Source: a virus
Taxonomy: Duplodnaviria > Heunggongvirae > Uroviricota > Caudoviricetes
DNA length: 55,890 nucleotides
IMG/VR virus record: IMGVR_UViG_3300044719_000150
Direction: 5' to 3' (one strand)
The first letter of the stretch is position 1. Every line of letters begins with the position of its first letter. The notes below the pieces were generated by a model. It searched no databases. It saw only the letters and a list, made by a program, of their open reading frames with translations, and was not told the origin of the DNA. A program made the position numbers and the translations under genes. Positions 1 through 55,890 of this stretch are shown one piece after another.

Positions 1-131
1 CCGGCGTCGGTGCTGTTGAACGCCATGGCCCATGGGCCAGCGACGATGAAAACCAGCAGCACGACGACGAACGCGAGAATTCCGCATCCGACCTTGGCGG
101 CGTAGTTGTCGGAGTTCGAGTAAGAACTCAT
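1..131 (-). CDS. Membrane protein, N-terminal part only (runs off the window edge); possibly SPFH/band-7-like
   Basis: Manual translation MSSYSNSDNYAAKVGCGILAFVVVLLVFIVAGPWAMAFNSTDAG; GAGAGGGGGAG RBS upstream; one TM helix. Confidence 0.55.
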   Translation of the reverse strand, partial: MSSYSNSDNYAAKVGCGILAFVVVLLVFIVAGPWAMAFNSTDA

Positions 132-170
132 CTAACTCCCCCTCTCATTAGTTGGGTTTCCTCCTGCTCC

Positions 171-269
171 CCCAGGCGCAACCTACGTGGTCTTACGAGG
201 GGTTCATGGCCTGGGAAATCTAAGTGCGCGGCGGTTGAGGAGTAGGTTTCGTGCGCCTTTTGGCCGCGC
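171..269 (-). ncRNA. Two tigRNA-like guide units (226-269 and 171-215)
   Basis: Minus strand: GCGCGG-CCA-aaaggcgca-CG-aaac-CTA-ctcctcaac-CG-CCGCGC and CCCAGG-CCA-tgaacccct-CG-taaga-CCA-cgtaggttg-CG-CCTGGG; both closed by perfect 6-bp stems. Confidence 0.85.
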
Positions 270-274
270 GGGGA

Positions 275-286
275 CTAACGTATCAC
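275..286 (-). promoter_or_regulatory. Recurrent motif GTGATACGTTAG (extended -10-like, TGnTACGTT) upstream of guide units
   Basis: Exact motif, 5 nt upstream of unit 226-269; overlaps the TGA stop of 283-588. Confidence 0.7.
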
Positions 287-588
287 GGCTCCGGTTCGTC
301 GTCCAGCTCGGGTCGGATCTCACGCCAGAGAGTTCTGCGGGCATGACCCTTAGCCATGCCCATCAGCCCCTCCAAGAGCTGCTGCTGGAACATCAGGTTC
401 TCACGCAGCGCGGGCAGCACCACGGGGATCTTCTCCCACGGCACCATGAACGAGGTGGGCATGTCCTCGGGCAGCTCGGCGGGGTCTCCCTCGTATACGG
501 CCTCGTAGTCGTTTCCTTCGGTGCGCGCCTGCTCCAGCTCGCGAATGACGCGCTTGTAGTGTTCGATCGAGTCCACAAGGTCACCCAT
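283..588 (-). CDS. Hypothetical protein
   Basis: 101-aa ORF overlapping the end of the Thg1 gene, same strand. Confidence 0.7.
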   Translation of the reverse strand: MGDLVDSIEHYKRVIRELEQARTEGNDYEAVYEGDPAELPEDMPTSFMVPWEKIPVVLPALRENLMFQQQLLEGLMGMAKGHARRTLWREIRPELDDEPEP

Positions 589-1408
589 GGAACAGCTCCG
601 GCCGCCCCAGGTCCCGCAGAACCTCCGGCGGGAAGTACTCCCGCACCGCCGCGTCCACCGTGGACTGTGACGGACCGCCGAATGAGGGCATCTCCGGAAT
701 ACGCCCCACCAGCCAGTTGTCCGGCTGCGCCTCGAACAGCGGCGCGGCGTCGAAGCGCCAGTAGGAGCCGGTGTCCGTGTCCGTGCGGGTGCAGACCTGT
801 CCGTAGCGGGTCGAGCGCGGGTAGTCCTCGAAGATCACCTGGCGGTCGCGCGCCAGCATCGTGATCATCTGCTCGCGGTTCTTGCCGTACAACTCAGAGA
901 CCGAGAAGTGCGCCTGCGCCGCCATCGACACCGCGTTGCGGTACGCGTCGCGCTGGCGCCACACGAAGTAGTTCGCCACCTCCACCGGGTTCGGCAGGGC
1001 GAACACCCGCGCGTCGAACGCCAGGTAGTGCGGCAGGTCATGCAGCTGGCGCTGAATCGCCAGGGACACCGAGGCGATACCGGCGCTTACCGAGGCGATC
1101 TTCTGTGTCCGGCCACCGAACCACGGCTGCTGCGTGAACTCCTCATAGGCGCACACCAACACGCTGATCTCATCGGACTGCTGATAGGCCAGCACCGCAC
1201 CCTGCACCTCGCGGCACAGATCCTGCATCACGTGGCCCATCATCTCCACGAAGCGCATGTCGTACGGTTTGTCCGCCGTCCGCAGCAGGGAGTGCGCCGC
1301 GCGCACGTCCACCCGGACCACGAAGGGCAGGTAGCGCGTCAGGGTGCTGCCGGTCGCGGCCTCGTACGCCTTCATCCGGTCGCCGAGCGCGGTCCCGTCA
1401 CCAGCCAT
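581..1408 (-). CDS. thg1: tRNA-His guanylyltransferase / Thg1-like 3'-5' polymerase
   Basis: DRMKAYE, VVRVD-x-R-x-x-H, YQQSDEISV, FGGRTQKIAS, AFDARVF, NYFVWRQRDAYRNAVS match the Thg1 family; start reassigned to ATG 1408. Confidence 0.9.
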   Translation of the reverse strand: MAGDGTALGDRMKAYEAATGSTLTRYLPFVVRVDVRAAHSLLRTADKPYDMRFVEMMGHVMQDLCREVQGAVLAYQQSDEISVLVCAYEEFTQQPWFGGRTQKIASVSAGIASVSLAIQRQLHDLPHYLAFDARVFALPNPVEVANYFVWRQRDAYRNAVSMAAQAHFSVSELYGKNREQMITMLARDRQVIFEDYPRSTRYGQVCTRTDTDTGSYWRFDAAPLFEAQPDNWLVGRIPEMPSFGGPSQSTVDAAVREYFPPEVLRDLGRPELFHG

Positions 1409-2234
1409 AGGGCAGCACATCCTTCGAACCGGCCATGGTCCGCACGCGCGGCTTCTCACCCCGGTAGCGGATGAAGATCGAACCCGCCATGGTATTCGCG
1501 TCGATAACGCCGTCCCCATCCCTGATGGTGATGCCGCCAGACATCGTCTTGGCGATGACACCGCCGAAGGCCTGCTGGATCTTGATGCTGCCAGCCATGG
1601 TGTTCGCGTAGAGAGTCCCCAAGGACCGCTCCACATGTATCGATCCGGATTCGGTCACGGCACGGACAGACGCGGCGGTGGCGATACGCACGGAGCCGCT
1701 CACGATGTTGGCGGTCACATGCCCGAGGTCTCCCTGAGTTTCGAGGTAGCCCGACGAGCAGTCGAACTTCACTTCCGAGCCGCTTGGCACCAGTGCCGAG
1801 ATGACGTACTTGGGGGCGCGCACGCCGTTCACGGTGGTGACACCGTTCGTGGTCTGGATGCTGACACCGCCGCGACTGGTATAGTTGCCGTCCTCCCGCA
1901 GCCGCAGGATGAGGCGGTCGCCGTCCTGTCGCAACTCCATGGCTTCGAAAGCCGGGTGTCGCGCGTCCAGCGGCTCGCCTTCGATCGTGACGCGCACCGA
2001 GGCGCGGGGCACATCGTCGCCGACCACCACAAGCCCCGTCGCAAGCGTCGAGACGTCGAGCTTGATCGGGCCGGGGAAGTTGGCGGTCAGGACGCGCTCG
2101 TGGGACGACCCGCGCGGCGGCGCGTCTTCCGGCTCGGAGGGCCGGGCATCCTCGGGCTCCTGATGAGGACGAGCATCCTGTGGGCCGAGCGCCGCGCCGA
2201 TGAGCCCTTCGACGAGCTTCAGGAAATCGGTCAA
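1398..2234 (-). CDS. DUF4097-like beta-strand repeat protein
   Basis: Repeated T(M/E)(A/S)G(S/G)I motifs in the C-terminal half; TTG start with AAGGGGG RBS. Confidence 0.7.
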   Translation of the reverse strand: MTDFLKLVEGLIGAALGPQDARPHQEPEDARPSEPEDAPPRGSSHERVLTANFPGPIKLDVSTLATGLVVVGDDVPRASVRVTIEGEPLDARHPAFEAMELRQDGDRLILRLREDGNYTSRGGVSIQTTNGVTTVNGVRAPKYVISALVPSGSEVKFDCSSGYLETQGDLGHVTANIVSGSVRIATAASVRAVTESGSIHVERSLGTLYANTMAGSIKIQQAFGGVIAKTMSGGITIRDGDGVIDANTMAGSIFIRYRGEKPRVRTMAGSKDVLPYGW

Positions 2235-2255
2235 GTTAGCCCCCTTCTCGTTGGC

Positions 2256-2299
2256 GCACGGCGGACATGATCTGGCTTTCGACTTCTTTTTGGCCGCGC
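2256..2299 (-). ncRNA. tigRNA-like guide unit
   Basis: GCGCGG-CCA-aaaagaagt-CG-aaag-CCA-gatcatgtc-CG-CCGTGC; 6-bp stem with one G-U. Confidence 0.85.
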
Positions 2300-2306
2300 T
2301 GCGGGA

Positions 2307-2318
2307 CTAACGTAGCAC
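2307..2318 (-). promoter_or_regulatory. Recurrent motif GTGCTACGTTAG
   Basis: One mismatch to consensus; 7 nt upstream of unit 2256-2299. Confidence 0.7.
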
Positions 2319-2425
2319 GCGCATGACGAAGACCGCAACACCCTCCGCGAGAAAAGAGCGCGAACCACGTATCGTACACACCTGAAATAGCCTATCTTGA
2401 TTAAAGAACGACAACAGGAGGATAC

Positions 2426-2605
2426 GTGGAGAACGAGGAAGAGAAATTCGATCAGGTCATCACCCCGGCCATGCAGACCGCCATCTCCTCGCACGAGATG
2501 TTCAGCGCACTGGTCGCCGCCGGGTTTGCCAAGCATGAGGCGCTCCAGATCGTCATCGGCATGCTGACCGCCGGACCGCGCAACGGAGGTGGGGATGATG
2601 ACTGA
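2426..2605 (+). CDS. Small hypothetical protein (59 aa; not in the ORF track)
   Basis: GTG start after CAGGAGG; MENEEEKFDQVITPAMQTAISSHEMFSALVAAGFAKHEALQIVIGMLTAGPRNGGGDDD. Confidence 0.65.
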   Translation: MENEEEKFDQVITPAMQTAISSHEMFSALVAAGFAKHEALQIVIGMLTAGPRNGGGDDD

Positions 2606-2789
2606 CGAGCCGATCATCGCGTTCGGTGCGCCCTACCACGTGGACGACACCCGCGTGATGTTCTGCCAGCACGGCCAGCGCTGGTGCGGATGGGTGCGTA
2701 CGAGCAACAACGCCACCGACCACGAGCGCTACACCGAAGAGCGCAACAAGCACGAGAGGAACTGCAAGGGAGGGCTGATCCTGCTGTGA
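2598..2789 (+). CDS. Small hypothetical protein
   Basis: Overlaps the previous gene; its stop overlaps the next start (TGATG). Confidence 0.55.
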   Translation: MTDEPIIAFGAPYHVDDTRVMFCQHGQRWCGWVRTSNNATDHERYTEERNKHERNCKGGLILL

Positions 2790-3259
2790 TGCTCAACCAC
2801 CTGACCGAACTGGCCCGCGCCCGCGCATGGCTGCCGGAACCGGAGGAGCGCAGGCGCATCCGCATCGAAGCCGGGATGACCATCAAGGCCCTGGCGGACT
2901 ACATCGGCATCTCGGTGAGCGCGATGAACTCGCTGGAGCGCGCCGAGCACCCCAGCGACAAGCATCTGGTCAAGTATGTCACAGCGCTCAAGGCATTGGA
3001 CGGCCCGTCAAAGTCGCCCCAGCAGTCCGGTCTGACGCCCGAGGAGGTCACGGAGCTGCGCGGACGCTGGGAGGAGCACGCCTGCGGATCCTGCGGCGGC
3101 CTGCACACCACTGCTGTCAAGGCTCCCGGATCGTGCCCGCGTATCAAGCGGATCGCCTACGACGCCCAGGGCCGTATGCTCGAAGTCGAATACTGGCCGG
3201 AAGGTAAATGGCCGAAGGACGGCATCATCTGGCCCGACGAGCTGGTGGCAGAGGAGTAG
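2789..3259 (+). CDS. XRE-family HTH regulator with a C-terminal Cys/His-containing domain
   Basis: RRRIRIEAGMTIKALADYIGISVSAMNSLER is an HTH_3 pattern; followed by HACGSCGGLH...CPR. Confidence 0.8.
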   Translation: MLNHLTELARARAWLPEPEERRRIRIEAGMTIKALADYIGISVSAMNSLERAEHPSDKHLVKYVTALKALDGPSKSPQQSGLTPEEVTELRGRWEEHACGSCGGLHTTAVKAPGSCPRIKRIAYDAQGRMLEVEYWPEGKWPKDGIIWPDELVAEE

Positions 3260-3305
3260 CCCGGCGCGGTCTCGGCATGGAATTCGTGGGACATTGGGCG
3301 CCGGG
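3260..3305 (-). ncRNA. tigRNA-like guide unit, convergent with the HTH gene
   Basis: CCCGGCG-CCC-aatgtccca-CG-aatt-CCA-tgccgagac-CG-CGCCGGG; perfect 7-bp stem. Confidence 0.8.
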
Positions 3306-3310
3306 CGAGA

Positions 3311-3322
3311 ATAAAGTAGCAC
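3311..3322 (-). promoter_or_regulatory. Motif variant GTGCTACTTTAT (extended -10-like)
   Basis: TGnTAnnnT retained; 5 nt upstream of unit 3260-3305. Confidence 0.6.
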
Positions 3323-3329
3323 GGGCGAC

Positions 3330-3560
3330 GTGACATTGACGAATCATGGCGCTACGATAACCACGATGGGAGTATTGGCGATGGAAATCCCCCTGCGCGC
3401 CAAGTACCTTTCCGCCTCCGCGAAGAACACTCGCTCCACGTCGAGCACCTCCGGCGTGTCGAAAAAGAAGCGCAAGGGTGGCGCCGCCAAGGTCGCCCCG
3501 ACGCGTACTCGCGTGCTGGTCCTCGTGGACGGTCGCCGCAGGTCGTGGACCTGGCGCTGA
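3330..3560 (+). CDS. Small basic hypothetical protein (start uncertain)
   Basis: Lys-rich ORF; GTGACA-N17-TACGAT promoter-like sequence at about 3330-3358 suggests a later ATG start. Confidence 0.4.
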   Translation: MTLTNHGATITTMGVLAMEIPLRAKYLSASAKNTRSTSSTSGVSKKKRKGGAAKVAPTRTRVLVLVDGRRRSWTWR

Positions 3561-3563
3561 GCC

Positions 3564-3595
3564 AAGCGGCCCCTGCCCCCTTCCAGGGGCCGCTT
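3564..3595. terminator. 12-bp hairpin between convergent transcription units
   Basis: AAGCGGCCCCTG-N8-CAGGGGCCGCTT. Confidence 0.7.
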
Positions 3596-3600
3596 CCCTT

Positions 3601-3675
3601 CCGCGCGTCCGAAGTATGGGTGCCGGGAGCTGGATGGCGCGGCAGTTCATTGGGTTACGTGCGTGCCATGGCGCC
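3601..3675 (-). ncRNA. Two abutting tigRNA-like units (34-nt period) directly after the stop of 3675-4301
   Basis: GGCG-CCA-tggcacgca-CG-taac-CCA-atgaactgc-CG-cg-CCA-tccagctcc-CG-gcac-CCA-tacttcgga-CG-CGCGG. Confidence 0.85.
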
Positions 3676-4301
3676 TAGTCGCGAACCGCGTCAACGATTG
3701 CTCGGCCGACCCGCTCCCTGGTCTTCTCCTCGATCCCGTCGAGAAATGCCTCCATCTGGGGCATGCTGAATGTGAAGGACGGCTGGCTCTGACCCCAGAC
3801 GTTGCCAGTCTCAGCGTAGGTGCGTCGTTGATCCATGGGCTCCAGGTACTGGTTGAGCCTCGTGACGGCCTCGTTATAGCGTCGAGTGCGCGCGTTATCG
3901 ATCATCTTGGCTCGGTCGCGCTCGGCTTCCCGCTGCTCCCGGACCTCTCGCCATGGGCCCTTGAGAGGCGTCAGGCTGAACAGTAGGTCGAGCCGACCCA
4001 CTGTCCCGCCGGGAACTTTCCCGGTCGCCAGAACGGCGTCGAGGACGGCCTGCCGGTCTACTTGCTCCAGCTCCTCGCCGACGCCTCGCAGGACCAGGTA
4101 GCCGGTCTGCCGGGTGCCGCTGCTGAGGAAGCGGCTCTTCGCCTTGTATACGCGCACCTCTCGGCCGACGGCGATCTCGTATCGGCCGCCGTCGTGACGG
4201 CCGAAGGTCTGCGTCACGAGCTTTGTGGTGAGCAGGAGTGCCGCCTCGGAATAGGCGCCGAAGGCGTAGATACCGCCGGGCACCAGATCGTCTTTGCGCA
4301 A
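3675..4301 (-). CDS. Hypothetical protein
   Basis: 208-aa ORF, TTG start after AGAGGAG. Confidence 0.75.
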   Translation of the reverse strand: MRKDDLVPGGIYAFGAYSEAALLLTTKLVTQTFGRHDGGRYEIAVGREVRVYKAKSRFLSSGTRQTGYLVLRGVGEELEQVDRQAVLDAVLATGKVPGGTVGRLDLLFSLTPLKGPWREVREQREAERDRAKMIDNARTRRYNEAVTRLNQYLEPMDQRRTYAETGNVWGQSQPSFTFSMPQMEAFLDGIEEKTRERVGRAIVDAVRD

Positions 4302-4373
4302 AGTGATCTCCTCTCGGTCGGGGCTGTCACGGATACGTTAGTCCATGACTGGCGCAGTGTCAAGTGTGAAAAG

Positions 4374-4422
4374 CCCGGCGGCGCGGCCACCTTGGGTGAC
4401 GGATGCCTACGGAGCCGCCGGG
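4374..4422 (-). ncRNA. tigRNA-like unit with a degenerate first box, followed by TTTT; probably also terminates the RNA ligase transcript
   Basis: CCCGGCGG-ctcc-gtaggcatc-CG-tcac-CCA-aggtggccg-CG-CCGCCGGG-cTTTT. Confidence 0.65.
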
Positions 4423-4428
4423 ACGCTC

Positions 4429-5523
4429 TCACTCGTACTCGGTCGCGCCCTTGCGCTCCAGGTATGCGTCACTCACGAACTTCGCGATCATCCGGCCGCC
4501 GAGCACATCCGAGTACTGCTCGACCCACGGTCGCACCACGACGCCCTCGCGCAGCGTGCCAGGGTCGAGCCTGCTCTCCCGCTGGTTCGCCAGCCCCGCG
4601 ATCAAGTCGTAGTCGTACGGGCCCGTGTAGATGACCGGCGCAGTGGGAATACCGGCCGCCTTCGCGTCCTCCCATACGTCCAGCTGGTCGCGCCAGTATC
4701 GCCTGCCGTTCAGGCTCACAGCGATGTCGAACAGCACGTAGCCGAGCGTTTTGTCGCTGCTGGCGTCCGCGCCGTAGTGCAAGTCTTGCACGCCCTTGCC
4801 GTACACCTCGCCGAACAGGCCAATTGCGTCCACCTTCAGCTTGGCGCACAACTGCTGCGCGAACTCGAACAGCCTGTAACGGCGCACCGCGCGCCAGTAG
4901 ACGTTGCGCGTGTCCTCCTGGAGCGCCAGCGACTGTGCACCGACCCCCTTCGATGAGACGTACTCCCGCCCGTCGGCAGTCACCGTATAGAGGCAACACG
5001 TGCCGTGGATCTTCTCCGTGGCCGTCACCTGCATACCGGGCTGGAAGATCGTCGGGTAGCGCTTGATGTTCTCGATCTCGATCCAGCGCAGCAGGTCCGG
5101 CGCAGGCTCGACCTGACCGGCCATGCCGACCGGGATCGGCGGCACCCACTTGGTGATGCCAAGACGCTCGGCATAGTCCGCCTCGTGGCCCGGCGCGATG
5201 CTCGGGAAATTCTTGAACACGGCCCAGTCGATCGCTGCTGCCTTCGGGCGGCAGACGATGCCCTGCGACAACTCGCCGCGCAAGCGCACGGCCTTGACGC
5301 GGTTCTTATCCTTGCCCGCGAGCCTGCCGACCAGCCCCAGCTCCTCGATCAGCTCGGGCGGCAGGACGGCCTGCTCCGGGATGTAAAGCGCGTAGTCGCC
5401 CGTCTTGTAAACGCCCTTGCCGACGACGGCGCGGAACAGACCCACCTGGGCCAGCTCCAGCGCGTCCGCGTTGGGGTGCTCGAAGATCTCCAGGCGCTCG
5501 ATCGTGACCTTCAGGTCGCTCAA
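4429..5523 (-). CDS. RNA ligase, DRB0094/Rnl5 family
   Basis: N-terminal OB module HPNADALELAQV...YIPEQAVLP; motif I TEKIHGT; FGEVYG, EGVVV and AKFVSDAYL; TTG start at 5523 after AAAGGAGG. Confidence 0.9.
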   Translation of the reverse strand: MSDLKVTIERLEIFEHPNADALELAQVGLFRAVVGKGVYKTGDYALYIPEQAVLPPELIEELGLVGRLAGKDKNRVKAVRLRGELSQGIVCRPKAAAIDWAVFKNFPSIAPGHEADYAERLGITKWVPPIPVGMAGQVEPAPDLLRWIEIENIKRYPTIFQPGMQVTATEKIHGTCCLYTVTADGREYVSSKGVGAQSLALQEDTRNVYWRAVRRYRLFEFAQQLCAKLKVDAIGLFGEVYGKGVQDLHYGADASSDKTLGYVLFDIAVSLNGRRYWRDQLDVWEDAKAAGIPTAPVIYTGPYDYDLIAGLANQRESRLDPGTLREGVVVRPWVEQYSDVLGGRMIAKFVSDAYLERKGATEYE

Positions 5524-5692
5524 TTCGCCTCCTTTCGCGTCTCGGTGAGCAAGTGCTCTCCGAATTCCAGATGCACGCCGGTGGTACTGGACCAGGTCCG
5601 GGACCGCCATCGGCCGCATGCGCAACAACCCCATGAGCCGTGACGGCCAGAACGGTATAGCACTGGCTCGTGTTCGCTCATGCCAACTCCCC

Positions 5693-5734
5693 GTCGGCGT
5701 AGACATCTTGGATCTTGAGAAGTGAATGGCCGAC
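5693..5734 (-). ncRNA. tigRNA-like guide unit
   Basis: GTCGG-CCA-ttcacttct-CA-agat-CCA-agatgtcta-CG-CCGAC. Confidence 0.8.
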
Positions 5735-5738
5735 CGGA

Positions 5739-5750
5739 CTAACGTATCAC
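5739..5750 (-). promoter_or_regulatory. Recurrent motif GTGATACGTTAG
   Basis: Exact motif 4 nt upstream of unit 5693-5734 and about 20 nt before the divergent portal start. Confidence 0.7.
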
Positions 5751-5769
5751 AGAACGGGTGGGGGTGTCC

Positions 5770-8700
5770 ATGTCGAGTGAGGACGCCCGCAAGCTGCTCT
5801 CCAGCCTCAAGGCGATGAAGCCGAGCCAGGCGACCATCGGCTCCGGCTACGGCGTGCCAGGCGGCACCTACGCGCAGGGCATGTCCCCGCTGGTGGCCAA
5901 CTATGCCATGCCCGGCATGCCGTACGGCGAGCGCACCTACGGCACCGCGCTGCCGCGCGACCCGCGCGAGTTCCTCTCCGGCATGTTCTCCCCGCTCTCC
6001 CCGATCCAGCCGGTCGCCATCGACCAGCCGCGCCCCGGTTTCGAGCGGCCCGAGCCCCGCGACTTCGAATACCCGGTCTCCTGGAACATGCCGATCGGCA
6101 TTCCAGGTTCCGAGGGTCTGAAGCTCGCGAGTTTCGCGAACCTGCGCTCGATCGCGGACATCTACTCCGTCGCCCGCGCCTGCATCAAGCTTCGCATTCA
6201 GGAAATCCTCGGCCTGGAGTGGGACATCATTCCCACCAAGGACGCGGAAAAGAACATGCGCGGCGACGACGGAAAGCACAAGGATTTCCAGAAGCGCCGC
6301 GCTGAGGCGATGAAGTTCTGGCGCAACCCCGACCCGACATACGGCTCGTTCGAGTCCTGGCTCAGCGCGATCCTCGAAGACATCCTCGTCATCGACGCGC
6401 TTTCCCTGTACCTGCACCCCAGCAGGATGCGGGGCAAGGGCTTGCTGGGTTCGGACGTCGCGGCCGTCGAGATCATCGCGGGCGAGACCATCAGGCCCCT
6501 GCTGGACGTGTCCGGCGGACGGCCCAAGCCGCCCAACCCCGCCTACCAGCAGTACATGTACGGCGTTCCGCGCGCCGACCTGATGACGGTCATCGACCAC
6601 GAAGACCTGCCCGAGGGCATGTCCGAGTCGATGGTGGCCGAGTACCGGGGCGACCAGCTGCTCTACCTGCCATATTTCCGCCGCTCGTGGACGCCGTACG
6701 GCTACTCCCCCGTGGAGCAGGCCCTGATTCCGGCCATGATGGGAATCCAGCGGCAGAGCTGGCAGCTGGACACGTACTCCGAGGGCTCGGTGCCTGCGGT
6801 ATTCATCTCCGCCGGTGACACCAATGCCACTCCGAACCAGTTGCGCGAATTGCAGGACGCACTGAACGCAATGGCCGGAGACCCCGCCTGGAAGCACAAG
6901 ATCATCGTTCTTCCGGGCGGCTCGAAGATCGATCCGATGAAGCCCCAGGCTCTCGCGGACGCTTTCGACGAGATCATGATGACGCAGATGTGCATGGCGT
7001 TCGACGTGATGCCGATGGAACTCGGAATCTCACCGAAGGTCTCCACCTCGCAGTCCCCCGGCGCGGCCAACCAGATGGCTAAGGCCTCTGAGAAGGTCAA
7101 CCAGCGCAAGGCCCTTCGCCCCATGCTCAAGTGGTTGAAGGCAAGCGTCTTCGACTTCGTGATGCAGAAGGTCTGCAAGCAGCCCGACATGCAGTTTATG
7201 TGGGAAGGCCTGGAGGAGGGCGTCGATGAGGAGTCCCAGGTCGGCCTGCTGATCCAGGAGATCAGTTTCGGCCTGCGCTCCATCGACGAGGCGCGTATCC
7301 AGCGCGGCGAACAGCCGTGGGGCCTGCCCATGACGTCAGACCCCGTATATGCCACCCCCAACGGCCTGATGCCGATCGGCTCGATCGACCCGCAGACCGG
7401 CATGCCCGCCGCCCTCCAGCCGGAGGTCGCGCCGGGCTCCGCGCTACCGGGCGCGAACATGCCCAACGGCGCGCTGGCGGGCACCACGCCCAGCGGCAAC
7501 CCGTCCTCGGCGCGCACCGTCAAGCCGGGCAAGCCGAACCGGCTGCCGACCGCCTCCGTGCCGGGCCCCAAGGCCAAGCCGGTCGCGAACACGGCCCCCA
7601 GCCAGAAGCCGGTGGCCTCCGGACCGCGCGTCAGCCCCGCCCACACCTCGCAGGGCTCGTCCACCAAAAGCGAGAAGGTCAGCAAGGCGTCGGTGAACTA
7701 CCGCGAGGGCTCCCCGGCCCGCCATTGCGGAAACTGCTCCATGTACCGGCTCAACCCGCCGGACTTCGAATCGGGCGCCTGCACGCTGGTCGAGGGCATC
7801 ATCGAAGAGACGATGGTGTGCGACCGCTGGGCCCGCGAGTCCGGCCGCACCGCCAAGGGCATCGACACCAAGGCCGCGCTCAAGGAGCTGGACCTGGTCC
7901 GGCGCCAACTCAAGGCCGGTAGGTCCATCACTGAATGGCAGGTCAAGGATCTGCCGCAGCAGGTGATCGACGAACTGCGTGCCGACCTGCCCTACATGGA
8001 CCTGGCCGAGGCCGTCACGAAGGCCCGCGACAGCGTCTACAAGCTGGCCAAGGCCCGCGCCGGTCAGGGTACTGCGGACCGCGAGGCCGCGATCGGCCAT
8101 GTGCAGTCCCGCGTCGCCTCCGAGCTGCGCAGGCTGTGCGACGGCGTGGAGAACGGCAAGCTGTCCACCGCCGACTTCCTGGCGGGCGCCACGCAGGTGA
8201 TGCGTACCGGACTGCGCGCGGGCCTCCAGGCCGGTGCCAACGCCGCCGTGGACCAGATGCGCGCCGAGAAGCGCATGGCGCTGCGGTTCCAGGGCGAGAC
8301 CTGGCGCAACATCGTCAAGGACGATGGCGGGGAGTCGGACGGCTACAACGACGTGCTCGACTCGGGCACGCCGTATAGCGACTACCTCGACATGGTGGCC
8401 GGTCGCGAGGCCGAGCGCCAGTCCGGGTATCTCAGCGGCCTGCTTCAGGACATCCTGGCGGCCTTCGGGATGAAGGACTGGCTGGACAACCTCTCCAGCC
8501 GCCTCGACCTGTACGCCGCACAGGTGCGCTCCGCCTACGAGCAGGGTTACGGCACCACGTACGCGGCGATGAACCCTGACGGTGTGATCTACACCTGGTA
8601 CGTCACCTCGGACAAGCCGTGCAAGCTGTGCCTGAACCGCGACGGTCAGCAGTTCACCGAGGACCAGCTGCCGGGATTCCCCGGACAGGGCGGTTTCGGC

Positions 8701-9321
8701 GACGCCACCATTTCGGGTGCCGAATTGCACCTGTGCATGGGTGGCGTGAACTGCAAGTGCTATCTTTCAGCCACCACCGTCTCTGACGGAACCGGGGGCG
8801 GTGGTTTCTTCAAGGCGGCACGCGCCGCATTCTCCGCGAGCCTCAAGAGTGTTCTCGGGAAGGCCCACGCCGAGGAAATCACGCAGCACGACCACGGCTA
8901 TCACAGCCACCCGGACGAGACGCACCACGTCTATGCGTACCTAGCAAGGCACTACCCCGCCAAGGTGCTCGGATGGGTGAAGTCGGCACGCTGGAGCGGT
9001 CCTGTCGAGGTCAAGCTCAAGGACATCGACATGAAGCGCCGTCAGGGCGGTCGGCGTAATCCCGACAAGGTGCGCGCCATCGCCCACGGGATCGAGGACG
9101 GTCACAAGATCGATCCGATCGTGTTGGTGAAGGTTCCCGGCGAGAAGAAATACCAAATCGCCGACGGATGGCACCGCACGGCCGGTATCGAGGCGACCGG
9201 GCGCAAGAGCGCCATGGCATGGATCGGAGAAGTCGATGCGGGTTCTTCGTTCTCTGCCGAGGAAATGGGCGCGGCGAGCCTCAACTACCAGCGCTCCGGC
9301 CTCGACCACAATAATCATTGA
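5770..9321 (+). CDS. Portal protein fused to a Cys4 module, a MuF/minor-capsid domain and a C-terminal ParB-like domain
   Basis: Portal-like N-terminal half (YGYSPVEQA, YSEGSVP, FDVMPMELG, SIDEAR-x-x-x-G); CGNC...C...CDRW; YTW...CKLC...NCKC MuF pattern; DPIVLV...IADGWHR. Confidence 0.85.
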   Translation: MSSEDARKLLSSLKAMKPSQATIGSGYGVPGGTYAQGMSPLVANYAMPGMPYGERTYGTALPRDPREFLSGMFSPLSPIQPVAIDQPRPGFERPEPRDFEYPVSWNMPIGIPGSEGLKLASFANLRSIADIYSVARACIKLRIQEILGLEWDIIPTKDAEKNMRGDDGKHKDFQKRRAEAMKFWRNPDPTYGSFESWLSAILEDILVIDALSLYLHPSRMRGKGLLGSDVAAVEIIAGETIRPLLDVSGGRPKPPNPAYQQYMYGVPRADLMTVIDHEDLPEGMSESMVAEYRGDQLLYLPYFRRSWTPYGYSPVEQALIPAMMGIQRQSWQLDTYSEGSVPAVFISAGDTNATPNQLRELQDALNAMAGDPAWKHKIIVLPGGSKIDPMKPQALADAFDEIMMTQMCMAFDVMPMELGISPKVSTSQSPGAANQMAKASEKVNQRKALRPMLKWLKASVFDFVMQKVCKQPDMQFMWEGLEEGVDEESQVGLLIQEISFGLRSIDEARIQRGEQPWGLPMTSDPVYATPNGLMPIGSIDPQTGMPAALQPEVAPGSALPGANMPNGALAGTTPSGNPSSARTVKPGKPNRLPTASVPGPKAKPVANTAPSQKPVASGPRVSPAHTSQGSSTKSEKVSKASVNYREGSPARHCGNCSMYRLNPPDFESGACTLVEGIIEETMVCDRWARESGRTAKGIDTKAALKELDLVRRQLKAGRSITEWQVKDLPQQVIDELRADLPYMDLAEAVTKARDSVYKLAKARAGQGTADREAAIGHVQSRVASELRRLCDGVENGKLSTADFLAGATQVMRTGLRAGLQAGANAAVDQMRAEKRMALRFQGETWRNIVKDDGGESDGYNDVLDSGTPYSDYLDMVAGREAERQSGYLSGLLQDILAAFGMKDWLDNLSSRLDLYAAQVRSAYEQGYGTTYAAMNPDGVIYTWYVTSDKPCKLCLNRDGQQFTEDQLPGFPGQGGFGDATISGAELHLCMGGVNCKCYLSATTVSDGTGGGGFFKAARAAFSASLKSVLGKAHAEEITQHDHGYHSHPDETHHVYAYLARHYPAKVLGWVKSARWSGPVEVKLKDIDMKRRQGGRRNPDKVRAIAHGIEDGHKIDPIVLVKVPGEKKYQIADGWHRTAGIEATGRKSAMAWIGEVDAGSSFSAEEMGAASLNYQRSGLDHNNH

Positions 9322-9560
9322 TGGCTAAACCCTGGATGCGGCCCGCCCCGTGGCAGGCGTCTACGGATGTGATCGAGAAGATCCGCCGCTGCGCCATCTG
9401 CGGGGCCGACGCCGTGTGGTGCCTGGTCTCCGAGGACACGGCGTTCGCGTTCTGCGGCCCGTGCTGCTGCCGCTGGTCGCATCCACAGTCCGAGCGCATG
9501 GACGAGGACGACCCTTACCAGTCCTGTCCCGAGTGCTCGAAGGCTGAGATAACTCAATGA
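9318..9560 (+). CDS. Small Cys-rich protein
   Basis: CAIC, FCGPCCC and CPEC motifs; overlaps the portal stop. Confidence 0.55.
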   Translation: MMAKPWMRPAPWQASTDVIEKIRRCAICGADAVWCLVSEDTAFAFCGPCCCRWSHPQSERMDEDDPYQSCPECSKAEITQ

Positions 9561-9760
9561 ATATCTACAAGGTGACGTACGTGGAGATCGACGCGACCAC
9601 GACGTCCGCACAGCAGGTGGCCGTCGATTCGGTGGCCGCCGACGAGTACGAGGTCGGCAAGGACTTCGTGATCTTCATCGACGACAACCACAACACCGTC
9701 GCCTCGTACGCCGCCAAGCGCGTCGTTTCGATTCTCACCTCCGGCGCCCCGGCGTCGTGA
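9557..9760 (+). CDS. Hypothetical protein
   Basis: 67-aa ORF coupled to the previous gene (ATGA overlap). Confidence 0.7.
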   Translation: MNIYKVTYVEIDATTTSAQQVAVDSVAADEYEVGKDFVIFIDDNHNTVASYAAKRVVSILTSGAPAS

Positions 9761-9791
9761 ACCTATTCCCGACCGCCACCGGAGGAGATGT

Positions 9792-12455
9792 GTGGCTGTA
9801 ACCAACAAGGTCTATGCCTCGTTCCCGATCGTCAAGTCCGAGACGGACGCCGAGGGAAACCTGGTCGTCTACGGCAAGGCGACCTCGGGCATCGTGGACT
9901 CGGACCGCCAGATCATCGACCCCTCCTGGTCGGCAGGCGCCCTCAAGAAGTGGATGGACTCCGGCGCGAACCTGCGCGTCCAGCACCAGGCCCGGCGCGA
10001 TCCCGCCGGGAAGGGACTGGAAATCGAGGTCGATCGCGACGGCGACGGCGGCCACTGGCTCAAGGCTCTGGTTGTCGAGCCGGTCGCGCAGAAGCTCGTC
10101 CAGCACGGCGTGCTGCGCGCCTTCTCCGTCGGCATCTCGAACCCGGTGATCAACCGAGACATGACCGGCAAGGCGGCTGGCGGCATCATCACCGGCAACG
10201 ACGAGACCGAGATCTTCGAGGTCTCCCTGGTGGACCGGCCCGCCAACAAGGAGTGCGGCTTCACCCTGGCCAAGTCCGCCGGTGACGGCGATGACTGGGG
10301 AGACGTCGGCGACTTCGACGCCCTGCTGTTCGAGGCCGAGTCTGCGGCTCTTGCCAAGGGCGAGGCTGGCGCTTCCCCGGATTCCGACGACGACTCCACG
10401 GGCGACGACTTCGACGAGGGCGACGACGAGGATGACGACGAGGATGACGACGAGGACGCCAAAAAGGCGTACCGCGAGCGTCGCGCCGCCTGGAAGTCTG
10501 CTGAGCCGTCCCTGGCGAAGGCTGCCGGTCCCACCGAGTACCTCCAGGCTCGCGCTGCCTACCAGAAGTGGCTGGCCGAGGGCGAGGCCGAAGGTATCGC
10601 CGACGGCGCGTTCAACACCCCCGAGGGCATGGCCCAGTTCGTCGCCAAGCGCAAGTTCGACCGCAACGTGGGCGGCGGCGTGGACCGCGACAAGATCCCG
10701 GCCGAGGACTTTGCGGGCCCGAACCGCAGTTACCCGATCGTCACGCCGCAGGATGTCGCGGACGCGGCCGGTCTGATCGGCCACGCGGACAACCCGGACG
10801 CCGTTAAGGCGAAGATCATCTCGATCGCCAAGCGCAAGGGTGCCGCATTCGTCGCCAAGCTGCCCAAGGCCTGGAACGTCAAGGCCGCCGAGTTCGAGGA
10901 CGCGGTGGAGAAGGCCAAGAAGCCCGCGTTCGACGGCGCGGCCGAGCCGTTCGACGGCAAGGACAAGGACGGCGACGGTCAGGACGCTGACAAGCCGGTC
11001 AAGAAGCCGAAGAAGTCCACCAAGGCTGGCGGCAAGACCTGCCCCAAGTGCGGCAAGGTCTACCACGCGGACTCCAAGGTCAAGTTCTGCAAGAAGTGCG
11101 GCGCCAAGCTGCCCGGCGGTTCCATGAAGGAGGTTGACGTGAACGACCTGCTGGAGAAGGTCGCCAGCGGCGAGATCACGGCAGCCGAGGCCGCCGACCT
11201 GCTGGAGAAGGCCAAGCGCCCGCTCCCGGCCGACGCCAAGCCTGTGGGCGAGCACCGCGAGCCGGACGGCGAGCTGGTCGAGGGCCTGGAGCCGAAGGCC
11301 GGTCTGCCCACCGAGCCGGACCGCGTGCCGGACAAGCAGCCCTCTTCGATCCAGCTGTCCTACAGCGCCAAGCGGATGCACGACGTGTTCTGCTCCGCGT
11401 TCCACGAGGACGCCGTGCGTGCCGAGTACCCGTCGCTCAAGGGCTTCGGGGACGCCGCCGATGAGGCCTACTGGGGCCGCGAGCTGGCCAAGGCGACCGC
11501 CGACGGCGACGCCGTGGCCGCCGTGGAGCTGTCCGGCATGGTCTTCGCCGCCCAGCAGCTGAAGGCCGCCGACCCGGCCGCCGTCGCTGACGCCCGCGCC
11601 GAGATGCACAAGGCCTTCGCCGACCTGTATCCGAACACCGCGAAGCCGACGCCGACGGACATGTCTCCGGGCAAGTTCCAGCGCCCCTACCTGTCCGCCG
11701 GGCGTGCTCCGCTCCAGGCCACCGGCGCCTCCCCGCGCGTCCCGCCGAGCACGCACACCCCCGAGCCCAGTGACTTCCAGCGTGGCCTGATCACCTCCGG
11801 GCACCAGGCCAAGCCACCGGCCGCCAAGGGCGACGGCAACAACCCCAACGGTTACGACGCGCGCGGCTACTACGGCCCAGCGGCACGCGCAGCAGCGGCG
11901 AATTACATGAAGTCGCTGCACGACCGCCTGACGGTCTCCCAGCCCGACCTGTGCCCGATGGCGGCCTCCGCCTCGGCGATGCCGCCGGAGCTGGGCGCTG
12001 GCAGTGTGCCGCATCCCGCCACAATGCCGCAGACCTACTCGGCGCCGGGCGAAAAGTCGGCTAACGACACGAAGGCCATGCTCAAGGTCATCAAGAAGGT
12101 GGTCGAGAGCAACAAGAAGACCTATAAGGCGTTCGCCGAAAGGGACGAGACTACCGTCAAGGCCCTGAACGCCGAGATCGAGAAGCTGCGCGAGCAGCTC
12201 GACCAGCTGGGAAGCCAGCCAGATCCAGACCAGGCCCCAGTGCGGGGAGTGTCTCGGAAGTCGGCCGCCCCCGAAGCTGAGGTGGCTCCAGTGGAGCGCC
12301 GCAGCCTCGTGGACGAGGCACAGCAGCAGCTGATGAGTGAGCGGGAGCAGGAGATCGCCTACGCGACTCGCCTGATCAAGAGCGGCAACCCGGCCCTCCG
12401 CGCTCGCGGGGAAACGTGGCTGGAGAAGCTGATCGTCGCCCCCGCTGCCGAATAA
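9792..12455 (+). CDS. Prohead (capsid maturation) protease with a long scaffold-like multidomain extension
   Basis: VYGKAT, DSDRQII, RVQH, AFSVG and EVSLVDRPAN fit the HK97-type protease fold; acidic tract, zinc ribbon CPKC...CKKC and C-terminal coiled coil. Confidence 0.85.
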   Translation: MAVTNKVYASFPIVKSETDAEGNLVVYGKATSGIVDSDRQIIDPSWSAGALKKWMDSGANLRVQHQARRDPAGKGLEIEVDRDGDGGHWLKALVVEPVAQKLVQHGVLRAFSVGISNPVINRDMTGKAAGGIITGNDETEIFEVSLVDRPANKECGFTLAKSAGDGDDWGDVGDFDALLFEAESAALAKGEAGASPDSDDDSTGDDFDEGDDEDDDEDDDEDAKKAYRERRAAWKSAEPSLAKAAGPTEYLQARAAYQKWLAEGEAEGIADGAFNTPEGMAQFVAKRKFDRNVGGGVDRDKIPAEDFAGPNRSYPIVTPQDVADAAGLIGHADNPDAVKAKIISIAKRKGAAFVAKLPKAWNVKAAEFEDAVEKAKKPAFDGAAEPFDGKDKDGDGQDADKPVKKPKKSTKAGGKTCPKCGKVYHADSKVKFCKKCGAKLPGGSMKEVDVNDLLEKVASGEITAAEAADLLEKAKRPLPADAKPVGEHREPDGELVEGLEPKAGLPTEPDRVPDKQPSSIQLSYSAKRMHDVFCSAFHEDAVRAEYPSLKGFGDAADEAYWGRELAKATADGDAVAAVELSGMVFAAQQLKAADPAAVADARAEMHKAFADLYPNTAKPTPTDMSPGKFQRPYLSAGRAPLQATGASPRVPPSTHTPEPSDFQRGLITSGHQAKPPAAKGDGNNPNGYDARGYYGPAARAAAANYMKSLHDRLTVSQPDLCPMAASASAMPPELGAGSVPHPATMPQTYSAPGEKSANDTKAMLKVIKKVVESNKKTYKAFAERDETTVKALNAEIEKLREQLDQLGSQPDPDQAPVRGVSRKSAAPEAEVAPVERRSLVDEAQQQLMSEREQEIAYATRLIKSGNPALRARGETWLEKLIVAPAAE

Positions 12456-12466
12456 CGAAGCACTTC

Positions 12467-12497
12467 AAAGGGCGCCCCTGCCTCGGGGCGCCCTTTT
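12467..12497. terminator. Intrinsic terminator-like hairpin between protease and major capsid genes
   Basis: AAAGGGCGCCCC-tgcctc-GGGGCGCCCTTT-T. Confidence 0.75.
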
Positions 12498-12518
12498 CGT
12501 ATCCCCGTAAGGATGGGT

Positions 12519-14360
12519 ATGCCAGTCAATGAAGTCCTGCGTTCGCTGGGGGCGTCCCCGGACGAGCGCTGGGTCGCGTCGGACACCGACGCTGGCCGTT
12601 ACAGCTACGCCGCCGAGATGCTCGGCGAGAAGATGCCGACCCTGGTCAAGGGTGCTGGCTACGCGCGTCCGGGCGGCAACACGCCCCTGACGGACGACGA
12701 CCAGATCTTCAAGGCTTCGATGAAGGCCGAAAACGCCTTCCTCAAGTCCATGAAGGCGGGCATCGATGACCCCGAGGGTGTCATCAAGTCCCTGTCTCCC
12801 GAGTTCGCGGGACACTTCGGCGCGTTCCTCGCCGCGTCCCCGCAGAACCAGCAGATGGCCCGCGTCGTGGAGTCGCTCTCGTCTCAGATCTCTGAGATCG
12901 TCGGCAAGTCCGTGACCCTGACGAGCCCCCTGGGCAGCGGTTTCGTCCCGTTCAACCTCGTCAGCCCGTCGAGGCTCATCTACCCTGTATATTCACCTCT
13001 GAGGAACAAGCTGCCCCGTACCCAGGGTCAGGGTACTTCCTACCGCGCGAAGGTCATCACCGGCATCTCCGGCTCGCTGACCGGCCCGTCCGGCGGCAAG
13101 TTCCTCGACCTCGCCATCCCCGAGCTGGTGCAGGGCGGCGGCTCGTTCTCCAACTGGCCCCTGAACCTGCCTGGTGCGGGCGTTCAGGACGCTGTTGACC
13201 TGAACATTCCATACAAGTTCTTCGGCCAGTCCGAGAATCTCAGCTGGTTGGCACAGTTCTCCGGCCAGGGCTTCGAGGACATCTCCGCGCTGGCGAACCT
13301 GCTGCTCCTCCAGGAGTTCATGCTCAACGAGGAGGCGATGTTCCTGGAGGGCACGTCGGTCGCCTACACGGCCCCGACGAACCCGACGCTGACGGCGCGC
13401 TCCGCGAACACGGGTGAGACCGGCCTGTCCGGCGTCACCACGAACGTCTTCGTCAAGGTCACCGGCGTCAACTACTTCGGCGAGACGGTGGCGCAGGCCT
13501 CCGGCGCGTCGGTGGCCGCCACCAACGGCCAGGTCGTGGATGTCACGCTGGTGCCTTCCACCGGCATCACCGCGTACAACATCTACGTGACCACGGGCGC
13601 CTCCGCTGGTACGTACTACCTGATGGCGGCAGGCGTCGGCGGCCTGAACTTCACGCTCCAGGGCGCGCTGCCGGTCGCGGGCAACAACCCGCCCGTCTCC
13701 GACACCACGTCCTCCACGACGTACCGTCTTGAGGGTCTCATCCCGACCCTCTCTGGCCACTCGTCGGGTTCTTCGAACCCTTACCCGAGCAACTGGCAGG
13801 GCGGCTACGTCAACCAGTCGGTGGGCGACACGCTCAAGACGTCCGTGCTCAACAACGCCCTCCAGGCGCTGTGGGACGGCACCGGCGCTGGTATCAGCAC
13901 CTACGGCGCCTACCGAGCCGACCCTTCTGAGCTGATCGCCGAGGGCGGCGACGTCATGCGCCTGTCCAACGACATCGTGCAGGTCGGCGCGAACACCAAC
14001 TACCGGCTGTTCATCGACCAGGGCGAAGTCCCCGGCACGCGCCTGGGCGCAGCGGTCTCGGAGTTCCAGAACCCGATCACCCGCTCGGTCGTGCGTATCG
14101 TCGTGCACCCGTTCCTGACGCAGGGCACCGCCCTGCTGATGAGCTACACGCTGCCGATGGCCTGGTCCAACGTCAGCAACTGCTGGGAATTCAACACCGT
14201 GCAGGACTACCTCAGTATTTCGTGGCCAGTAATTGACGCCACGTTCAGGTATTCCATGTTCACGTTCGGCGCAATGGTAGCCAACGCGCCGCAGTACAGC
14301 GCTCTCCTTTCTGGTATTCAGAAGTCCGACCGCTCGGGCACCACGGGTACCTGGTCCTAA
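12519..14360 (+). CDS. Major capsid protein with an inserted beta-sandwich (FN3-like) domain
   Basis: Position after the protease; LRNKLPRTQGQG and C-terminal YLSISWP/MVANAP segments; internal APTNPTL...VKVTGVNYFGET...AYNIYV insertion; start ATG 12519 after AAGGA. Confidence 0.8.
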   Translation: MPVNEVLRSLGASPDERWVASDTDAGRYSYAAEMLGEKMPTLVKGAGYARPGGNTPLTDDDQIFKASMKAENAFLKSMKAGIDDPEGVIKSLSPEFAGHFGAFLAASPQNQQMARVVESLSSQISEIVGKSVTLTSPLGSGFVPFNLVSPSRLIYPVYSPLRNKLPRTQGQGTSYRAKVITGISGSLTGPSGGKFLDLAIPELVQGGGSFSNWPLNLPGAGVQDAVDLNIPYKFFGQSENLSWLAQFSGQGFEDISALANLLLLQEFMLNEEAMFLEGTSVAYTAPTNPTLTARSANTGETGLSGVTTNVFVKVTGVNYFGETVAQASGASVAATNGQVVDVTLVPSTGITAYNIYVTTGASAGTYYLMAAGVGGLNFTLQGALPVAGNNPPVSDTTSSTTYRLEGLIPTLSGHSSGSSNPYPSNWQGGYVNQSVGDTLKTSVLNNALQALWDGTGAGISTYGAYRADPSELIAEGGDVMRLSNDIVQVGANTNYRLFIDQGEVPGTRLGAAVSEFQNPITRSVVRIVVHPFLTQGTALLMSYTLPMAWSNVSNCWEFNTVQDYLSISWPVIDATFRYSMFTFGAMVANAPQYSALLSGIQKSDRSGTTGTWS

Positions 14361-14363
14361 CTG

Positions 14364-14403
14364 AATAAAGATAGGGGCTCGGGAATTACCCTGGGCCCCT
14401 ATC
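14364..14403. terminator. Hairpin between convergent capsid and LAGLIDADG genes
   Basis: GATAGGGGCTCGGG-aatta-CCC(T)GGGCCCCTATC; T-rich tail on the minus strand. Confidence 0.75.
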
Positions 14404-14411
14404 TCCGCAGG

Positions 14412-14963
14412 TCAGACCTCAAGCGGTGGCTTATTCAGCGCTTTAACGCGCTGATACATGGATTCCATTTCATCCATTATTTCCTGTGAGATCGAATAGC
14501 TCCGGCGTCGGCACGGTTTTCCCTCTTTAAGATATTCGACATACCCAGTATGACGCGTCCGAATCCCTGACCTTTTCTTCAGGGCCTCCAGTTCGACGCA
14601 AAGCTTCGCCTGCTCCTTTTTTAGGCGCAGATACGGCATGAGTGCAGTGAGTGCGGGAAGCGCACTCCTACCCCCAAACTCCATCGAGTAGAGAGCCCTC
14701 TTCGCTAGAGGGCCAAACACGCCTTCGGAGCGCATCTTGCCGTCGAAGAGGTCGGCGAACGTCTGCACGATGCCCCGATCGGTCATACGTAGTGCGATTC
14801 GCGACCCGTACTGCACTCCCCCGTCGGCACGACTTTGGCGCTGTATCCCGATATGACCTTCACCATCGATGATGCCAGCCATGTATGCGAGATCAAGTTC
14901 AGAGTACTCCACATCGCAAATAGTAGCACGAGCAGGGGCCTCTTTGATGCGGAAGGTCGGCAC
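14412..14963 (-). mobile_element. Free-standing LAGLIDADG homing endonuclease gene
   Basis: LAYMAGIIDGEGHI motif, ALTALMPYLRLKKEQA; opposite strand to the operon; visibly lower GC. Confidence 0.9.
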
Positions 14964-15034
14964 ATGAGCCCCACTTATGCCGCCCCGCCCGGTCTCACTC
15001 CTCGCGGCCGGGCGGGGTTCCCCGAAGGAGTTGT

Positions 15035-15307
15035 ATGCCAGCCGGTGGCCAGAGCTACTCCGTGACCTCCGCTACCCCGGTCCTGCTCGCCTCCGCGCCG
15101 CCCAGCTCTTTTCAGGGCCCGGTCGGCTCGGCAGTGATCACCAACGGCGCTGGCGGCGCCGTACAGCTGAGCGGTCCAGGTGTCACGAGTTCCACGGGTT
15201 ACCCCCTCGCGGCTTCGACCACGATCACCGTGACCCTTTATCCCGGCGACGCGATCTACGCGGTCGCCGCCTCCACGACCTCGACGGTCAGCGTCCTCCA
15301 GACCTGA
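15035..15307 (+). CDS. Small beta-rich virion-region protein
   Basis: 90 aa, Ser/Thr/Gly-rich, after AAGGAG RBS. Confidence 0.7.
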   Translation: MPAGGQSYSVTSATPVLLASAPPSSFQGPVGSAVITNGAGGAVQLSGPGVTSSTGYPLAASTTITVTLYPGDAIYAVAASTTSTVSVLQT

Positions 15308-15320
15308 GTAGGAGCTGCTT

Positions 15321-15617
15321 GTGACCCGCGTCCAGCTGCCGCCCAACTGCTACGGCATCGAAGGTCCCAGCGGCCAGAAGTACTCCGCGAAGCCCGGCGG
15401 GACGATCGACGTCCCGCAGCACGTGGCCGACCGGATCAAGAACTCTTCCGCAGGTGCCTCGGGCATCTTGCGCGGCGGCGAGCTGCTGGCGCTGGGCACG
15501 AAGCGCGGGCGGTGGTGCGACGCCTGTAGCCGCTGGTGGCAGGCGTGGAGCATGCAGTGTCCGCGCTGCGGTGAACCCACCCAGGCGGAATTCCAATCCA
15601 ATGAGGTGGATAAATGA
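15321..15617 (+). CDS. Hypothetical protein with a C-terminal zinc ribbon
   Basis: WCDAC...QCPRCG; GTAGGAG RBS. Confidence 0.7.
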   Translation: MTRVQLPPNCYGIEGPSGQKYSAKPGGTIDVPQHVADRIKNSSAGASGILRGGELLALGTKRGRWCDACSRWWQAWSMQCPRCGEPTQAEFQSNEVDK

Positions 15618-16081
15618 CTGTTTACGCCCCGACGGGCACTTCCTCGATCAACGTCAGCCTCGGCTGCGGCAACGCGCACGCCCCCGAGCGCGAACTGGGC
15701 CCCGGCGAGCACTTCTCGGTGTCGTGCCCAGCCTGCGAGCCGCACATCCTGGCCACGAAGACCGGCTGGTCCTCGGATCTGAGCAGCGTGGCCCTGACGC
15801 CGGACGAGCGCGCCGCCTATGAGGCGCAGGAGAAGGTCGGCCAGCGCGCCCAGGCCATCGCGGCGCGCGCTCTGGCGGAGCGCCTGGGCGACGTCATGCG
15901 CGGCGCGGACACGGCCCCGCCCGCCCCGGTGGACCCGGTGCAGGATGTGATCGCGAAGCTGTCCGCCCTCAACAACGACCAGCTCGCAGCCTTGCGCGCC
16001 GTCTTCACGGCGGACCAGGCGGCGGGCGCGGCGGAAAGCGCCAAGCGCGGCCCCGGCCGCCCGAAGAAGAGCGCTGAGTAA
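15614..16081 (+). CDS. Hypothetical protein with a KRGPGRPKK AT-hook-like tail
   Basis: 155-aa ORF in the operon; CxxC motif. Confidence 0.7.
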   Translation: MTVYAPTGTSSINVSLGCGNAHAPERELGPGEHFSVSCPACEPHILATKTGWSSDLSSVALTPDERAAYEAQEKVGQRAQAIAARALAERLGDVMRGADTAPPAPVDPVQDVIAKLSALNNDQLAALRAVFTADQAAGAAESAKRGPGRPKKSAE

Positions 16082-16089
16082 GGAGTCTG

Positions 16090-16263
16090 ATGGGCCGCCC
16101 ATCTAACCGTTGTCGGCGGTGCGGGGGCCCTCAGCGCGGTCGCGCCGGACGCGTGTCGGACGTGTGGGCCTACTGCGCCACCTGCGGCGACGGGATCTGC
16201 GTCAGGCACACCGTCGCCCGTGACGGCCAGTACGTCTGCACCAAGTGCGCGCGGGAGGGATGA
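16090..16263 (+). CDS. Small Cys-rich protein (57 aa; not in the ORF track)
   Basis: MGRPSNRCRRCGG...YCATCGDGICVRH...YVCTKCAREG after AAGGAG. Confidence 0.6.
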   Translation: MGRPSNRCRRCGGPQRGRAGRVSDVWAYCATCGDGICVRHTVARDGQYVCTKCAREG

Positions 16264-16269
16264 TCATCA

Positions 16270-17238
16270 ATGCCCGTGTATTCCCCCCAGGGCTATGCTC
16301 TCGCCGGTCCCGGCTCGCCCTATGTCACCCCAGCGATGCTCACCGCGTCCGCCACGGGTGTCTCCTGGTCGAGCATCGGCTCCCCGGCCTCCGTGCGTCC
16401 CACCTCCGCTGAGCAGCTCGCGGAACAGATGAACATCTGCCGCCGCGCCTCTGCGATGGCGGACTCGGCGACCAATACCGTGCTGCGCGCCACCGTGGAC
16501 ACCGAGCAGCTCACAGGCCCCGGCGACTTCCGCTTCCAGCTCCAGAATAGCACCGGGCGGGCCAGGCTCCTGATGTCCCGCTCTCCCATCACGGCGGTGC
16601 TCGGGGGGCAGTACACTCCCGCGTCGGCATTCCCGCCAACCTGGACGCAGTTGCCCGCCTCCGCGTTCCGGATCGAGCGGCCCGTCATCGGTTCGTTCGG
16701 GTCCACGGCGCCCTCCGGCTCGGGCGACGGCGGCCAGTCACTGCTGCTCCAGCCGGGATACGCGAGCTGGCTTTTCGGGCGCAACAGTGTTGACCTTCAG
16801 GTGACATATGTCAACGGCTGGCCACATGGAACGCTGATCGCCCCCGCTGTGGTCGGCAGCACCTCGGTCCAGATAGATGACTGCACTGGCTGGGGACCGC
16901 CTGCGGGCGCGACCACGGGCGCCCTCGGCACTATCTACGACCTGGGGTCCGAGGAGGCTGTACTAGTGACCGCAGCATCGGCAACTCAGGGCCCTGGTAC
17001 GTTGACGCTAAGCGCCCCTCTCCAGTTCTCTCACGGCTACGGCGTGATGGTCTCGACGATGCCGGGCACGATCCAGCAGGCGACAATCCTGTTCGCGGTC
17101 TCCCAGGCCCTGGTGCGCGGTTCGACCGCGACGACGGTCCAGGCGGTGCCAGGTTCCAGCGTCGGCCCCGGCGCTTCGCCGAAGGACTTCGAGGACGCGG
17201 CCAAGCACATGCTGTCCCCGTACCGCAGGGTCATCTAA
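16270..17238 (+). CDS. Head-tail connector/adaptor-like protein
   Basis: Position; YVTPAML start, VTYVNGW, C-terminal IQQATIL...AKHMLSPYRRV. Confidence 0.7.
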   Translation: MPVYSPQGYALAGPGSPYVTPAMLTASATGVSWSSIGSPASVRPTSAEQLAEQMNICRRASAMADSATNTVLRATVDTEQLTGPGDFRFQLQNSTGRARLLMSRSPITAVLGGQYTPASAFPPTWTQLPASAFRIERPVIGSFGSTAPSGSGDGGQSLLLQPGYASWLFGRNSVDLQVTYVNGWPHGTLIAPAVVGSTSVQIDDCTGWGPPAGATTGALGTIYDLGSEEAVLVTAASATQGPGTLTLSAPLQFSHGYGVMVSTMPGTIQQATILFAVSQALVRGSTATTVQAVPGSSVGPGASPKDFEDAAKHMLSPYRRVI

Positions 17239-17248
17239 GGGGGCCGAT

Positions 17249-17752
17249 ATGCCGTTGGTGTCGATGCAGACCTACTGCCGCGATCTTCTCGACGGCACCG
17301 CGATGCCGCTGGGCCTGGCTCCCATGAAGGCCTACATCACCCCGCCCAACCCCGGCGTCGCGGAGCAGCCCACGCTGTACATCTGGGACGCGGAGGGCGA
17401 GGAGCGGCGCGAGAGCATGCCGCGCGCCAAGCCGAACTTGCTGTCTACCGGTGCGTTCAAGTTCCTCGAACATAAGATCGAAATGTACGTCACGATGGTG
17501 GACTACGCCGACGACGTGCAGGTGGACAGCAACTTTCCGGCGTGCATCGATGCGGTGCTCGCTGTGCTGCGCAACACGCAGATGCCGGTGCTCAACCGCG
17601 TGGACCCGGTCACTGGCGGCGTCTCGGACGTCACGATGATCGGCGAGCGGATGCGTTGGCGCCAGGGCGTGCCGCGCTCCCTGAACGACCAGCGCATGCT
17701 CTGGTACGTCTGCTGGCTCCAGGTCGATCTAGTGGAGAAGATCCAGGCCTAG
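17249..17752 (+). CDS. Neck / tail-terminator-like protein
   Basis: Position in the neck module; 167 aa. Confidence 0.55.
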   Translation: MPLVSMQTYCRDLLDGTAMPLGLAPMKAYITPPNPGVAEQPTLYIWDAEGEERRESMPRAKPNLLSTGAFKFLEHKIEMYVTMVDYADDVQVDSNFPACIDAVLAVLRNTQMPVLNRVDPVTGGVSDVTMIGERMRWRQGVPRSLNDQRMLWYVCWLQVDLVEKIQA

Positions 17753-17850
17753 CCGGGGCGGCGGAACATTGGGCGTCGCATGCGATATGGCCCCGGCCGG
17801 AGCCTGATGCCGGGCGCGGCTAGTAAGAGTCTCGGACGATCATTGGCCCG
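17752..17850 (-). ncRNA. Two tigRNA-like units antisense to the virion operon (17811-17850 degenerate; 17752-17797 canonical)
   Basis: CGGG-CCA-atgatcgtc-CG-agac-TCT-tactagccg-CG-CCCG and GCCGGGG-CCA-tatcgcatg-CG-acgc-CCA-atgttccgc-CG-CCCCGGC. Confidence 0.85.
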
Positions 17851-17856
17851 TCCCGC

Positions 17857-17868
17857 ATAACGTATCAC
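17857..17868 (-). promoter_or_regulatory. Recurrent motif GTGATACGTTAT
   Basis: One mismatch to consensus; 6 nt upstream of unit 17811-17850. Confidence 0.7.
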
Positions 17869-17886
17869 ATCTTCCGGAGGTGCGCC

Positions 17887-18357
17887 ATGGCCGGACTCTT
17901 CAGCTTCATTCACGACGAGAGCGAGCTGCGCGGCCTTGGCTCCGAGTTCAAGTGGATCACCGAGGCCACCATGCGCGCCGAGCTGATCAAGGGCCCCGTC
18001 CTGCGGGAACTCCAGCGCGAGACGCCGGTCGCCAAGAAGCCGATCAAGGGGCACGAGCCCGGCTTCCTGCGCGACAACATCCGGGGCGAAGTCATCTCGG
18101 GCGCGGGCGCGGTCGGGGTGCGCTATAGCACGGACGTTGACTACGCGAGCATTGTCGTGGACGGCAGCGGGCCGCACGAGATCACCCCGCGCAACGCCCG
18201 CTACCTGCACTGGGTCGATGAGAACACCGGCGAGGACGTCTTCCGCTCCCGCGTCTGGCACCCCGGCACGCAGCCCAACGACTTCCCCGGCCGCACGGCC
18301 GACCGCGTTATGCCGCTGGTGGAATCCGCCTTCGGCACCGTATTCGAAAGGTTCTGA
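17887..18357 (+). CDS. HK97 gp10-like neck protein
   Basis: TPV...GFLRDNI, DYASIVVDGSGPHEITP...VWHPGTQPNDF. Confidence 0.8.
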   Translation: MAGLFSFIHDESELRGLGSEFKWITEATMRAELIKGPVLRELQRETPVAKKPIKGHEPGFLRDNIRGEVISGAGAVGVRYSTDVDYASIVVDGSGPHEITPRNARYLHWVDENTGEDVFRSRVWHPGTQPNDFPGRTADRVMPLVESAFGTVFERF

Positions 18358-18358
18358 T

Positions 18359-18676
18359 ATGCCGACCGCCCAGCGCAAGAACGCTGATGCCGACGCTCCG
18401 GCCGACGCCGCGCCCGTGGCCGACGCGCCAGCGCCCGTGGAGGAGGCCGCCGCTGAGTCCGCTGCGGCCGAAGCCCCACAGGCCGAAGCGCAGCCGCCGC
18501 ACCCGGATGACCTCTGGCAGCACGACGAGCGGGTGGAGCTGATCTTCACCGGCGAGAGCGGCACCATCATCTTCCCGATGGCCGCGCTGACCAACGGCCA
18601 GACGGTCCCCGTACCGAAGACGCTGGTGGAGAGCTACCTGCGCACCAGGCTTTTCACGACGCCCGACCAGGCGTAA
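18359..18676 (+). CDS. Hypothetical protein with an Ala/Pro/Asp-rich N-terminus
   Basis: ATG at 18359, directly after the gp10-like stop. Confidence 0.65.
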   Translation: MPTAQRKNADADAPADAAPVADAPAPVEEAAAESAAAEAPQAEAQPPHPDDLWQHDERVELIFTGESGTIIFPMAALTNGQTVPVPKTLVESYLRTRLFTTPDQA

Positions 18677-18703
18677 TCATCCCTTTAACACGCCTGGAGG
18701 TGT

Positions 18704-20143
18704 GTGCCGAACCCTGTCGTCGAGCGCTGGGGCTCGCTGTCTGCCACCGGTGTCGCCCGCGAGGCGGCGTTCGGTACGCCCCTGACGCCAACTTCTTTCA
18801 TCCCCTGCACCGGCAACGAGCTTCAGCTCGACGTCGGCCTGTTCTCCCCGCACGTCATGTTCGGCCAGAAGGATCTCAACACCTTCCCGCTGTACGGCCA
18901 GTACAAGATGTCCGGCAGCATCACCGCACCGGCCTGGCCGACCAACGGCGCGACGCTGATCTCCGCCTCGATCGGCCCTGACGCCTCAGTCGGTTACGGC
19001 GTGGCGGCCCCGACGCCCGTGACCAACACGGCCACGACGCTCAACGGCGGCGTGAGCGCGGGCGCGACGACGATCACCGTGGCTTCCGGCACCGGCTTCG
19101 CCATCGGCCAGCAGATCGCCATCGACACCGGCGGTCTACTGGAGATCCGCAAGATCTCCAACGTGGTCACCACCACGATCACCCTGGCCGACCCGCTGAC
19201 GTTCGCGCACGCCACGGGCGTGGCCGTGGTCACCGGGGCCCCGACGACGACGCTGAACGGCGCCACCTCCGCCAACGCCACCACGGTCATCGTGACCTCG
19301 GCGACCGGCATCAGCATCAACACGATCATCCAGATCGACGTCAACTCCCCGACGGGTTCGACGACCTCGGAGATCCGCAAGGTCACCGCGATCTCCACCA
19401 ACACGCTGACGCTTGACGTGGCCCTGACGTACGCCCATGCCAACGCGGCCAACGTGTGGATCGTGGCGGCCCCGTACTTTCACAACATCCAGCAGGCCAA
19501 CACCCTCGGCTCGCTGACCGTGGAGAAGGATCTGGGCTCCTACGAGTCGCTCCAGTTCGCGGGCTGCCGCGTCAACAAGCTGGGCGTCTCCATGGCGACG
19601 ACCAATACCGAGGGCACGCTCACGGCTGACCTGATGGCCAAATCCGTGGCAGTCCTCACGACGGGCGCGATCAGTCCGATCTCAATCGTCAACGAGTCCC
19701 CGTGGGTGTTCGCGGAGTCCACGGTCACCCTGTTCGGCCAGGCCGTGACGCAGGCGATCAGCGTAGAGCTGTCGATCGAGAACGGTGTCAAGGACACCTA
19801 CACGATGAACAGCTCGCACAACCCGCAGTTCCTCACGCCGGTCACCCGCGCGATCAGCGGCAAGATCGACGTGGTCTTCACTTCGTTCGACGACGCCACC
19901 TGGGGCTACTACAACCAGATGGTCGCCGGGACCAGCGGTTCGCTGCTGACCACTTTCGTGCACCCGTCCTCGGGCGGCACGATGACCTTCTACATGCCGA
20001 AGGTCGTGCTCGCCAAGACGCCGGACTCGGTGAAGATGGAAGACATCATCACCACCTCGCTGGAGTTCACGGCGTTCCTGAACATCCCGACGCTCCAGAC
20101 GATCAGCGCGTACATCCTCAACACGTCGTACCTCGCAGTGTAG
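18704..20143 (+). CDS. Major tail (tube) protein with two inserted beta modules
   Basis: GVAREAAFGTP start, SLTVEK, GCRVNKL and ISGKIDVVF tube-type motifs; tandem TTLNG...EIRK...AHA repeats. Confidence 0.85.
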   Translation: MPNPVVERWGSLSATGVAREAAFGTPLTPTSFIPCTGNELQLDVGLFSPHVMFGQKDLNTFPLYGQYKMSGSITAPAWPTNGATLISASIGPDASVGYGVAAPTPVTNTATTLNGGVSAGATTITVASGTGFAIGQQIAIDTGGLLEIRKISNVVTTTITLADPLTFAHATGVAVVTGAPTTTLNGATSANATTVIVTSATGISINTIIQIDVNSPTGSTTSEIRKVTAISTNTLTLDVALTYAHANAANVWIVAAPYFHNIQQANTLGSLTVEKDLGSYESLQFAGCRVNKLGVSMATTNTEGTLTADLMAKSVAVLTTGAISPISIVNESPWVFAESTVTLFGQAVTQAISVELSIENGVKDTYTMNSSHNPQFLTPVTRAISGKIDVVFTSFDDATWGYYNQMVAGTSGSLLTTFVHPSSGGTMTFYMPKVVLAKTPDSVKMEDIITTSLEFTAFLNIPTLQTISAYILNTSYLAV

Positions 20144-20173
20144 GTTGTCTGAGCATCCCCATACGATATAAGC

Positions 20174-20761
20174 ATGAGTACATCATGTAGTGTTGATGAC
20201 TGCGGGAAAGTGGTCTTTGCGCGCGGCTGGTGCCAGGGCCACTACACCCGCTGGTTGAAGTATGGGGACGTTCAATCCGGCCTCAAGCTGACCTCGAAGA
20301 TTCGCGGTGACGCCGAGGCGCGCTTCTTTCAGAAGGTCGTCAAGACTGGACCGGTGCCAGCACAACGGCCCGAGCTTGGTGCCTGTTGGCTATGGAGGGG
20401 CGCTTCCATGACCGGCTATGGGCGCCTGAAGATTGATAACGAATACAGGTTGGCCCATCGCCTGTCCTACGAATGGTTCTGTGGGCCCATTGGAGAAGGT
20501 CTGACGATCGACCACCTCTGTCGTGTCACGCTCTGCGTCAATCCAGCGCATCTGGAAGCAGTCTCCGCTGGAGAGAATACGCGCCGCGCCGCACAAGCGA
20601 GAACTGCGTGCAAGAATGGGCATGAATATACCGAAGACAATGTCCGTACGTGGTCGCGTGGCAAGAGGGTCGCGAGGGTCTGTCGAAAATGCAGAACTGA
20701 GCGTGCACAAAGGAACCGTGACCTGCTACTTGAAGCGATAGCAAGAGAGGGTAAGGATTAG
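20174..20761 (+). mobile_element. HNH homing endonuclease gene (HNH_3 type) between tail tube and chaperone genes
   Basis: CWLWRG...GYGRL...AHRLSY...IDHLCRVTLCVNPAHLEAVSAGEN; visibly lower GC. Confidence 0.9.
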
Positions 20762-21208
20762 ATGGACGTAAGCCCGTACGAGGGCACCGTCGAGGTGCCG
20801 GTCGGCAACGGCGGCGTGGTCATCATGCGCGAGCGCATCCCCGGAGGCGAGCGCGAGGCGGCCGACAAGGTGCGTACCCGCGTGCGCTCCAACGCCAAGG
20901 CGGCGCAGAAGGACGGTAAGATCGCGGCCGAGGACATCTCCGTGGAGACGGAGATCGACGAGGCCGCCTACCACCTGGCGCTGCTGTGCTCGTTCGTCGT
21001 CAGCTGGAACCTGACGCGCCACGGCATGCCGATCCCGCTCTCTCCGCCAGAGGCGAAGGCCGAGTCCATCAAGGGCCTGCCGGACCCTATCTACACTCCG
21101 CTGGTCAAGAAGGCCCTGGAGCTGGTGGAGGCGGCGACCCGCACGACCGAGGAACAGTCCCAGTTTCGCGGCGGCGGCGCTGACGGCGGCCCGTACGGGC
21201 TCCACTAA
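20762..21208 (+). CDS. Tail assembly chaperone (G-like)
   Basis: Position before the tape measure gene; 148 aa. Confidence 0.75.
   Translation: MDVSPYEGTVEVPVGNGGVVIMRERIPGGEREAADKVRTRVRSNAKAAQKDGKIAAEDISVETEIDEAAYHLALLCSFVVSWNLTRHGMPIPLSPPEAKAESIKGLPDPIYTPLVKKALELVEAATRTTEEQSQFRGGGADGGPYGLH
21161..21170 (+). other. Candidate +1 ribosomal frameshift site CAG-TTT-CGC
   Basis: A TTT to TTC slip enters the +1 frame, which is open to 21458. Confidence 0.55.
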
Positions 21209-21458
21209 CAACCCTTTCGTGGCACGTGTCTGGCTTCGCCGGGCGTTCTGGAAGAATTTCGGCCAGAACCTCGACGAAGCCTGGCGCACGTGGCCGGAGC
21301 AGGAGTTCCACGACGCGCTCAGCGTCCTGAACGCCGAGGCTGCCACCAGTAAGTCCGGCTCCGGCGGGTCGGCCAGCATCCCCTCGGAGACCACGCAGGC
21401 GAATTTCGACGCCCTGCCGCGCCAGCCGCGCGAAACACCTCCTGAACCGGAGTCCTAA
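21165..21458 (+). CDS. Tail chaperone C-terminal extension (T-like), probably made as a GT fusion
   Basis: +1 frame FAAAALTAARTGSTNNPFVARVWLRRAFWKNF...; no clear RBS before GTG 21219. Confidence 0.6.
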   Translation, partial: FAAAALTAARTGSTNNPFVARVWLRRAFWKNFGQNLDEAWRTWPEQEFHDALSVLNAEAATSKSGSGGSASIPSETTQANFDALPRQPRETPPEPES

Positions 21459-21470
21459 TACAGGGGGTGT

Positions 21471-24400
21471 GTGAGCGACAAGGTCACGCGGGTCCTGCTG
21501 GAAATCATGGCCATCGACAAGGCCACCACGGTCCTCAAGACCATGATGAACTCGCTCCAGGGCTGGGCCGACACGATGAACGGCGTCGGGGCGAAGACGG
21601 AGCTGACCTCCGAGGAACTGGAAATCGCGCAGGTCCGGCTCCAGGGCGCCTCGGACGCGCAGACGGCCGCGCTGGAGGCTCAGGCAGCCGCCCTGGGCAA
21701 GCTTGAGGCGGCGCAGGCCACCGTGGCCGAGCAGCAGGCCGCCGAGATCGCGTACATCCAGGAGGCTACCCTCGCCCGACAGGAGGCCGCTGCCGCGAAC
21801 GCGGCGGATGCCGCAGACCTGCTGGAGTACGCCGCCGCTGCCGAAAAGGCCGCCGCGCAGACCGCCATCGCCGTCAAGGCCTCCGTGGACGAGCAGGTCG
21901 CCGCCTACGACAAGCTGATGGCAGCCGACGCCCTGGTGGCCAAGCGCTCCCAGCAGGTCGCCGACGCCCAGATCGCTGCTGGCGAGGAGGGCGCGGCTGC
22001 CACCTCTGCCGGTCTCGGCAAGGTCGGCCCGATCATGCTGGCCGCCGGTGCCGCCGCCGCCTTCCTCGCGGTGAAGACCACGAAGATGGCGGCCGACTTC
22101 CAGACCTCGATCGTGAAGCTGGTCACCTCCGCCGGTGAGTCCAAGTCTGCGATGGACCTGGTCAGCGCGGGCGTTCTGAATGTCAGTAGCCAGACCGGCA
22201 TTTCCGCCGAGGAGCTGGCCAAGGCGCTTTACTTCGTGGACTCCGCTGGCATCCACGCCGCCGACTCCATCAAGGTGCTGACGGCTGCCGCGAAGGGCGC
22301 GCGCGATGAGCAGGCCGACACCGCCACTGTCACCAACGCCCTCACGACGATCCTGAAGAACTACAACCTGTCGGCCGACCAGTCCACCACGGTCATGAAC
22401 GAGATGATCCAGGCGATCTCTCTCGGCAAGATGAACCTCCAGGACTTCGCTGCTTCGCTCTCCTCGGTCCTGCCGATCGCCGCCGCGAACAACATCAGTT
22501 TCCAGCAGGTCGGCGCGGCGCTGGCGACGATGACGGCGAAGGGCATGTCGGCGCAGCAGGCCGCCGACAACCTCGCCTTCTCGATCCGCGCGTTGCAGAA
22601 GCCGAACGGTGTGGCGATCACCGAGTTGGGCCAGCTGGGCCTGTCGGCGACGCAGGTGCAGAAGTCCCTGGGTACGGGACCGGACGGCCTGAGCAACACC
22701 CTCAACCTGCTGAGCGAGACAGTCCTGAAGAAGATGGGCCCGTCGGGCACGCTGCTGCTGAGCGTGTTCAACCAGTCGAAGGACATCGCGCTCAAGGCGA
22801 AGATGATGTTCGACGCCATGCCGCCGAGCCTCCAGAAGCTGGCCAGCTCGCTGGAGAACGGGACGATCAGCGCCCACCAGTGGGCGCTGGCGATCCGCAA
22901 CCTCAGCGGGTCCGACCAGAAGGTGATGCAGCAGTTCGCCACGATGTTCGAAAGCTCGCAGGCTTTCGCCAACCAGGTGACGAGCAAGGCGACCCCGGCA
23001 ACGCAGACCTACGCCACCGCCATGTCGAACCTGATGGGCGGCGCGGCAGGCCTCAACACCGCCCTGATGCTGGTCAGCAAGCAGGGTGTAGGCGACTTCA
23101 CCACCAATGTCCAGAAGATGGACGCGGTGGCGGGCCGGGCGAATAAGGAAGTTGACGGCTGGGCCGAGGTTCAGGGCACCTTCAACCAGAAGATGTCGGA
23201 GGCCAAGCAGAGCCTGATCAACACGGGCATCGCCATTGGCCAGGTGCTGCTGCCATACGCCACGAAGTTCCTGGATCTTATCATGGAGATCCTCACGCCC
23301 ATCGGGCAGTGGATCTCCGCGCACAAGCAGCTGATCGCCACGATCCTCGCCATCGCTGGCCCCTTCCTGATGGCGCTCGGCATCTTCATGACGCTCACGA
23401 AGATCATGGGACTGGCCCACGCGGCGGTGCTCGCCTTCAAGGCGGCATTGGTCATCCTTGAAGACACGGACCCGATCATCTTGGCCTTGACTGCCGTGAT
23501 CATGACCGTCTTCCTGATGGTCAAGTACTGGAAGCAGATCAAGGAAGCCATCGAATTCGCCTGGAATTGGATCAAGGCCCACGCGGGCGAGACGGCGGCT
23601 GCCCTCACCCTGCTGCTCGGCCCCATGGGACTCATCCTGGGCGCGGCGCTGGAGATCTACACGCATTGGCGGCAGGTCAGCGCGTTCTTCAGCAAGATGT
23701 GGAAAGACATTTCCACGGACACGAAGGCTGCCTGGGGCGCGATCCAGGGCGCGCTGGAAAAAGCGTGGAACTGGATGACCGGCGCGTGGAATTCCACCGG
23801 CGGAAAGCTCGTCACCGACATCGCCCGCGACTGGGAGAAGGTCTCTGGCGCGGTTAGCAAGGAATGGGACCGGATTTACGGCGACCTGTCGCAGATCTGG
23901 AACGAGCTGGTCACCCTGTGGAATGACACAGGCGGAAGGCTCGTATCCCTCGTCTCTGATAACTGGGATGCCATTAAGATCGCCACCGACGAGGTGTGGA
24001 ATCCCATCTGGAAGCTCCTCAAGGGAGTTTTCGACATCATCACCGGAAACACGCGCCTATTCCTGAGTTTTATGACGACGGGATTCCGCGTCGCCTGGGA
24101 TGTCATCAGGGGAGTGACGAACCTTTTCTGGGACTGGTTCACCGGGTACCTGAAGGCTGGCTGGGATTACGTGTCCGGCCTTTTCCGGGGCGCCTGGGAT
24201 ATCATCGAGGGCCTGTTCAAGGGCATGTGGGACGCGGCGACCACCACCGCGAAAGTGGCCTGGGATATCATTACCGGTGTCATCAACACGGCCCTAGACT
24301 TCATTAAGGGAATACTCCAGGTATTCATCGACCTGGTTACCGGCAAATGGGGCAAGATGTGGAGCGACGCCCAAAAGGTGTTCTCCACCGTCTGGAACGA

Positions 24401-25079
24401 TATCGGCGATACCGCGAACAAGATCCTCAACAAGATCACCGGCTTCTTCACCAAGGCCGCCGGTGATATATCCAGTGGATTCATCAGCGGCATCGAATCC
24501 ATTGTCTCCGGAGCCGGAAAAGCCCTGGGCGACATCTGGAACACCGTCACGGGGTTCTTCAGCGACGCCATCCACTGGCTGGAGCAGGCGGGCAAGGATC
24601 TCATCCAGGGCCTGATCAACGGTATCGAGAACTGGGCCAGCAACCTGTGGGACACCCTTGGCAACCTCGCCAGCGGAATCCTCGGGAAAATCGGCAACTT
24701 CCTGGGCCTCGGCTCGCCGTCGCGCATCACGCACCAGTACGGCATCTACCTGGTCGAGGGGCTCGTCAACGGCATCAACGCCTCGGCGGGCAAAGCCGCG
24801 AACGCGGCGCGCGGCCTTGCGCTGGGCGTCCTTGCGGGCACGCGGGGCACGCTGGGCAACATCACCCTGGCCTCGGCCGGAGTGGGTTCGGGCGGCCTGT
24901 TCGCGGGGTCCGCAGCAGGCTCCTCGGGCCGTGCTGCCACCAATGTGACGCTGGACCTCCGGGGTGCCCAGATCGCCGGTCCACAGTCGGTCAGGTGGAT
25001 CACCGATCAGATCGACAAGAACTTCGTCCAGAAGGTCGTCCCGACCGCCGGGGTCACCTTGCGGCGCACTGGGGGGTGA
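21471..25079 (+). CDS. Tape measure protein
   Basis: 1202 aa, Ala-rich and helical; TP901-like core; periodic Trp repeats. Confidence 0.95.
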   Translation: MSDKVTRVLLEIMAIDKATTVLKTMMNSLQGWADTMNGVGAKTELTSEELEIAQVRLQGASDAQTAALEAQAAALGKLEAAQATVAEQQAAEIAYIQEATLARQEAAAANAADAADLLEYAAAAEKAAAQTAIAVKASVDEQVAAYDKLMAADALVAKRSQQVADAQIAAGEEGAAATSAGLGKVGPIMLAAGAAAAFLAVKTTKMAADFQTSIVKLVTSAGESKSAMDLVSAGVLNVSSQTGISAEELAKALYFVDSAGIHAADSIKVLTAAAKGARDEQADTATVTNALTTILKNYNLSADQSTTVMNEMIQAISLGKMNLQDFAASLSSVLPIAAANNISFQQVGAALATMTAKGMSAQQAADNLAFSIRALQKPNGVAITELGQLGLSATQVQKSLGTGPDGLSNTLNLLSETVLKKMGPSGTLLLSVFNQSKDIALKAKMMFDAMPPSLQKLASSLENGTISAHQWALAIRNLSGSDQKVMQQFATMFESSQAFANQVTSKATPATQTYATAMSNLMGGAAGLNTALMLVSKQGVGDFTTNVQKMDAVAGRANKEVDGWAEVQGTFNQKMSEAKQSLINTGIAIGQVLLPYATKFLDLIMEILTPIGQWISAHKQLIATILAIAGPFLMALGIFMTLTKIMGLAHAAVLAFKAALVILEDTDPIILALTAVIMTVFLMVKYWKQIKEAIEFAWNWIKAHAGETAAALTLLLGPMGLILGAALEIYTHWRQVSAFFSKMWKDISTDTKAAWGAIQGALEKAWNWMTGAWNSTGGKLVTDIARDWEKVSGAVSKEWDRIYGDLSQIWNELVTLWNDTGGRLVSLVSDNWDAIKIATDEVWNPIWKLLKGVFDIITGNTRLFLSFMTTGFRVAWDVIRGVTNLFWDWFTGYLKAGWDYVSGLFRGAWDIIEGLFKGMWDAATTTAKVAWDIITGVINTALDFIKGILQVFIDLVTGKWGKMWSDAQKVFSTVWNDIGDTANKILNKITGFFTKAAGDISSGFISGIESIVSGAGKALGDIWNTVTGFFSDAIHWLEQAGKDLIQGLINGIENWASNLWDTLGNLASGILGKIGNFLGLGSPSRITHQYGIYLVEGLVNGINASAGKAANAARGLALGVLAGTRGTLGNITLASAGVGSGGLFAGSAAGSSGRAATNVTLDLRGAQIAGPQSVRWITDQIDKNFVQKVVPTAGVTLRRTGG

Positions 25080-25082
25080 GCC

Positions 25083-26474
25083 GTGTCCACGTCTCTTCAG
25101 CTCTTGATCAACGGTACAGACTATACGCAGTACCTTGAGCAGGGGACGTGGACCATCACCCAGCAGTACACCCGGCAGGGCGACACGGCGACGTTCTACC
25201 TTGCGGACGAGTTCCAGAACGAGCCGAACACCCCGCCCCTGCCGAATGTCTACGTTCCGGCGATGGCCACGGTCACTTTCACCGACCTGGGCTTGAACCA
25301 GGTGCTGTTCGCTGGCCTGGCCACCGCCCCGGAGGTCCAGTTCGAGGGTCCGAACAGGCTGTACTGGACGATCCAGTGCACCGACTGGACCTACTTCGCC
25401 GACCACGGGCTGATCACCGGCGACTTCGTGAATTTCACGGTGGACCAGATCGTGCTGATGCTGGTCGCGCAGGCCAACTGCGGGATCAATGCCGCCAAGG
25501 CGTCCAGCGGCGGGTTCGTGCAGCCCGGACCCGTCATCCCGCGCATCCAGTTCGTCTACAGCACCCTGAGCAACGCGCTGGTCAGCCTGATCTCGGTGGC
25601 CAGCACGTACACTTCCTGGGGCTGGTATGTGGACGAGAGCAGGAACCTGCATTTCGCCCCCCTGACAGACGTGGTGAACACCGGCGTCACGTTCACCTAC
25701 GACATCACCAAGAGTCCGGGAAACACGCTGGGCCACTACGACGCGGAGAATTTCTCCTACACCTGGGATGGCACACAGCTGCGCAACCGCGCGGTGGTGC
25801 GCGGGGCTTCGTTCTCCACGCTCCAGACCGACACCTGGTACGGCGACGGCGTCACCACCCAGTGGGCTATCTCCCAGGTCCCCGACACCTCCCGCGTCTC
25901 CAGCGCCACCCTGACCATCGCGGGCACGAAGACCGGCGTCTCCATCCAGTCCGGAACGAGCGCCACCACGCCCTTCGTGATCGTGCAGAACAACATCGGT
26001 GCCTGGTTCCTGGTGGTCAACGCGGGCGTCGGCAGTATCCCGACCACCGGCCAGGCGGTCGTGCTCAAGTATTACTACACGGCGCCGATTATCACGCAGG
26101 TGGACAATATCCCCAGCGAGGCGCTGTATTCCTCGCTGCCGAACCACGGCGTGTTCGCCACGTATATCTTGGACATCAACCTCAAGACGCTCGCCTCGGC
26201 GCAGCAGCGCGGACAGGCCGAGGTCTATTCCTTCGGCCTGCCGGAGGAGCGCGTTCAGTTCCAGAGCACTGAGACGTTCACCGGGCACGTGCGCGCGGGG
26301 CAGATCATCACCTGGGTCAGCGATGTCACGCCGAACTCCAGCAATAGCGGCAATCCGGGGATCAGCGACACCTTCCTGATTATCCAGAACACCATCGCCT
26401 CAAGCCAGCACGGCTGGTACTACCGCACATACAACATCACCGCAGCGCGCACCAGCCTTTCCGTGGGCATCTAG
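25083..26474 (+). CDS. Tail tip / baseplate hub-like protein
   Basis: Immediately after the tape measure gene; WGWYVDESRNLHF motif. Confidence 0.7.
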   Translation: MSTSLQLLINGTDYTQYLEQGTWTITQQYTRQGDTATFYLADEFQNEPNTPPLPNVYVPAMATVTFTDLGLNQVLFAGLATAPEVQFEGPNRLYWTIQCTDWTYFADHGLITGDFVNFTVDQIVLMLVAQANCGINAAKASSGGFVQPGPVIPRIQFVYSTLSNALVSLISVASTYTSWGWYVDESRNLHFAPLTDVVNTGVTFTYDITKSPGNTLGHYDAENFSYTWDGTQLRNRAVVRGASFSTLQTDTWYGDGVTTQWAISQVPDTSRVSSATLTIAGTKTGVSIQSGTSATTPFVIVQNNIGAWFLVVNAGVGSIPTTGQAVVLKYYYTAPIITQVDNIPSEALYSSLPNHGVFATYILDINLKTLASAQQRGQAEVYSFGLPEERVQFQSTETFTGHVRAGQIITWVSDVTPNSSNSGNPGISDTFLIIQNTIASSQHGWYYRTYNITAARTSLSVGI

Positions 26475-26483
26475 GAGCGGGGC

Positions 26484-27476
26484 ATGCCGGGCCGCAACTA
26501 CACCTTGCAGGATCTCTTCGCCAATATCGCGGGCTCGATCAACGCGAACGTGGACACCTCGACGCAATTCGAGGTGGTTGACAACTTCGTCAACGACAGC
26601 GAGATCCTGATCCTCAACGAGAGCGCCTCGCCGCCCTCGTTCACCACCTCCACGAACTACCCGGTCCTGATCGACGCGGAGTATCCTATAGCGTATTGGC
26701 GGCTGGCGGAGAGCGCGGGCGGCGTCGCCTTCGACTCGAACCAGGGCCTTTATTCCATCTACCCGCGCATCAACTCCTCGTCGATGACGGGCGTCACACA
26801 GGGCGCAGGCAGCTTCCTGTCCCACTCGAAGGCCGCCCAGTTCACCGCCTCCACCAGCGCGATCGTCTTCCCGAACGGCAGCTCGATCCAGATCACCGGC
26901 GACCTGACGGTGGAGTTCTGGGCGTTCTTCACCTCTTTCAGCACCAGCGGCACCGCATACGGCCTGGTGACCAAGGACGGCGCCAGCTTCGGCACCGGCG
27001 AATACGGCGTCTACCTGTTCAACAACTCCGGCACAGGGCAGATCAGGTACGCGCAGAACGGCGGCATGGCCACGCTCACCGCCGGTTCGCTGAGCCTGAA
27101 CACCTGGTACCACGTGGCGGTGGTGCGCGACGGTACCGCGAAGACCGTGACGATCTACATCAACGGCACCTCGGCCGGTTCCGGCTCGTACGCCACAGCG
27201 CCGACCGGCACGACGAACAGCGTCGTGCTCGGCAACAACTCGACCTCGGCGGTCGCCGCCACGCCGATGTCCCTGACCGAGGTCGCCCTCTACGCCAAGC
27301 CACTGTCCTCTTCGCAGGCCTCCTCGCACCATTCCTGGGGTGCCGCGACGGACGCGCTGGCGACGGCCTACGGGGGCCTGTCCTCGCTCTACGGCACGTT
27401 CCCCTATCCGTCCCTCACGCACCCCACGACGACCAGCTATGGCGCGGCGCTGTGGGGCACCGCGACGTGGAAGTAG
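26484..27476 (+). CDS. Minor tail protein with a LamG/concanavalin-A-like domain
   Basis: PIAYWRLAE, LTVEFW, LNTWYHVAVV, TIYING and EVALY LamG motifs. Confidence 0.85.
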   Translation: MPGRNYTLQDLFANIAGSINANVDTSTQFEVVDNFVNDSEILILNESASPPSFTTSTNYPVLIDAEYPIAYWRLAESAGGVAFDSNQGLYSIYPRINSSSMTGVTQGAGSFLSHSKAAQFTASTSAIVFPNGSSIQITGDLTVEFWAFFTSFSTSGTAYGLVTKDGASFGTGEYGVYLFNNSGTGQIRYAQNGGMATLTAGSLSLNTWYHVAVVRDGTAKTVTIYINGTSAGSGSYATAPTGTTNSVVLGNNSTSAVAATPMSLTEVALYAKPLSSSQASSHHSWGAATDALATAYGGLSSLYGTFPYPSLTHPTTTSYGAALWGTATWK

Positions 27477-27481
27477 GTGCC

Positions 27482-28243
27482 ATGGGCCTCGCGCTGGACG
27501 ACGGATTCGGGATCAAGGGCAGGCTCTCGCTGGAACTGCGCAGCGCCGAGACCGATCTCGTGGTGGCGCGCCGCAGCGCGGACAACCTGATCGTGACCAC
27601 GGGCCTCAACTCCCTGGCGACCGCCCTGAACTGGGCCTTCGTCCAGAACTACAACGCCGGTTGGGGTTCCCCGTTCTCCTCCTCTTCAGGCAATCTCGGG
27701 GATGTGTACGGGGCAGTGGGCACGGGCACGAGCACGCCCTCGGCGGGGCAGACCGCCCTGGACAGCGAGGTGGGGCGCGCCCTGCTGACCACGGGCACGA
27801 ATTCGAGCACCGTCCTGACCTACCAGTTCTTTTTCGGGACCACCAGCGCCAACGGCGTGATCACCGAGGCCGGGGTGTTCACCTCCGCGTCCTCGGTCCA
27901 GACGACGCTGACCGCCGGGCTGAACCAGTCGCAGGTCTACACCTCCCTGACGGTCGCCGCGCTGCCCGCAGCGATCCCCAGCGGGGCGACGCTGACGGTC
28001 AACTACGGGGGCGCGCAGGTCTCGGGCGTCACCCAGCAGGTGTCCACGACGGCCCCGGCCTCTTTCGGGGCGACCACCATCTCGGTGTCCTCATTCGCCG
28101 CGTCGGCATCCTTCCCGTCGGGCACGGTCGTGGCCTACAACACCGGCACGCTGCTGGACCGGGCCCTGATCTCACCCTCGGTGACGAAGACCGCCGCGCA
28201 GACCGCGACGCTGAACCTGTCGCTCACCCTCCAGTCGGGCTGA
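27482..28243 (+). CDS. Minor tail / baseplate-type protein
   Basis: NLIVTTG...AVGTGT...TALDSEVGR...ANGVITEAGVF...KT motif; start reassigned to ATG 27482. Confidence 0.75.
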   Translation: MGLALDDGFGIKGRLSLELRSAETDLVVARRSADNLIVTTGLNSLATALNWAFVQNYNAGWGSPFSSSSGNLGDVYGAVGTGTSTPSAGQTALDSEVGRALLTTGTNSSTVLTYQFFFGTTSANGVITEAGVFTSASSVQTTLTAGLNQSQVYTSLTVAALPAAIPSGATLTVNYGGAQVSGVTQQVSTTAPASFGATTISVSSFAASASFPSGTVVAYNTGTLLDRALISPSVTKTAAQTATLNLSLTLQSG

Positions 28244-28245
28244 AC

Positions 28246-28291
28246 CCGGCGGCGCGGGCGCGTTGAGTTTCGCTTCAGTTTTGGCCACCGG
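28246..28291 (-). ncRNA. tigRNA-like unit antisense to the virion operon
   Basis: CCGGTGG-CCA-aaactgaag-CG-aaac-TCA-acgcgcccg-CG-CCGCCGG; 7-bp stem. Confidence 0.8.
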
Positions 28292-28297
28292 CAATGC

Positions 28298-28309
28298 ATA
28301 ACGTATCAC
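28298..28309 (-). promoter_or_regulatory. Recurrent motif GTGATACGTTAT
   Basis: One mismatch to consensus; 6 nt upstream of unit 28246-28291. Confidence 0.7.
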
Positions 28310-28323
28310 ACGCGAGGAGATCC

Positions 28324-28599
28324 ATGGAAGCCGCAGTCCCTCCCTACAGGGCCGACGCCAACGCCGCCGCGCAGTCCGTCGGTGAGCTGTACCTGTATGT
28401 CAAGCAGCTGACCACTCGCATCGGTGAGATCGCCGATCAGGCCAACCGCGTCGATGACGTGCGCCTGGAGCTGGAGAAGCGCGTGGAGCAGCTCACGACC
28501 GAGCTGGCCGAGGCCCGCAAGCACAACGACGACCTGCGCACCCGCATCGACGAACTGCTCGCCCGCGAGGACGACGCGGACTGCGACTGCTGCCGCTAA
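28324..28599 (+). CDS. Coiled-coil protein
   Basis: ATG after GAGGAG; heptad-rich. Confidence 0.7.
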   Translation: MEAAVPPYRADANAAAQSVGELYLYVKQLTTRIGEIADQANRVDDVRLELEKRVEQLTTELAEARKHNDDLRTRIDELLAREDDADCDCCR

Positions 28600-28610
28600 G
28601 GAGCTGAGCC

Positions 28611-29399
28611 ATGGCGCTGTATACGGTCAACACGGCGTCCGTGGTCAACGCCGCCGACATCAACCAGTTCACCAACCTGCTCAACGGCACCACGAGCGGC
28701 ACCAGCGTCGTGGTCAGCTCCCGCATTCGCGCGCAGATGACCGGCGCCGCCACCGGCTCCGGGGGCTTGGCCGGTCAGACCTCCCTGGCCGCCCCTTCCT
28801 CCGGAACATATGTCACCGGCGACATCGTGGTGGACGGCGGCTTCGGAACGACGTGGGTGTGCACCTCGGGGGGCTCGCCCGGCTCGTGGTCGGCCAACCC
28901 CACGCAGATCTCCACGCAGACCCTGGGGTCGAACGCCGCCTCAGTGACCTTCTCCTCGATCCCCGCGTTCAACCACATCAGTGTCGTGTGGAAGGCGCGC
29001 TCTTCGGCCGCAGTCCTCGCCGAACAGCTGTACCTGCGCTTCAACGGCGACTCGGCGGCCCACTACTTCTGGGAGAAGGTCGAGGGCAACAACGCCACCC
29101 TCACCTCGGGAAGCTCCGGCGGCGCGGTCGCCTTCGTCCAGATGGGCACCATCACCGGAGCCAGCGGCACCGCGAACTGCTTCGGGAGCGGAAACTTCAC
29201 GGTCGCCTACTTCAACGACACCACGAATTTCTCCAGCGTCCAAGGCACCGCGTGCACTTTGGTCAGCTCCTCGAACCTGTACAACGGCACATACTCTGGA
29301 CTTTATAATCAGGCTACGAGCATCACGAGCCTGACCCTGTTCGCCGCCACCGGCAACCTGGTGACCGGCTCGCGCTTCTCCCTCTACGGCTGGATGTGA
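28611..29399 (+). CDS. Putative receptor-binding / tail-tip protein, paralog 1
   Basis: Shared MALYTVN...D(I/L/V)NQ..NLL.G N-terminus. Confidence 0.75.
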   Translation: MALYTVNTASVVNAADINQFTNLLNGTTSGTSVVVSSRIRAQMTGAATGSGGLAGQTSLAAPSSGTYVTGDIVVDGGFGTTWVCTSGGSPGSWSANPTQISTQTLGSNAASVTFSSIPAFNHISVVWKARSSAAVLAEQLYLRFNGDSAAHYFWEKVEGNNATLTSGSSGGAVAFVQMGTITGASGTANCFGSGNFTVAYFNDTTNFSSVQGTACTLVSSSNLYNGTYSGLYNQATSITSLTLFAATGNLVTGSRFSLYGWM

Positions 29400-29402
29400 T
29401 CC

Positions 29403-30356
29403 GTGGCGCTCACCCTGATCAGCGAGGGCGCCACCAGCAACGCCACCGACCTCAACCAGGTCGTCAACCTGCTCAACGGCACCACGACGAACACCCAGGT
29501 GACCGTCAACGGCCCCATCGCCGCGCAGATGACCGGCACCACCGCTGCGATGCGGTACGTGGGCGGCATCGCCCCCCCGCTGGACTTCACGCTCTTCGGC
29601 GACCAAACCTACACTGACGGCCTCGGGGACACGTTCTACGCGCCCATCCAGATCCCTCTCACCTACGGCTCCGCGACAGCGGCCACGGCCTCGGCCGGTG
29701 GGTCCACGAACGGCTCATACTACGGCGCGACAGACATGGCGTGGGCGCCTGGAGGCCCGATCGCCATCGGTTCCACGGCCCCCACCTCGCAGCCGTGGAT
29801 GCAGGCCTCGGCGATGCCGCTGGGCACAGCGTCCATCGGCCAGAACACGCCCATGACCGTGGGCACCGGCGGCTACGTGTGCCGCGCGCACCAGAGCGGC
29901 GCCGTCACCGTGAACAGCAACACCTCCCTGGTGGGTACCGACACGGTGGACTACGACCCGCGTGGCATGTACCGGCCGTCCGCGTACGGCCCCGGCGGCG
30001 CGATCACCATCCCATTCCCCGGCGTCTGGGCCTTCGTCGCCTCCCTGCACGGCGCCGAGAACCAGGTGATCGACGAGTGGCAGGTGGTCAGTACCGCAGG
30101 GCCGACCCTCGCGCTGAGCGCCACGACGTTCCCGTGCCCCGACACCCCGAACAACGCCGCCGCGCCCTACACCGGCAGCTCGGTCACGGGGTTCATCATC
30201 CTCGGCTTCGGCTACAGCGCGGGCACCTCGCCCATGAACCCGAACACCGCGCCCGTCCAGCTCGCCTTCCGGGTGCCCAACACCCCACCCAACACCTACG
30301 CCCTGGACACCTCCGGTCCCGACCGGACTTATATCGCCGTCTGGCTCGTGGGTTAG
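29403..30356 (+). CDS. Putative receptor-binding / tail-tip protein, paralog 2
   Basis: MALTLISEGATSNATDLNQVVNLLNG. Confidence 0.75.
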   Translation: MALTLISEGATSNATDLNQVVNLLNGTTTNTQVTVNGPIAAQMTGTTAAMRYVGGIAPPLDFTLFGDQTYTDGLGDTFYAPIQIPLTYGSATAATASAGGSTNGSYYGATDMAWAPGGPIAIGSTAPTSQPWMQASAMPLGTASIGQNTPMTVGTGGYVCRAHQSGAVTVNSNTSLVGTDTVDYDPRGMYRPSAYGPGGAITIPFPGVWAFVASLHGAENQVIDEWQVVSTAGPTLALSATTFPCPDTPNNAAAPYTGSSVTGFIILGFGYSAGTSPMNPNTAPVQLAFRVPNTPPNTYALDTSGPDRTYIAVWLVG

Positions 30357-30365
30357 GGGGCTCCC

Positions 30366-31166
30366 GTGGCGCTCTACACCGTCAATACGGGGCAGGCCAC
30401 CGCAGCGGCCGACCTCAACCAGGCCATCAACCTCCTGTCCGGCGCGTCCTCGCCGCTCAGCAGTTCCATGGCGGTCTCCAACCGTGTACGCGCGCAGCTG
30501 ACAGGCGCCACCGCGACGTCCGGCCTGGCGGGCTCCACCTCCGGCGGCGCACCCACCTCCGGCACGTTCGCCCTCGGCGACCTGGTGCTCGACACCGGCT
30601 ACGACTGCCTGTGGGTGTGCACCTCCGCCGGAACGCCCGGCTCGTGGAAGCGCATCGGCGGCCAGACGTGGCTCGGGGTCGCCCTCATCCCCACCGGGTT
30701 CACGTATCCGAGCGGGCCGCTGGACCCGGCGACCGGCAATCCGCTCTTCCCCGCCCCCCCGGCGATCACCCAGACATTCTTCGCGCGCTCCGGGCGCGCC
30801 GGTTTCGACGTCATCCAGTTCGGCTACGAGATCCCCTTCAACTACCCGTACGCGCTGCCGGGCTATTCCCAGTCGGCGTACGGCTTCGTCATCCCCATGG
30901 CCGGGACCTACCTGGTGCGCGTGGTGCTCAACCCGGCGGGCCCCACCACGTCCACCGACCTGGGCCTGATGGTCCTCAAGAACGGCGCGGTGTTCCAATA
31001 TGGCACCGAATTCGCCTCGCGGGGCAATCCCGTCCACTACGTGTGCGCGATCGTGCCGTGCGCGGCGGGCGACCTCATCCAGGCCGCAGCCTATGCCGAA
31101 GGCCTGTATTCGCCCACGTCGAGCCAGTTCACCAGCGATATATTCGTGCTCTGGATCGGAAACTAG
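30366..31166 (+). CDS. Putative receptor-binding / tail-tip protein, paralog 3
   Basis: MALYTVNTGQATAAADLNQAINLLSG; GAPTSG...WVCTSAGTPGSW. Confidence 0.75.
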   Translation: MALYTVNTGQATAAADLNQAINLLSGASSPLSSSMAVSNRVRAQLTGATATSGLAGSTSGGAPTSGTFALGDLVLDTGYDCLWVCTSAGTPGSWKRIGGQTWLGVALIPTGFTYPSGPLDPATGNPLFPAPPAITQTFFARSGRAGFDVIQFGYEIPFNYPYALPGYSQSAYGFVIPMAGTYLVRVVLNPAGPTTSTDLGLMVLKNGAVFQYGTEFASRGNPVHYVCAIVPCAAGDLIQAAAYAEGLYSPTSSQFTSDIFVLWIGN

Positions 31167-31174
31167 GGGCGGCC

Positions 31175-31882
31175 ATGGCTCTCTATACCGTGTCTAACGG
31201 CAACACCATGAACGCCCTGGACGTCAACCAGGTCGTCAATTTGCTCACGGGCCTGGACAACGCCACGCAGGTGACCGTCTCCAATGCGATCCAATCGGTG
31301 ACCCCCGGCTGCCCCGCGCCGTCGCGCTACGTCGGGGGCACCACCTCGGGTGCCCCCACCTCGGGAAGCTTCCTCGCGGGCGATATGGTCATCGCACAGG
31401 ACGGCTTCTTGTGGATCTGCGCCGTGGCGGGAACGCCGGGAACCTGGTACCGCCAGGGAACCGGCGACTATCACGCCACCGCGACGCAGACCGTCGCGCA
31501 GACCCTCACTTCACGCTCCTCCCAGACGGGTTTCGACGTGCTGAACCTCAACAGCGCGGTCAGCGACCCCCATGGCATGTTCTCCGCCGCGAACCACCGC
31601 TTCACCATCCCCTTCTCCGGGGGCACCTGGCTGCTGACCGGCACGGCCGGAACGCTCCTGGCCAGCACGACGTTCTCCCAGGCGGCCATCATCACCAAGA
31701 ACGGCTCCGCGATCTCGCGGGGCAGCGAGCTGAAGGTCGTCAACGGCGGCTCAAGCGTCGTCTACGACCTTCAGCAGTTCAACTCGGGAGACCTGATCCA
31801 GCTCGCGATGTACGCCGAGGCCGCCGCCGCCGTGAACACCGGCGCCGGGCGCGTGGTGCTCTCCCTCTCCCTGATCGCCTAG
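31175..31882 (+). CDS. Putative receptor-binding / tail-tip protein, paralog 4 (C1q/TNF-like head)
   Basis: MALYTVSNGNTMNALDVNQVVNLLTG; FSAANHRFTIPFSGGTWL; start reassigned to 31175. Confidence 0.75.
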   Translation: MALYTVSNGNTMNALDVNQVVNLLTGLDNATQVTVSNAIQSVTPGCPAPSRYVGGTTSGAPTSGSFLAGDMVIAQDGFLWICAVAGTPGTWYRQGTGDYHATATQTVAQTLTSRSSQTGFDVLNLNSAVSDPHGMFSAANHRFTIPFSGGTWLLTGTAGTLLASTTFSQAAIITKNGSAISRGSELKVVNGGSSVVYDLQQFNSGDLIQLAMYAEAAAAVNTGAGRVVLSLSLIA

Positions 31883-31969
31883 GAGCGTCTATGTCCGCAC
31901 CGCGCGCCATTGCCCGGAGGGGGTCGGCGCCTCGCGCCCGTGGTGGCCTTGACTGGAGTGAGGTCCGTC

Positions 31970-32338
31970 GTGTCTGAAGATCCGGGTGTTGTCTTCTCCG
32001 TCAAGGAGCTGATCGGGCGCCTCGACGGAAAACTCGACACCACCGCGAACCTGCTGGCGGGCAAACTGGACTCGATTGGCACGGCGCTGGCGGGAAAGGC
32101 GGACCGCAGCGATTTGAACCAGCTGGGCGACCGCGTGGGCCGCGTAGAGGAGACGGTCGCGAACCTGCACCAGCGCGAGCTGGAGCGCGAGGCCGCCCGC
32201 CGGGCCAAGGAGAAGGCGACCGTCCAGGTCGAGACGAAGCACCAGGATCATCACCGCTTCGCCATCACCCTGGTCATCGCCATTATCTCCGCCCTCGCCG
32301 CCGTCGCGATGGCAGCTGTCGCCGTACTGGGACATTAG
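31970..32338 (+). CDS. Lysis-cassette membrane protein (coiled coil plus C-terminal TM helix)
   Basis: FAITLVIAIISALAAVAMAAVAVLGH TM; upstream of the lysin. Confidence 0.65.
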   Translation: MSEDPGVVFSVKELIGRLDGKLDTTANLLAGKLDSIGTALAGKADRSDLNQLGDRVGRVEETVANLHQRELEREAARRAKEKATVQVETKHQDHHRFAITLVIAIISALAAVAMAAVAVLGH

Positions 32339-32341
32339 GGG

Positions 32342-32734
32342 GTGGATATGCAGGAGCATCCCGCCGTCGCGCACCCCAGCGCCCGGCTCAAGCCGTCGGT
32401 GGGCTGGAATGCGTGGCTGGCGGACAATTTGGTCAAAGTGTTCGGCGCGATATGGACAGTCTGGATCTGCATGACGGTCCTGCTCGCCGTGCTGCTCTTT
32501 CCCAAGGGCGTCCAGTCGGTGGTCTTCTACCTATCCTCCGGCTGGATCCAGCTCTGGGCGCTTCCGCTGATCAACTACACCCAGAACAAGGCCGACGCCC
32601 TGCGCTCCGCGAAGGCGGACGTTGACCACCAGGCGCTGACCCACATGGCGACCGCACTCGACGAGGCGACCGCGCTGGTCTCCAGCCTGCATGCCCGGCT
32701 CGACGCCATGGAGCGCAAAGGAGGCTCCGCATGA
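32342..32734 (+). CDS. Holin-like / DUF1003-like membrane protein
   Basis: Two hydrophobic segments; overlaps the lysin start. Confidence 0.6.
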   Translation: MDMQEHPAVAHPSARLKPSVGWNAWLADNLVKVFGAIWTVWICMTVLLAVLLFPKGVQSVVFYLSSGWIQLWALPLINYTQNKADALRSAKADVDHQALTHMATALDEATALVSSLHARLDAMERKGGSA

Positions 32735-33567
32735 CCCGGATCCTCTACGACGGCATCAACACCGACGCGCACCTGATCCCCGCGAACGCGCAAATGGTCG
32801 CAGGGTACGTAGACGGCCTGTACGCATGGTCGGATGCCGACTGGGCGCGGTTCCCCAACGCCGTCAAGATCCGCATCGCGGTATTCGCCGACACCAACGA
32901 CGGCCACGTGCTGGACTGCGAGCCGGGCAACAACACCCCGGCCGAGTCCGTGGACTGGGTCCTGATGCGCCGCAAGGCCGGAGTAGAACCCACTGTATAT
33001 TGCGGCCGCAACACCTGGTGGCCGCAGATCCGCGCCGCTTTCGCTGCGCGCGCCGTCCCCGAACCGCACTACTGGGTCGCGGACTACAGCACCGGCCAGC
33101 AGATCCCCTCCGGCGCCATCGCGCTCCAGTACGCGGATATGGGCTCTTACGACCTGTCCGTGGTCGCCGACTACTGGCCCGGCGTGGACCCTGCGCCGAC
33201 GCCCGCACCCCTTCAGGAGGACCCTGTGGCTTACCTGCTAGACGTCCAGCCCGACCCCAATAACAAGAGCGTGAACCAGGGCATCTGGCGCCTGGAGGGC
33301 AATCTGCTCTTCCATGTGCTGCCCGATGCCATCGCAACCTTCCGCAGCTGGGGCGACAAGGAGGGGCCGATCAGTTTCGGCCAGTTCGAGACGATCAAGG
33401 CGGCTATCGCCGCGATGAACCCGGCGGTATCCGTCACCGTGGATGGCACGCAGCTGGCCGCCGCAGTCAAGGCCGCCCTGTCCGACGCCGGGCTGCTGGC
33501 CGCCCAGGGCGCCGCCATCGCGCACGCCGAGGCGGTCCAAGAGCACAACGACACCCCCGCGAACTGA
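32731..33567 (+). CDS. Endolysin, GH25-like muramidase
   Basis: AGYVDG, VLDCEPG, PTVYC, YWVADY, ALQY and YDLSVV motifs; ends the virion operon. Confidence 0.8.
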   Translation: MTRILYDGINTDAHLIPANAQMVAGYVDGLYAWSDADWARFPNAVKIRIAVFADTNDGHVLDCEPGNNTPAESVDWVLMRRKAGVEPTVYCGRNTWWPQIRAAFAARAVPEPHYWVADYSTGQQIPSGAIALQYADMGSYDLSVVADYWPGVDPAPTPAPLQEDPVAYLLDVQPDPNNKSVNQGIWRLEGNLLFHVLPDAIATFRSWGDKEGPISFGQFETIKAAIAAMNPAVSVTVDGTQLAAAVKAALSDAGLLAAQGAAIAHAEAVQEHNDTPAN

Positions 33568-33572
33568 GAGTC

Positions 33573-33602
33573 GAGCCCCGGTTCCGACCGGGGCTCTTTT
33601 TT
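33573..33602 (+). terminator. Intrinsic terminator after the lysin gene
   Basis: GAGCCCCGG-ttccga-CCGGGGCTC-TTTTTT. Confidence 0.9.
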
Positions 33603-33673
33603 CATGCCTTGACACTTGACGAAGTAATATGGCACTCTTGCAGGGCATCATCCCGAACAGCAAGGAGGTATGC

Positions 33674-34006
33674 GTGAAGCCCGAGATGGACCCGAAGTAC
33701 TGCCCTGATGCCGACGACATCGCCAGAGTCCTGATTCTCGCGGGGCACATGCCCTACCGGGAGGATCAAGACTGTTTCGGCGGCTTCGTCACCTATGGCG
33801 TCCACGACTGGATCAGCGTGTACCACCGACCGTCGAACCCCAGCGACTATCCCCCGGGCACCGAGGACGACCTGAAGATCACCGCCTATGCCCGCGCCCT
33901 CAAGGCCGTGGGCTATCTCATTCAGCCGCGCTGGTCCTATGTTAAGGACGGCAAGGACGGGGTAGAGCGGATCGAGCACAGCCTGATTGTGCGACTGCGG
34001 GATTAA
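33674..34006 (+). CDS. Hypothetical protein
   Basis: GTG start after AAGGAGG. Confidence 0.65.
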   Translation: MKPEMDPKYCPDADDIARVLILAGHMPYREDQDCFGGFVTYGVHDWISVYHRPSNPSDYPPGTEDDLKITAYARALKAVGYLIQPRWSYVKDGKDGVERIEHSLIVRLRD

Positions 34007-34010
34007 CCCC

Positions 34011-34048
34011 CGGCGGCGGCGCCCGTCAGCTCTGAGGCGCCGCCGCCG
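34011..34048. terminator. 13-bp hairpin between convergent genes
   Basis: CGGCGGCGGCGCC-N12-GGCGCCGCCGCCG. Confidence 0.65.
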
Positions 34049-34125
34049 CCCGGCCCTCACGACAGGGAGGAAAGGCCGGGAAGCGCGCGGGGTCCTGCGT
34101 CATCTCCCGCCCGCGCGCCGGAGAT

Positions 34126-34737
34126 CTAGAGCTGCGCGAGGGCGTCCAACCGCTCCAGGGCGCGCAGCACACGGCCACTCACATTGTCCACACCCTCGAT
34201 GGGGCTGAAGGCCGCCAGGTAATCCTGCCACACGGCCTGCGTGTGGTACTCCGTGATGCGCCGCAGCTTGCGCGCGAACCTGGTGTGCCGGATGAAGACC
34301 TCGGTGCGCAGGTGGGACACCTTGGCGCGGGCCAGCCGATAGCTGAACGCCATGGCACGGTCCCAGCCGTTGAGCCACTGGCGCCAGATCGCGTCGTGCC
34401 GGGCGTTGACGGACTCGTGGCCGTTGAGCATCGGCAGCCAGTGCAGGCTGCGCGGCATCTCGGTGGGGCTGACCGGCCGCAGGTTGTGCACCGGCTGGAT
34501 GGTGATGCGGGGGATGAAGCGCCGCCGGAGTCGCACTGGGGGGATCTTGGGCGCCGGGACAGGCGTGAGCGCTCGGCGGGGATGCCTGGGCGCAGGGTCG
34601 GGGTCGAGCGCCTCGAAGAGGCCGGTGACCTCTTCGTCCAGCTCGGCCAGCACGCTGCGGGCGCGGCCGGTGGTGCGGGGGGCTGGGCGCAGCTCGTTCA
34701 GGGGGTTCGCGCGCTCCAACATCGTTGTGGTGCCCAT
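34126..34737 (-). CDS. Hypothetical protein
   Basis: 203-aa ORF after GAGAGG RBS. Confidence 0.65.
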   Translation of the reverse strand: MGTTTMLERANPLNELRPAPRTTGRARSVLAELDEEVTGLFEALDPDPAPRHPRRALTPVPAPKIPPVRLRRRFIPRITIQPVHNLRPVSPTEMPRSLHWLPMLNGHESVNARHDAIWRQWLNGWDRAMAFSYRLARAKVSHLRTEVFIRHTRFARKLRRITEYHTQAVWQDYLAAFSPIEGVDNVSGRVLRALERLDALAQL

Positions 34738-34802
34738 CTACCTCTCCCTCTCGTCGTGCCCAACGCCTCCCGGCGACAGGACCTTACATCTTACAGGCTA
34801 CG

Positions 34803-35180
34803 CTAGTCTTCGTCTAGGCCTTCGGTCCTACGTTGCGCCCGCTGGGCCGCCTCGTCGTCGATGCACAGCGTCGCCACCCAGTAGCCGACCTGAACCAAAG
34901 TACCGGGCCTGCCGCAGAACTCGCAGATCGTGTACGACTCCTGCTCGTACCTGCGCACCACCTCATGCGCCGCCTGATTACCGGCGATGTAGAGCCGCAG
35001 ACCGCCGAACTTCGTTTTGACCTGGCGCGCCTCATAGGTGGGGCACACGGTCAGTAGCTCGGCGTGAGCGCGGGCCACCAGATCGCCCCAGCCGGGGCAG
35101 TATTCCTGGGGCAGGTCAGGGATCTGCTTCGGCCCCAGTCCGTGCCTGGGCAGGCCGGGGATCTCCTCTTGCTCGTTCAC
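34803..35180 (-). CDS. Conserved phage hypothetical protein (QVKxKFGGLR...CExCGxPG)
   Basis: Motif seen in the translation; GTG start after GGGAGG. Confidence 0.75.
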   Translation of the reverse strand: MNEQEEIPGLPRHGLGPKQIPDLPQEYCPGWGDLVARAHAELLTVCPTYEARQVKTKFGGLRLYIAGNQAAHEVVRRYEQESYTICEFCGRPGTLVQVGYWVATLCIDDEAAQRAQRRTEGLDED

Positions 35181-35193
35181 TGATCCTCCCGTG

Positions 35194-35352
35194 TTGCGGC
35201 GGTCTTGCTCTGGTTGTCGAGTGTGGGATGGCCGCAGCGGGGTCATCGTGGTCCTGCGTACGTATTATGGCTGCGGCGCGGTTATCCTGACCCTCATGAG
35301 CGGTATGGCCACAGCGTAAGATCCTTGGGATGCGGTGCGGGACTGGCTGCGG
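35194..35352 (-). ncRNA. Four-unit tigRNA-like (TIGR-type) array, 38-39 nt period
   Basis: ccgcag-CCA-gtcccgcac-CG-catc-CCA-aggatctta-CG-ctgtgg-CCA-taccgctca-TG-aggg-TCA-ggataaccg-CG-ccgcag-CCA-taatacgta-CG-cagga-CCA-cgatgaccc-CG-ctgcgg-CCA-tcccacact-CG-acaa-CCA-gagcaagac-CG-ccgcaa. Confidence 0.92.
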
Positions 35353-35364
35353 CTAACGTATCAC
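35353..35364 (-). promoter_or_regulatory. Recurrent motif GTGATACGTTAG abutting the four-unit array
   Basis: Exact motif; overlaps the TGA stop of 35361-35720. Confidence 0.7.
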
Positions 35365-35720
35365 AGAGTCAGTCCGCCCTGCTCCTTTTTCGGGGCTTCG
35401 ATGTCGAACAGCCCGCCGCCGAACTCCGACCGCCGCGCCTCAATCCTCGGCTTCGCCTCCATGTGCGCCTTGCGGCACGGCTGGCACAGGCCCTTGAGGT
35501 TCGCGTACGACCAGTTGGTGTCGTTGTAGTCCAGGTGCACGATCTCCAGCTTGACCCGCAGGCCGTCGCGCAGAGGATGCCCGTGAGGCTCGACGGCCCG
35601 GCAGCGGTCTTTGTGCTGCCCGCAGCCGCCGAGACACTCACAGCGCCGCTTGGCGCGATCAGCCACGATCTCCATCGTGATCCGGCCTTTGTCCGGGGGG
35701 ATCGCCGGTCGCCTCGCCAC
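35361..35720 (-). CDS. Small HNH-like zinc-binding endonuclease
   Basis: RAKRRCEC...C...LEIVHLDYNDTNWSYANLKGLCQPC; GTG start after GGAGGAG. Confidence 0.7.
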   Translation of the reverse strand: MARRPAIPPDKGRITMEIVADRAKRRCECLGGCGQHKDRCRAVEPHGHPLRDGLRVKLEIVHLDYNDTNWSYANLKGLCQPCRKAHMEAKPRIEARRSEFGGGLFDIEAPKKEQGGLTL

Positions 35721-36075
35721 GCTCTTGCTCCTCCGCTTGCCGTGCTGCCCGCTCCAGCAGTTCGACGACTTCCTCGGCCGTGCGCCCTGGAGTGTCGTTG
35801 AAAGCGTACAGGGTTTCAAAGCCTGGCAGCAGGCCGTTGACGAACACCCGCGCCATATCGGCGAGATCCATGCCTTCCGGAGTGTCGCCGATGCCGACCG
35901 GCGAGCCGGTGGTCGCGAGATTGATCGCGCCGACCGCGCACAGGCACGCGCCAGGAATCGCGTTGCCGCCGTCGTCGTACAACGTCCAGTCCTTCTGGAT
36001 GAAGCCGCGCACACGGATCAGCTCAGCCGCCCGCCAGAGCGCTTCCGGCAGAGTGCTGGCCAGCGCGTCAAGCAT
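35659..36075 (-). CDS. DUF6197-like actinophage protein
   Basis: AAELIRVRGFIQ...CAVGAI...FNDTPGRTAEEVVELLERAA. Confidence 0.7.
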   Translation of the reverse strand: MLDALASTLPEALWRAAELIRVRGFIQKDWTLYDDGGNAIPGACLCAVGAINLATTGSPVGIGDTPEGMDLADMARVFVNGLLPGFETLYAFNDTPGRTAEEVVELLERAARQAEEQERGEATGDPPGQRPDHDGDRG

Positions 36076-36955
36076 TGCGCTCCTCGTGCAGGCGCTTGCC
36101 CTCCAGCCACAGGTCGCGCAGGATCTCCTTGCTCATCTTGCGCATCGCGCGGGCGTGCTGGTGTCCGGCCGACAGTGGCGAACCGGCGAGGGCGGGCTTG
36201 CCGGAGGGGCCGCAGCGCTTGCAGTCCATCCGGTGCACGCCGTCCGCGTACTTGGCGCGGGTCTCGTCGTAGATGCGCCGATAGGGCGAGCAGTCGCAGC
36301 CGGACTGGTGCTTGACCGTCCCATCCTCCTGCTTGCAGCCCTTCTCCAACTGCTTGAGGCAAGCCTCCGCGATGAGGTAGACGCGCATCTTCGCGGCGTC
36401 ATTCCAGTTGGACTTGACGCCCTTGCGCCGGTGCGGGGCGATGCCGAGGTCGCCGGGCGGCAGGCCCTGTTCGCGCGGCACGACCTCCAGCGTCGCCGGA
36501 TCGATGCGCCACACGCCGTAGCCGCAGAAGCTCCACAGCTCGGAGACCAGGCGCGGCCGGTTGAAGATCGGATGCCAGTACGGGTCGCCGATCGCGGCGA
36601 GCAGCCGACCGCCCTGCTTGAGGCCGATGCCCTTGGTCTTCTTCACCCAGGGGCCGAGCGGATGCTGCTTGACGCCCTGCTCCAGGGATTTGACCGCGAG
36701 CGTCTCGGCCTCGCGCAGGGTGGCGACGATCTCCACGAGGCGCGCGACGGCCGGATGGCCCTCGTCCAGCCCGAACCCGCGCATCTCCCCGTCCTCGTCG
36801 GGCTCGGTGCGGGTGAACTGGCGCAGCCGGTTCTCGGTGGCGATGCGCAACTTCTCTAGGTCGGTCAGGGTGTCCGCGTGGACGGCGAGCATCGCGTCCT
36901 CGGGCCTTCGCGGGACAGGCTGGACAACGACAGGTTCCATGGTGGCTGTGGTCAT
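36068..36955 (-). CDS. tasA: TasA-like Nop-domain protein (IS110/Nop56-58 related) with no RuvC or HNH nuclease domain
   Basis: Coiled coil (LEKLRIATENRL), then KGIG...GRLLAAIGDP, LWSFCGYG, RRKGVKSNWN, YRRIYDETRAKY and HARAMRKMSKEILRDLW, resembling the IS110 C-terminal half; no N-terminal DEDD domain; CCA-N9-CG array directly upstream. Confidence 0.85.
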   Translation of the reverse strand: MTTATMEPVVVQPVPRRPEDAMLAVHADTLTDLEKLRIATENRLRQFTRTEPDEDGEMRGFGLDEGHPAVARLVEIVATLREAETLAVKSLEQGVKQHPLGPWVKKTKGIGLKQGGRLLAAIGDPYWHPIFNRPRLVSELWSFCGYGVWRIDPATLEVVPREQGLPPGDLGIAPHRRKGVKSNWNDAAKMRVYLIAEACLKQLEKGCKQEDGTVKHQSGCDCSPYRRIYDETRAKYADGVHRMDCKRCGPSGKPALAGSPLSAGHQHARAMRKMSKEILRDLWLEGKRLHEERNA

Positions 36956-36976
36956 GGGGTGCTCCCTTCGGTGAGT

Positions 36977-37084
36977 GCGGCGTTACGGCAATGGGTGGCG
37001 CTAGGCAGTGGCCGCGTGTGCTGAGTGGGCTCTGAAGCGGGTTTGGCGGCTGATGTCTGGTCTTGCGAAGGAGGTATGGCCGCG
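36977..37084 (-). ncRNA. Three-unit compact TIGR-type array directly upstream of the TasA-like gene
   Basis: cgcgg-CCA-tacctcctt-CG-caaga-CCA-gacatcagc-CG-CCA-aacccgctt-CA-gagc-CCA-ctcagcaca-CG-cgg-CCA-ctgcctag-CG-ccac-CCA-ttgccgtaa-CG-ccgc; 33-35 nt period. Confidence 0.85.
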
Positions 37085-37086
37085 CT

Positions 37087-37617
37087 CTAGAGTTCTTCGG
37101 GCACGCCCGTCGAGCCGTCGGGAAGCGTGCCGAGCAGGGTGCGCAGCGTCTCGACACTCAGGGCGCCGACGACCTCGCGGCCCTCCAGGATCAGGTTGTC
37201 GCGCAGGCGCTCGTAGCGCTCGGCCTTGCCGATGAAGCGCGCGGCGCGGGCCCGCAAGTCCTTGGCCATGTGCTCCAGGTCGTCCCGCGTGCAGTCCGCG
37301 AGGCGCTTGTGCCCGGCGACGGTCATGACACGGTCTTCCAGGACTTGCCGCCACCACTCGGTGATGCCGGTGACCTTCGCGGAGCGAGTGAGCACCTGCT
37401 GTGCCGACGGGGGCGTGGTGAACGCGCGCTCGGCCGCCATGCGCTGGCGCACGTAGCCGGGCAGAATCGAGACCAGGACTTCCCGCCACTGGTTGGCAGG
37501 AAGGTCATCGACGATGCAGCGGGCGATCTCGTCCGGATCGCTCAGGTCGGTCTCGCTCAGGATGCGCCGGACGCGGCCAGCGAGGTCCATGGGGCGCACG
37601 GGTTCTTCAATTAGCAC
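37087..37617 (-). CDS. Hypothetical protein; candidate TasA partner
   Basis: 176 aa; SAKVTGI...WRQVLEDRV...KRLADCTRDDL; its stop abuts the array. Confidence 0.7.
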   Translation of the reverse strand: MLIEEPVRPMDLAGRVRRILSETDLSDPDEIARCIVDDLPANQWREVLVSILPGYVRQRMAAERAFTTPPSAQQVLTRSAKVTGITEWWRQVLEDRVMTVAGHKRLADCTRDDLEHMAKDLRARAARFIGKAERYERLRDNLILEGREVVGALSVETLRTLLGTLPDGSTGVPEEL

Positions 37618-37685
37618 AGTAAGTGACTCCTCCCTGGTTGCCTACGGTTAACGTACCATGGACAGCCAGGGAGGCGCAACATACG

Positions 37686-37982
37686 TTAGTCCCCGACGAC
37701 GGCGAGGATGTCGTACGGGTTGAGCAGCCGATACTTCTCCCCGCCGCGCTCGATCTCCTGGCCGACGCTGCGGTTGATCAGAACCGTCTGGCCGACCTGC
37801 ACCTCCGGCTTGACCAGCGCGCCGCCGTCCGTGATGCGGCCCGGCCCGGTCGCCACCACGCGCACCTCGGCCAGCGGGGCGACGCTCTGCGGCACAATCA
37901 GGCCGCCGACCTTGTGCTCCGCCTCGTTGACCGGCGCCAGCGTCAGGATGCGCTCTCCACACGGAGCGATGTCAATCGTCAT
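37686..37982 (-). CDS. groES: GroES/Cpn10-like co-chaperonin
   Basis: PCGERIL...GGLIVP...VVATGPG...EVQVGQTVL...GQEI...KYRLL...DILAVV. Confidence 0.9.
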   Translation of the reverse strand: MTIDIAPCGERILTLAPVNEAEHKVGGLIVPQSVAPLAEVRVVATGPGRITDGGALVKPEVQVGQTVLINRSVGQEIERGGEKYRLLNPYDILAVVGD

Positions 37983-38038
37983 GCTCTCCCTCTCGTTGAA
38001 CCGCGCAGGGCCGTCGCGGGTGGACCCTGCGCGGGGAT

Positions 38039-38368
38039 CTATTTCTTCAGCGCGACGAGAATAACCTCAGCCAGCGCGACGGCGCGCATGTCAGCGGCGA
38101 TCTCCTTGGCGTCCAGCGCCAACTCCCGCAGGTACTCGGCCAGCAGCCGGGCGAACCCCGGCGACCACGCAGCGATCCACAAGACGCGTGAGGCGTCCGT
38201 CTCGGCAACCCAGGTGTCGTCACCAGCGATCACCTCGAATTCGTCGTACTGGATCTTCTGGGGTCGCCACGGCGCGGGCGGCAGCTCATCGGCCCAAGAG
38301 TCGATCAGGTCGGCTGCCGCCTCCAGCGTCTCGGACGGCGTCAGCTCGACCTCCAATTCGTCGGTCAC
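38039..38368 (-). CDS. Hypothetical protein
   Basis: GTG start overlapping the Lsr2 stop. Confidence 0.65.
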   Translation of the reverse strand: MTDELEVELTPSETLEAAADLIDSWADELPPAPWRPQKIQYDEFEVIAGDDTWVAETDASRVLWIAAWSPGFARLLAEYLRELALDAKEIAADMRAVALAEVILVALKK

Positions 38369-38691
38369 TTCTGCGCCGCCAGATACCAGTCTTCCACCTG
38401 CTTGGAGATCGGGCCGCGAGCGGGCACCTCCACCCCCTGCTCGGCCGCCCACTCACGCACCAGGCCGGGGACGGCGCGCGGCTGGCGCACCCGCCGCCGC
38501 CGGGGCGGCTGGACGCGGGCCACATCCTGCGCGGCCTCTATGTAGGGGCTGAGCGCCGCGAAGAGTTCCTCCTGGTGCTCGGGGCACAGATCGAGGAAGT
38601 AGCGCTCTCCGCCGATGGAAAACTCCACTGGCGCGCCTGGATTGGTCTTGTCGCGGTCGCACACGCGTTTCGTCATCATTCTCTGGGACAT
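38365..38691 (-). CDS. lsr2: Lsr2-like nucleoid-associated / silencer protein
   Basis: VEFSIGGERYFLDLC...EEL..AL.PYIEAA and VREWAAEQGVEVPARGPIS. Confidence 0.9.
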   Translation of the reverse strand: MSQRMMTKRVCDRDKTNPGAPVEFSIGGERYFLDLCPEHQEELFAALSPYIEAAQDVARVQPPRRRRVRQPRAVPGLVREWAAEQGVEVPARGPISKQVEDWYLAAQK

Positions 38692-38706
38692 GTCGCATCC
38701 TTTACA

Positions 38707-38916
38707 TCAGGCCGATTCTTCCTCGCCGCACAGGTGCGCGTAATCGTGGTCGAGGTGGCGCCCGGCCTGCCGGACGCAGTACCAGTCCGACACCTGGTCT
38801 GAGATGTGCTCGCCGAAACGGATCCCGGCCATGATGGCGGCGCCGATGAAGAAGGCGGCCACCGCCATGGCGAGCCCGCCGCCCAGAACGTATTGCGCGA
38901 AGTGTACGACACCCAT
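38707..38916 (-). CDS. Small membrane protein
   Basis: One TM helix. Confidence 0.6.
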   Translation of the reverse strand: MGVVHFAQYVLGGGLAMAVAAFFIGAAIMAGIRFGEHISDQVSDWYCVRQAGRHLDHDYAHLCGEEESA

Positions 38917-38971
38917 ACCTTAGCCTCCCTGGTTACGCCCGTCCATAGTAGGGGTCCGGAGGCTAACGGAG

Positions 38972-39373
38972 CTAATCCTCTGGCGGCGTTGGACTGTACT
39001 GTCCATCTCTGGTGAGATGGACGAATCCCCGCGCGTAGATCTTCACCGGCTCCCGCGCCGGATCGCCACTGGCGTACAACAGGAAGCCGTCCCGGTATGC
39101 CTGGAGGCGGTAGATCTCCACGCCGCGCAGATGGCAGGCGTCGCACAGCATGACCAGGTTCGACGGCTCGTTGATCGCCGGATCACTGGTGCCACCCATG
39201 CGCCGGGGCTTGCGGTGGTGGATCTGGAGGCCGCCCTCGGCCCCACACCCACAGCGTTCGCAGGTATATCTACACCTCTGGATGACCAGGTCGCGCACAG
39301 GGGCCGAAGGCCCGGTGTCCCGAGGGGTCCGGGCCTTCGAAGTGCGGTTCAACGGCTTGCGCTTGCGCTTCAC
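38972..39373 (-). CDS. HNH endonuclease
   Basis: CERCG...QIHHRKPRRMGG...NLVMLCDACH; GTG start at 39373. Confidence 0.85.
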   Translation of the reverse strand: MKRKRKPLNRTSKARTPRDTGPSAPVRDLVIQRCRYTCERCGCGAEGGLQIHHRKPRRMGGTSDPAINEPSNLVMLCDACHLRGVEIYRLQAYRDGFLLYASGDPAREPVKIYARGFVHLTRDGQYSPTPPED

Positions 39374-39777
39374 GCCGCAGGCAATCCTTCGGCCAGCCGC
39401 GTCTGAGCCAGAAGCGCGTGATACTCGTCGGCATGCCGCTCCCGCAGCATCCGATCGGCGTTGCGGGCCGCGCGCGCCGTCGCGCTGCGCACCTCCGCCA
39501 CGGCCGGGTCCTGGAGGTGTCCACGCACCCTCTGGGACTCGTTCTTGAGGTAGTCCTCGCCCTCGCTGACCAGGCGCTCCTGGCGCCGCTTGCGCGAGAA
39601 ACTCTTGTGGCACTCTTTGCACCAGCTCATGCGCCGACGCTCGGTGTCGGGGGCGTCTCGCCGCTTCTTGCCGAGGTAGAAGTCGGTCAGGAGCTTGACC
39701 TCGTGGCACCGGGTGCATTTCTTGAGGCCCGGCGCGACGGGTGGGGCATCTTCGTCTTCGGTTGTTCTCACAGGCAT
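39370..39777 (-). CDS. Zinc-finger protein
   Basis: KKCTRCHEVKLLTDFY...SWCKECH. Confidence 0.7.
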   Translation of the reverse strand: MPVRTTEDEDAPPVAPGLKKCTRCHEVKLLTDFYLGKKRRDAPDTERRRMSWCKECHKSFSRKRRQERLVSEGEDYLKNESQRVRGHLQDPAVAEVRSATARAARNADRMLRERHADEYHALLAQTRLAEGLPAA

Positions 39778-39856
39778 ACTCCTTACCGTGGTGCTCGCAT
39801 TAGCGTATCACGAACGATCTTGCGACGCCATACGAGCCACAGAAGGGGAGGGACGC

Positions 39857-41155
39857 TTACGTTCTATCCCGTGCCATGTCAGAGAAACATGCCCGATGCC
39901 CCCGGAACGCAGCCGTGGTGATGCCGGTGCGTCCGTCGCGCTGCTTCGCCAAGATCAAATCTATCTCGCCCGGCCGCTCGTTCTCGTCGCGCGTCTCGGG
40001 CCGGTCCAGCAGGATCGTGCAGTCGGCCGCCTGGCCGATCTTGTCCGAGCCGCCGAAGTCCTCCACCCTGGGCACGCCGCCCGCGCGCTGCGTCGAGTTG
40101 CGATTGAGCTGGGCCAGCGCCAGGACGTGCAGGTTCTGAGAGCGTGCCAGCTGCTTGAGCCCATAGGCATTGTAGCCGACCGCCTCCTCCTCCCGGCGCG
40201 CCCAGCCCGGCCACGACAGCAGCTGATGAAAGTCGATCACCACGAAGCCGGGGCCGCCACGGAACAGGTCCCGCGAGATCGCGGTGATCTCGGCCAGGCC
40301 CACCTGGTCTTCGATGATCGTCAGCGGCGCCTGCTCCAGGGCGTCGTACGCCTGCTGGATCGCCCACTTGTCCCGCTCGTTCATCGGACACTTCAGCGGC
40401 TGTGTCAGCTTGTCCAGGTCCACCTCGGCGTAGCCGGAGATGAGCCTGCGGGTCACCTGCGTCGCGCCCATCTCCATGGTGAACAAGACGGTCGGGAACT
40501 TGTTCTTGATCGTGTTCTCGCGGATGAACATCGACGCGCCCAGCGACTTGCCGTGCGCTGGTCGGCCGCCGATAACGTGGAGCTGGCCCTCGCCAATGCC
40601 CTGATAGAACTCGTCCAGGGACTTCAGTCCGCTGCGCATGACCACCGGATCGGAGGGGTTGGCCACCTCCTCCAGCACCTGCGCCAGCGCATCTGAGAGC
40701 GTCGTTCCGCGCGAGCGCCGCGCATCGCGCACGCCTTCCAGCTCGCCGTACGCCTGGTCCAGCATCTTTTCCAGGTCGTCAAGGACGGTTTCCTGGCCCA
40801 TCTGCCGGATGCGCAGCGCCGCCGCCTGGAACCGCCGCAGCCGCGCCATGGCGGCCACTTGGCGCGCGTACACGACCGCTGAGCCGACGTACTCGCCCGC
40901 GAGGCCGTGGATGACTACCGCCCCGCCGACCTTCTGGAGGTCGCCGGAAGCCAGCAGCGAGGAGCAGAGGCTGATCGCGTCCACCCGCTCGCCCCGCAGG
41001 TACATCTCCACGATGCGGGCGAAGATCGTCTCGTAGGGGGGCTTGTAGAAGTCCGCCGCCTTGACCTCCTGGAGCGCCTCGCCGATCTCGCGCGAGGTGG
41101 AGATCATCGCGGCGAGCGTCGCCCGCTCCGCGCCCTCGTCCCAGGCCGGTTCCAT
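39857..41155 (-). CDS. dnaB: DnaB-like replicative helicase
   Basis: AERATLAAMI...DFY..PYETIF; GGRPAHGKS Walker A; FTMEM, VVIDFHQL, LAQLNR, IGQAAD and AKQRDGRTG. Confidence 0.95.
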   Translation of the reverse strand: MEPAWDEGAERATLAAMISTSREIGEALQEVKAADFYKPPYETIFARIVEMYLRGERVDAISLCSSLLASGDLQKVGGAVVIHGLAGEYVGSAVVYARQVAAMARLRRFQAAALRIRQMGQETVLDDLEKMLDQAYGELEGVRDARRSRGTTLSDALAQVLEEVANPSDPVVMRSGLKSLDEFYQGIGEGQLHVIGGRPAHGKSLGASMFIRENTIKNKFPTVLFTMEMGATQVTRRLISGYAEVDLDKLTQPLKCPMNERDKWAIQQAYDALEQAPLTIIEDQVGLAEITAISRDLFRGGPGFVVIDFHQLLSWPGWARREEEAVGYNAYGLKQLARSQNLHVLALAQLNRNSTQRAGGVPRVEDFGGSDKIGQAADCTILLDRPETRDENERPGEIDLILAKQRDGRTGITTAAFRGHRACFSDMARDRT

Positions 41156-41160
41156 GTCCC

Positions 41161-41541
41161 TCAAGCGGTCAACTCCGGTCGGCCGCCCGCGCCGCGCTCG
41201 ATCTTCCCGCTGGCCACCAGTTCCGCCAGCTCGCGGGTCCGGCGCATGTGCAGCTCCCCGAACGGCTCGTTGTCCAGTTCGGGCCACACCTGCTCGGGGA
41301 TCAGCGAACCGTAGGCGCGCCGCCGGGCCTCGCGGATCTCCTTGACGCCCTGCACGATGTGCCCGGCCTCCATCCACTCGCCGGGGTGCTCCCGCAGGTA
41401 CTCCACGACCACGGCCCTGGCGTCCGTGAAGTCCGTGTCGGCGAGGATGAGCTGCCAGGATTCGACCTGCTCCCTGCTGAATTTCATCTGCTTGACATCG
41501 CCGATGATGGTGGTCAGCACCGACGTCTCGGTCAGGTTCAC
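41161..41541 (-). CDS. Putative helicase loader / replication accessory protein
   Basis: Between initiator and DnaB; ESWQLIL...DARAVV...GHIV pattern. Confidence 0.6.
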   Translation of the reverse strand: MNLTETSVLTTIIGDVKQMKFSREQVESWQLILADTDFTDARAVVVEYLREHPGEWMEAGHIVQGVKEIREARRRAYGSLIPEQVWPELDNEPFGELHMRRTRELAELVASGKIERGAGGRPELTA

Positions 41542-42737
41542 GCGATCTCCCTTCTCACGATCTCACCCGGAATCGTCGCCCGCGCGGTGATGCGTGCCCA
41601 CGGGTCCTCCGCCGCCCCCGGAGTCGGCGTGCCGTACTCCTTTTCGGCGAAGTAGGCGACGAGGGAGCGGTTGTGCGCGGAGCGCTCCTCGGCCTTGCTC
41701 AGTGCCGCAGGGCGGTGCTGCTCGTTCCACTCCCGCAGCGCCTGTGCCCGCAGCTTGTCGTACTGCTTGCGGAACGTCGGCATCGAATGGATATTCCCAG
41801 CCCAGAAATCATCCTGCTGGCTCCATTCCAGAAGTCTCATCGCCTTTTCGAAGGTAATGCGCTCCTTGTTGGGGCCGGTGCGGTCGTTGTCGAGCAGGAG
41901 CCTTGCGGCGTCGCGCCATTTCTTGGTGATGGTGGGTTCGCGGTTTCCGTTTTCCACCACCTTCTCGGCGAGGCGCTGGCACAGCCGCTCGACATCCTCG
42001 CGGACCGGCTCGGCGATCTTAGCAGTGTCCTGCTGCTCGTCGTCAAGCACTCCGACGATGATCGTGACCGAGGGGGCGTCGGGGGCGTCGGGGGCGTCGC
42101 GCAGCGGCGGCTCCGACGAAAAAGAAGAACTAAGCCCAGTGTGTACGTGAGTAAAAGAACTACCTGTACCTGTACCTAGGGGGTCTCCGATACCCTCCCG
42201 AGAGGGTTTCGCCTCCATCTCATATTCTGATACATCGCAGGTCATGCCCCGCAGAAGCTCTTCGCGCACCTGCTGGACGCGGAGAGTGACCTGGGTCCTC
42301 ACGGAAGGTCCGCCCTTGGGCGAGGGGTCGTTCTTCAGCTCGCCGAGCGGCAGCCGGTCAAGCTCGTGCAGCAGCGCCCGGCGCAGCTTGCCGGACTCGA
42401 TCTCCACCACAGCGGGCGCCATGGAGGCGACGATCAGCGGCTGCTTCCACACGCCCGAGTTGCGCACATAGGTGCGGATCAGCAATTCGTCGGTGTCGTA
42501 GTCCACGACGATGAAGCGGGCGATCTCCAATTCCGCCAGCTGCTTTTCCAGGTCGTGCTTTTCGAGGTTGATGGCCTTGTTGGCCCATTTCTTCAGGTTG
42601 ATATCCGTGTAGCCGACCTTGCTCAGGCTCGGCTGGGAGAGCAGGAAGAAATAGAGCCGCTGCGCTTCGACCGTCAGGGAGAGGAAGTCCTTGTCCGACC
42701 AGACAGAGGTCATGATCGCGGCGTACGTGTGGCTCAT
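41538..42737 (-). CDS. Phage replication initiator
   Basis: N-terminal IMTSVWSDKDFLSLT...RLYFFLLSQ wHTH; C-terminal WRDAARLLLD...DDFWAGNIHSMPTFRKQYDKLR. Confidence 0.85.
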   Translation of the reverse strand: MSHTYAAIMTSVWSDKDFLSLTVEAQRLYFFLLSQPSLSKVGYTDINLKKWANKAINLEKHDLEKQLAELEIARFIVVDYDTDELLIRTYVRNSGVWKQPLIVASMAPAVVEIESGKLRRALLHELDRLPLGELKNDPSPKGGPSVRTQVTLRVQQVREELLRGMTCDVSEYEMEAKPSREGIGDPLGTGTGSSFTHVHTGLSSSFSSEPPLRDAPDAPDAPSVTIIVGVLDDEQQDTAKIAEPVREDVERLCQRLAEKVVENGNREPTITKKWRDAARLLLDNDRTGPNKERITFEKAMRLLEWSQQDDFWAGNIHSMPTFRKQYDKLRAQALREWNEQHRPAALSKAEERSAHNRSLVAYFAEKEYGTPTPGAAEDPWARITARATIPGEIVRREIA

Positions 42738-42934
42738 CGCGCCACCGCCGGGGAGCCGCTGCCGATCGCTACTTGCACCGTGGGCATGCTTACGCTAAGC
42801 TCCTCGCATATTGAAGTGAACGGAGCGCGCCCTGACATCCGGCTAAAGATGGGGCGCGCTCCGTGCTGCCTGCCCGCTATCGTACGCGGGCCGAGGCCGT
42901 CTCGCAACGGCCGAACGGCAATCAACCACTTGCG

Positions 42935-43375
42935 CTAAAGCGCGCTGATGGCACTGTCGAACTCCTGGATCTGCGCGAGAAGATTAAGGCATTGCGACGC
43001 CGTGTTCGCGAGCAGCAGCATCGCCCTTTCGATCTCGCTTTCGCATGATCCGCGAAAGTGTGTCATGTAGCTCTCGCTCCACTCTTGCGATCCGTCCAGC
43101 ACGGCGCCGACGTACCCATAGGCGAAGTGTTCGGCGCTGCCCGGCTCGAAGCCGTGCGGACTGAGGGGCTGGCCGCCGATTTCGCGGTAGTACATGGTGA
43201 TCGGGGTTGCCAGCGCGCCGAGAATCTTGAAGATGTACTCGCGCCCGTGGCGCCGGATCTCAGCGGCGACACTGCTGGCCATCTCGGGGAAGCGGTGCCG
43301 GGTGAAGACGATCAACCGGACGGCGTGTTCCTGCGCGTCTGGAGCCTGGGCCAGCACGCGGGTAGGCAGGGTCAA
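42935..43375 (-). CDS. Hypothetical protein
   Basis: TTG start after AAGGAGG. Confidence 0.6.
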   Translation of the reverse strand: MTLPTRVLAQAPDAQEHAVRLIVFTRHRFPEMASSVAAEIRRHGREYIFKILGALATPITMYYREIGGQPLSPHGFEPGSAEHFAYGYVGAVLDGSQEWSESYMTHFRGSCESEIERAMLLLANTASQCLNLLAQIQEFDSAISAL

Positions 43376-43469
43376 GGGGAACCTCCTTAAGGATCGCTGC
43401 GGTGGGGCCACCGTATATGCGCTCTGTGGCGGCGTCAATCAAAAGAGGGATTGCGGTCCAGATGCACAC

Positions 43470-43481
43470 GTGATACGTTAG
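43470..43481 (+). promoter_or_regulatory. Recurrent motif GTGATACGTTAG in the divergent intergenic region
   Basis: Exact motif between the leftward replication operon and rightward 43515. Confidence 0.65.
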
Positions 43482-43514
43482 TCCCATCAGCCAGCCACTG
43501 CGAGGAGGTCTGAC

Positions 43515-43730
43515 GTGAGCAAGAAGTACGAACTGTCGATCACCGGCCCCGACGCCGAGCCCGAAGTGCCCGGCATGCCGGAGGTGATGGAGATCAGCAA
43601 CGGGACCACGGCGTGTAACACGTACGTGCGCCTCGGGCAGCGCGGCAACGACGTCACCCTCAAGGCGCCGAACGGCCACAAGATCCGCTACGCGACCACG
43701 CCGGACCCCTGGGGCCAGCCCCTCGGCTAA
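43515..43730 (+). CDS. Small hypothetical protein
   Basis: GTG start after GAGGAGG; its stop lies inside a motif copy. Confidence 0.65.
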   Translation: MSKKYELSITGPDAEPEVPGMPEVMEISNGTTACNTYVRLGQRGNDVTLKAPNGHKIRYATTPDPWGQPLG

Positions 43731-43738
43731 CGTATCAC
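43727..43738 (+). promoter_or_regulatory. Motif copy CTAACGTATCAC (inverse orientation) abutting a guide array
   Basis: Exact match; TAACGT is also a TAnnnT hexamer. Confidence 0.55.
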
Positions 43739-43893
43739 CGGCGGCCAGGTTCTACTCGTCAGCCATTCCTCCTTCGCCGCCGAAGCACGACCACCGCCAG
43801 CCAGTTGCAGTGCGCAAGCCCAGTGATCGAACGCTGGCGATCCAAATCACACCGGCCACTTCGGTAGCGACACCCAAGATGAACCCGCCGGTG
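43739..43893 (+). ncRNA. Three-unit stem-closed tigRNA-like array (about 55-nt period)
   Basis: CGGCGG-CCA-ggttctact-CG-tcag-CCA-ttcctcctt-CG-CCGCCG; CGCCAG-CCA-gttgcagtg-CG-caagc-CCA-gtgatcgaa-CG-CTGGCG; CACCGG-CCA-cttcggtag-CG-acac-CCA-agatgaacc-CG-CCGGTG. Confidence 0.92.
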
Positions 43894-43934
43894 CGCAGCA
43901 CGCCCAAGAAACCCGATACCAAGGAGGCATACAC

Positions 43935-44642
43935 ATGCTCGAATCCGTTCAGAAGTACTTCGACGCCAAGGAAGCGGCTGAGGCCGAGCACACCAAGGCG
44001 ATTGGGGTCGCCGACACCGAGTACAACGCGACCGACCGGAGCGGCCCCAATCGCCGTATGCGCGCCCAGCGCCACAGTGTGGCGGGCACGCGCCGCGAGC
44101 TGGCCTTCGCCCAGGCGTGGCTGGACCTGCTCGACGCCGACGACCCGCTCGTCAGGTACATCGCCGCCAACTTCGACGGCTACAAGAGCTATGCGGACAT
44201 CGTCCTGCGCGAGCTGCCCGCCAACCTGTCGCGGCTGCGTCAGATCCGGCACGAGCAGGGCTGGTGCGGCGACTACAGCAGCTACCTGAACGAGGCGGTA
44301 CGCCTGGGTCTGATCGAGGACGACATGACCCCGCAGCGCCGTGCGCTGGACGACTGGGTCGTGCGCAACGTCGGCAGCGGCTACACGGAGCAGGCGACGC
44401 AGCTCGTGGACGCGATCATCGAGTCCGAGGCGATCCCGGCGCTGGACGTGGCCGCCGTACAGCAGGAGCAGCTGGCCCGCGTGGACGAGGCCTGGGGTCA
44501 CATCCGGGAGGTGGCCCCCGAGATGATCAACCGGGATGCCGCCGAGCACCTGTTCCGCCAGGCGGCGCGCACGATCATCCTCGGCGACGGCGCGCTGTTC
44601 GCGGACGCGGTCGCCGACCCGGAGCCGGTCGAGGCCGAGTAG
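43935..44642 (+). CDS. Hypothetical protein
   Basis: 235 aa after AAGGAGG. Confidence 0.75.
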   Translation: MLESVQKYFDAKEAAEAEHTKAIGVADTEYNATDRSGPNRRMRAQRHSVAGTRRELAFAQAWLDLLDADDPLVRYIAANFDGYKSYADIVLRELPANLSRLRQIRHEQGWCGDYSSYLNEAVRLGLIEDDMTPQRRALDDWVVRNVGSGYTEQATQLVDAIIESEAIPALDVAAVQQEQLARVDEAWGHIREVAPEMINRDAAEHLFRQAARTIILGDGALFADAVADPEPVEAE

Positions 44643-44653
44643 CACCCGAGCTT

Positions 44654-44750
44654 CACCGGCTACACGACCGAGGGGGCCCAACCCCCTTTCGCCGGTGGCC
44701 AGATGTTGGCGGCTAATCAGTCGGCGTGATCCAAACCTCGACCGCCGCCG
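44654..44750 (+). ncRNA. Two tigRNA-like units with CTA as the first box
   Basis: CACCGG-CTA-cacgaccga-GG-gggc-CCA-acccccttt-CG-CCGGTG and TGGCGG-CTA-atcagtcgg-CG-tgat-CCA-aacctcgac-CG-CCGCCG. Confidence 0.8.
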
Positions 44751-44865
44751 CGCCGTAAGCCCCGAGGAGTCCACCACGCCTCGGGGCTATACGGCTGTCG
44801 GTGTTCCGTGCTTGAATTGCTCCTGCGTACCCGCGCTGCGGCGCCACATCGCAAGGAGTATGTGC

Positions 44866-45864
44866 ATGACCGAACAGCAGGCCACTGACCTGCGCGCCCA
44901 GCTGGCGAAGCTGCGCGAGCCTTTCGCCCCGGCGAACGTCGCCCACCTGCCGAAGGTGTGGTGCAAGGACTGCCGTGAAGCGCCGAGCAAGGTGTGCTCC
45001 AAGCACCGCAAGCGCACCTGCCAGCACTGCGGCAACAACATCACCGAGGCGCACGCAGACCTCGACTACGTCGGCCACGCGGAGGTCACCAGCCGCCTGC
45101 TGTCGGTCGATCCCCAGTGGACCTGGGAGCCCCTCGCGCTCGACGAGAAGGGCCTGCCGCTCTTCGACGAGTACAAGGGCCTGTGGATGAAGCTCACGAT
45201 CTGCGGGGTCTCACGTATCGGCTACGGCACTGCCGAGTGGCCGAGGTATAAGGACCCTGGCAATATTATCAAGGAGATCATCGGCGACGCCATCCGCAAC
45301 GCCGCGCAGCGCTTCGGCGTGGCCCTGGACCTGTGGGCTAAGACGGACCTGAGCGCGGACCGTGCGCAGTTCGTGGCGGAGACCCTGAACGAGACGTTCA
45401 ACGCGCCGATGGAGCAGCCCGCCGACAAGCCAGCGGTGCGCTACCTCGACGCTGATGGGCGCGAGCGCGTGGACCTGCTCTCCCAGCGCATCGGGCTGAA
45501 GTCGAAGGCTGAGACGATGTACGTCGCCAGCATCCTGATCGGCCGCGCGGTGGGCTCCCTGGCCGAGGTGAAGGCCGAGGAGGGCGCCGACCTACTGGCC
45601 GAGCTGGACGAGATCGGCGACGCGGACCGCTCGCTGGATGAGCTGGCGCGGCGCCTGGCCGAGCGTTCCCAGCCGGTGCCGAACGAAGTTCTTGTCAAGG
45701 GCTTGCGCAACCAGGTCCAGACCGCATCCTCCCCGGCCGTGCTGCGCGCCGTGGTGGAGCAGGTGCGCGACGAGCTGGAGCGCTTCCACCTGCCGTGGTC
45801 CGACTACAACCTCCTGATGGCGATGGCCCAGAAGCGCCTGGCGGAACTCAAGGTAGCGCCGTGA
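44866..45864 (+). CDS. Rad52/Sak-like single-strand annealing protein with an inserted Cys-rich module
   Basis: LREPF...LDYVGHAEVTSRLLSVDPQWTWEP...LWMKLTICGVSRIGYG...KEIIGDAIRNAAQRFGVALDLW. Confidence 0.85.
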   Translation: MTEQQATDLRAQLAKLREPFAPANVAHLPKVWCKDCREAPSKVCSKHRKRTCQHCGNNITEAHADLDYVGHAEVTSRLLSVDPQWTWEPLALDEKGLPLFDEYKGLWMKLTICGVSRIGYGTAEWPRYKDPGNIIKEIIGDAIRNAAQRFGVALDLWAKTDLSADRAQFVAETLNETFNAPMEQPADKPAVRYLDADGRERVDLLSQRIGLKSKAETMYVASILIGRAVGSLAEVKAEEGADLLAELDEIGDADRSLDELARRLAERSQPVPNEVLVKGLRNQVQTASSPAVLRAVVEQVRDELERFHLPWSDYNLLMAMAQKRLAELKVAP

Positions 45865-46385
45865 GCCTCCAGGACGCCGCCGCGCGAGTAGCGATCCTCA
45901 CGGCCCTGCGGGACGCCATCGCCGACGAGCTGACCGGCGCGAAGGACGAGCTGGCCGCCGGTCTCGGGGCACTGCATAAGGAGTTCGGCACGGACCGCGT
46001 CTCGGCGCAGATCCCGGACGGCGCGAAGGTCGGCACGATCACCTGGATCTCGCCCGGCACGCGCTTCCGGGTGAAGGACGAGGCGGCGTTCGCGGAGTGG
46101 GTGCTGGCAAACCACCCGACCGAGGTGCGTACCGTGCTCCAAGTCCGACCGGTATGGCAGACCGTTTACCTCAAGGACGGACTGGTTGCTCAGGGCGCTG
46201 ACGCAGTAGACCGGGAGACCGGCGAGGTGGTGCCCGGCGTGGAGGCGTTCGAGAGCGCACCGTACCCACGGCTGAATTTCTCGACCGCCGGACGCGGCGA
46301 CATCGCCCAGGCGTGGCGCAGCGGTAAGATTACGACCCGTTTCCTGGCGGTGCTGCCGCCGAGCCCCACCGAAGGAGAGCACTGA
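45861..46385 (+). CDS. Hypothetical recombination-module protein
   Basis: GTG start overlapping the annealase stop; between annealase and SSB. Confidence 0.7.
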   Translation: MSLQDAAARVAILTALRDAIADELTGAKDELAAGLGALHKEFGTDRVSAQIPDGAKVGTITWISPGTRFRVKDEAAFAEWVLANHPTEVRTVLQVRPVWQTVYLKDGLVAQGADAVDRETGEVVPGVEAFESAPYPRLNFSTAGRGDIAQAWRSGKITTRFLAVLPPSPTEGEH

Positions 46386-46386
46386 C

Positions 46387-46839
46387 ATGGCGGGCGACAC
46401 GTCCATCACGCTTGAGGGCAGCCTGACGAGGGATCCAGAGGTCTCATTCGGCAAGTCCGGCAAGGCGTGGACACGCTTCGCCGTCGCCGTCAACTCGCGC
46501 CGCAAGACACAGGACGGCAAGTGGGAGGATGGCGAGGCCGCGTTCTGGGAGTGCTCCGCGTTCGGTCCGATCGCCGAGAACATCGCCGAGAGCCTGCACA
46601 AGGGCGACCGGGTGATTGTAGTGGGCACACTGCGTCCGGACGTTTACAAAGACAAGGAGGGCAACGACAGGCGCTCGATCAAGGTGATCGTCAGCAACGC
46701 CGGTCCTTCCCTCCTGTTCGCCACGGCCACCGTCGCCAAGACACAGCGGGGGGGCGGGCAGCAGGCCCAGGGCGGGCAGCAGACCGGCTACGGCGACGAT
46801 CCCTGGACTGCGGCCTACGACGACACCCCGCCCTTCTGA
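46387..46839 (+). CDS. ssb: Single-stranded DNA-binding protein
   Basis: ITLEGSLTRDPE...FAVAVN...FWECSAF...AENIAESLHKGDRVIVVG; acidic C-terminal DDTPPF. Confidence 0.95.
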   Translation: MAGDTSITLEGSLTRDPEVSFGKSGKAWTRFAVAVNSRRKTQDGKWEDGEAAFWECSAFGPIAENIAESLHKGDRVIVVGTLRPDVYKDKEGNDRRSIKVIVSNAGPSLLFATATVAKTQRGGGQQAQGGQQTGYGDDPWTAAYDDTPPF

Positions 46840-47384
46840 GCGGGCGGCATCGTGCGGGGAGGCGGGAGCGCTGGCGCGAGTTTGCGCGCCAGCTCCCGCG
46901 CCTCATCCAAGCGGCTATAGCGGACCAGGTGCACGAGCCGCGCCATGGCGGCGAAGGTGGCGCGCGGGAGCACCACCGATTCGTCGTCGGCCAGGTCTGT
47001 CGGCAGCCAGCCGCGCCGGTACAGCGCCACGGCCAGCTCTGAGCGGTTGGCCACTCCCAGCCGGACCAGCGCGTTCCTCAGATGCGTTTTGACCGTGTGC
47101 TCCGAAATGCCCAGCTCTTCGGATATCCGCAGGTTGCTGTGGCCTTGGGTGACCAGGAGAGCCACGTCCCACTCGCGCTCGGTCAGCGGGCACGAGCGGG
47201 GGCGCTCCAGGACGGCGCGCGTATGCTCCCGCATCTCGCGCCGGACCGCCCTGCCCCCGCGCATCGCGGAGAGCTTGTCGAGATAAGCCTCGCGCATGGG
47301 TTCGCATTGGGGGCAGATGGCCTGATGGAGGGACTGGTGCCTGCGCAGACCGTCGATGGTGCCGCAGCTCTCGTGGCTTTTCAT
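46815..47384 (-). CDS. LuxR-family HTH regulator with an N-terminal Cys/His motif
   Basis: PLTEREWDVALLVTQGHSNLRISEELGISEHTVKTHLRNALVRLG; CGT...RH...CPQC; no receiver domain. Confidence 0.85.
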   Translation of the reverse strand: MKSHESCGTIDGLRRHQSLHQAICPQCEPMREAYLDKLSAMRGGRAVRREMREHTRAVLERPRSCPLTEREWDVALLVTQGHSNLRISEELGISEHTVKTHLRNALVRLGVANRSELAVALYRRGWLPTDLADDESVVLPRATFAAMARLVHLVRYSRLDEARELARKLAPALPPPRTMPPAQKGGVSS

Positions 47385-47842
47385 GCCCTCTTCCGGGGGT
47401 AGTTGTGTGCGGCGAGCGCCTTGAGGACATCCTCTTCGCGCCACAGGGTTCCCATGCGCAGCGTGTCGGCGCGTTGCAGCTCAGGCCACAGGTTGGCGAC
47501 GAAGTGGACGTTCCCGCTGGAGATCTTGGCTAATTGCGCGAAGTGCTGTACTCCGATGAGGGGCCCCTGGTAGCCGTACTCCCAGTCCTCCACATCGGGA
47601 GCGGTTTCGGGCACACGCAGCGCGCGCGAGGTCCCCCGGAGGGCGGGCAGCACGTCCCGCAAGAACCAGTAGGGGCGCCGCTCGCCGGACATCAGGAAGC
47701 CCTGGGGGGCGGGCAGTGTCTTGCGTAGGTCATGGCTGACGTATTGCTTGTGCCAGCCCCCGATGTCGGCGATCTCGGAGATGCCCGCATAGAGGCCGCG
47801 CCAAGCGCGTTCGGGGTTGGGAAAACCGGAAGGCACATTCAC
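47381..47842 (-). CDS. Protein with two AlpA/excisionase-like HTH repeats
   Basis: GISEIAD...PYW and IGVQHFAQ...LWREEDV duplicated pattern. Confidence 0.55.
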   Translation of the reverse strand: MNVPSGFPNPERAWRGLYAGISEIADIGGWHKQYVSHDLRKTLPAPQGFLMSGERRPYWFLRDVLPALRGTSRALRVPETAPDVEDWEYGYQGPLIGVQHFAQLAKISSGNVHFVANLWPELQRADTLRMGTLWREEDVLKALAAHNYPRKRA

Positions 47843-47919
47843 TCCTCTCTTGACGAAAGATTATCTGGCGCCGCCGGGCAAGCACAAGCGCCCGGCCGTG
47901 GGGACCAGGCGCTCGGCTC

Positions 47920-47965
47920 GCGGCGGCGTGCACCCGTTGGGTAACGCATTCACTTGGGCCGCCGC
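47920..47965 (-). ncRNA. tigRNA-like guide unit
   Basis: GCGGCGG-CCC-aagtgaatg-CG-ttac-CCA-acgggtgca-CG-CCGCCGC. Confidence 0.8.
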
Positions 47966-47969
47966 AGAC

Positions 47970-48125
47970 CTAGGACCACCAGGACCAGTCGGTCCAGTCG
48001 GTACCCGTGCTCTCGCTGTCGCAGGCCAGGACAACCCCCGCGACAAGTGACCCGAATAGCGCGATGTCCAGCAAGATCCACCACCCATGCGGGTGCGTCA
48101 TCATGTGAATGATGTGGACGATCAT
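47970..48125 (-). CDS. Small membrane protein (51 aa; not in the ORF track)
   Basis: MIVHIIHMMTHPHGWWILLDIALFGSLVAGVVLACDSESTGTDWTDWSWWS. Confidence 0.5.
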   Translation of the reverse strand: MIVHIIHMMTHPHGWWILLDIALFGSLVAGVVLACDSESTGTDWTDWSWWS

Positions 48126-48165
48126 TGGACGCGGCCACCCCAGAAGCTGATCGAGGCCCAGGTCA

Positions 48166-48357
48166 TCAGTCGCCCTTGCTCCACATCTCCACCAGCGCGT
48201 CGTAGATCTGCCCGGTGAGGGTCACGGCGCCGAGAAGGCCCCAGAACGCGAGATCGCTCGCCTTGTGGGTGGGGATGACGAAGTAGGCGAACAGGCCCGG
48301 CCCGGCCACCGCCAGAATCAGCGCGAGCAACCACGCCATGAAACGTCCAAAGGTCAT
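48166..48357 (-). CDS. Small two-TM membrane protein
   Basis: MTFGRFMAWLLALILAVAG...; overlaps the upstream stop. Confidence 0.6.
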   Translation of the reverse strand: MTFGRFMAWLLALILAVAGPGLFAYFVIPTHKASDLAFWGLLGAVTLTGQIYDALVEMWSKGD

Positions 48358-48587
48358 CAGTCGTCCTCCTTGATCTCGAAGTTGATGACGAACACCCGGC
48401 CACCGAAAGAGTCGAAGTGGTACCGGCGGGCGTCGTATGCCGCGTTGTGCGCGCCTTGGCTGGTGTCGTGAACGTGGCACTCGGAGCTGTCGCCGCCGAG
48501 CAGATATCTCGTGGCGCGCTCTTGCGCCTCATCCAGGTCGCTCGCGGTGACATAGAGCGTCGCACGCCGCGACTCGCTTATCCGCAT
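48357..48587 (-). CDS. Hypothetical protein
   Basis: C-terminal part of ORF 48357-48722. Confidence 0.55.
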   Translation of the reverse strand: MRISESRRATLYVTASDLDEAQERATRYLLGGDSSECHVHDTSQGAHNAAYDARRYHFDSFGGRVFVINFEIKEDD

Positions 48588-48591
48588 GCCG

Positions 48592-48894
48592 TCACCACTC
48601 ATCCGGGTCGTAGCGTCGCAGCCGCTCAAGCAGCTGCTTGCGCGCCAGGTCCACCGTGTCGCCATAGGCGGTCCACTCTGGCGCGAACTTCGGCGCACGG
48701 GCAGCCCATCGTTCGCGGTCACCGTGCATCTCGGGCCACGCCTCCGAGCCGCCGATCGCTTCCAGGATCACCAGCACGTCAACGCCGAGGTCGATCAAGG
48801 CGCCGATCCGGTCGGTCTTGTAGAGGATCTGCTCGCGCTCACTGATAATCGGCTTGGCGAGCTGCCCCAGCAGCTTCTCCTCGTACTCGCTCAC
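48592..48894 (-). CDS. Hypothetical protein
   Basis: GTG start after AAAGGAGGG. Confidence 0.6.
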   Translation of the reverse strand: MSEYEEKLLGQLAKPIISEREQILYKTDRIGALIDLGVDVLVILEAIGGSEAWPEMHGDRERWAARAPKFAPEWTAYGDTVDLARKQLLERLRRYDPDEW

Positions 48895-49307
48895 TGCCAG
48901 CCCTCCTTTCCCTCGGTCACTGTGCTCAGGAACTCCACGATCTTTTCGTCCGCCATCAACTCGGCGACACGCTGGCGCTCGCGCAGGACGTAGTGCTCCT
49001 GCCATGCCGCCAGGCCTGGCCCCATGGGAACTGCATAGGCGTTGCGTCGCCCGTTGGCCAGTGACGAGCGCATCCGCTCCAGGGCCATGCGAGGGTTGCC
49101 GCCGTCGCGAATGCCCTCCCGGAGGTGCGTCCAGATCCGCAGTGCCTCACGGGCTCGCACGAAGGCAGCCAGGTCGAGTTCGCTGATCTTGTGGTCGTGC
49201 AGGATCGCCTCGGCCGCGAAGCGCCCGGCCCTGGCCCGGCGCACCTCGGCGTTGCCGACCATGTGCGTGATGTAAAGATCGACGTCGCGGTCGGTCAGCT
49301 CGGCCAT
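48891..49307 (-). CDS. Hypothetical protein
   Basis: ATG at 49307; stop overlaps the next start. Confidence 0.6.
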   Translation of the reverse strand: MAELTDRDVDLYITHMVGNAEVRRARAGRFAAEAILHDHKISELDLAAFVRAREALRIWTHLREGIRDGGNPRMALERMRSSLANGRRNAYAVPMGPGLAAWQEHYVLRERQRVAELMADEKIVEFLSTVTEGKEGWQ

Positions 49308-49309
49308 GT

Positions 49310-49639
49310 CTAGACCTCGACCGTGATGGTGCCCGCGCCGCGCCGGGCCTCGATCTCGCGGACCCAGGCCTGATAGCCGCCTCCCCAGGCGAAGGCCGAG
49401 CCGGTGACGCTGAGGGCGTTCTTGCCGCGCTCCCACGGGGTGTCGCCGGGCCAGCTCGCACTGGTGAGGTTCGGGTGCTTGGTGGCCAGCTGGCCGAGGA
49501 TGCAGAAGTCGCAGTCCCAGAGGTCCAGCCGTTCGACGTTGATCATGTCGGCCCAGCCGGGCGCGGCCTCGTCGAGGAATGTGGCGGCTTCGGGGATCTG
49601 GTCAGCGGTGAAGTGGTGGTCGTGACTTTCGAAAGGCAT
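49310..49639 (-). CDS. Hypothetical protein (LD...PGW...CILGQL family), paralog A
   Basis: AATFLDEAAPGWADMINVERLDLWDCDFCILGQL; AAAGGAGG RBS. Confidence 0.75.
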   Translation of the reverse strand: MPFESHDHHFTADQIPEAATFLDEAAPGWADMINVERLDLWDCDFCILGQLATKHPNLTSASWPGDTPWERGKNALSVTGSAFAWGGGYQAWVREIEARRGAGTITVEV

Positions 49640-49666
49640 GGCGACCTCCTTTGATCGGGGACAGTG

Positions 49667-49713
49667 CGAGCGGCGAGGCCACTCTGGATTTCGCTCGGTG
49701 GAATGGCCGCTCG
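49667..49713 (-). ncRNA. tigRNA-like guide unit (10-nt first spacer)
   Basis: CGAGCGG-CCA-ttccaccgag-CG-aaat-CCA-gagtggcct-CG-CCGCTCG. Confidence 0.8.
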
Positions 49714-49722
49714 GTACGAGGA

Positions 49723-49734
49723 TTAACGTAGCAC
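49723..49734 (-). promoter_or_regulatory. Recurrent motif GTGCTACGTTAA
   Basis: 9 nt upstream of unit 49667-49713. Confidence 0.65.
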
Positions 49735-49738
49735 GGCA

Positions 49739-50161
49739 CTATTCCTCCGTCAAGGAGCCCCCGAAGGGCCGTCCGCCGCGCGCACCGCCACGCAACACCA
49801 CCTCGTTGAACCATGCGCCATCCAGGAGGTTCACGCGCCGCTCGCGGCCCACCTGCGCCCACACCGGGCCGTCGAAACCGTATTCATACATCTGCTTAGC
49901 CGTCGGCCAGGCGCCGAAGATGAACATCGCGGCGCCGTGGTAGCTGTCTAGCGACGCCGCCGCCAGCTTCGGGTGCATGATGGTGAGCATGTACTGCCTC
50001 ACCCGCCGGTCGCGCTGCGTCAGCTGGGCGAGAATGCAGTTGCGGCTGTCATCCATGTCGATGCAGGCGGCCCTGATGTATCGTTCCCAGCCGGGCAGGC
50101 GTAGGTCCAGCAGGTCGGCACCGCGATTGGCGCGGGCCACGGTCGAGGTCGCGTGGGGCAT
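49739..50161 (-). CDS. Hypothetical protein, paralog B of 49310-49639
   Basis: GADLLDLRLPGWERYIRAACIDMDDSRNCILAQL; start after GAGAGGAG. Confidence 0.7.
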   Translation of the reverse strand: MPHATSTVARANRGADLLDLRLPGWERYIRAACIDMDDSRNCILAQLTQRDRRVRQYMLTIMHPKLAAASLDSYHGAAMFIFGAWPTAKQMYEYGFDGPVWAQVGRERRVNLLDGAWFNEVVLRGGARGGRPFGGSLTEE

Positions 50162-50249
50162 GGTTCTCCTCTCGTCGGGGTAGGGTTGCACTAACGTATC
50201 CCGTGCGCTATGTTTGCGGCAATCCGCACTCACAGGGAGGAGACAACAC

Positions 50250-51233
50250 TTGTCTGCTTTTACCAAAGAACCCGGAGCACCCGCCGTAAGCGGCATCTCC
50301 ATCGCCGAATTGCTGGAGCGGGACGGCGTCGATGTCAATCGCGACATCGCCCAGGCGTGGCTGAATACATACAACAAGCAGAATCGGGACCTCAAGCCCG
50401 CGCGCCTGGCCCGCTACACCCGCGACATGGCCAACGACCGCTGGCTGCCCGAGGGCGAACCGATCCGCTTCGACGAGGACGGCCGTCTAGCCGACGGCCA
50501 GCACCGGCTCGAAGCCCTCATCCGCGCTTCCATCCAGCGCGAGCAGCGCGGGGTCTCCGGACCGGAGTGGAGCTTGAAGTTCCTGGTCCTGACCGACCTG
50601 CCCCGCGAGACGCGCCTGGTCAGCGGCACCGGCGCGCCCAAGACGCTCCAGGACGCGGCGCTGATCTCCGGCAACGTGCGCTACGCCAACAACGTGGTGC
50701 CCATCGGCAACCGCGTCTACAACTGGCTCAAGGCGCAGAACCCGGTGCCGACTGGCGGGAACCGGATCACCCTGACCGAGCTGGAGTTCGCCGACTTCTA
50801 TGCCGAGCACATGGGCGAGATCAACCGGGCGGCATACTGGGGCGGCCACCTCAAGCAGCGCATCAAGCTGCCCGCGCTCGCCGGGGGCTTCGCGTACTTC
50901 CTGATCTACGAGGCCAGCGAGGAGCACCATGCGCGCACCGACGTCGATGTGCCCGCCCTGTTCTTCTCGGCTCTGGCCACCGGCGCGGAACTGATCGAGC
51001 GGCATCCGGCCAAGACGCTGCGCGAGACGATCGCCACCCGGCGCGACAACGGAACCCTGAAGACCGACATCGCGCTGGCGCTCACCCTGCGCGCCTGGAA
51101 CGCATTCGCCGAGGAGCGGCTCTACGGGTCGGCAATCCTGCCTGCCGCGTCGGTGACCAGCGCCAACCTGGTCCTGCCGAAGGCGCCCAACCGTAACTGG
51201 AGCGGCGCGATCTACAGCCCGACGCGGCACTAG
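50250..51233 (+). CDS. ParB-like (DGQHR) domain protein
   Basis: KQNRDL...RYTRDMANDRW...EPIRFDEDGRLADGQHRLEAL; TTG start after GGGAGG. Confidence 0.75.
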   Translation: MSAFTKEPGAPAVSGISIAELLERDGVDVNRDIAQAWLNTYNKQNRDLKPARLARYTRDMANDRWLPEGEPIRFDEDGRLADGQHRLEALIRASIQREQRGVSGPEWSLKFLVLTDLPRETRLVSGTGAPKTLQDAALISGNVRYANNVVPIGNRVYNWLKAQNPVPTGGNRITLTELEFADFYAEHMGEINRAAYWGGHLKQRIKLPALAGGFAYFLIYEASEEHHARTDVDVPALFFSALATGAELIERHPAKTLRETIATRRDNGTLKTDIALALTLRAWNAFAEERLYGSAILPAASVTSANLVLPKAPNRNWSGAIYSPTRH

Positions 51234-51243
51234 CCGCTAGGAT

Positions 51244-51341
51244 GGTGGACGCCGTGGCGCAGCCTGGGCGTGACGGGTTGAGCTACCCGTCAGGGTTTCG
51301 CGGGCAAGTTCCCTGCCCCCAGGCTGCGCCACCGGCTCACC
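51244..51341 (+). ncRNA. Predicted three-way-junction structured RNA
   Basis: 15-bp stem GTGGCGCAGCCTGGG (51254-68) / CCCAGGCTGCGCCAC (51318-32) enclosing hairpins TGACGGGT/ACCCGTCA and GGGCA/TGCCC. Confidence 0.6.
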
Positions 51342-51344
51342 GGA

Positions 51345-51447
51345 CCACGTGGCTGGACCGGATGTCCAGTGGTAACTGGGCTACCCGGTAGGCACAGCCC
51401 CACTATTCGTACGGGGCGCTAAGCGGGTTCGATTCCCGCTGCGTGGA
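51345..51447 (+). ncRNA. tRNA-like RNA (acceptor stem plus canonical T-arm; non-canonical D and anticodon regions)
   Basis: CCACGTG/TGCGTGG 7-bp acceptor plus discriminator A; GCGGG-TTCGATT-CCCGC T-arm; three internal hairpins; no encoded CCA. Confidence 0.6.
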
Positions 51448-51472
51448 CTTGTCAACGCATGAATGAAAGGAG

Positions 51473-51703
51473 GTGCATTTCTTGGCACTGGCATATATTG
51501 CTTGGGTGACCGGCATGGTCCTGACCATGAAGTGGCTGGTGAACAATGTTTACCGGGATGATCTGGAGGGCCTAGCCCGGCGCCTGCTCGTGGTCATGAT
51601 GTACGCCATGGCCATCCTGTTCCCGCTCACCTGGGCCTGGGTCGCCGCCGCGCGCACCCCGCGCCTGATCCGGCGTCTGCGCCCTTACCAGCGCAGGCAC
51701 TAA
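51473..51703 (+). CDS. Small two-TM membrane protein
   Basis: GTG start after AAAGGAG; hydrophobic segments. Confidence 0.65.
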   Translation: MHFLALAYIAWVTGMVLTMKWLVNNVYRDDLEGLARRLLVVMMYAMAILFPLTWAWVAAARTPRLIRRLRPYQRRH

Positions 51704-51716
51704 CGTAGCCTGATAA

Positions 51717-51763
51717 GCTGCGGCCATTTCACCATCGAAAGCCCAGACTCTGCACGCCGCAGC
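51717..51763 (+). ncRNA. tigRNA-like guide unit
   Basis: GCTGCGG-CCA-tttcaccat-CG-aaagc-CCA-gactctgca-CG-CCGCAGC; motif copy CTAACGTAGCCT at 51700-51711. Confidence 0.88.
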
Positions 51764-51778
51764 CAAGGAGAAACGAAG

Positions 51779-51967
51779 ATGACCGCCGGTGCAGTAATGC
51801 AGAACGTCCCGGATGGGATCACTCCGGAACAGTACATCAGGATCATGGCACTCCTGTCGGCGATCACGCGTTCGGCGATCGATGGCACTCTGACGGACGC
51901 CATGGTGATCCGCAAGGCTGAGATGTACCGCGAGTACATCGAAGAGGGTCCGAGGCGCGATCGATGA
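51779..51967 (+). CDS. Small hypothetical protein
   Basis: ATG after AAGGAG. Confidence 0.65.
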   Translation: MTAGAVMQNVPDGITPEQYIRIMALLSAITRSAIDGTLTDAMVIRKAEMYREYIEEGPRRDR

Positions 51968-52485
51968 GCCCCGTCTCACCTGGGGCGCTGCGACGCGTCC
52001 CGCTGGGCCAGCGTTTCAAGCTCCAGAACGGCGAGCCGTTCCGCATCCTGGTGACCGGCTACCGGCTGTGGCGCTGGCCGCAGGTGATCCACGACGCCCT
52101 CACGGAGGTCGCGCTCGGCATCCCGATCGACCAGCTGGTGCTGGTGCACGGTCGCGGCGACCCGTACGCGCCCGGCTTCGACGATAAAGGCAAGCCTGTG
52201 GCGCGCATGGTGCGCTGGCGCGACGCCTATGCCTACGATGGTGTGTTGTGGGGCGCCGACTGGATCGCCCACCGGTACGCGGAAGAGCACCACTGGGCCA
52301 GTGAGCCGCATCCGGCGGACTGGGGCAAGTTCGGCCTTTCCGCCGGGCCGCGCCGCAACGGGGAGATGGTGCAGCGCGGCGCGGACATGTGCCTCGGCTT
52401 CCCCTGTGGCGAGTCGAAGGGCACGCGGGGGACGCTGCGCATGGCGGTGGCCGCACGCATTCCGATCAGAACATACGAGGGTTGA
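51964..52485 (+). CDS. SLOG-superfamily (DUF2493/YspA-like) protein
   Basis: RILVTG.R, LVHG, GADWIA, ADWGKFGLSAGPRRNGEM, FP...SKGT. Confidence 0.85.
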   Translation: MSPVSPGALRRVPLGQRFKLQNGEPFRILVTGYRLWRWPQVIHDALTEVALGIPIDQLVLVHGRGDPYAPGFDDKGKPVARMVRWRDAYAYDGVLWGADWIAHRYAEEHHWASEPHPADWGKFGLSAGPRRNGEMVQRGADMCLGFPCGESKGTRGTLRMAVAARIPIRTYEG

Positions 52486-52486
52486 C

Positions 52487-52714
52487 ATGAAATTGACAGA
52501 CTGGCGGGGCAAGCCGATCGAGAAGGGCGCTGCGGTGCTCTACCGCTCCAGCAGCGACTGCCTGGCCTGGAAGCTCGGCGTCGTCGAGGACACCACGGAC
52601 GGCAGGTTGGTGATCCGCTGGGCCGAGGAGGAGAGCCCGAACATGCGCCAGCCGGTCGGCAGGAACATCAGCCCGGAAAGGGTGACAGTATGGCCGCAGC
52701 CTACGAACAGCTGA
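52487..52714 (+). CDS. Small SH3-like hypothetical protein
   Basis: MKLTDWRGKPIEKGAAVLY...GVV. Confidence 0.65.
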   Translation: MKLTDWRGKPIEKGAAVLYRSSSDCLAWKLGVVEDTTDGRLVIRWAEEESPNMRQPVGRNISPERVTVWPQPTNS

Positions 52715-53382
52715 AGAACTACACGCAGTACGACATCCCTGAGACGCTCAAGCACAAGCGCTTCTACCTGCCGCAGGACATCGGCACCGCCGACTACCCG
52801 ATCCAGGGCAAGGTGGACCGCAAGAACCGTCGCACCCTGCGCACGCTGTGGGATGACGAGCGGCATGGCCCGCTGTACCTGCGCAGCCAGCTGATGCGCT
52901 ACAAGCGGTGGGTGAAGACCGTACGCAAGTACGAGGCGGACCCGCGCGACTTCCAGCGCGCCTGGCGGTACCTGAACGAGCACCCGATCTTCTACCGGTT
53001 CCGCGAGTGGGTCATCACCGACGAGGCGCCGCTGACCGAGATCCTCCAGGAGCGCAACCTGGAGCACGAGCGCGGCTTCGACCGGATCGAGTTCGCGGTC
53101 AGCCGGTGGTGCGAGCGCGGGCACAACTGCGAGAAGCGCAAGGAGATCGCGGACTGCGGCCACCGCAAGACGACCGTCGCGTGGATGGAAGCGGGCGAAT
53201 GGACATGGCCTGCCGACAAGGACCCGGAGCACCCCTACGAACCCCGGCCCGGCAAGCACGCCTATCACGACTACCGGCTCGACGTCTACGGCACCACCTA
53301 CGAGGCCTGCGCCCTCCAGCTCGCGTACCGCGTCTGGAAGCTCTACGGCAACGACCGCAGGGCCTGCCACGAGAACCGGTAA
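52690..53382 (+). CDS. Hypothetical protein
   Basis: 230-aa ORF in the operon. Confidence 0.7.
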   Translation: MAAAYEQLKNYTQYDIPETLKHKRFYLPQDIGTADYPIQGKVDRKNRRTLRTLWDDERHGPLYLRSQLMRYKRWVKTVRKYEADPRDFQRAWRYLNEHPIFYRFREWVITDEAPLTEILQERNLEHERGFDRIEFAVSRWCERGHNCEKRKEIADCGHRKTTVAWMEAGEWTWPADKDPEHPYEPRPGKHAYHDYRLDVYGTTYEACALQLAYRVWKLYGNDRRACHENR

Positions 53383-53384
53383 CC

Positions 53385-55890: not shown

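What the first reader, a model, noticed from the sequence alone, without database searches (positions are those of the whole stretch)
51244..51447. Unassigned structured RNA of about 205 nt: three-way junction followed by a tRNA-like domain
The gap between the ParB-like gene and 51473 is almost fully base-paired. A 15-bp stem encloses two hairpins. Three nt later comes a 103-nt domain with a 7-bp acceptor stem (CCACGTG/TGCGTGG), discriminator A and a textbook T-arm (GCGGG-TTCGATT-CCCGC). In place of normal D and anticodon arms there are three hairpins (CTGGAC/GTCCAG, ACTGGG/CCCGGT around CTA, GCCCC/GGGGC). It is not a canonical tRNA or tmRNA. It resembles tRNA-mimic RNAs (for example YrlA-type domains) in concept, but I see no Ro60 gene in the window. 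Inference: possible decoy for anticodon nucleases, or a substrate of host RNase P/Z or the phage Thg1 and ligase.
Basis: partly seen in the sequence, partly recalled or inferred. Interest (0 to 1): 0.7.

Follow-up and report, generated by a model that had tools for sequence, protein, structure and literature searches.

The report
Phage RNA with tRNA-mimic tail
This gap in an uncultured phage of high-GC bacteria holds a real, previously uncatalogued RNA gene: a tightly conserved folded head joined to a tail that copies only the outer shape of a tRNA, probably so that host tRNA-cutting enzymes release and stabilise it; what the head does is not yet known.

Summary
Real and conserved. The element (51251-51449, + strand) has five syntenic homologs in related uncultured phages whose neighbouring protein is 47-82% identical to the window's. 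Domain 1 is a three-way junction with a 17-bp stem (102/102 cells paired) and a probable kissing-loop core. Domain 3 keeps a covarying acceptor stem and T-arm, a putative elbow GG at positions 11-12 that changes together with the T-loop in one homolog, and A73-C74, matching the C74-without-CCA ends of 30/30 tRNAs of a relative. Four homologs insert a 90-100-nt middle domain. All six have a TANNNT box 4-8 nt upstream. No Rfam or ARAGORN match. YrlA, tmRNA and tRNA membership fail. Best reading (about 0.5, inferred): the tRNA-shaped tail recruits host RNase P and 3'-maturation enzymes, releasing a stable head RNA and a non-decoding tRNA mimic. Main rival: a tag-less tmRNA-like SmpB decoy. No expression data were available.

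The parts
50250..51233 (+). Upstream gene, 327 aa, ParB-like by motif only; used as the synteny anchor
   Evidence: PHROG 5931, no Pfam hit; close homologs 48-83% identical
51238..51243 (+). Putative -10 box (TAGGAT); predicted start near 51250
   Evidence: TANNNT 4-8 nt before P1 in 6/6 homologs, with unrelated upstream DNA in three; background 0.002-0.003 per position. Inferred, no transcript data; the sigma-70 scan found nothing
51251..51336 (+). Domain 1: three-way junction closed by P1 (51251-51267 with 51319-51336, bulged C at 51332)
   Evidence: 8 of 17 pairs with compensatory change in five sequences; 98 Watson-Crick, 4 G-U, 0 mismatches in six
51271..51292 (+). P2 hairpin; loop GAGC at 51280-51283 probably pairs with the P3 loop
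   Evidence: pairing probability 0.99; GAGC invariant in 5, interrupted by one inserted U in L048
51293..51301 (+). Junction motif GGGUUUCRC, invariant apart from R; partly pairs into an extended P3
   Evidence: 90-100% identity among six homologs where 4-fold sites of the neighbouring gene are 49-73%
51300..51316 (+). P3 hairpin; loop GUUC at 51308-51311 is the kissing partner
   Evidence: becomes GCUC in L221, turning a G-U into G-C; stem probability only 0.48
51337..51344 (+). Linker; site of the optional 89-98-nt domain 2 in four homologs; ends in the leader GGA
   Evidence: GG at -3/-2 invariant in 6/6
51345..51449 (+). Domain 3: tRNA-mimic (acceptor 51345-51351 with 51440-51446; T-arm 51423-51439; A73-C74-U75 at 51447-51449)
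   Evidence: 72/72 cells paired, 3 pairs with compensatory change; tail ACU in 6/6
51352..51356 (+). Short D-strand; G51355/G51356 are the putative equivalents of tRNA G18/G19
   Evidence: G11 with U55 in five homologs, A11 with G55 in L221; G12 with C56 invariant. A single event, so suggestive only
51357..51389 (+).
51396..51420 (+). Hairpin B in the anticodon position; variable, mostly pyrimidine-rich loop, no anticodon loop
   Evidence: basal AG/CU becomes GG/CC in L048
51465..51473 (+). Shine-Dalgarno sequence of the next gene, 13-16 nt after U75 in all six
51482..51703 (+). Small hydrophobic protein gene (66-73 aa), found only in these phages; follows the RNA in the five homologs with a full gene
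   Evidence: no Pfam hit above cut-off

Best explanation
A phage non-coding RNA gene with its own promoter, built from a conserved 'head' (domain 1) and a tRNA-shaped processing tail (domain 3). Shown by comparison: the + strand fold, and the acceptor and T-arm under pairing selection. Inferred: (1) transcription starts near 51250; (2) domain 3 forms a tRNA elbow through G11/G12 and the T-loop; (3) host RNase P cuts before C51345, and 3' trimming or RNase Z plus the CCA enzyme mature the end after A51447-C51448, as for the phage's own tRNAs; (4) this frees a stem-protected head RNA, a roughly 105-nt non-decoding tRNA mimic, and the downstream mRNA with its ribosome-binding site. Least certain: the head, whose core is invariant and compact, is the working part and binds a protein, most likely a host translation or tRNA-handling factor that the phage titrates while running its own large tRNA set.
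For: Conservation falls on what RNase P, RNase Z and the CCA enzyme are known to read (own knowledge): acceptor, T-arm, elbow and N73-C74 are kept, while the D- and anticodon-position arms vary freely. The elbow pair changes together in L221. 30/30 scored tRNAs of relative G002 encode C74 and none encodes CCA, like domain 3. The -10 box is kept in 6/6. The domain 1 core is far more conserved than synonymous sites, and all non-Watson-Crick P1 pairs are G-U on the + strand. Precedent: mascRNA and menRNA are cut by RNase P and RNase Z and need the T-arm plus two Gs (PMC11693755).
Against: Only six related sequences, so covariation counts are not independent and the elbow change is one event. The invariant GG at -3/-2 can pair with C74-U75 and might block RNase P or RNase Z. 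No terminator or second promoter was found, so the RNA is also the leader of the next operon. No partner for domain 1 was identified.
Confidence: 0.5

Rival explanations
1. A tmRNA-derived, tag-less decoy that binds SmpB and inhibits trans-translation, leaving stalled ribosomes to a phage release-factor-like protein.
For: GG begins at position 11 in domain 3, as in 13 of 27 actinobacterial tmRNAs (12 in 12, 13 in 2). T-stem GCGGG is in 13/27 tmRNAs against 13/82 tRNAs. The domain 1 junction equals the tmRNA D-loop motif minus one base (background about 0.002-0.01 per 200 nt). A DS6A-like TLD-only RNA inhibits tmRNA whether or not it can be alanylated (PMC4131195). G002 has an RF-1-family gene and no tmRNA or SmpB call (83% complete).
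Against: Domain 3 lacks G1-C72, G3-U70, the UUUCGAC D-loop and the GGAC connector that are near-universal in the 27 tmRNAs. By my alignment the G19-equivalent is C or A, and G19C prevents SmpB binding (PMC8363625). The connector-like GRAC in domain 1 is missing in the window and L045. No tmRNA row at E <= 10 (a weak tRNA-Sec hit of the same clan could mask it).
Confidence: 0.18
2. A cis-acting leader (riboswitch-like or translation switch) controlling the small membrane-protein operon.
For: Always directly upstream of the same gene, with the Shine-Dalgarno 13-16 nt after U75 and no terminator between. Loops are pyrimidine-rich, and one in L221 reads like an anti-Shine-Dalgarno. The domain 1 core is as invariant as an aptamer.
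Against: Homologs were found through synteny, so the linkage is partly built in. No conserved anti-SD helix: best duplexes fall at different places, and the window's SD is mostly unpaired (0.75). A tRNA-type 3' end would separate the RNA from the mRNA.
Confidence: 0.12
3. An accessory RNA of the phage's TIGR-TasA system (anti-repeat, sponge or processing aid).
For: The junction motif is the reverse complement of the commonest guide loop, CG-AAAC-CC (5/16 units in G002, 6/11 in L221). A guide unit lies just upstream of the RNA in L048, L050 and L221.
Against: None of the window's 17 pattern matches has that loop, yet the motif is unchanged. Three homologs have A where G would be needed. No accessory RNA was found for TIGR (PMC12045711). 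No window guide matches the window or L044 DNA at up to 3 mismatches.
Confidence: 0.07
4. Decoy for anticodon nucleases, or substrate of the phage Thg1 and RNA ligase.
For: Thg1 and RNA ligase are encoded in the window; the 3' domain is tRNA-like.
Against: No conserved anticodon-type loop; the CTA hairpin is improbable and not conserved. The relative's tRNA-His has A73 and explains Thg1.
Confidence: 0.05
5. Decayed tRNA, attP relic or chance folding in GC-rich DNA.
For: T-arm plus 3' acceptor strand is what attP sites carry (own knowledge); single copy, narrow distribution.
Against: Both acceptor strands covary, domain 1 is unrelated to tRNA and under pairing selection, and core identity far exceeds synonymous identity. 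No integrase family among the 25 listed Pfam matches of the window.
Confidence: 0.03

Closest known systems
mascRNA / menRNA (MALAT1, MEN-beta; PMC11693755)
   Same: tRNA-shaped 3' module reduced to acceptor, T-arm and two elbow Gs, lying downstream of another structured RNA; no encoded CCA
   Different: Eukaryotic and about 58 nt; here a phage RNA with long variable arms, an unrelated head domain and an optional middle domain; processing is inferred, not shown; no sequence homology
TLD-only tmRNA of mycobacteriophage DS6A (JN698994, about 28478-28557; PMC4131195, PMC11915505)
   Same: Actinophage RNA with a tRNA-like domain, early GG, no tag frame, tail ACU
   Different: DS6A keeps G1-C72, G3-U70 and the CGAC D-loop end; domain 3 has C1-G72, no G3-U70, a hairpin inserted after GG, a 2-nt connector and an extra 5' domain
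Bacterial and phage YrlA Y RNA (PMC4201824)
   Same: Two-module RNA: long stem plus tRNA-mimic domain; can be an RNase P and CCA substrate
   Different: YrlA runs T, closed acceptor, D and carries GNCGAAN(0-1)G next to a Ro60 gene; here the acceptor is open at the 3' end, the motif is absent and no TROVE gene was found
Phage T4 RNAC and RNAD (PMC3014915)
   Same: Small stable phage RNAs of unknown role in a tRNA-rich phage
   Different: They lie inside the tRNA region; this RNA has its own promoter about 20 kb from the tRNA island (G002); no sequence match in annotated phages

Membership tests
tRNA (RF00005) | 7-bp acceptor, 5-bp T-stem, T-loop, discriminator | tested here: met
tRNA (RF00005) | D-arm and 7-nt anticodon loop with U33/R37 | tested here: not met
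   variable hairpins, no conserved loop; no ARAGORN or Rfam call
tmRNA (RF00023) / DS6A-type TLD | Alanine identity: G1-C72 and G3-U70 | tested here: not met
   27/27 tmRNAs have both; 0/6 here
tmRNA (RF00023) / DS6A-type TLD | Stemless D-strand with GG at 11-13 | tested here: met
   GG at 11-12 in five, AG in L221
tmRNA (RF00023) / DS6A-type TLD | SmpB site: UUCGAC D-loop and GGAC connector in the same domain | tested here: not met
   SmpB contacts from PMC8363625
tmRNA (RF00023) | Tag reading frame | tested here: inconclusive
   no frame stays open in all six and lengths differ by up to 93 nt; no dedicated resume-motif test was run
tmRNA (RF00023) / DS6A-type TLD | Binds SmpB / inhibits tagging | not testable with these tools
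   needs a binding or tagging assay
YrlA Y RNA | GNCGAAN(0-1)G near the 5' end | tested here: not met
   absent in five; one internal match in L221
YrlA Y RNA | Order T, closed acceptor stem, D | tested here: not met
   open acceptor, T-arm last (PMC4201824)
YrlA Y RNA | Ro60/TROVE gene within about 4 kb | tested here: not met
   no TROVE in the window's Pfam scan, in the genes called around the homologs or in G002
mascRNA-type processing module (works like) | Cut by RNase P and RNase Z, CCA added | not testable with these tools
   sequence features compatible; no reads available
Stem-loop TIGR guide | CCA-N9-CG-loop-CCA-N9-CG inside a stem | tested here: not met
   the pattern does not match the RNA on either strand

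The most novel reading that the evidence does not exclude
A modular phage RNA assembled from tmRNA-derived parts: the head presents an SmpB-type D-loop motif in a new scaffold and the tail an unchargeable elbow. It would shut down host trans-translation while a phage release-factor-like protein rescues ribosomes untagged, making it an RNA-only inhibitor of a host quality-control or defence pathway with no catalogued equivalent.
Probability: 0.15. Interest if true: 0.85.

Novelty: new variant of a known kind. Interest (0 to 1): 0.62.

Why it matters
It adds an uncatalogued RNA family with two compact, covariation-supported folds, one a minimal tRNA-elbow mimic with natural variants (including a paired A11/G55 change) that show what tRNA-processing enzymes may need. 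If processed as predicted, phages use mascRNA-like tRNA punctuation to make a regulatory RNA. If it binds SmpB or another tRNA-handling factor, it is an RNA-based way to disarm host quality control. Limits: six sequences from uncultured phages, host unknown, no function shown.

Tried and rejected
Searches that gave no further homolog: four DNA pattern scans of viral contigs, one each of metagenome and genome contigs (hits were copies of L048, coding DNA or ordinary tRNAs); blastn of phages and plasmids; covariance models R1/R2 on 37 capsid-related phage records (only G002 hit), on about 50 distant ParB-like loci and R1 on 151 actinobacterial genomes (28 candidates scored per genome, so weak). 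Look-alikes of short motifs that I do not accept as evidence: 23S rRNA helix 71 loop (recalled from memory; lost in L221), half of a parS site (recalled; only three homologs), a GGUA D-loop as in tRNA-Sec (15.6 bits against a cut-off of 47; loop not conserved), HDV-like and hammerhead cores (not present by inspection). A CUG/CAG D-stem was dropped because L221 changes one strand without compensation. A minus-strand RNA was rejected: four G-U pairs would become mismatches. Domain 2 as a duplicate of domain 3 is only suggestive (5, 8, 14 and 162 of 300 shuffles as good). No whole genome or sequencing runs were offered. Mao et al. 2009 could not be read; it is cited through PMC4131195.

Full report
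Setting. The window is part of a 119,921-nt metagenomic contig of a 66% GC phage with portal, tail, DnaB, SSB, Lsr2, Thg1 and RNA ligase genes. Lsr2 and the GC content point to an actinobacterial host (inference). No cultured phage is close: the best capsid match is 27%.

Observation. The stretch folds far better than shuffles (z = -5.3) and is the best-folding of 81 sampled windows. Both strands give similar z, so strand had to come from comparison. ARAGORN and Rfam find nothing; at E <= 10 only chance-level hits appear. The long stem, its two hairpins, the acceptor stem, A73 and the T-arm are as described. Two of the three hairpins proposed for the tRNA-like domain are not supported: their pairing probabilities are 0.004 and 0.007, against 0.99 for the inner stem of one long hairpin over the same bases. 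That hairpin has two compensatory changes in the closest relative, where the CTA triplet is not kept.

Homologs. Relatives of the upstream protein led to five further distinct copies, each right after that gene: L045, L046, L048 (same as G002), L050 and L221. A model built from five of them scores the sixth, L221, at 50 bits. Pairwise protein identity is 43-82% and 4-fold degenerate sites are 49-73% identical, whereas the junction motif is 90-100% and the fixed part of domain 3 is 74-96% identical. Wider searches found no more copies, so the family is narrow as far as sampled.

Anatomy. All six have a TANNNT hexamer 4-8 nt before the first stem, against a background of 0.002-0.003 per position, and in three the DNA upstream is unrelated. 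Domain 1 (51251-51336) is closed by a 17-bp stem with an invariant bulged C; 8 pairs show compensatory change, and across six sequences 98 cells are Watson-Crick, 4 are G-U and none mismatch, which fixes the + strand. Inside are two hairpins whose loops are complementary; L221 turns one G-U of that pairing into G-C but loses the fifth pair. Four homologs carry an 89-98-nt domain 2 with its own stems and a possible pseudoknot; its ends resemble those of domain 3, so it may be a duplicate (suggestive). Domain 3 (51345-51449) has 72/72 acceptor and T-stem cells paired with three compensatory pairs. After the acceptor come three bases and GG. In five homologs these face U55 and C56; in L221 G11 is A and U55 is G. 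I read this as the tRNA elbow without a D-stem; it is one event and not proof. The two arms in between vary freely in length and sequence. The end is A73-C74-U75 in 6/6. In relative G002, which has 36 tRNA calls in an island about 20 kb away, all 30 scored tRNAs encode C74 and none encodes CCA.

How it probably works. The kept features are those read by RNase P, RNase Z and the CCA enzyme (own knowledge); the features read in decoding are not kept. The simplest account is that domain 3 makes the transcript a substrate of host tRNA maturation, as mascRNA does for MALAT1 (PMC11693755). That would release the head RNA, a non-decoding tRNA mimic and the downstream mRNA. The fold is shown by comparison; promoter use, cleavage and CCA addition are inferred; the idea that the head binds a host translation or tRNA-handling protein is the weakest step. 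I put the whole at 0.5. One caution is that the invariant leader GG can pair with C74-U75 and might hinder cleavage.

Rivals. Domain 3 resembles the tRNA-like domain of actinobacterial tmRNA in the early GG and the T-stem, and the domain 1 junction equals the tmRNA D-loop motif less one base. A TLD-only RNA like that of phage DS6A inhibits tmRNA whether or not it is chargeable (PMC4131195), and G002 has an RF-1-family gene but no tmRNA or SmpB call. Against this, alanine identity, the D-loop and the connector are all missing from domain 3, and the base I align with G19 is C or A, where G19C prevents SmpB binding (PMC8363625): 0.18. The same junction motif is also the reverse complement of the commonest TIGR guide loop in relatives, but none of the window's guides has that loop: 0.07. 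That one short motif has several look-alikes is a reason for caution about each. A cis-acting leader remains possible because no terminator separates the RNA from the next gene, but no anti-SD helix is conserved: 0.12. The anticodon-nuclease decoy lacks its bait, and Thg1 is explained by a tRNA-His with A73: 0.05. A relic is excluded by covariation: 0.03.

Comparison and novelty. It fails membership of tRNA, tmRNA, YrlA (PMC4201824) and TIGR guides. It most likely works like a mascRNA-type module and sits conceptually beside T4 RNAC/RNAD, whose roles are unknown (PMC3014915), and the DS6A TLD. I found no description in the papers searched, a library that lacks most subscription journals. I class it as a new variant of a known kind (phage tRNA-mimic non-coding RNA) with a head domain that matches no catalogued family.

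Verdict. Real, conserved, uncatalogued, function untested. Interest 0.62.

Noticed in passing
L048:8316-8360 (G002:8328), L050:11005, L221:10984 and 11153: One or two TIGR-type guide units sit between the upstream gene and this RNA in three relatives, the first behind an extended -10-like motif overlapping the stop codon; absent at this place in the window, L045 and L046.
   Followed up: partly
window 51718-51763 and 16 other pattern matches: TIGR-type guide units; loops in the window are diverse, unlike the CG-AAAC-CCA consensus of G002 and L221. No self-target at up to 3 mismatches in the DNA held.
   Followed up: partly
L250:11865-11937 (G002): Phage tRNA-His has A73 instead of C73, in a phage that encodes Thg1: a eukaryote-like need for G-1 addition.
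   Followed up: partly
L250:8538-17441 (G002): All 30 scored tRNAs encode C74 but none encodes CCA; several T-arm-bearing look-alikes lie between them.
   Followed up: partly
L221:11327-11342: A loop in domain 2 reads like the 3' end of 16S rRNA (anti-Shine-Dalgarno); not conserved in the other homologs.
   Followed up: partly
L239 minus strand, near 2826-2920: A 465-kb phage contig has a tRNA-like element missed by ARAGORN, with an acceptor like domain 3 and a possible TTA anticodon, near a tRNA called Pyl (CTA).
   Followed up: no
L003:10110-10200: tRNA-like element with an irregular anticodon arm, not called by ARAGORN.
   Followed up: no
L061 (G004:26069-29092): Cluster of T-arm-bearing elements, most not called as tRNAs, in a capsid-related phage.
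   Followed up: no
G006:53800-53994 and 112971-113207: A capsid-related complete phage encodes a TROVE/Ro60 protein and an RF-1-family gene with two in-frame TGA codons.
   Followed up: no
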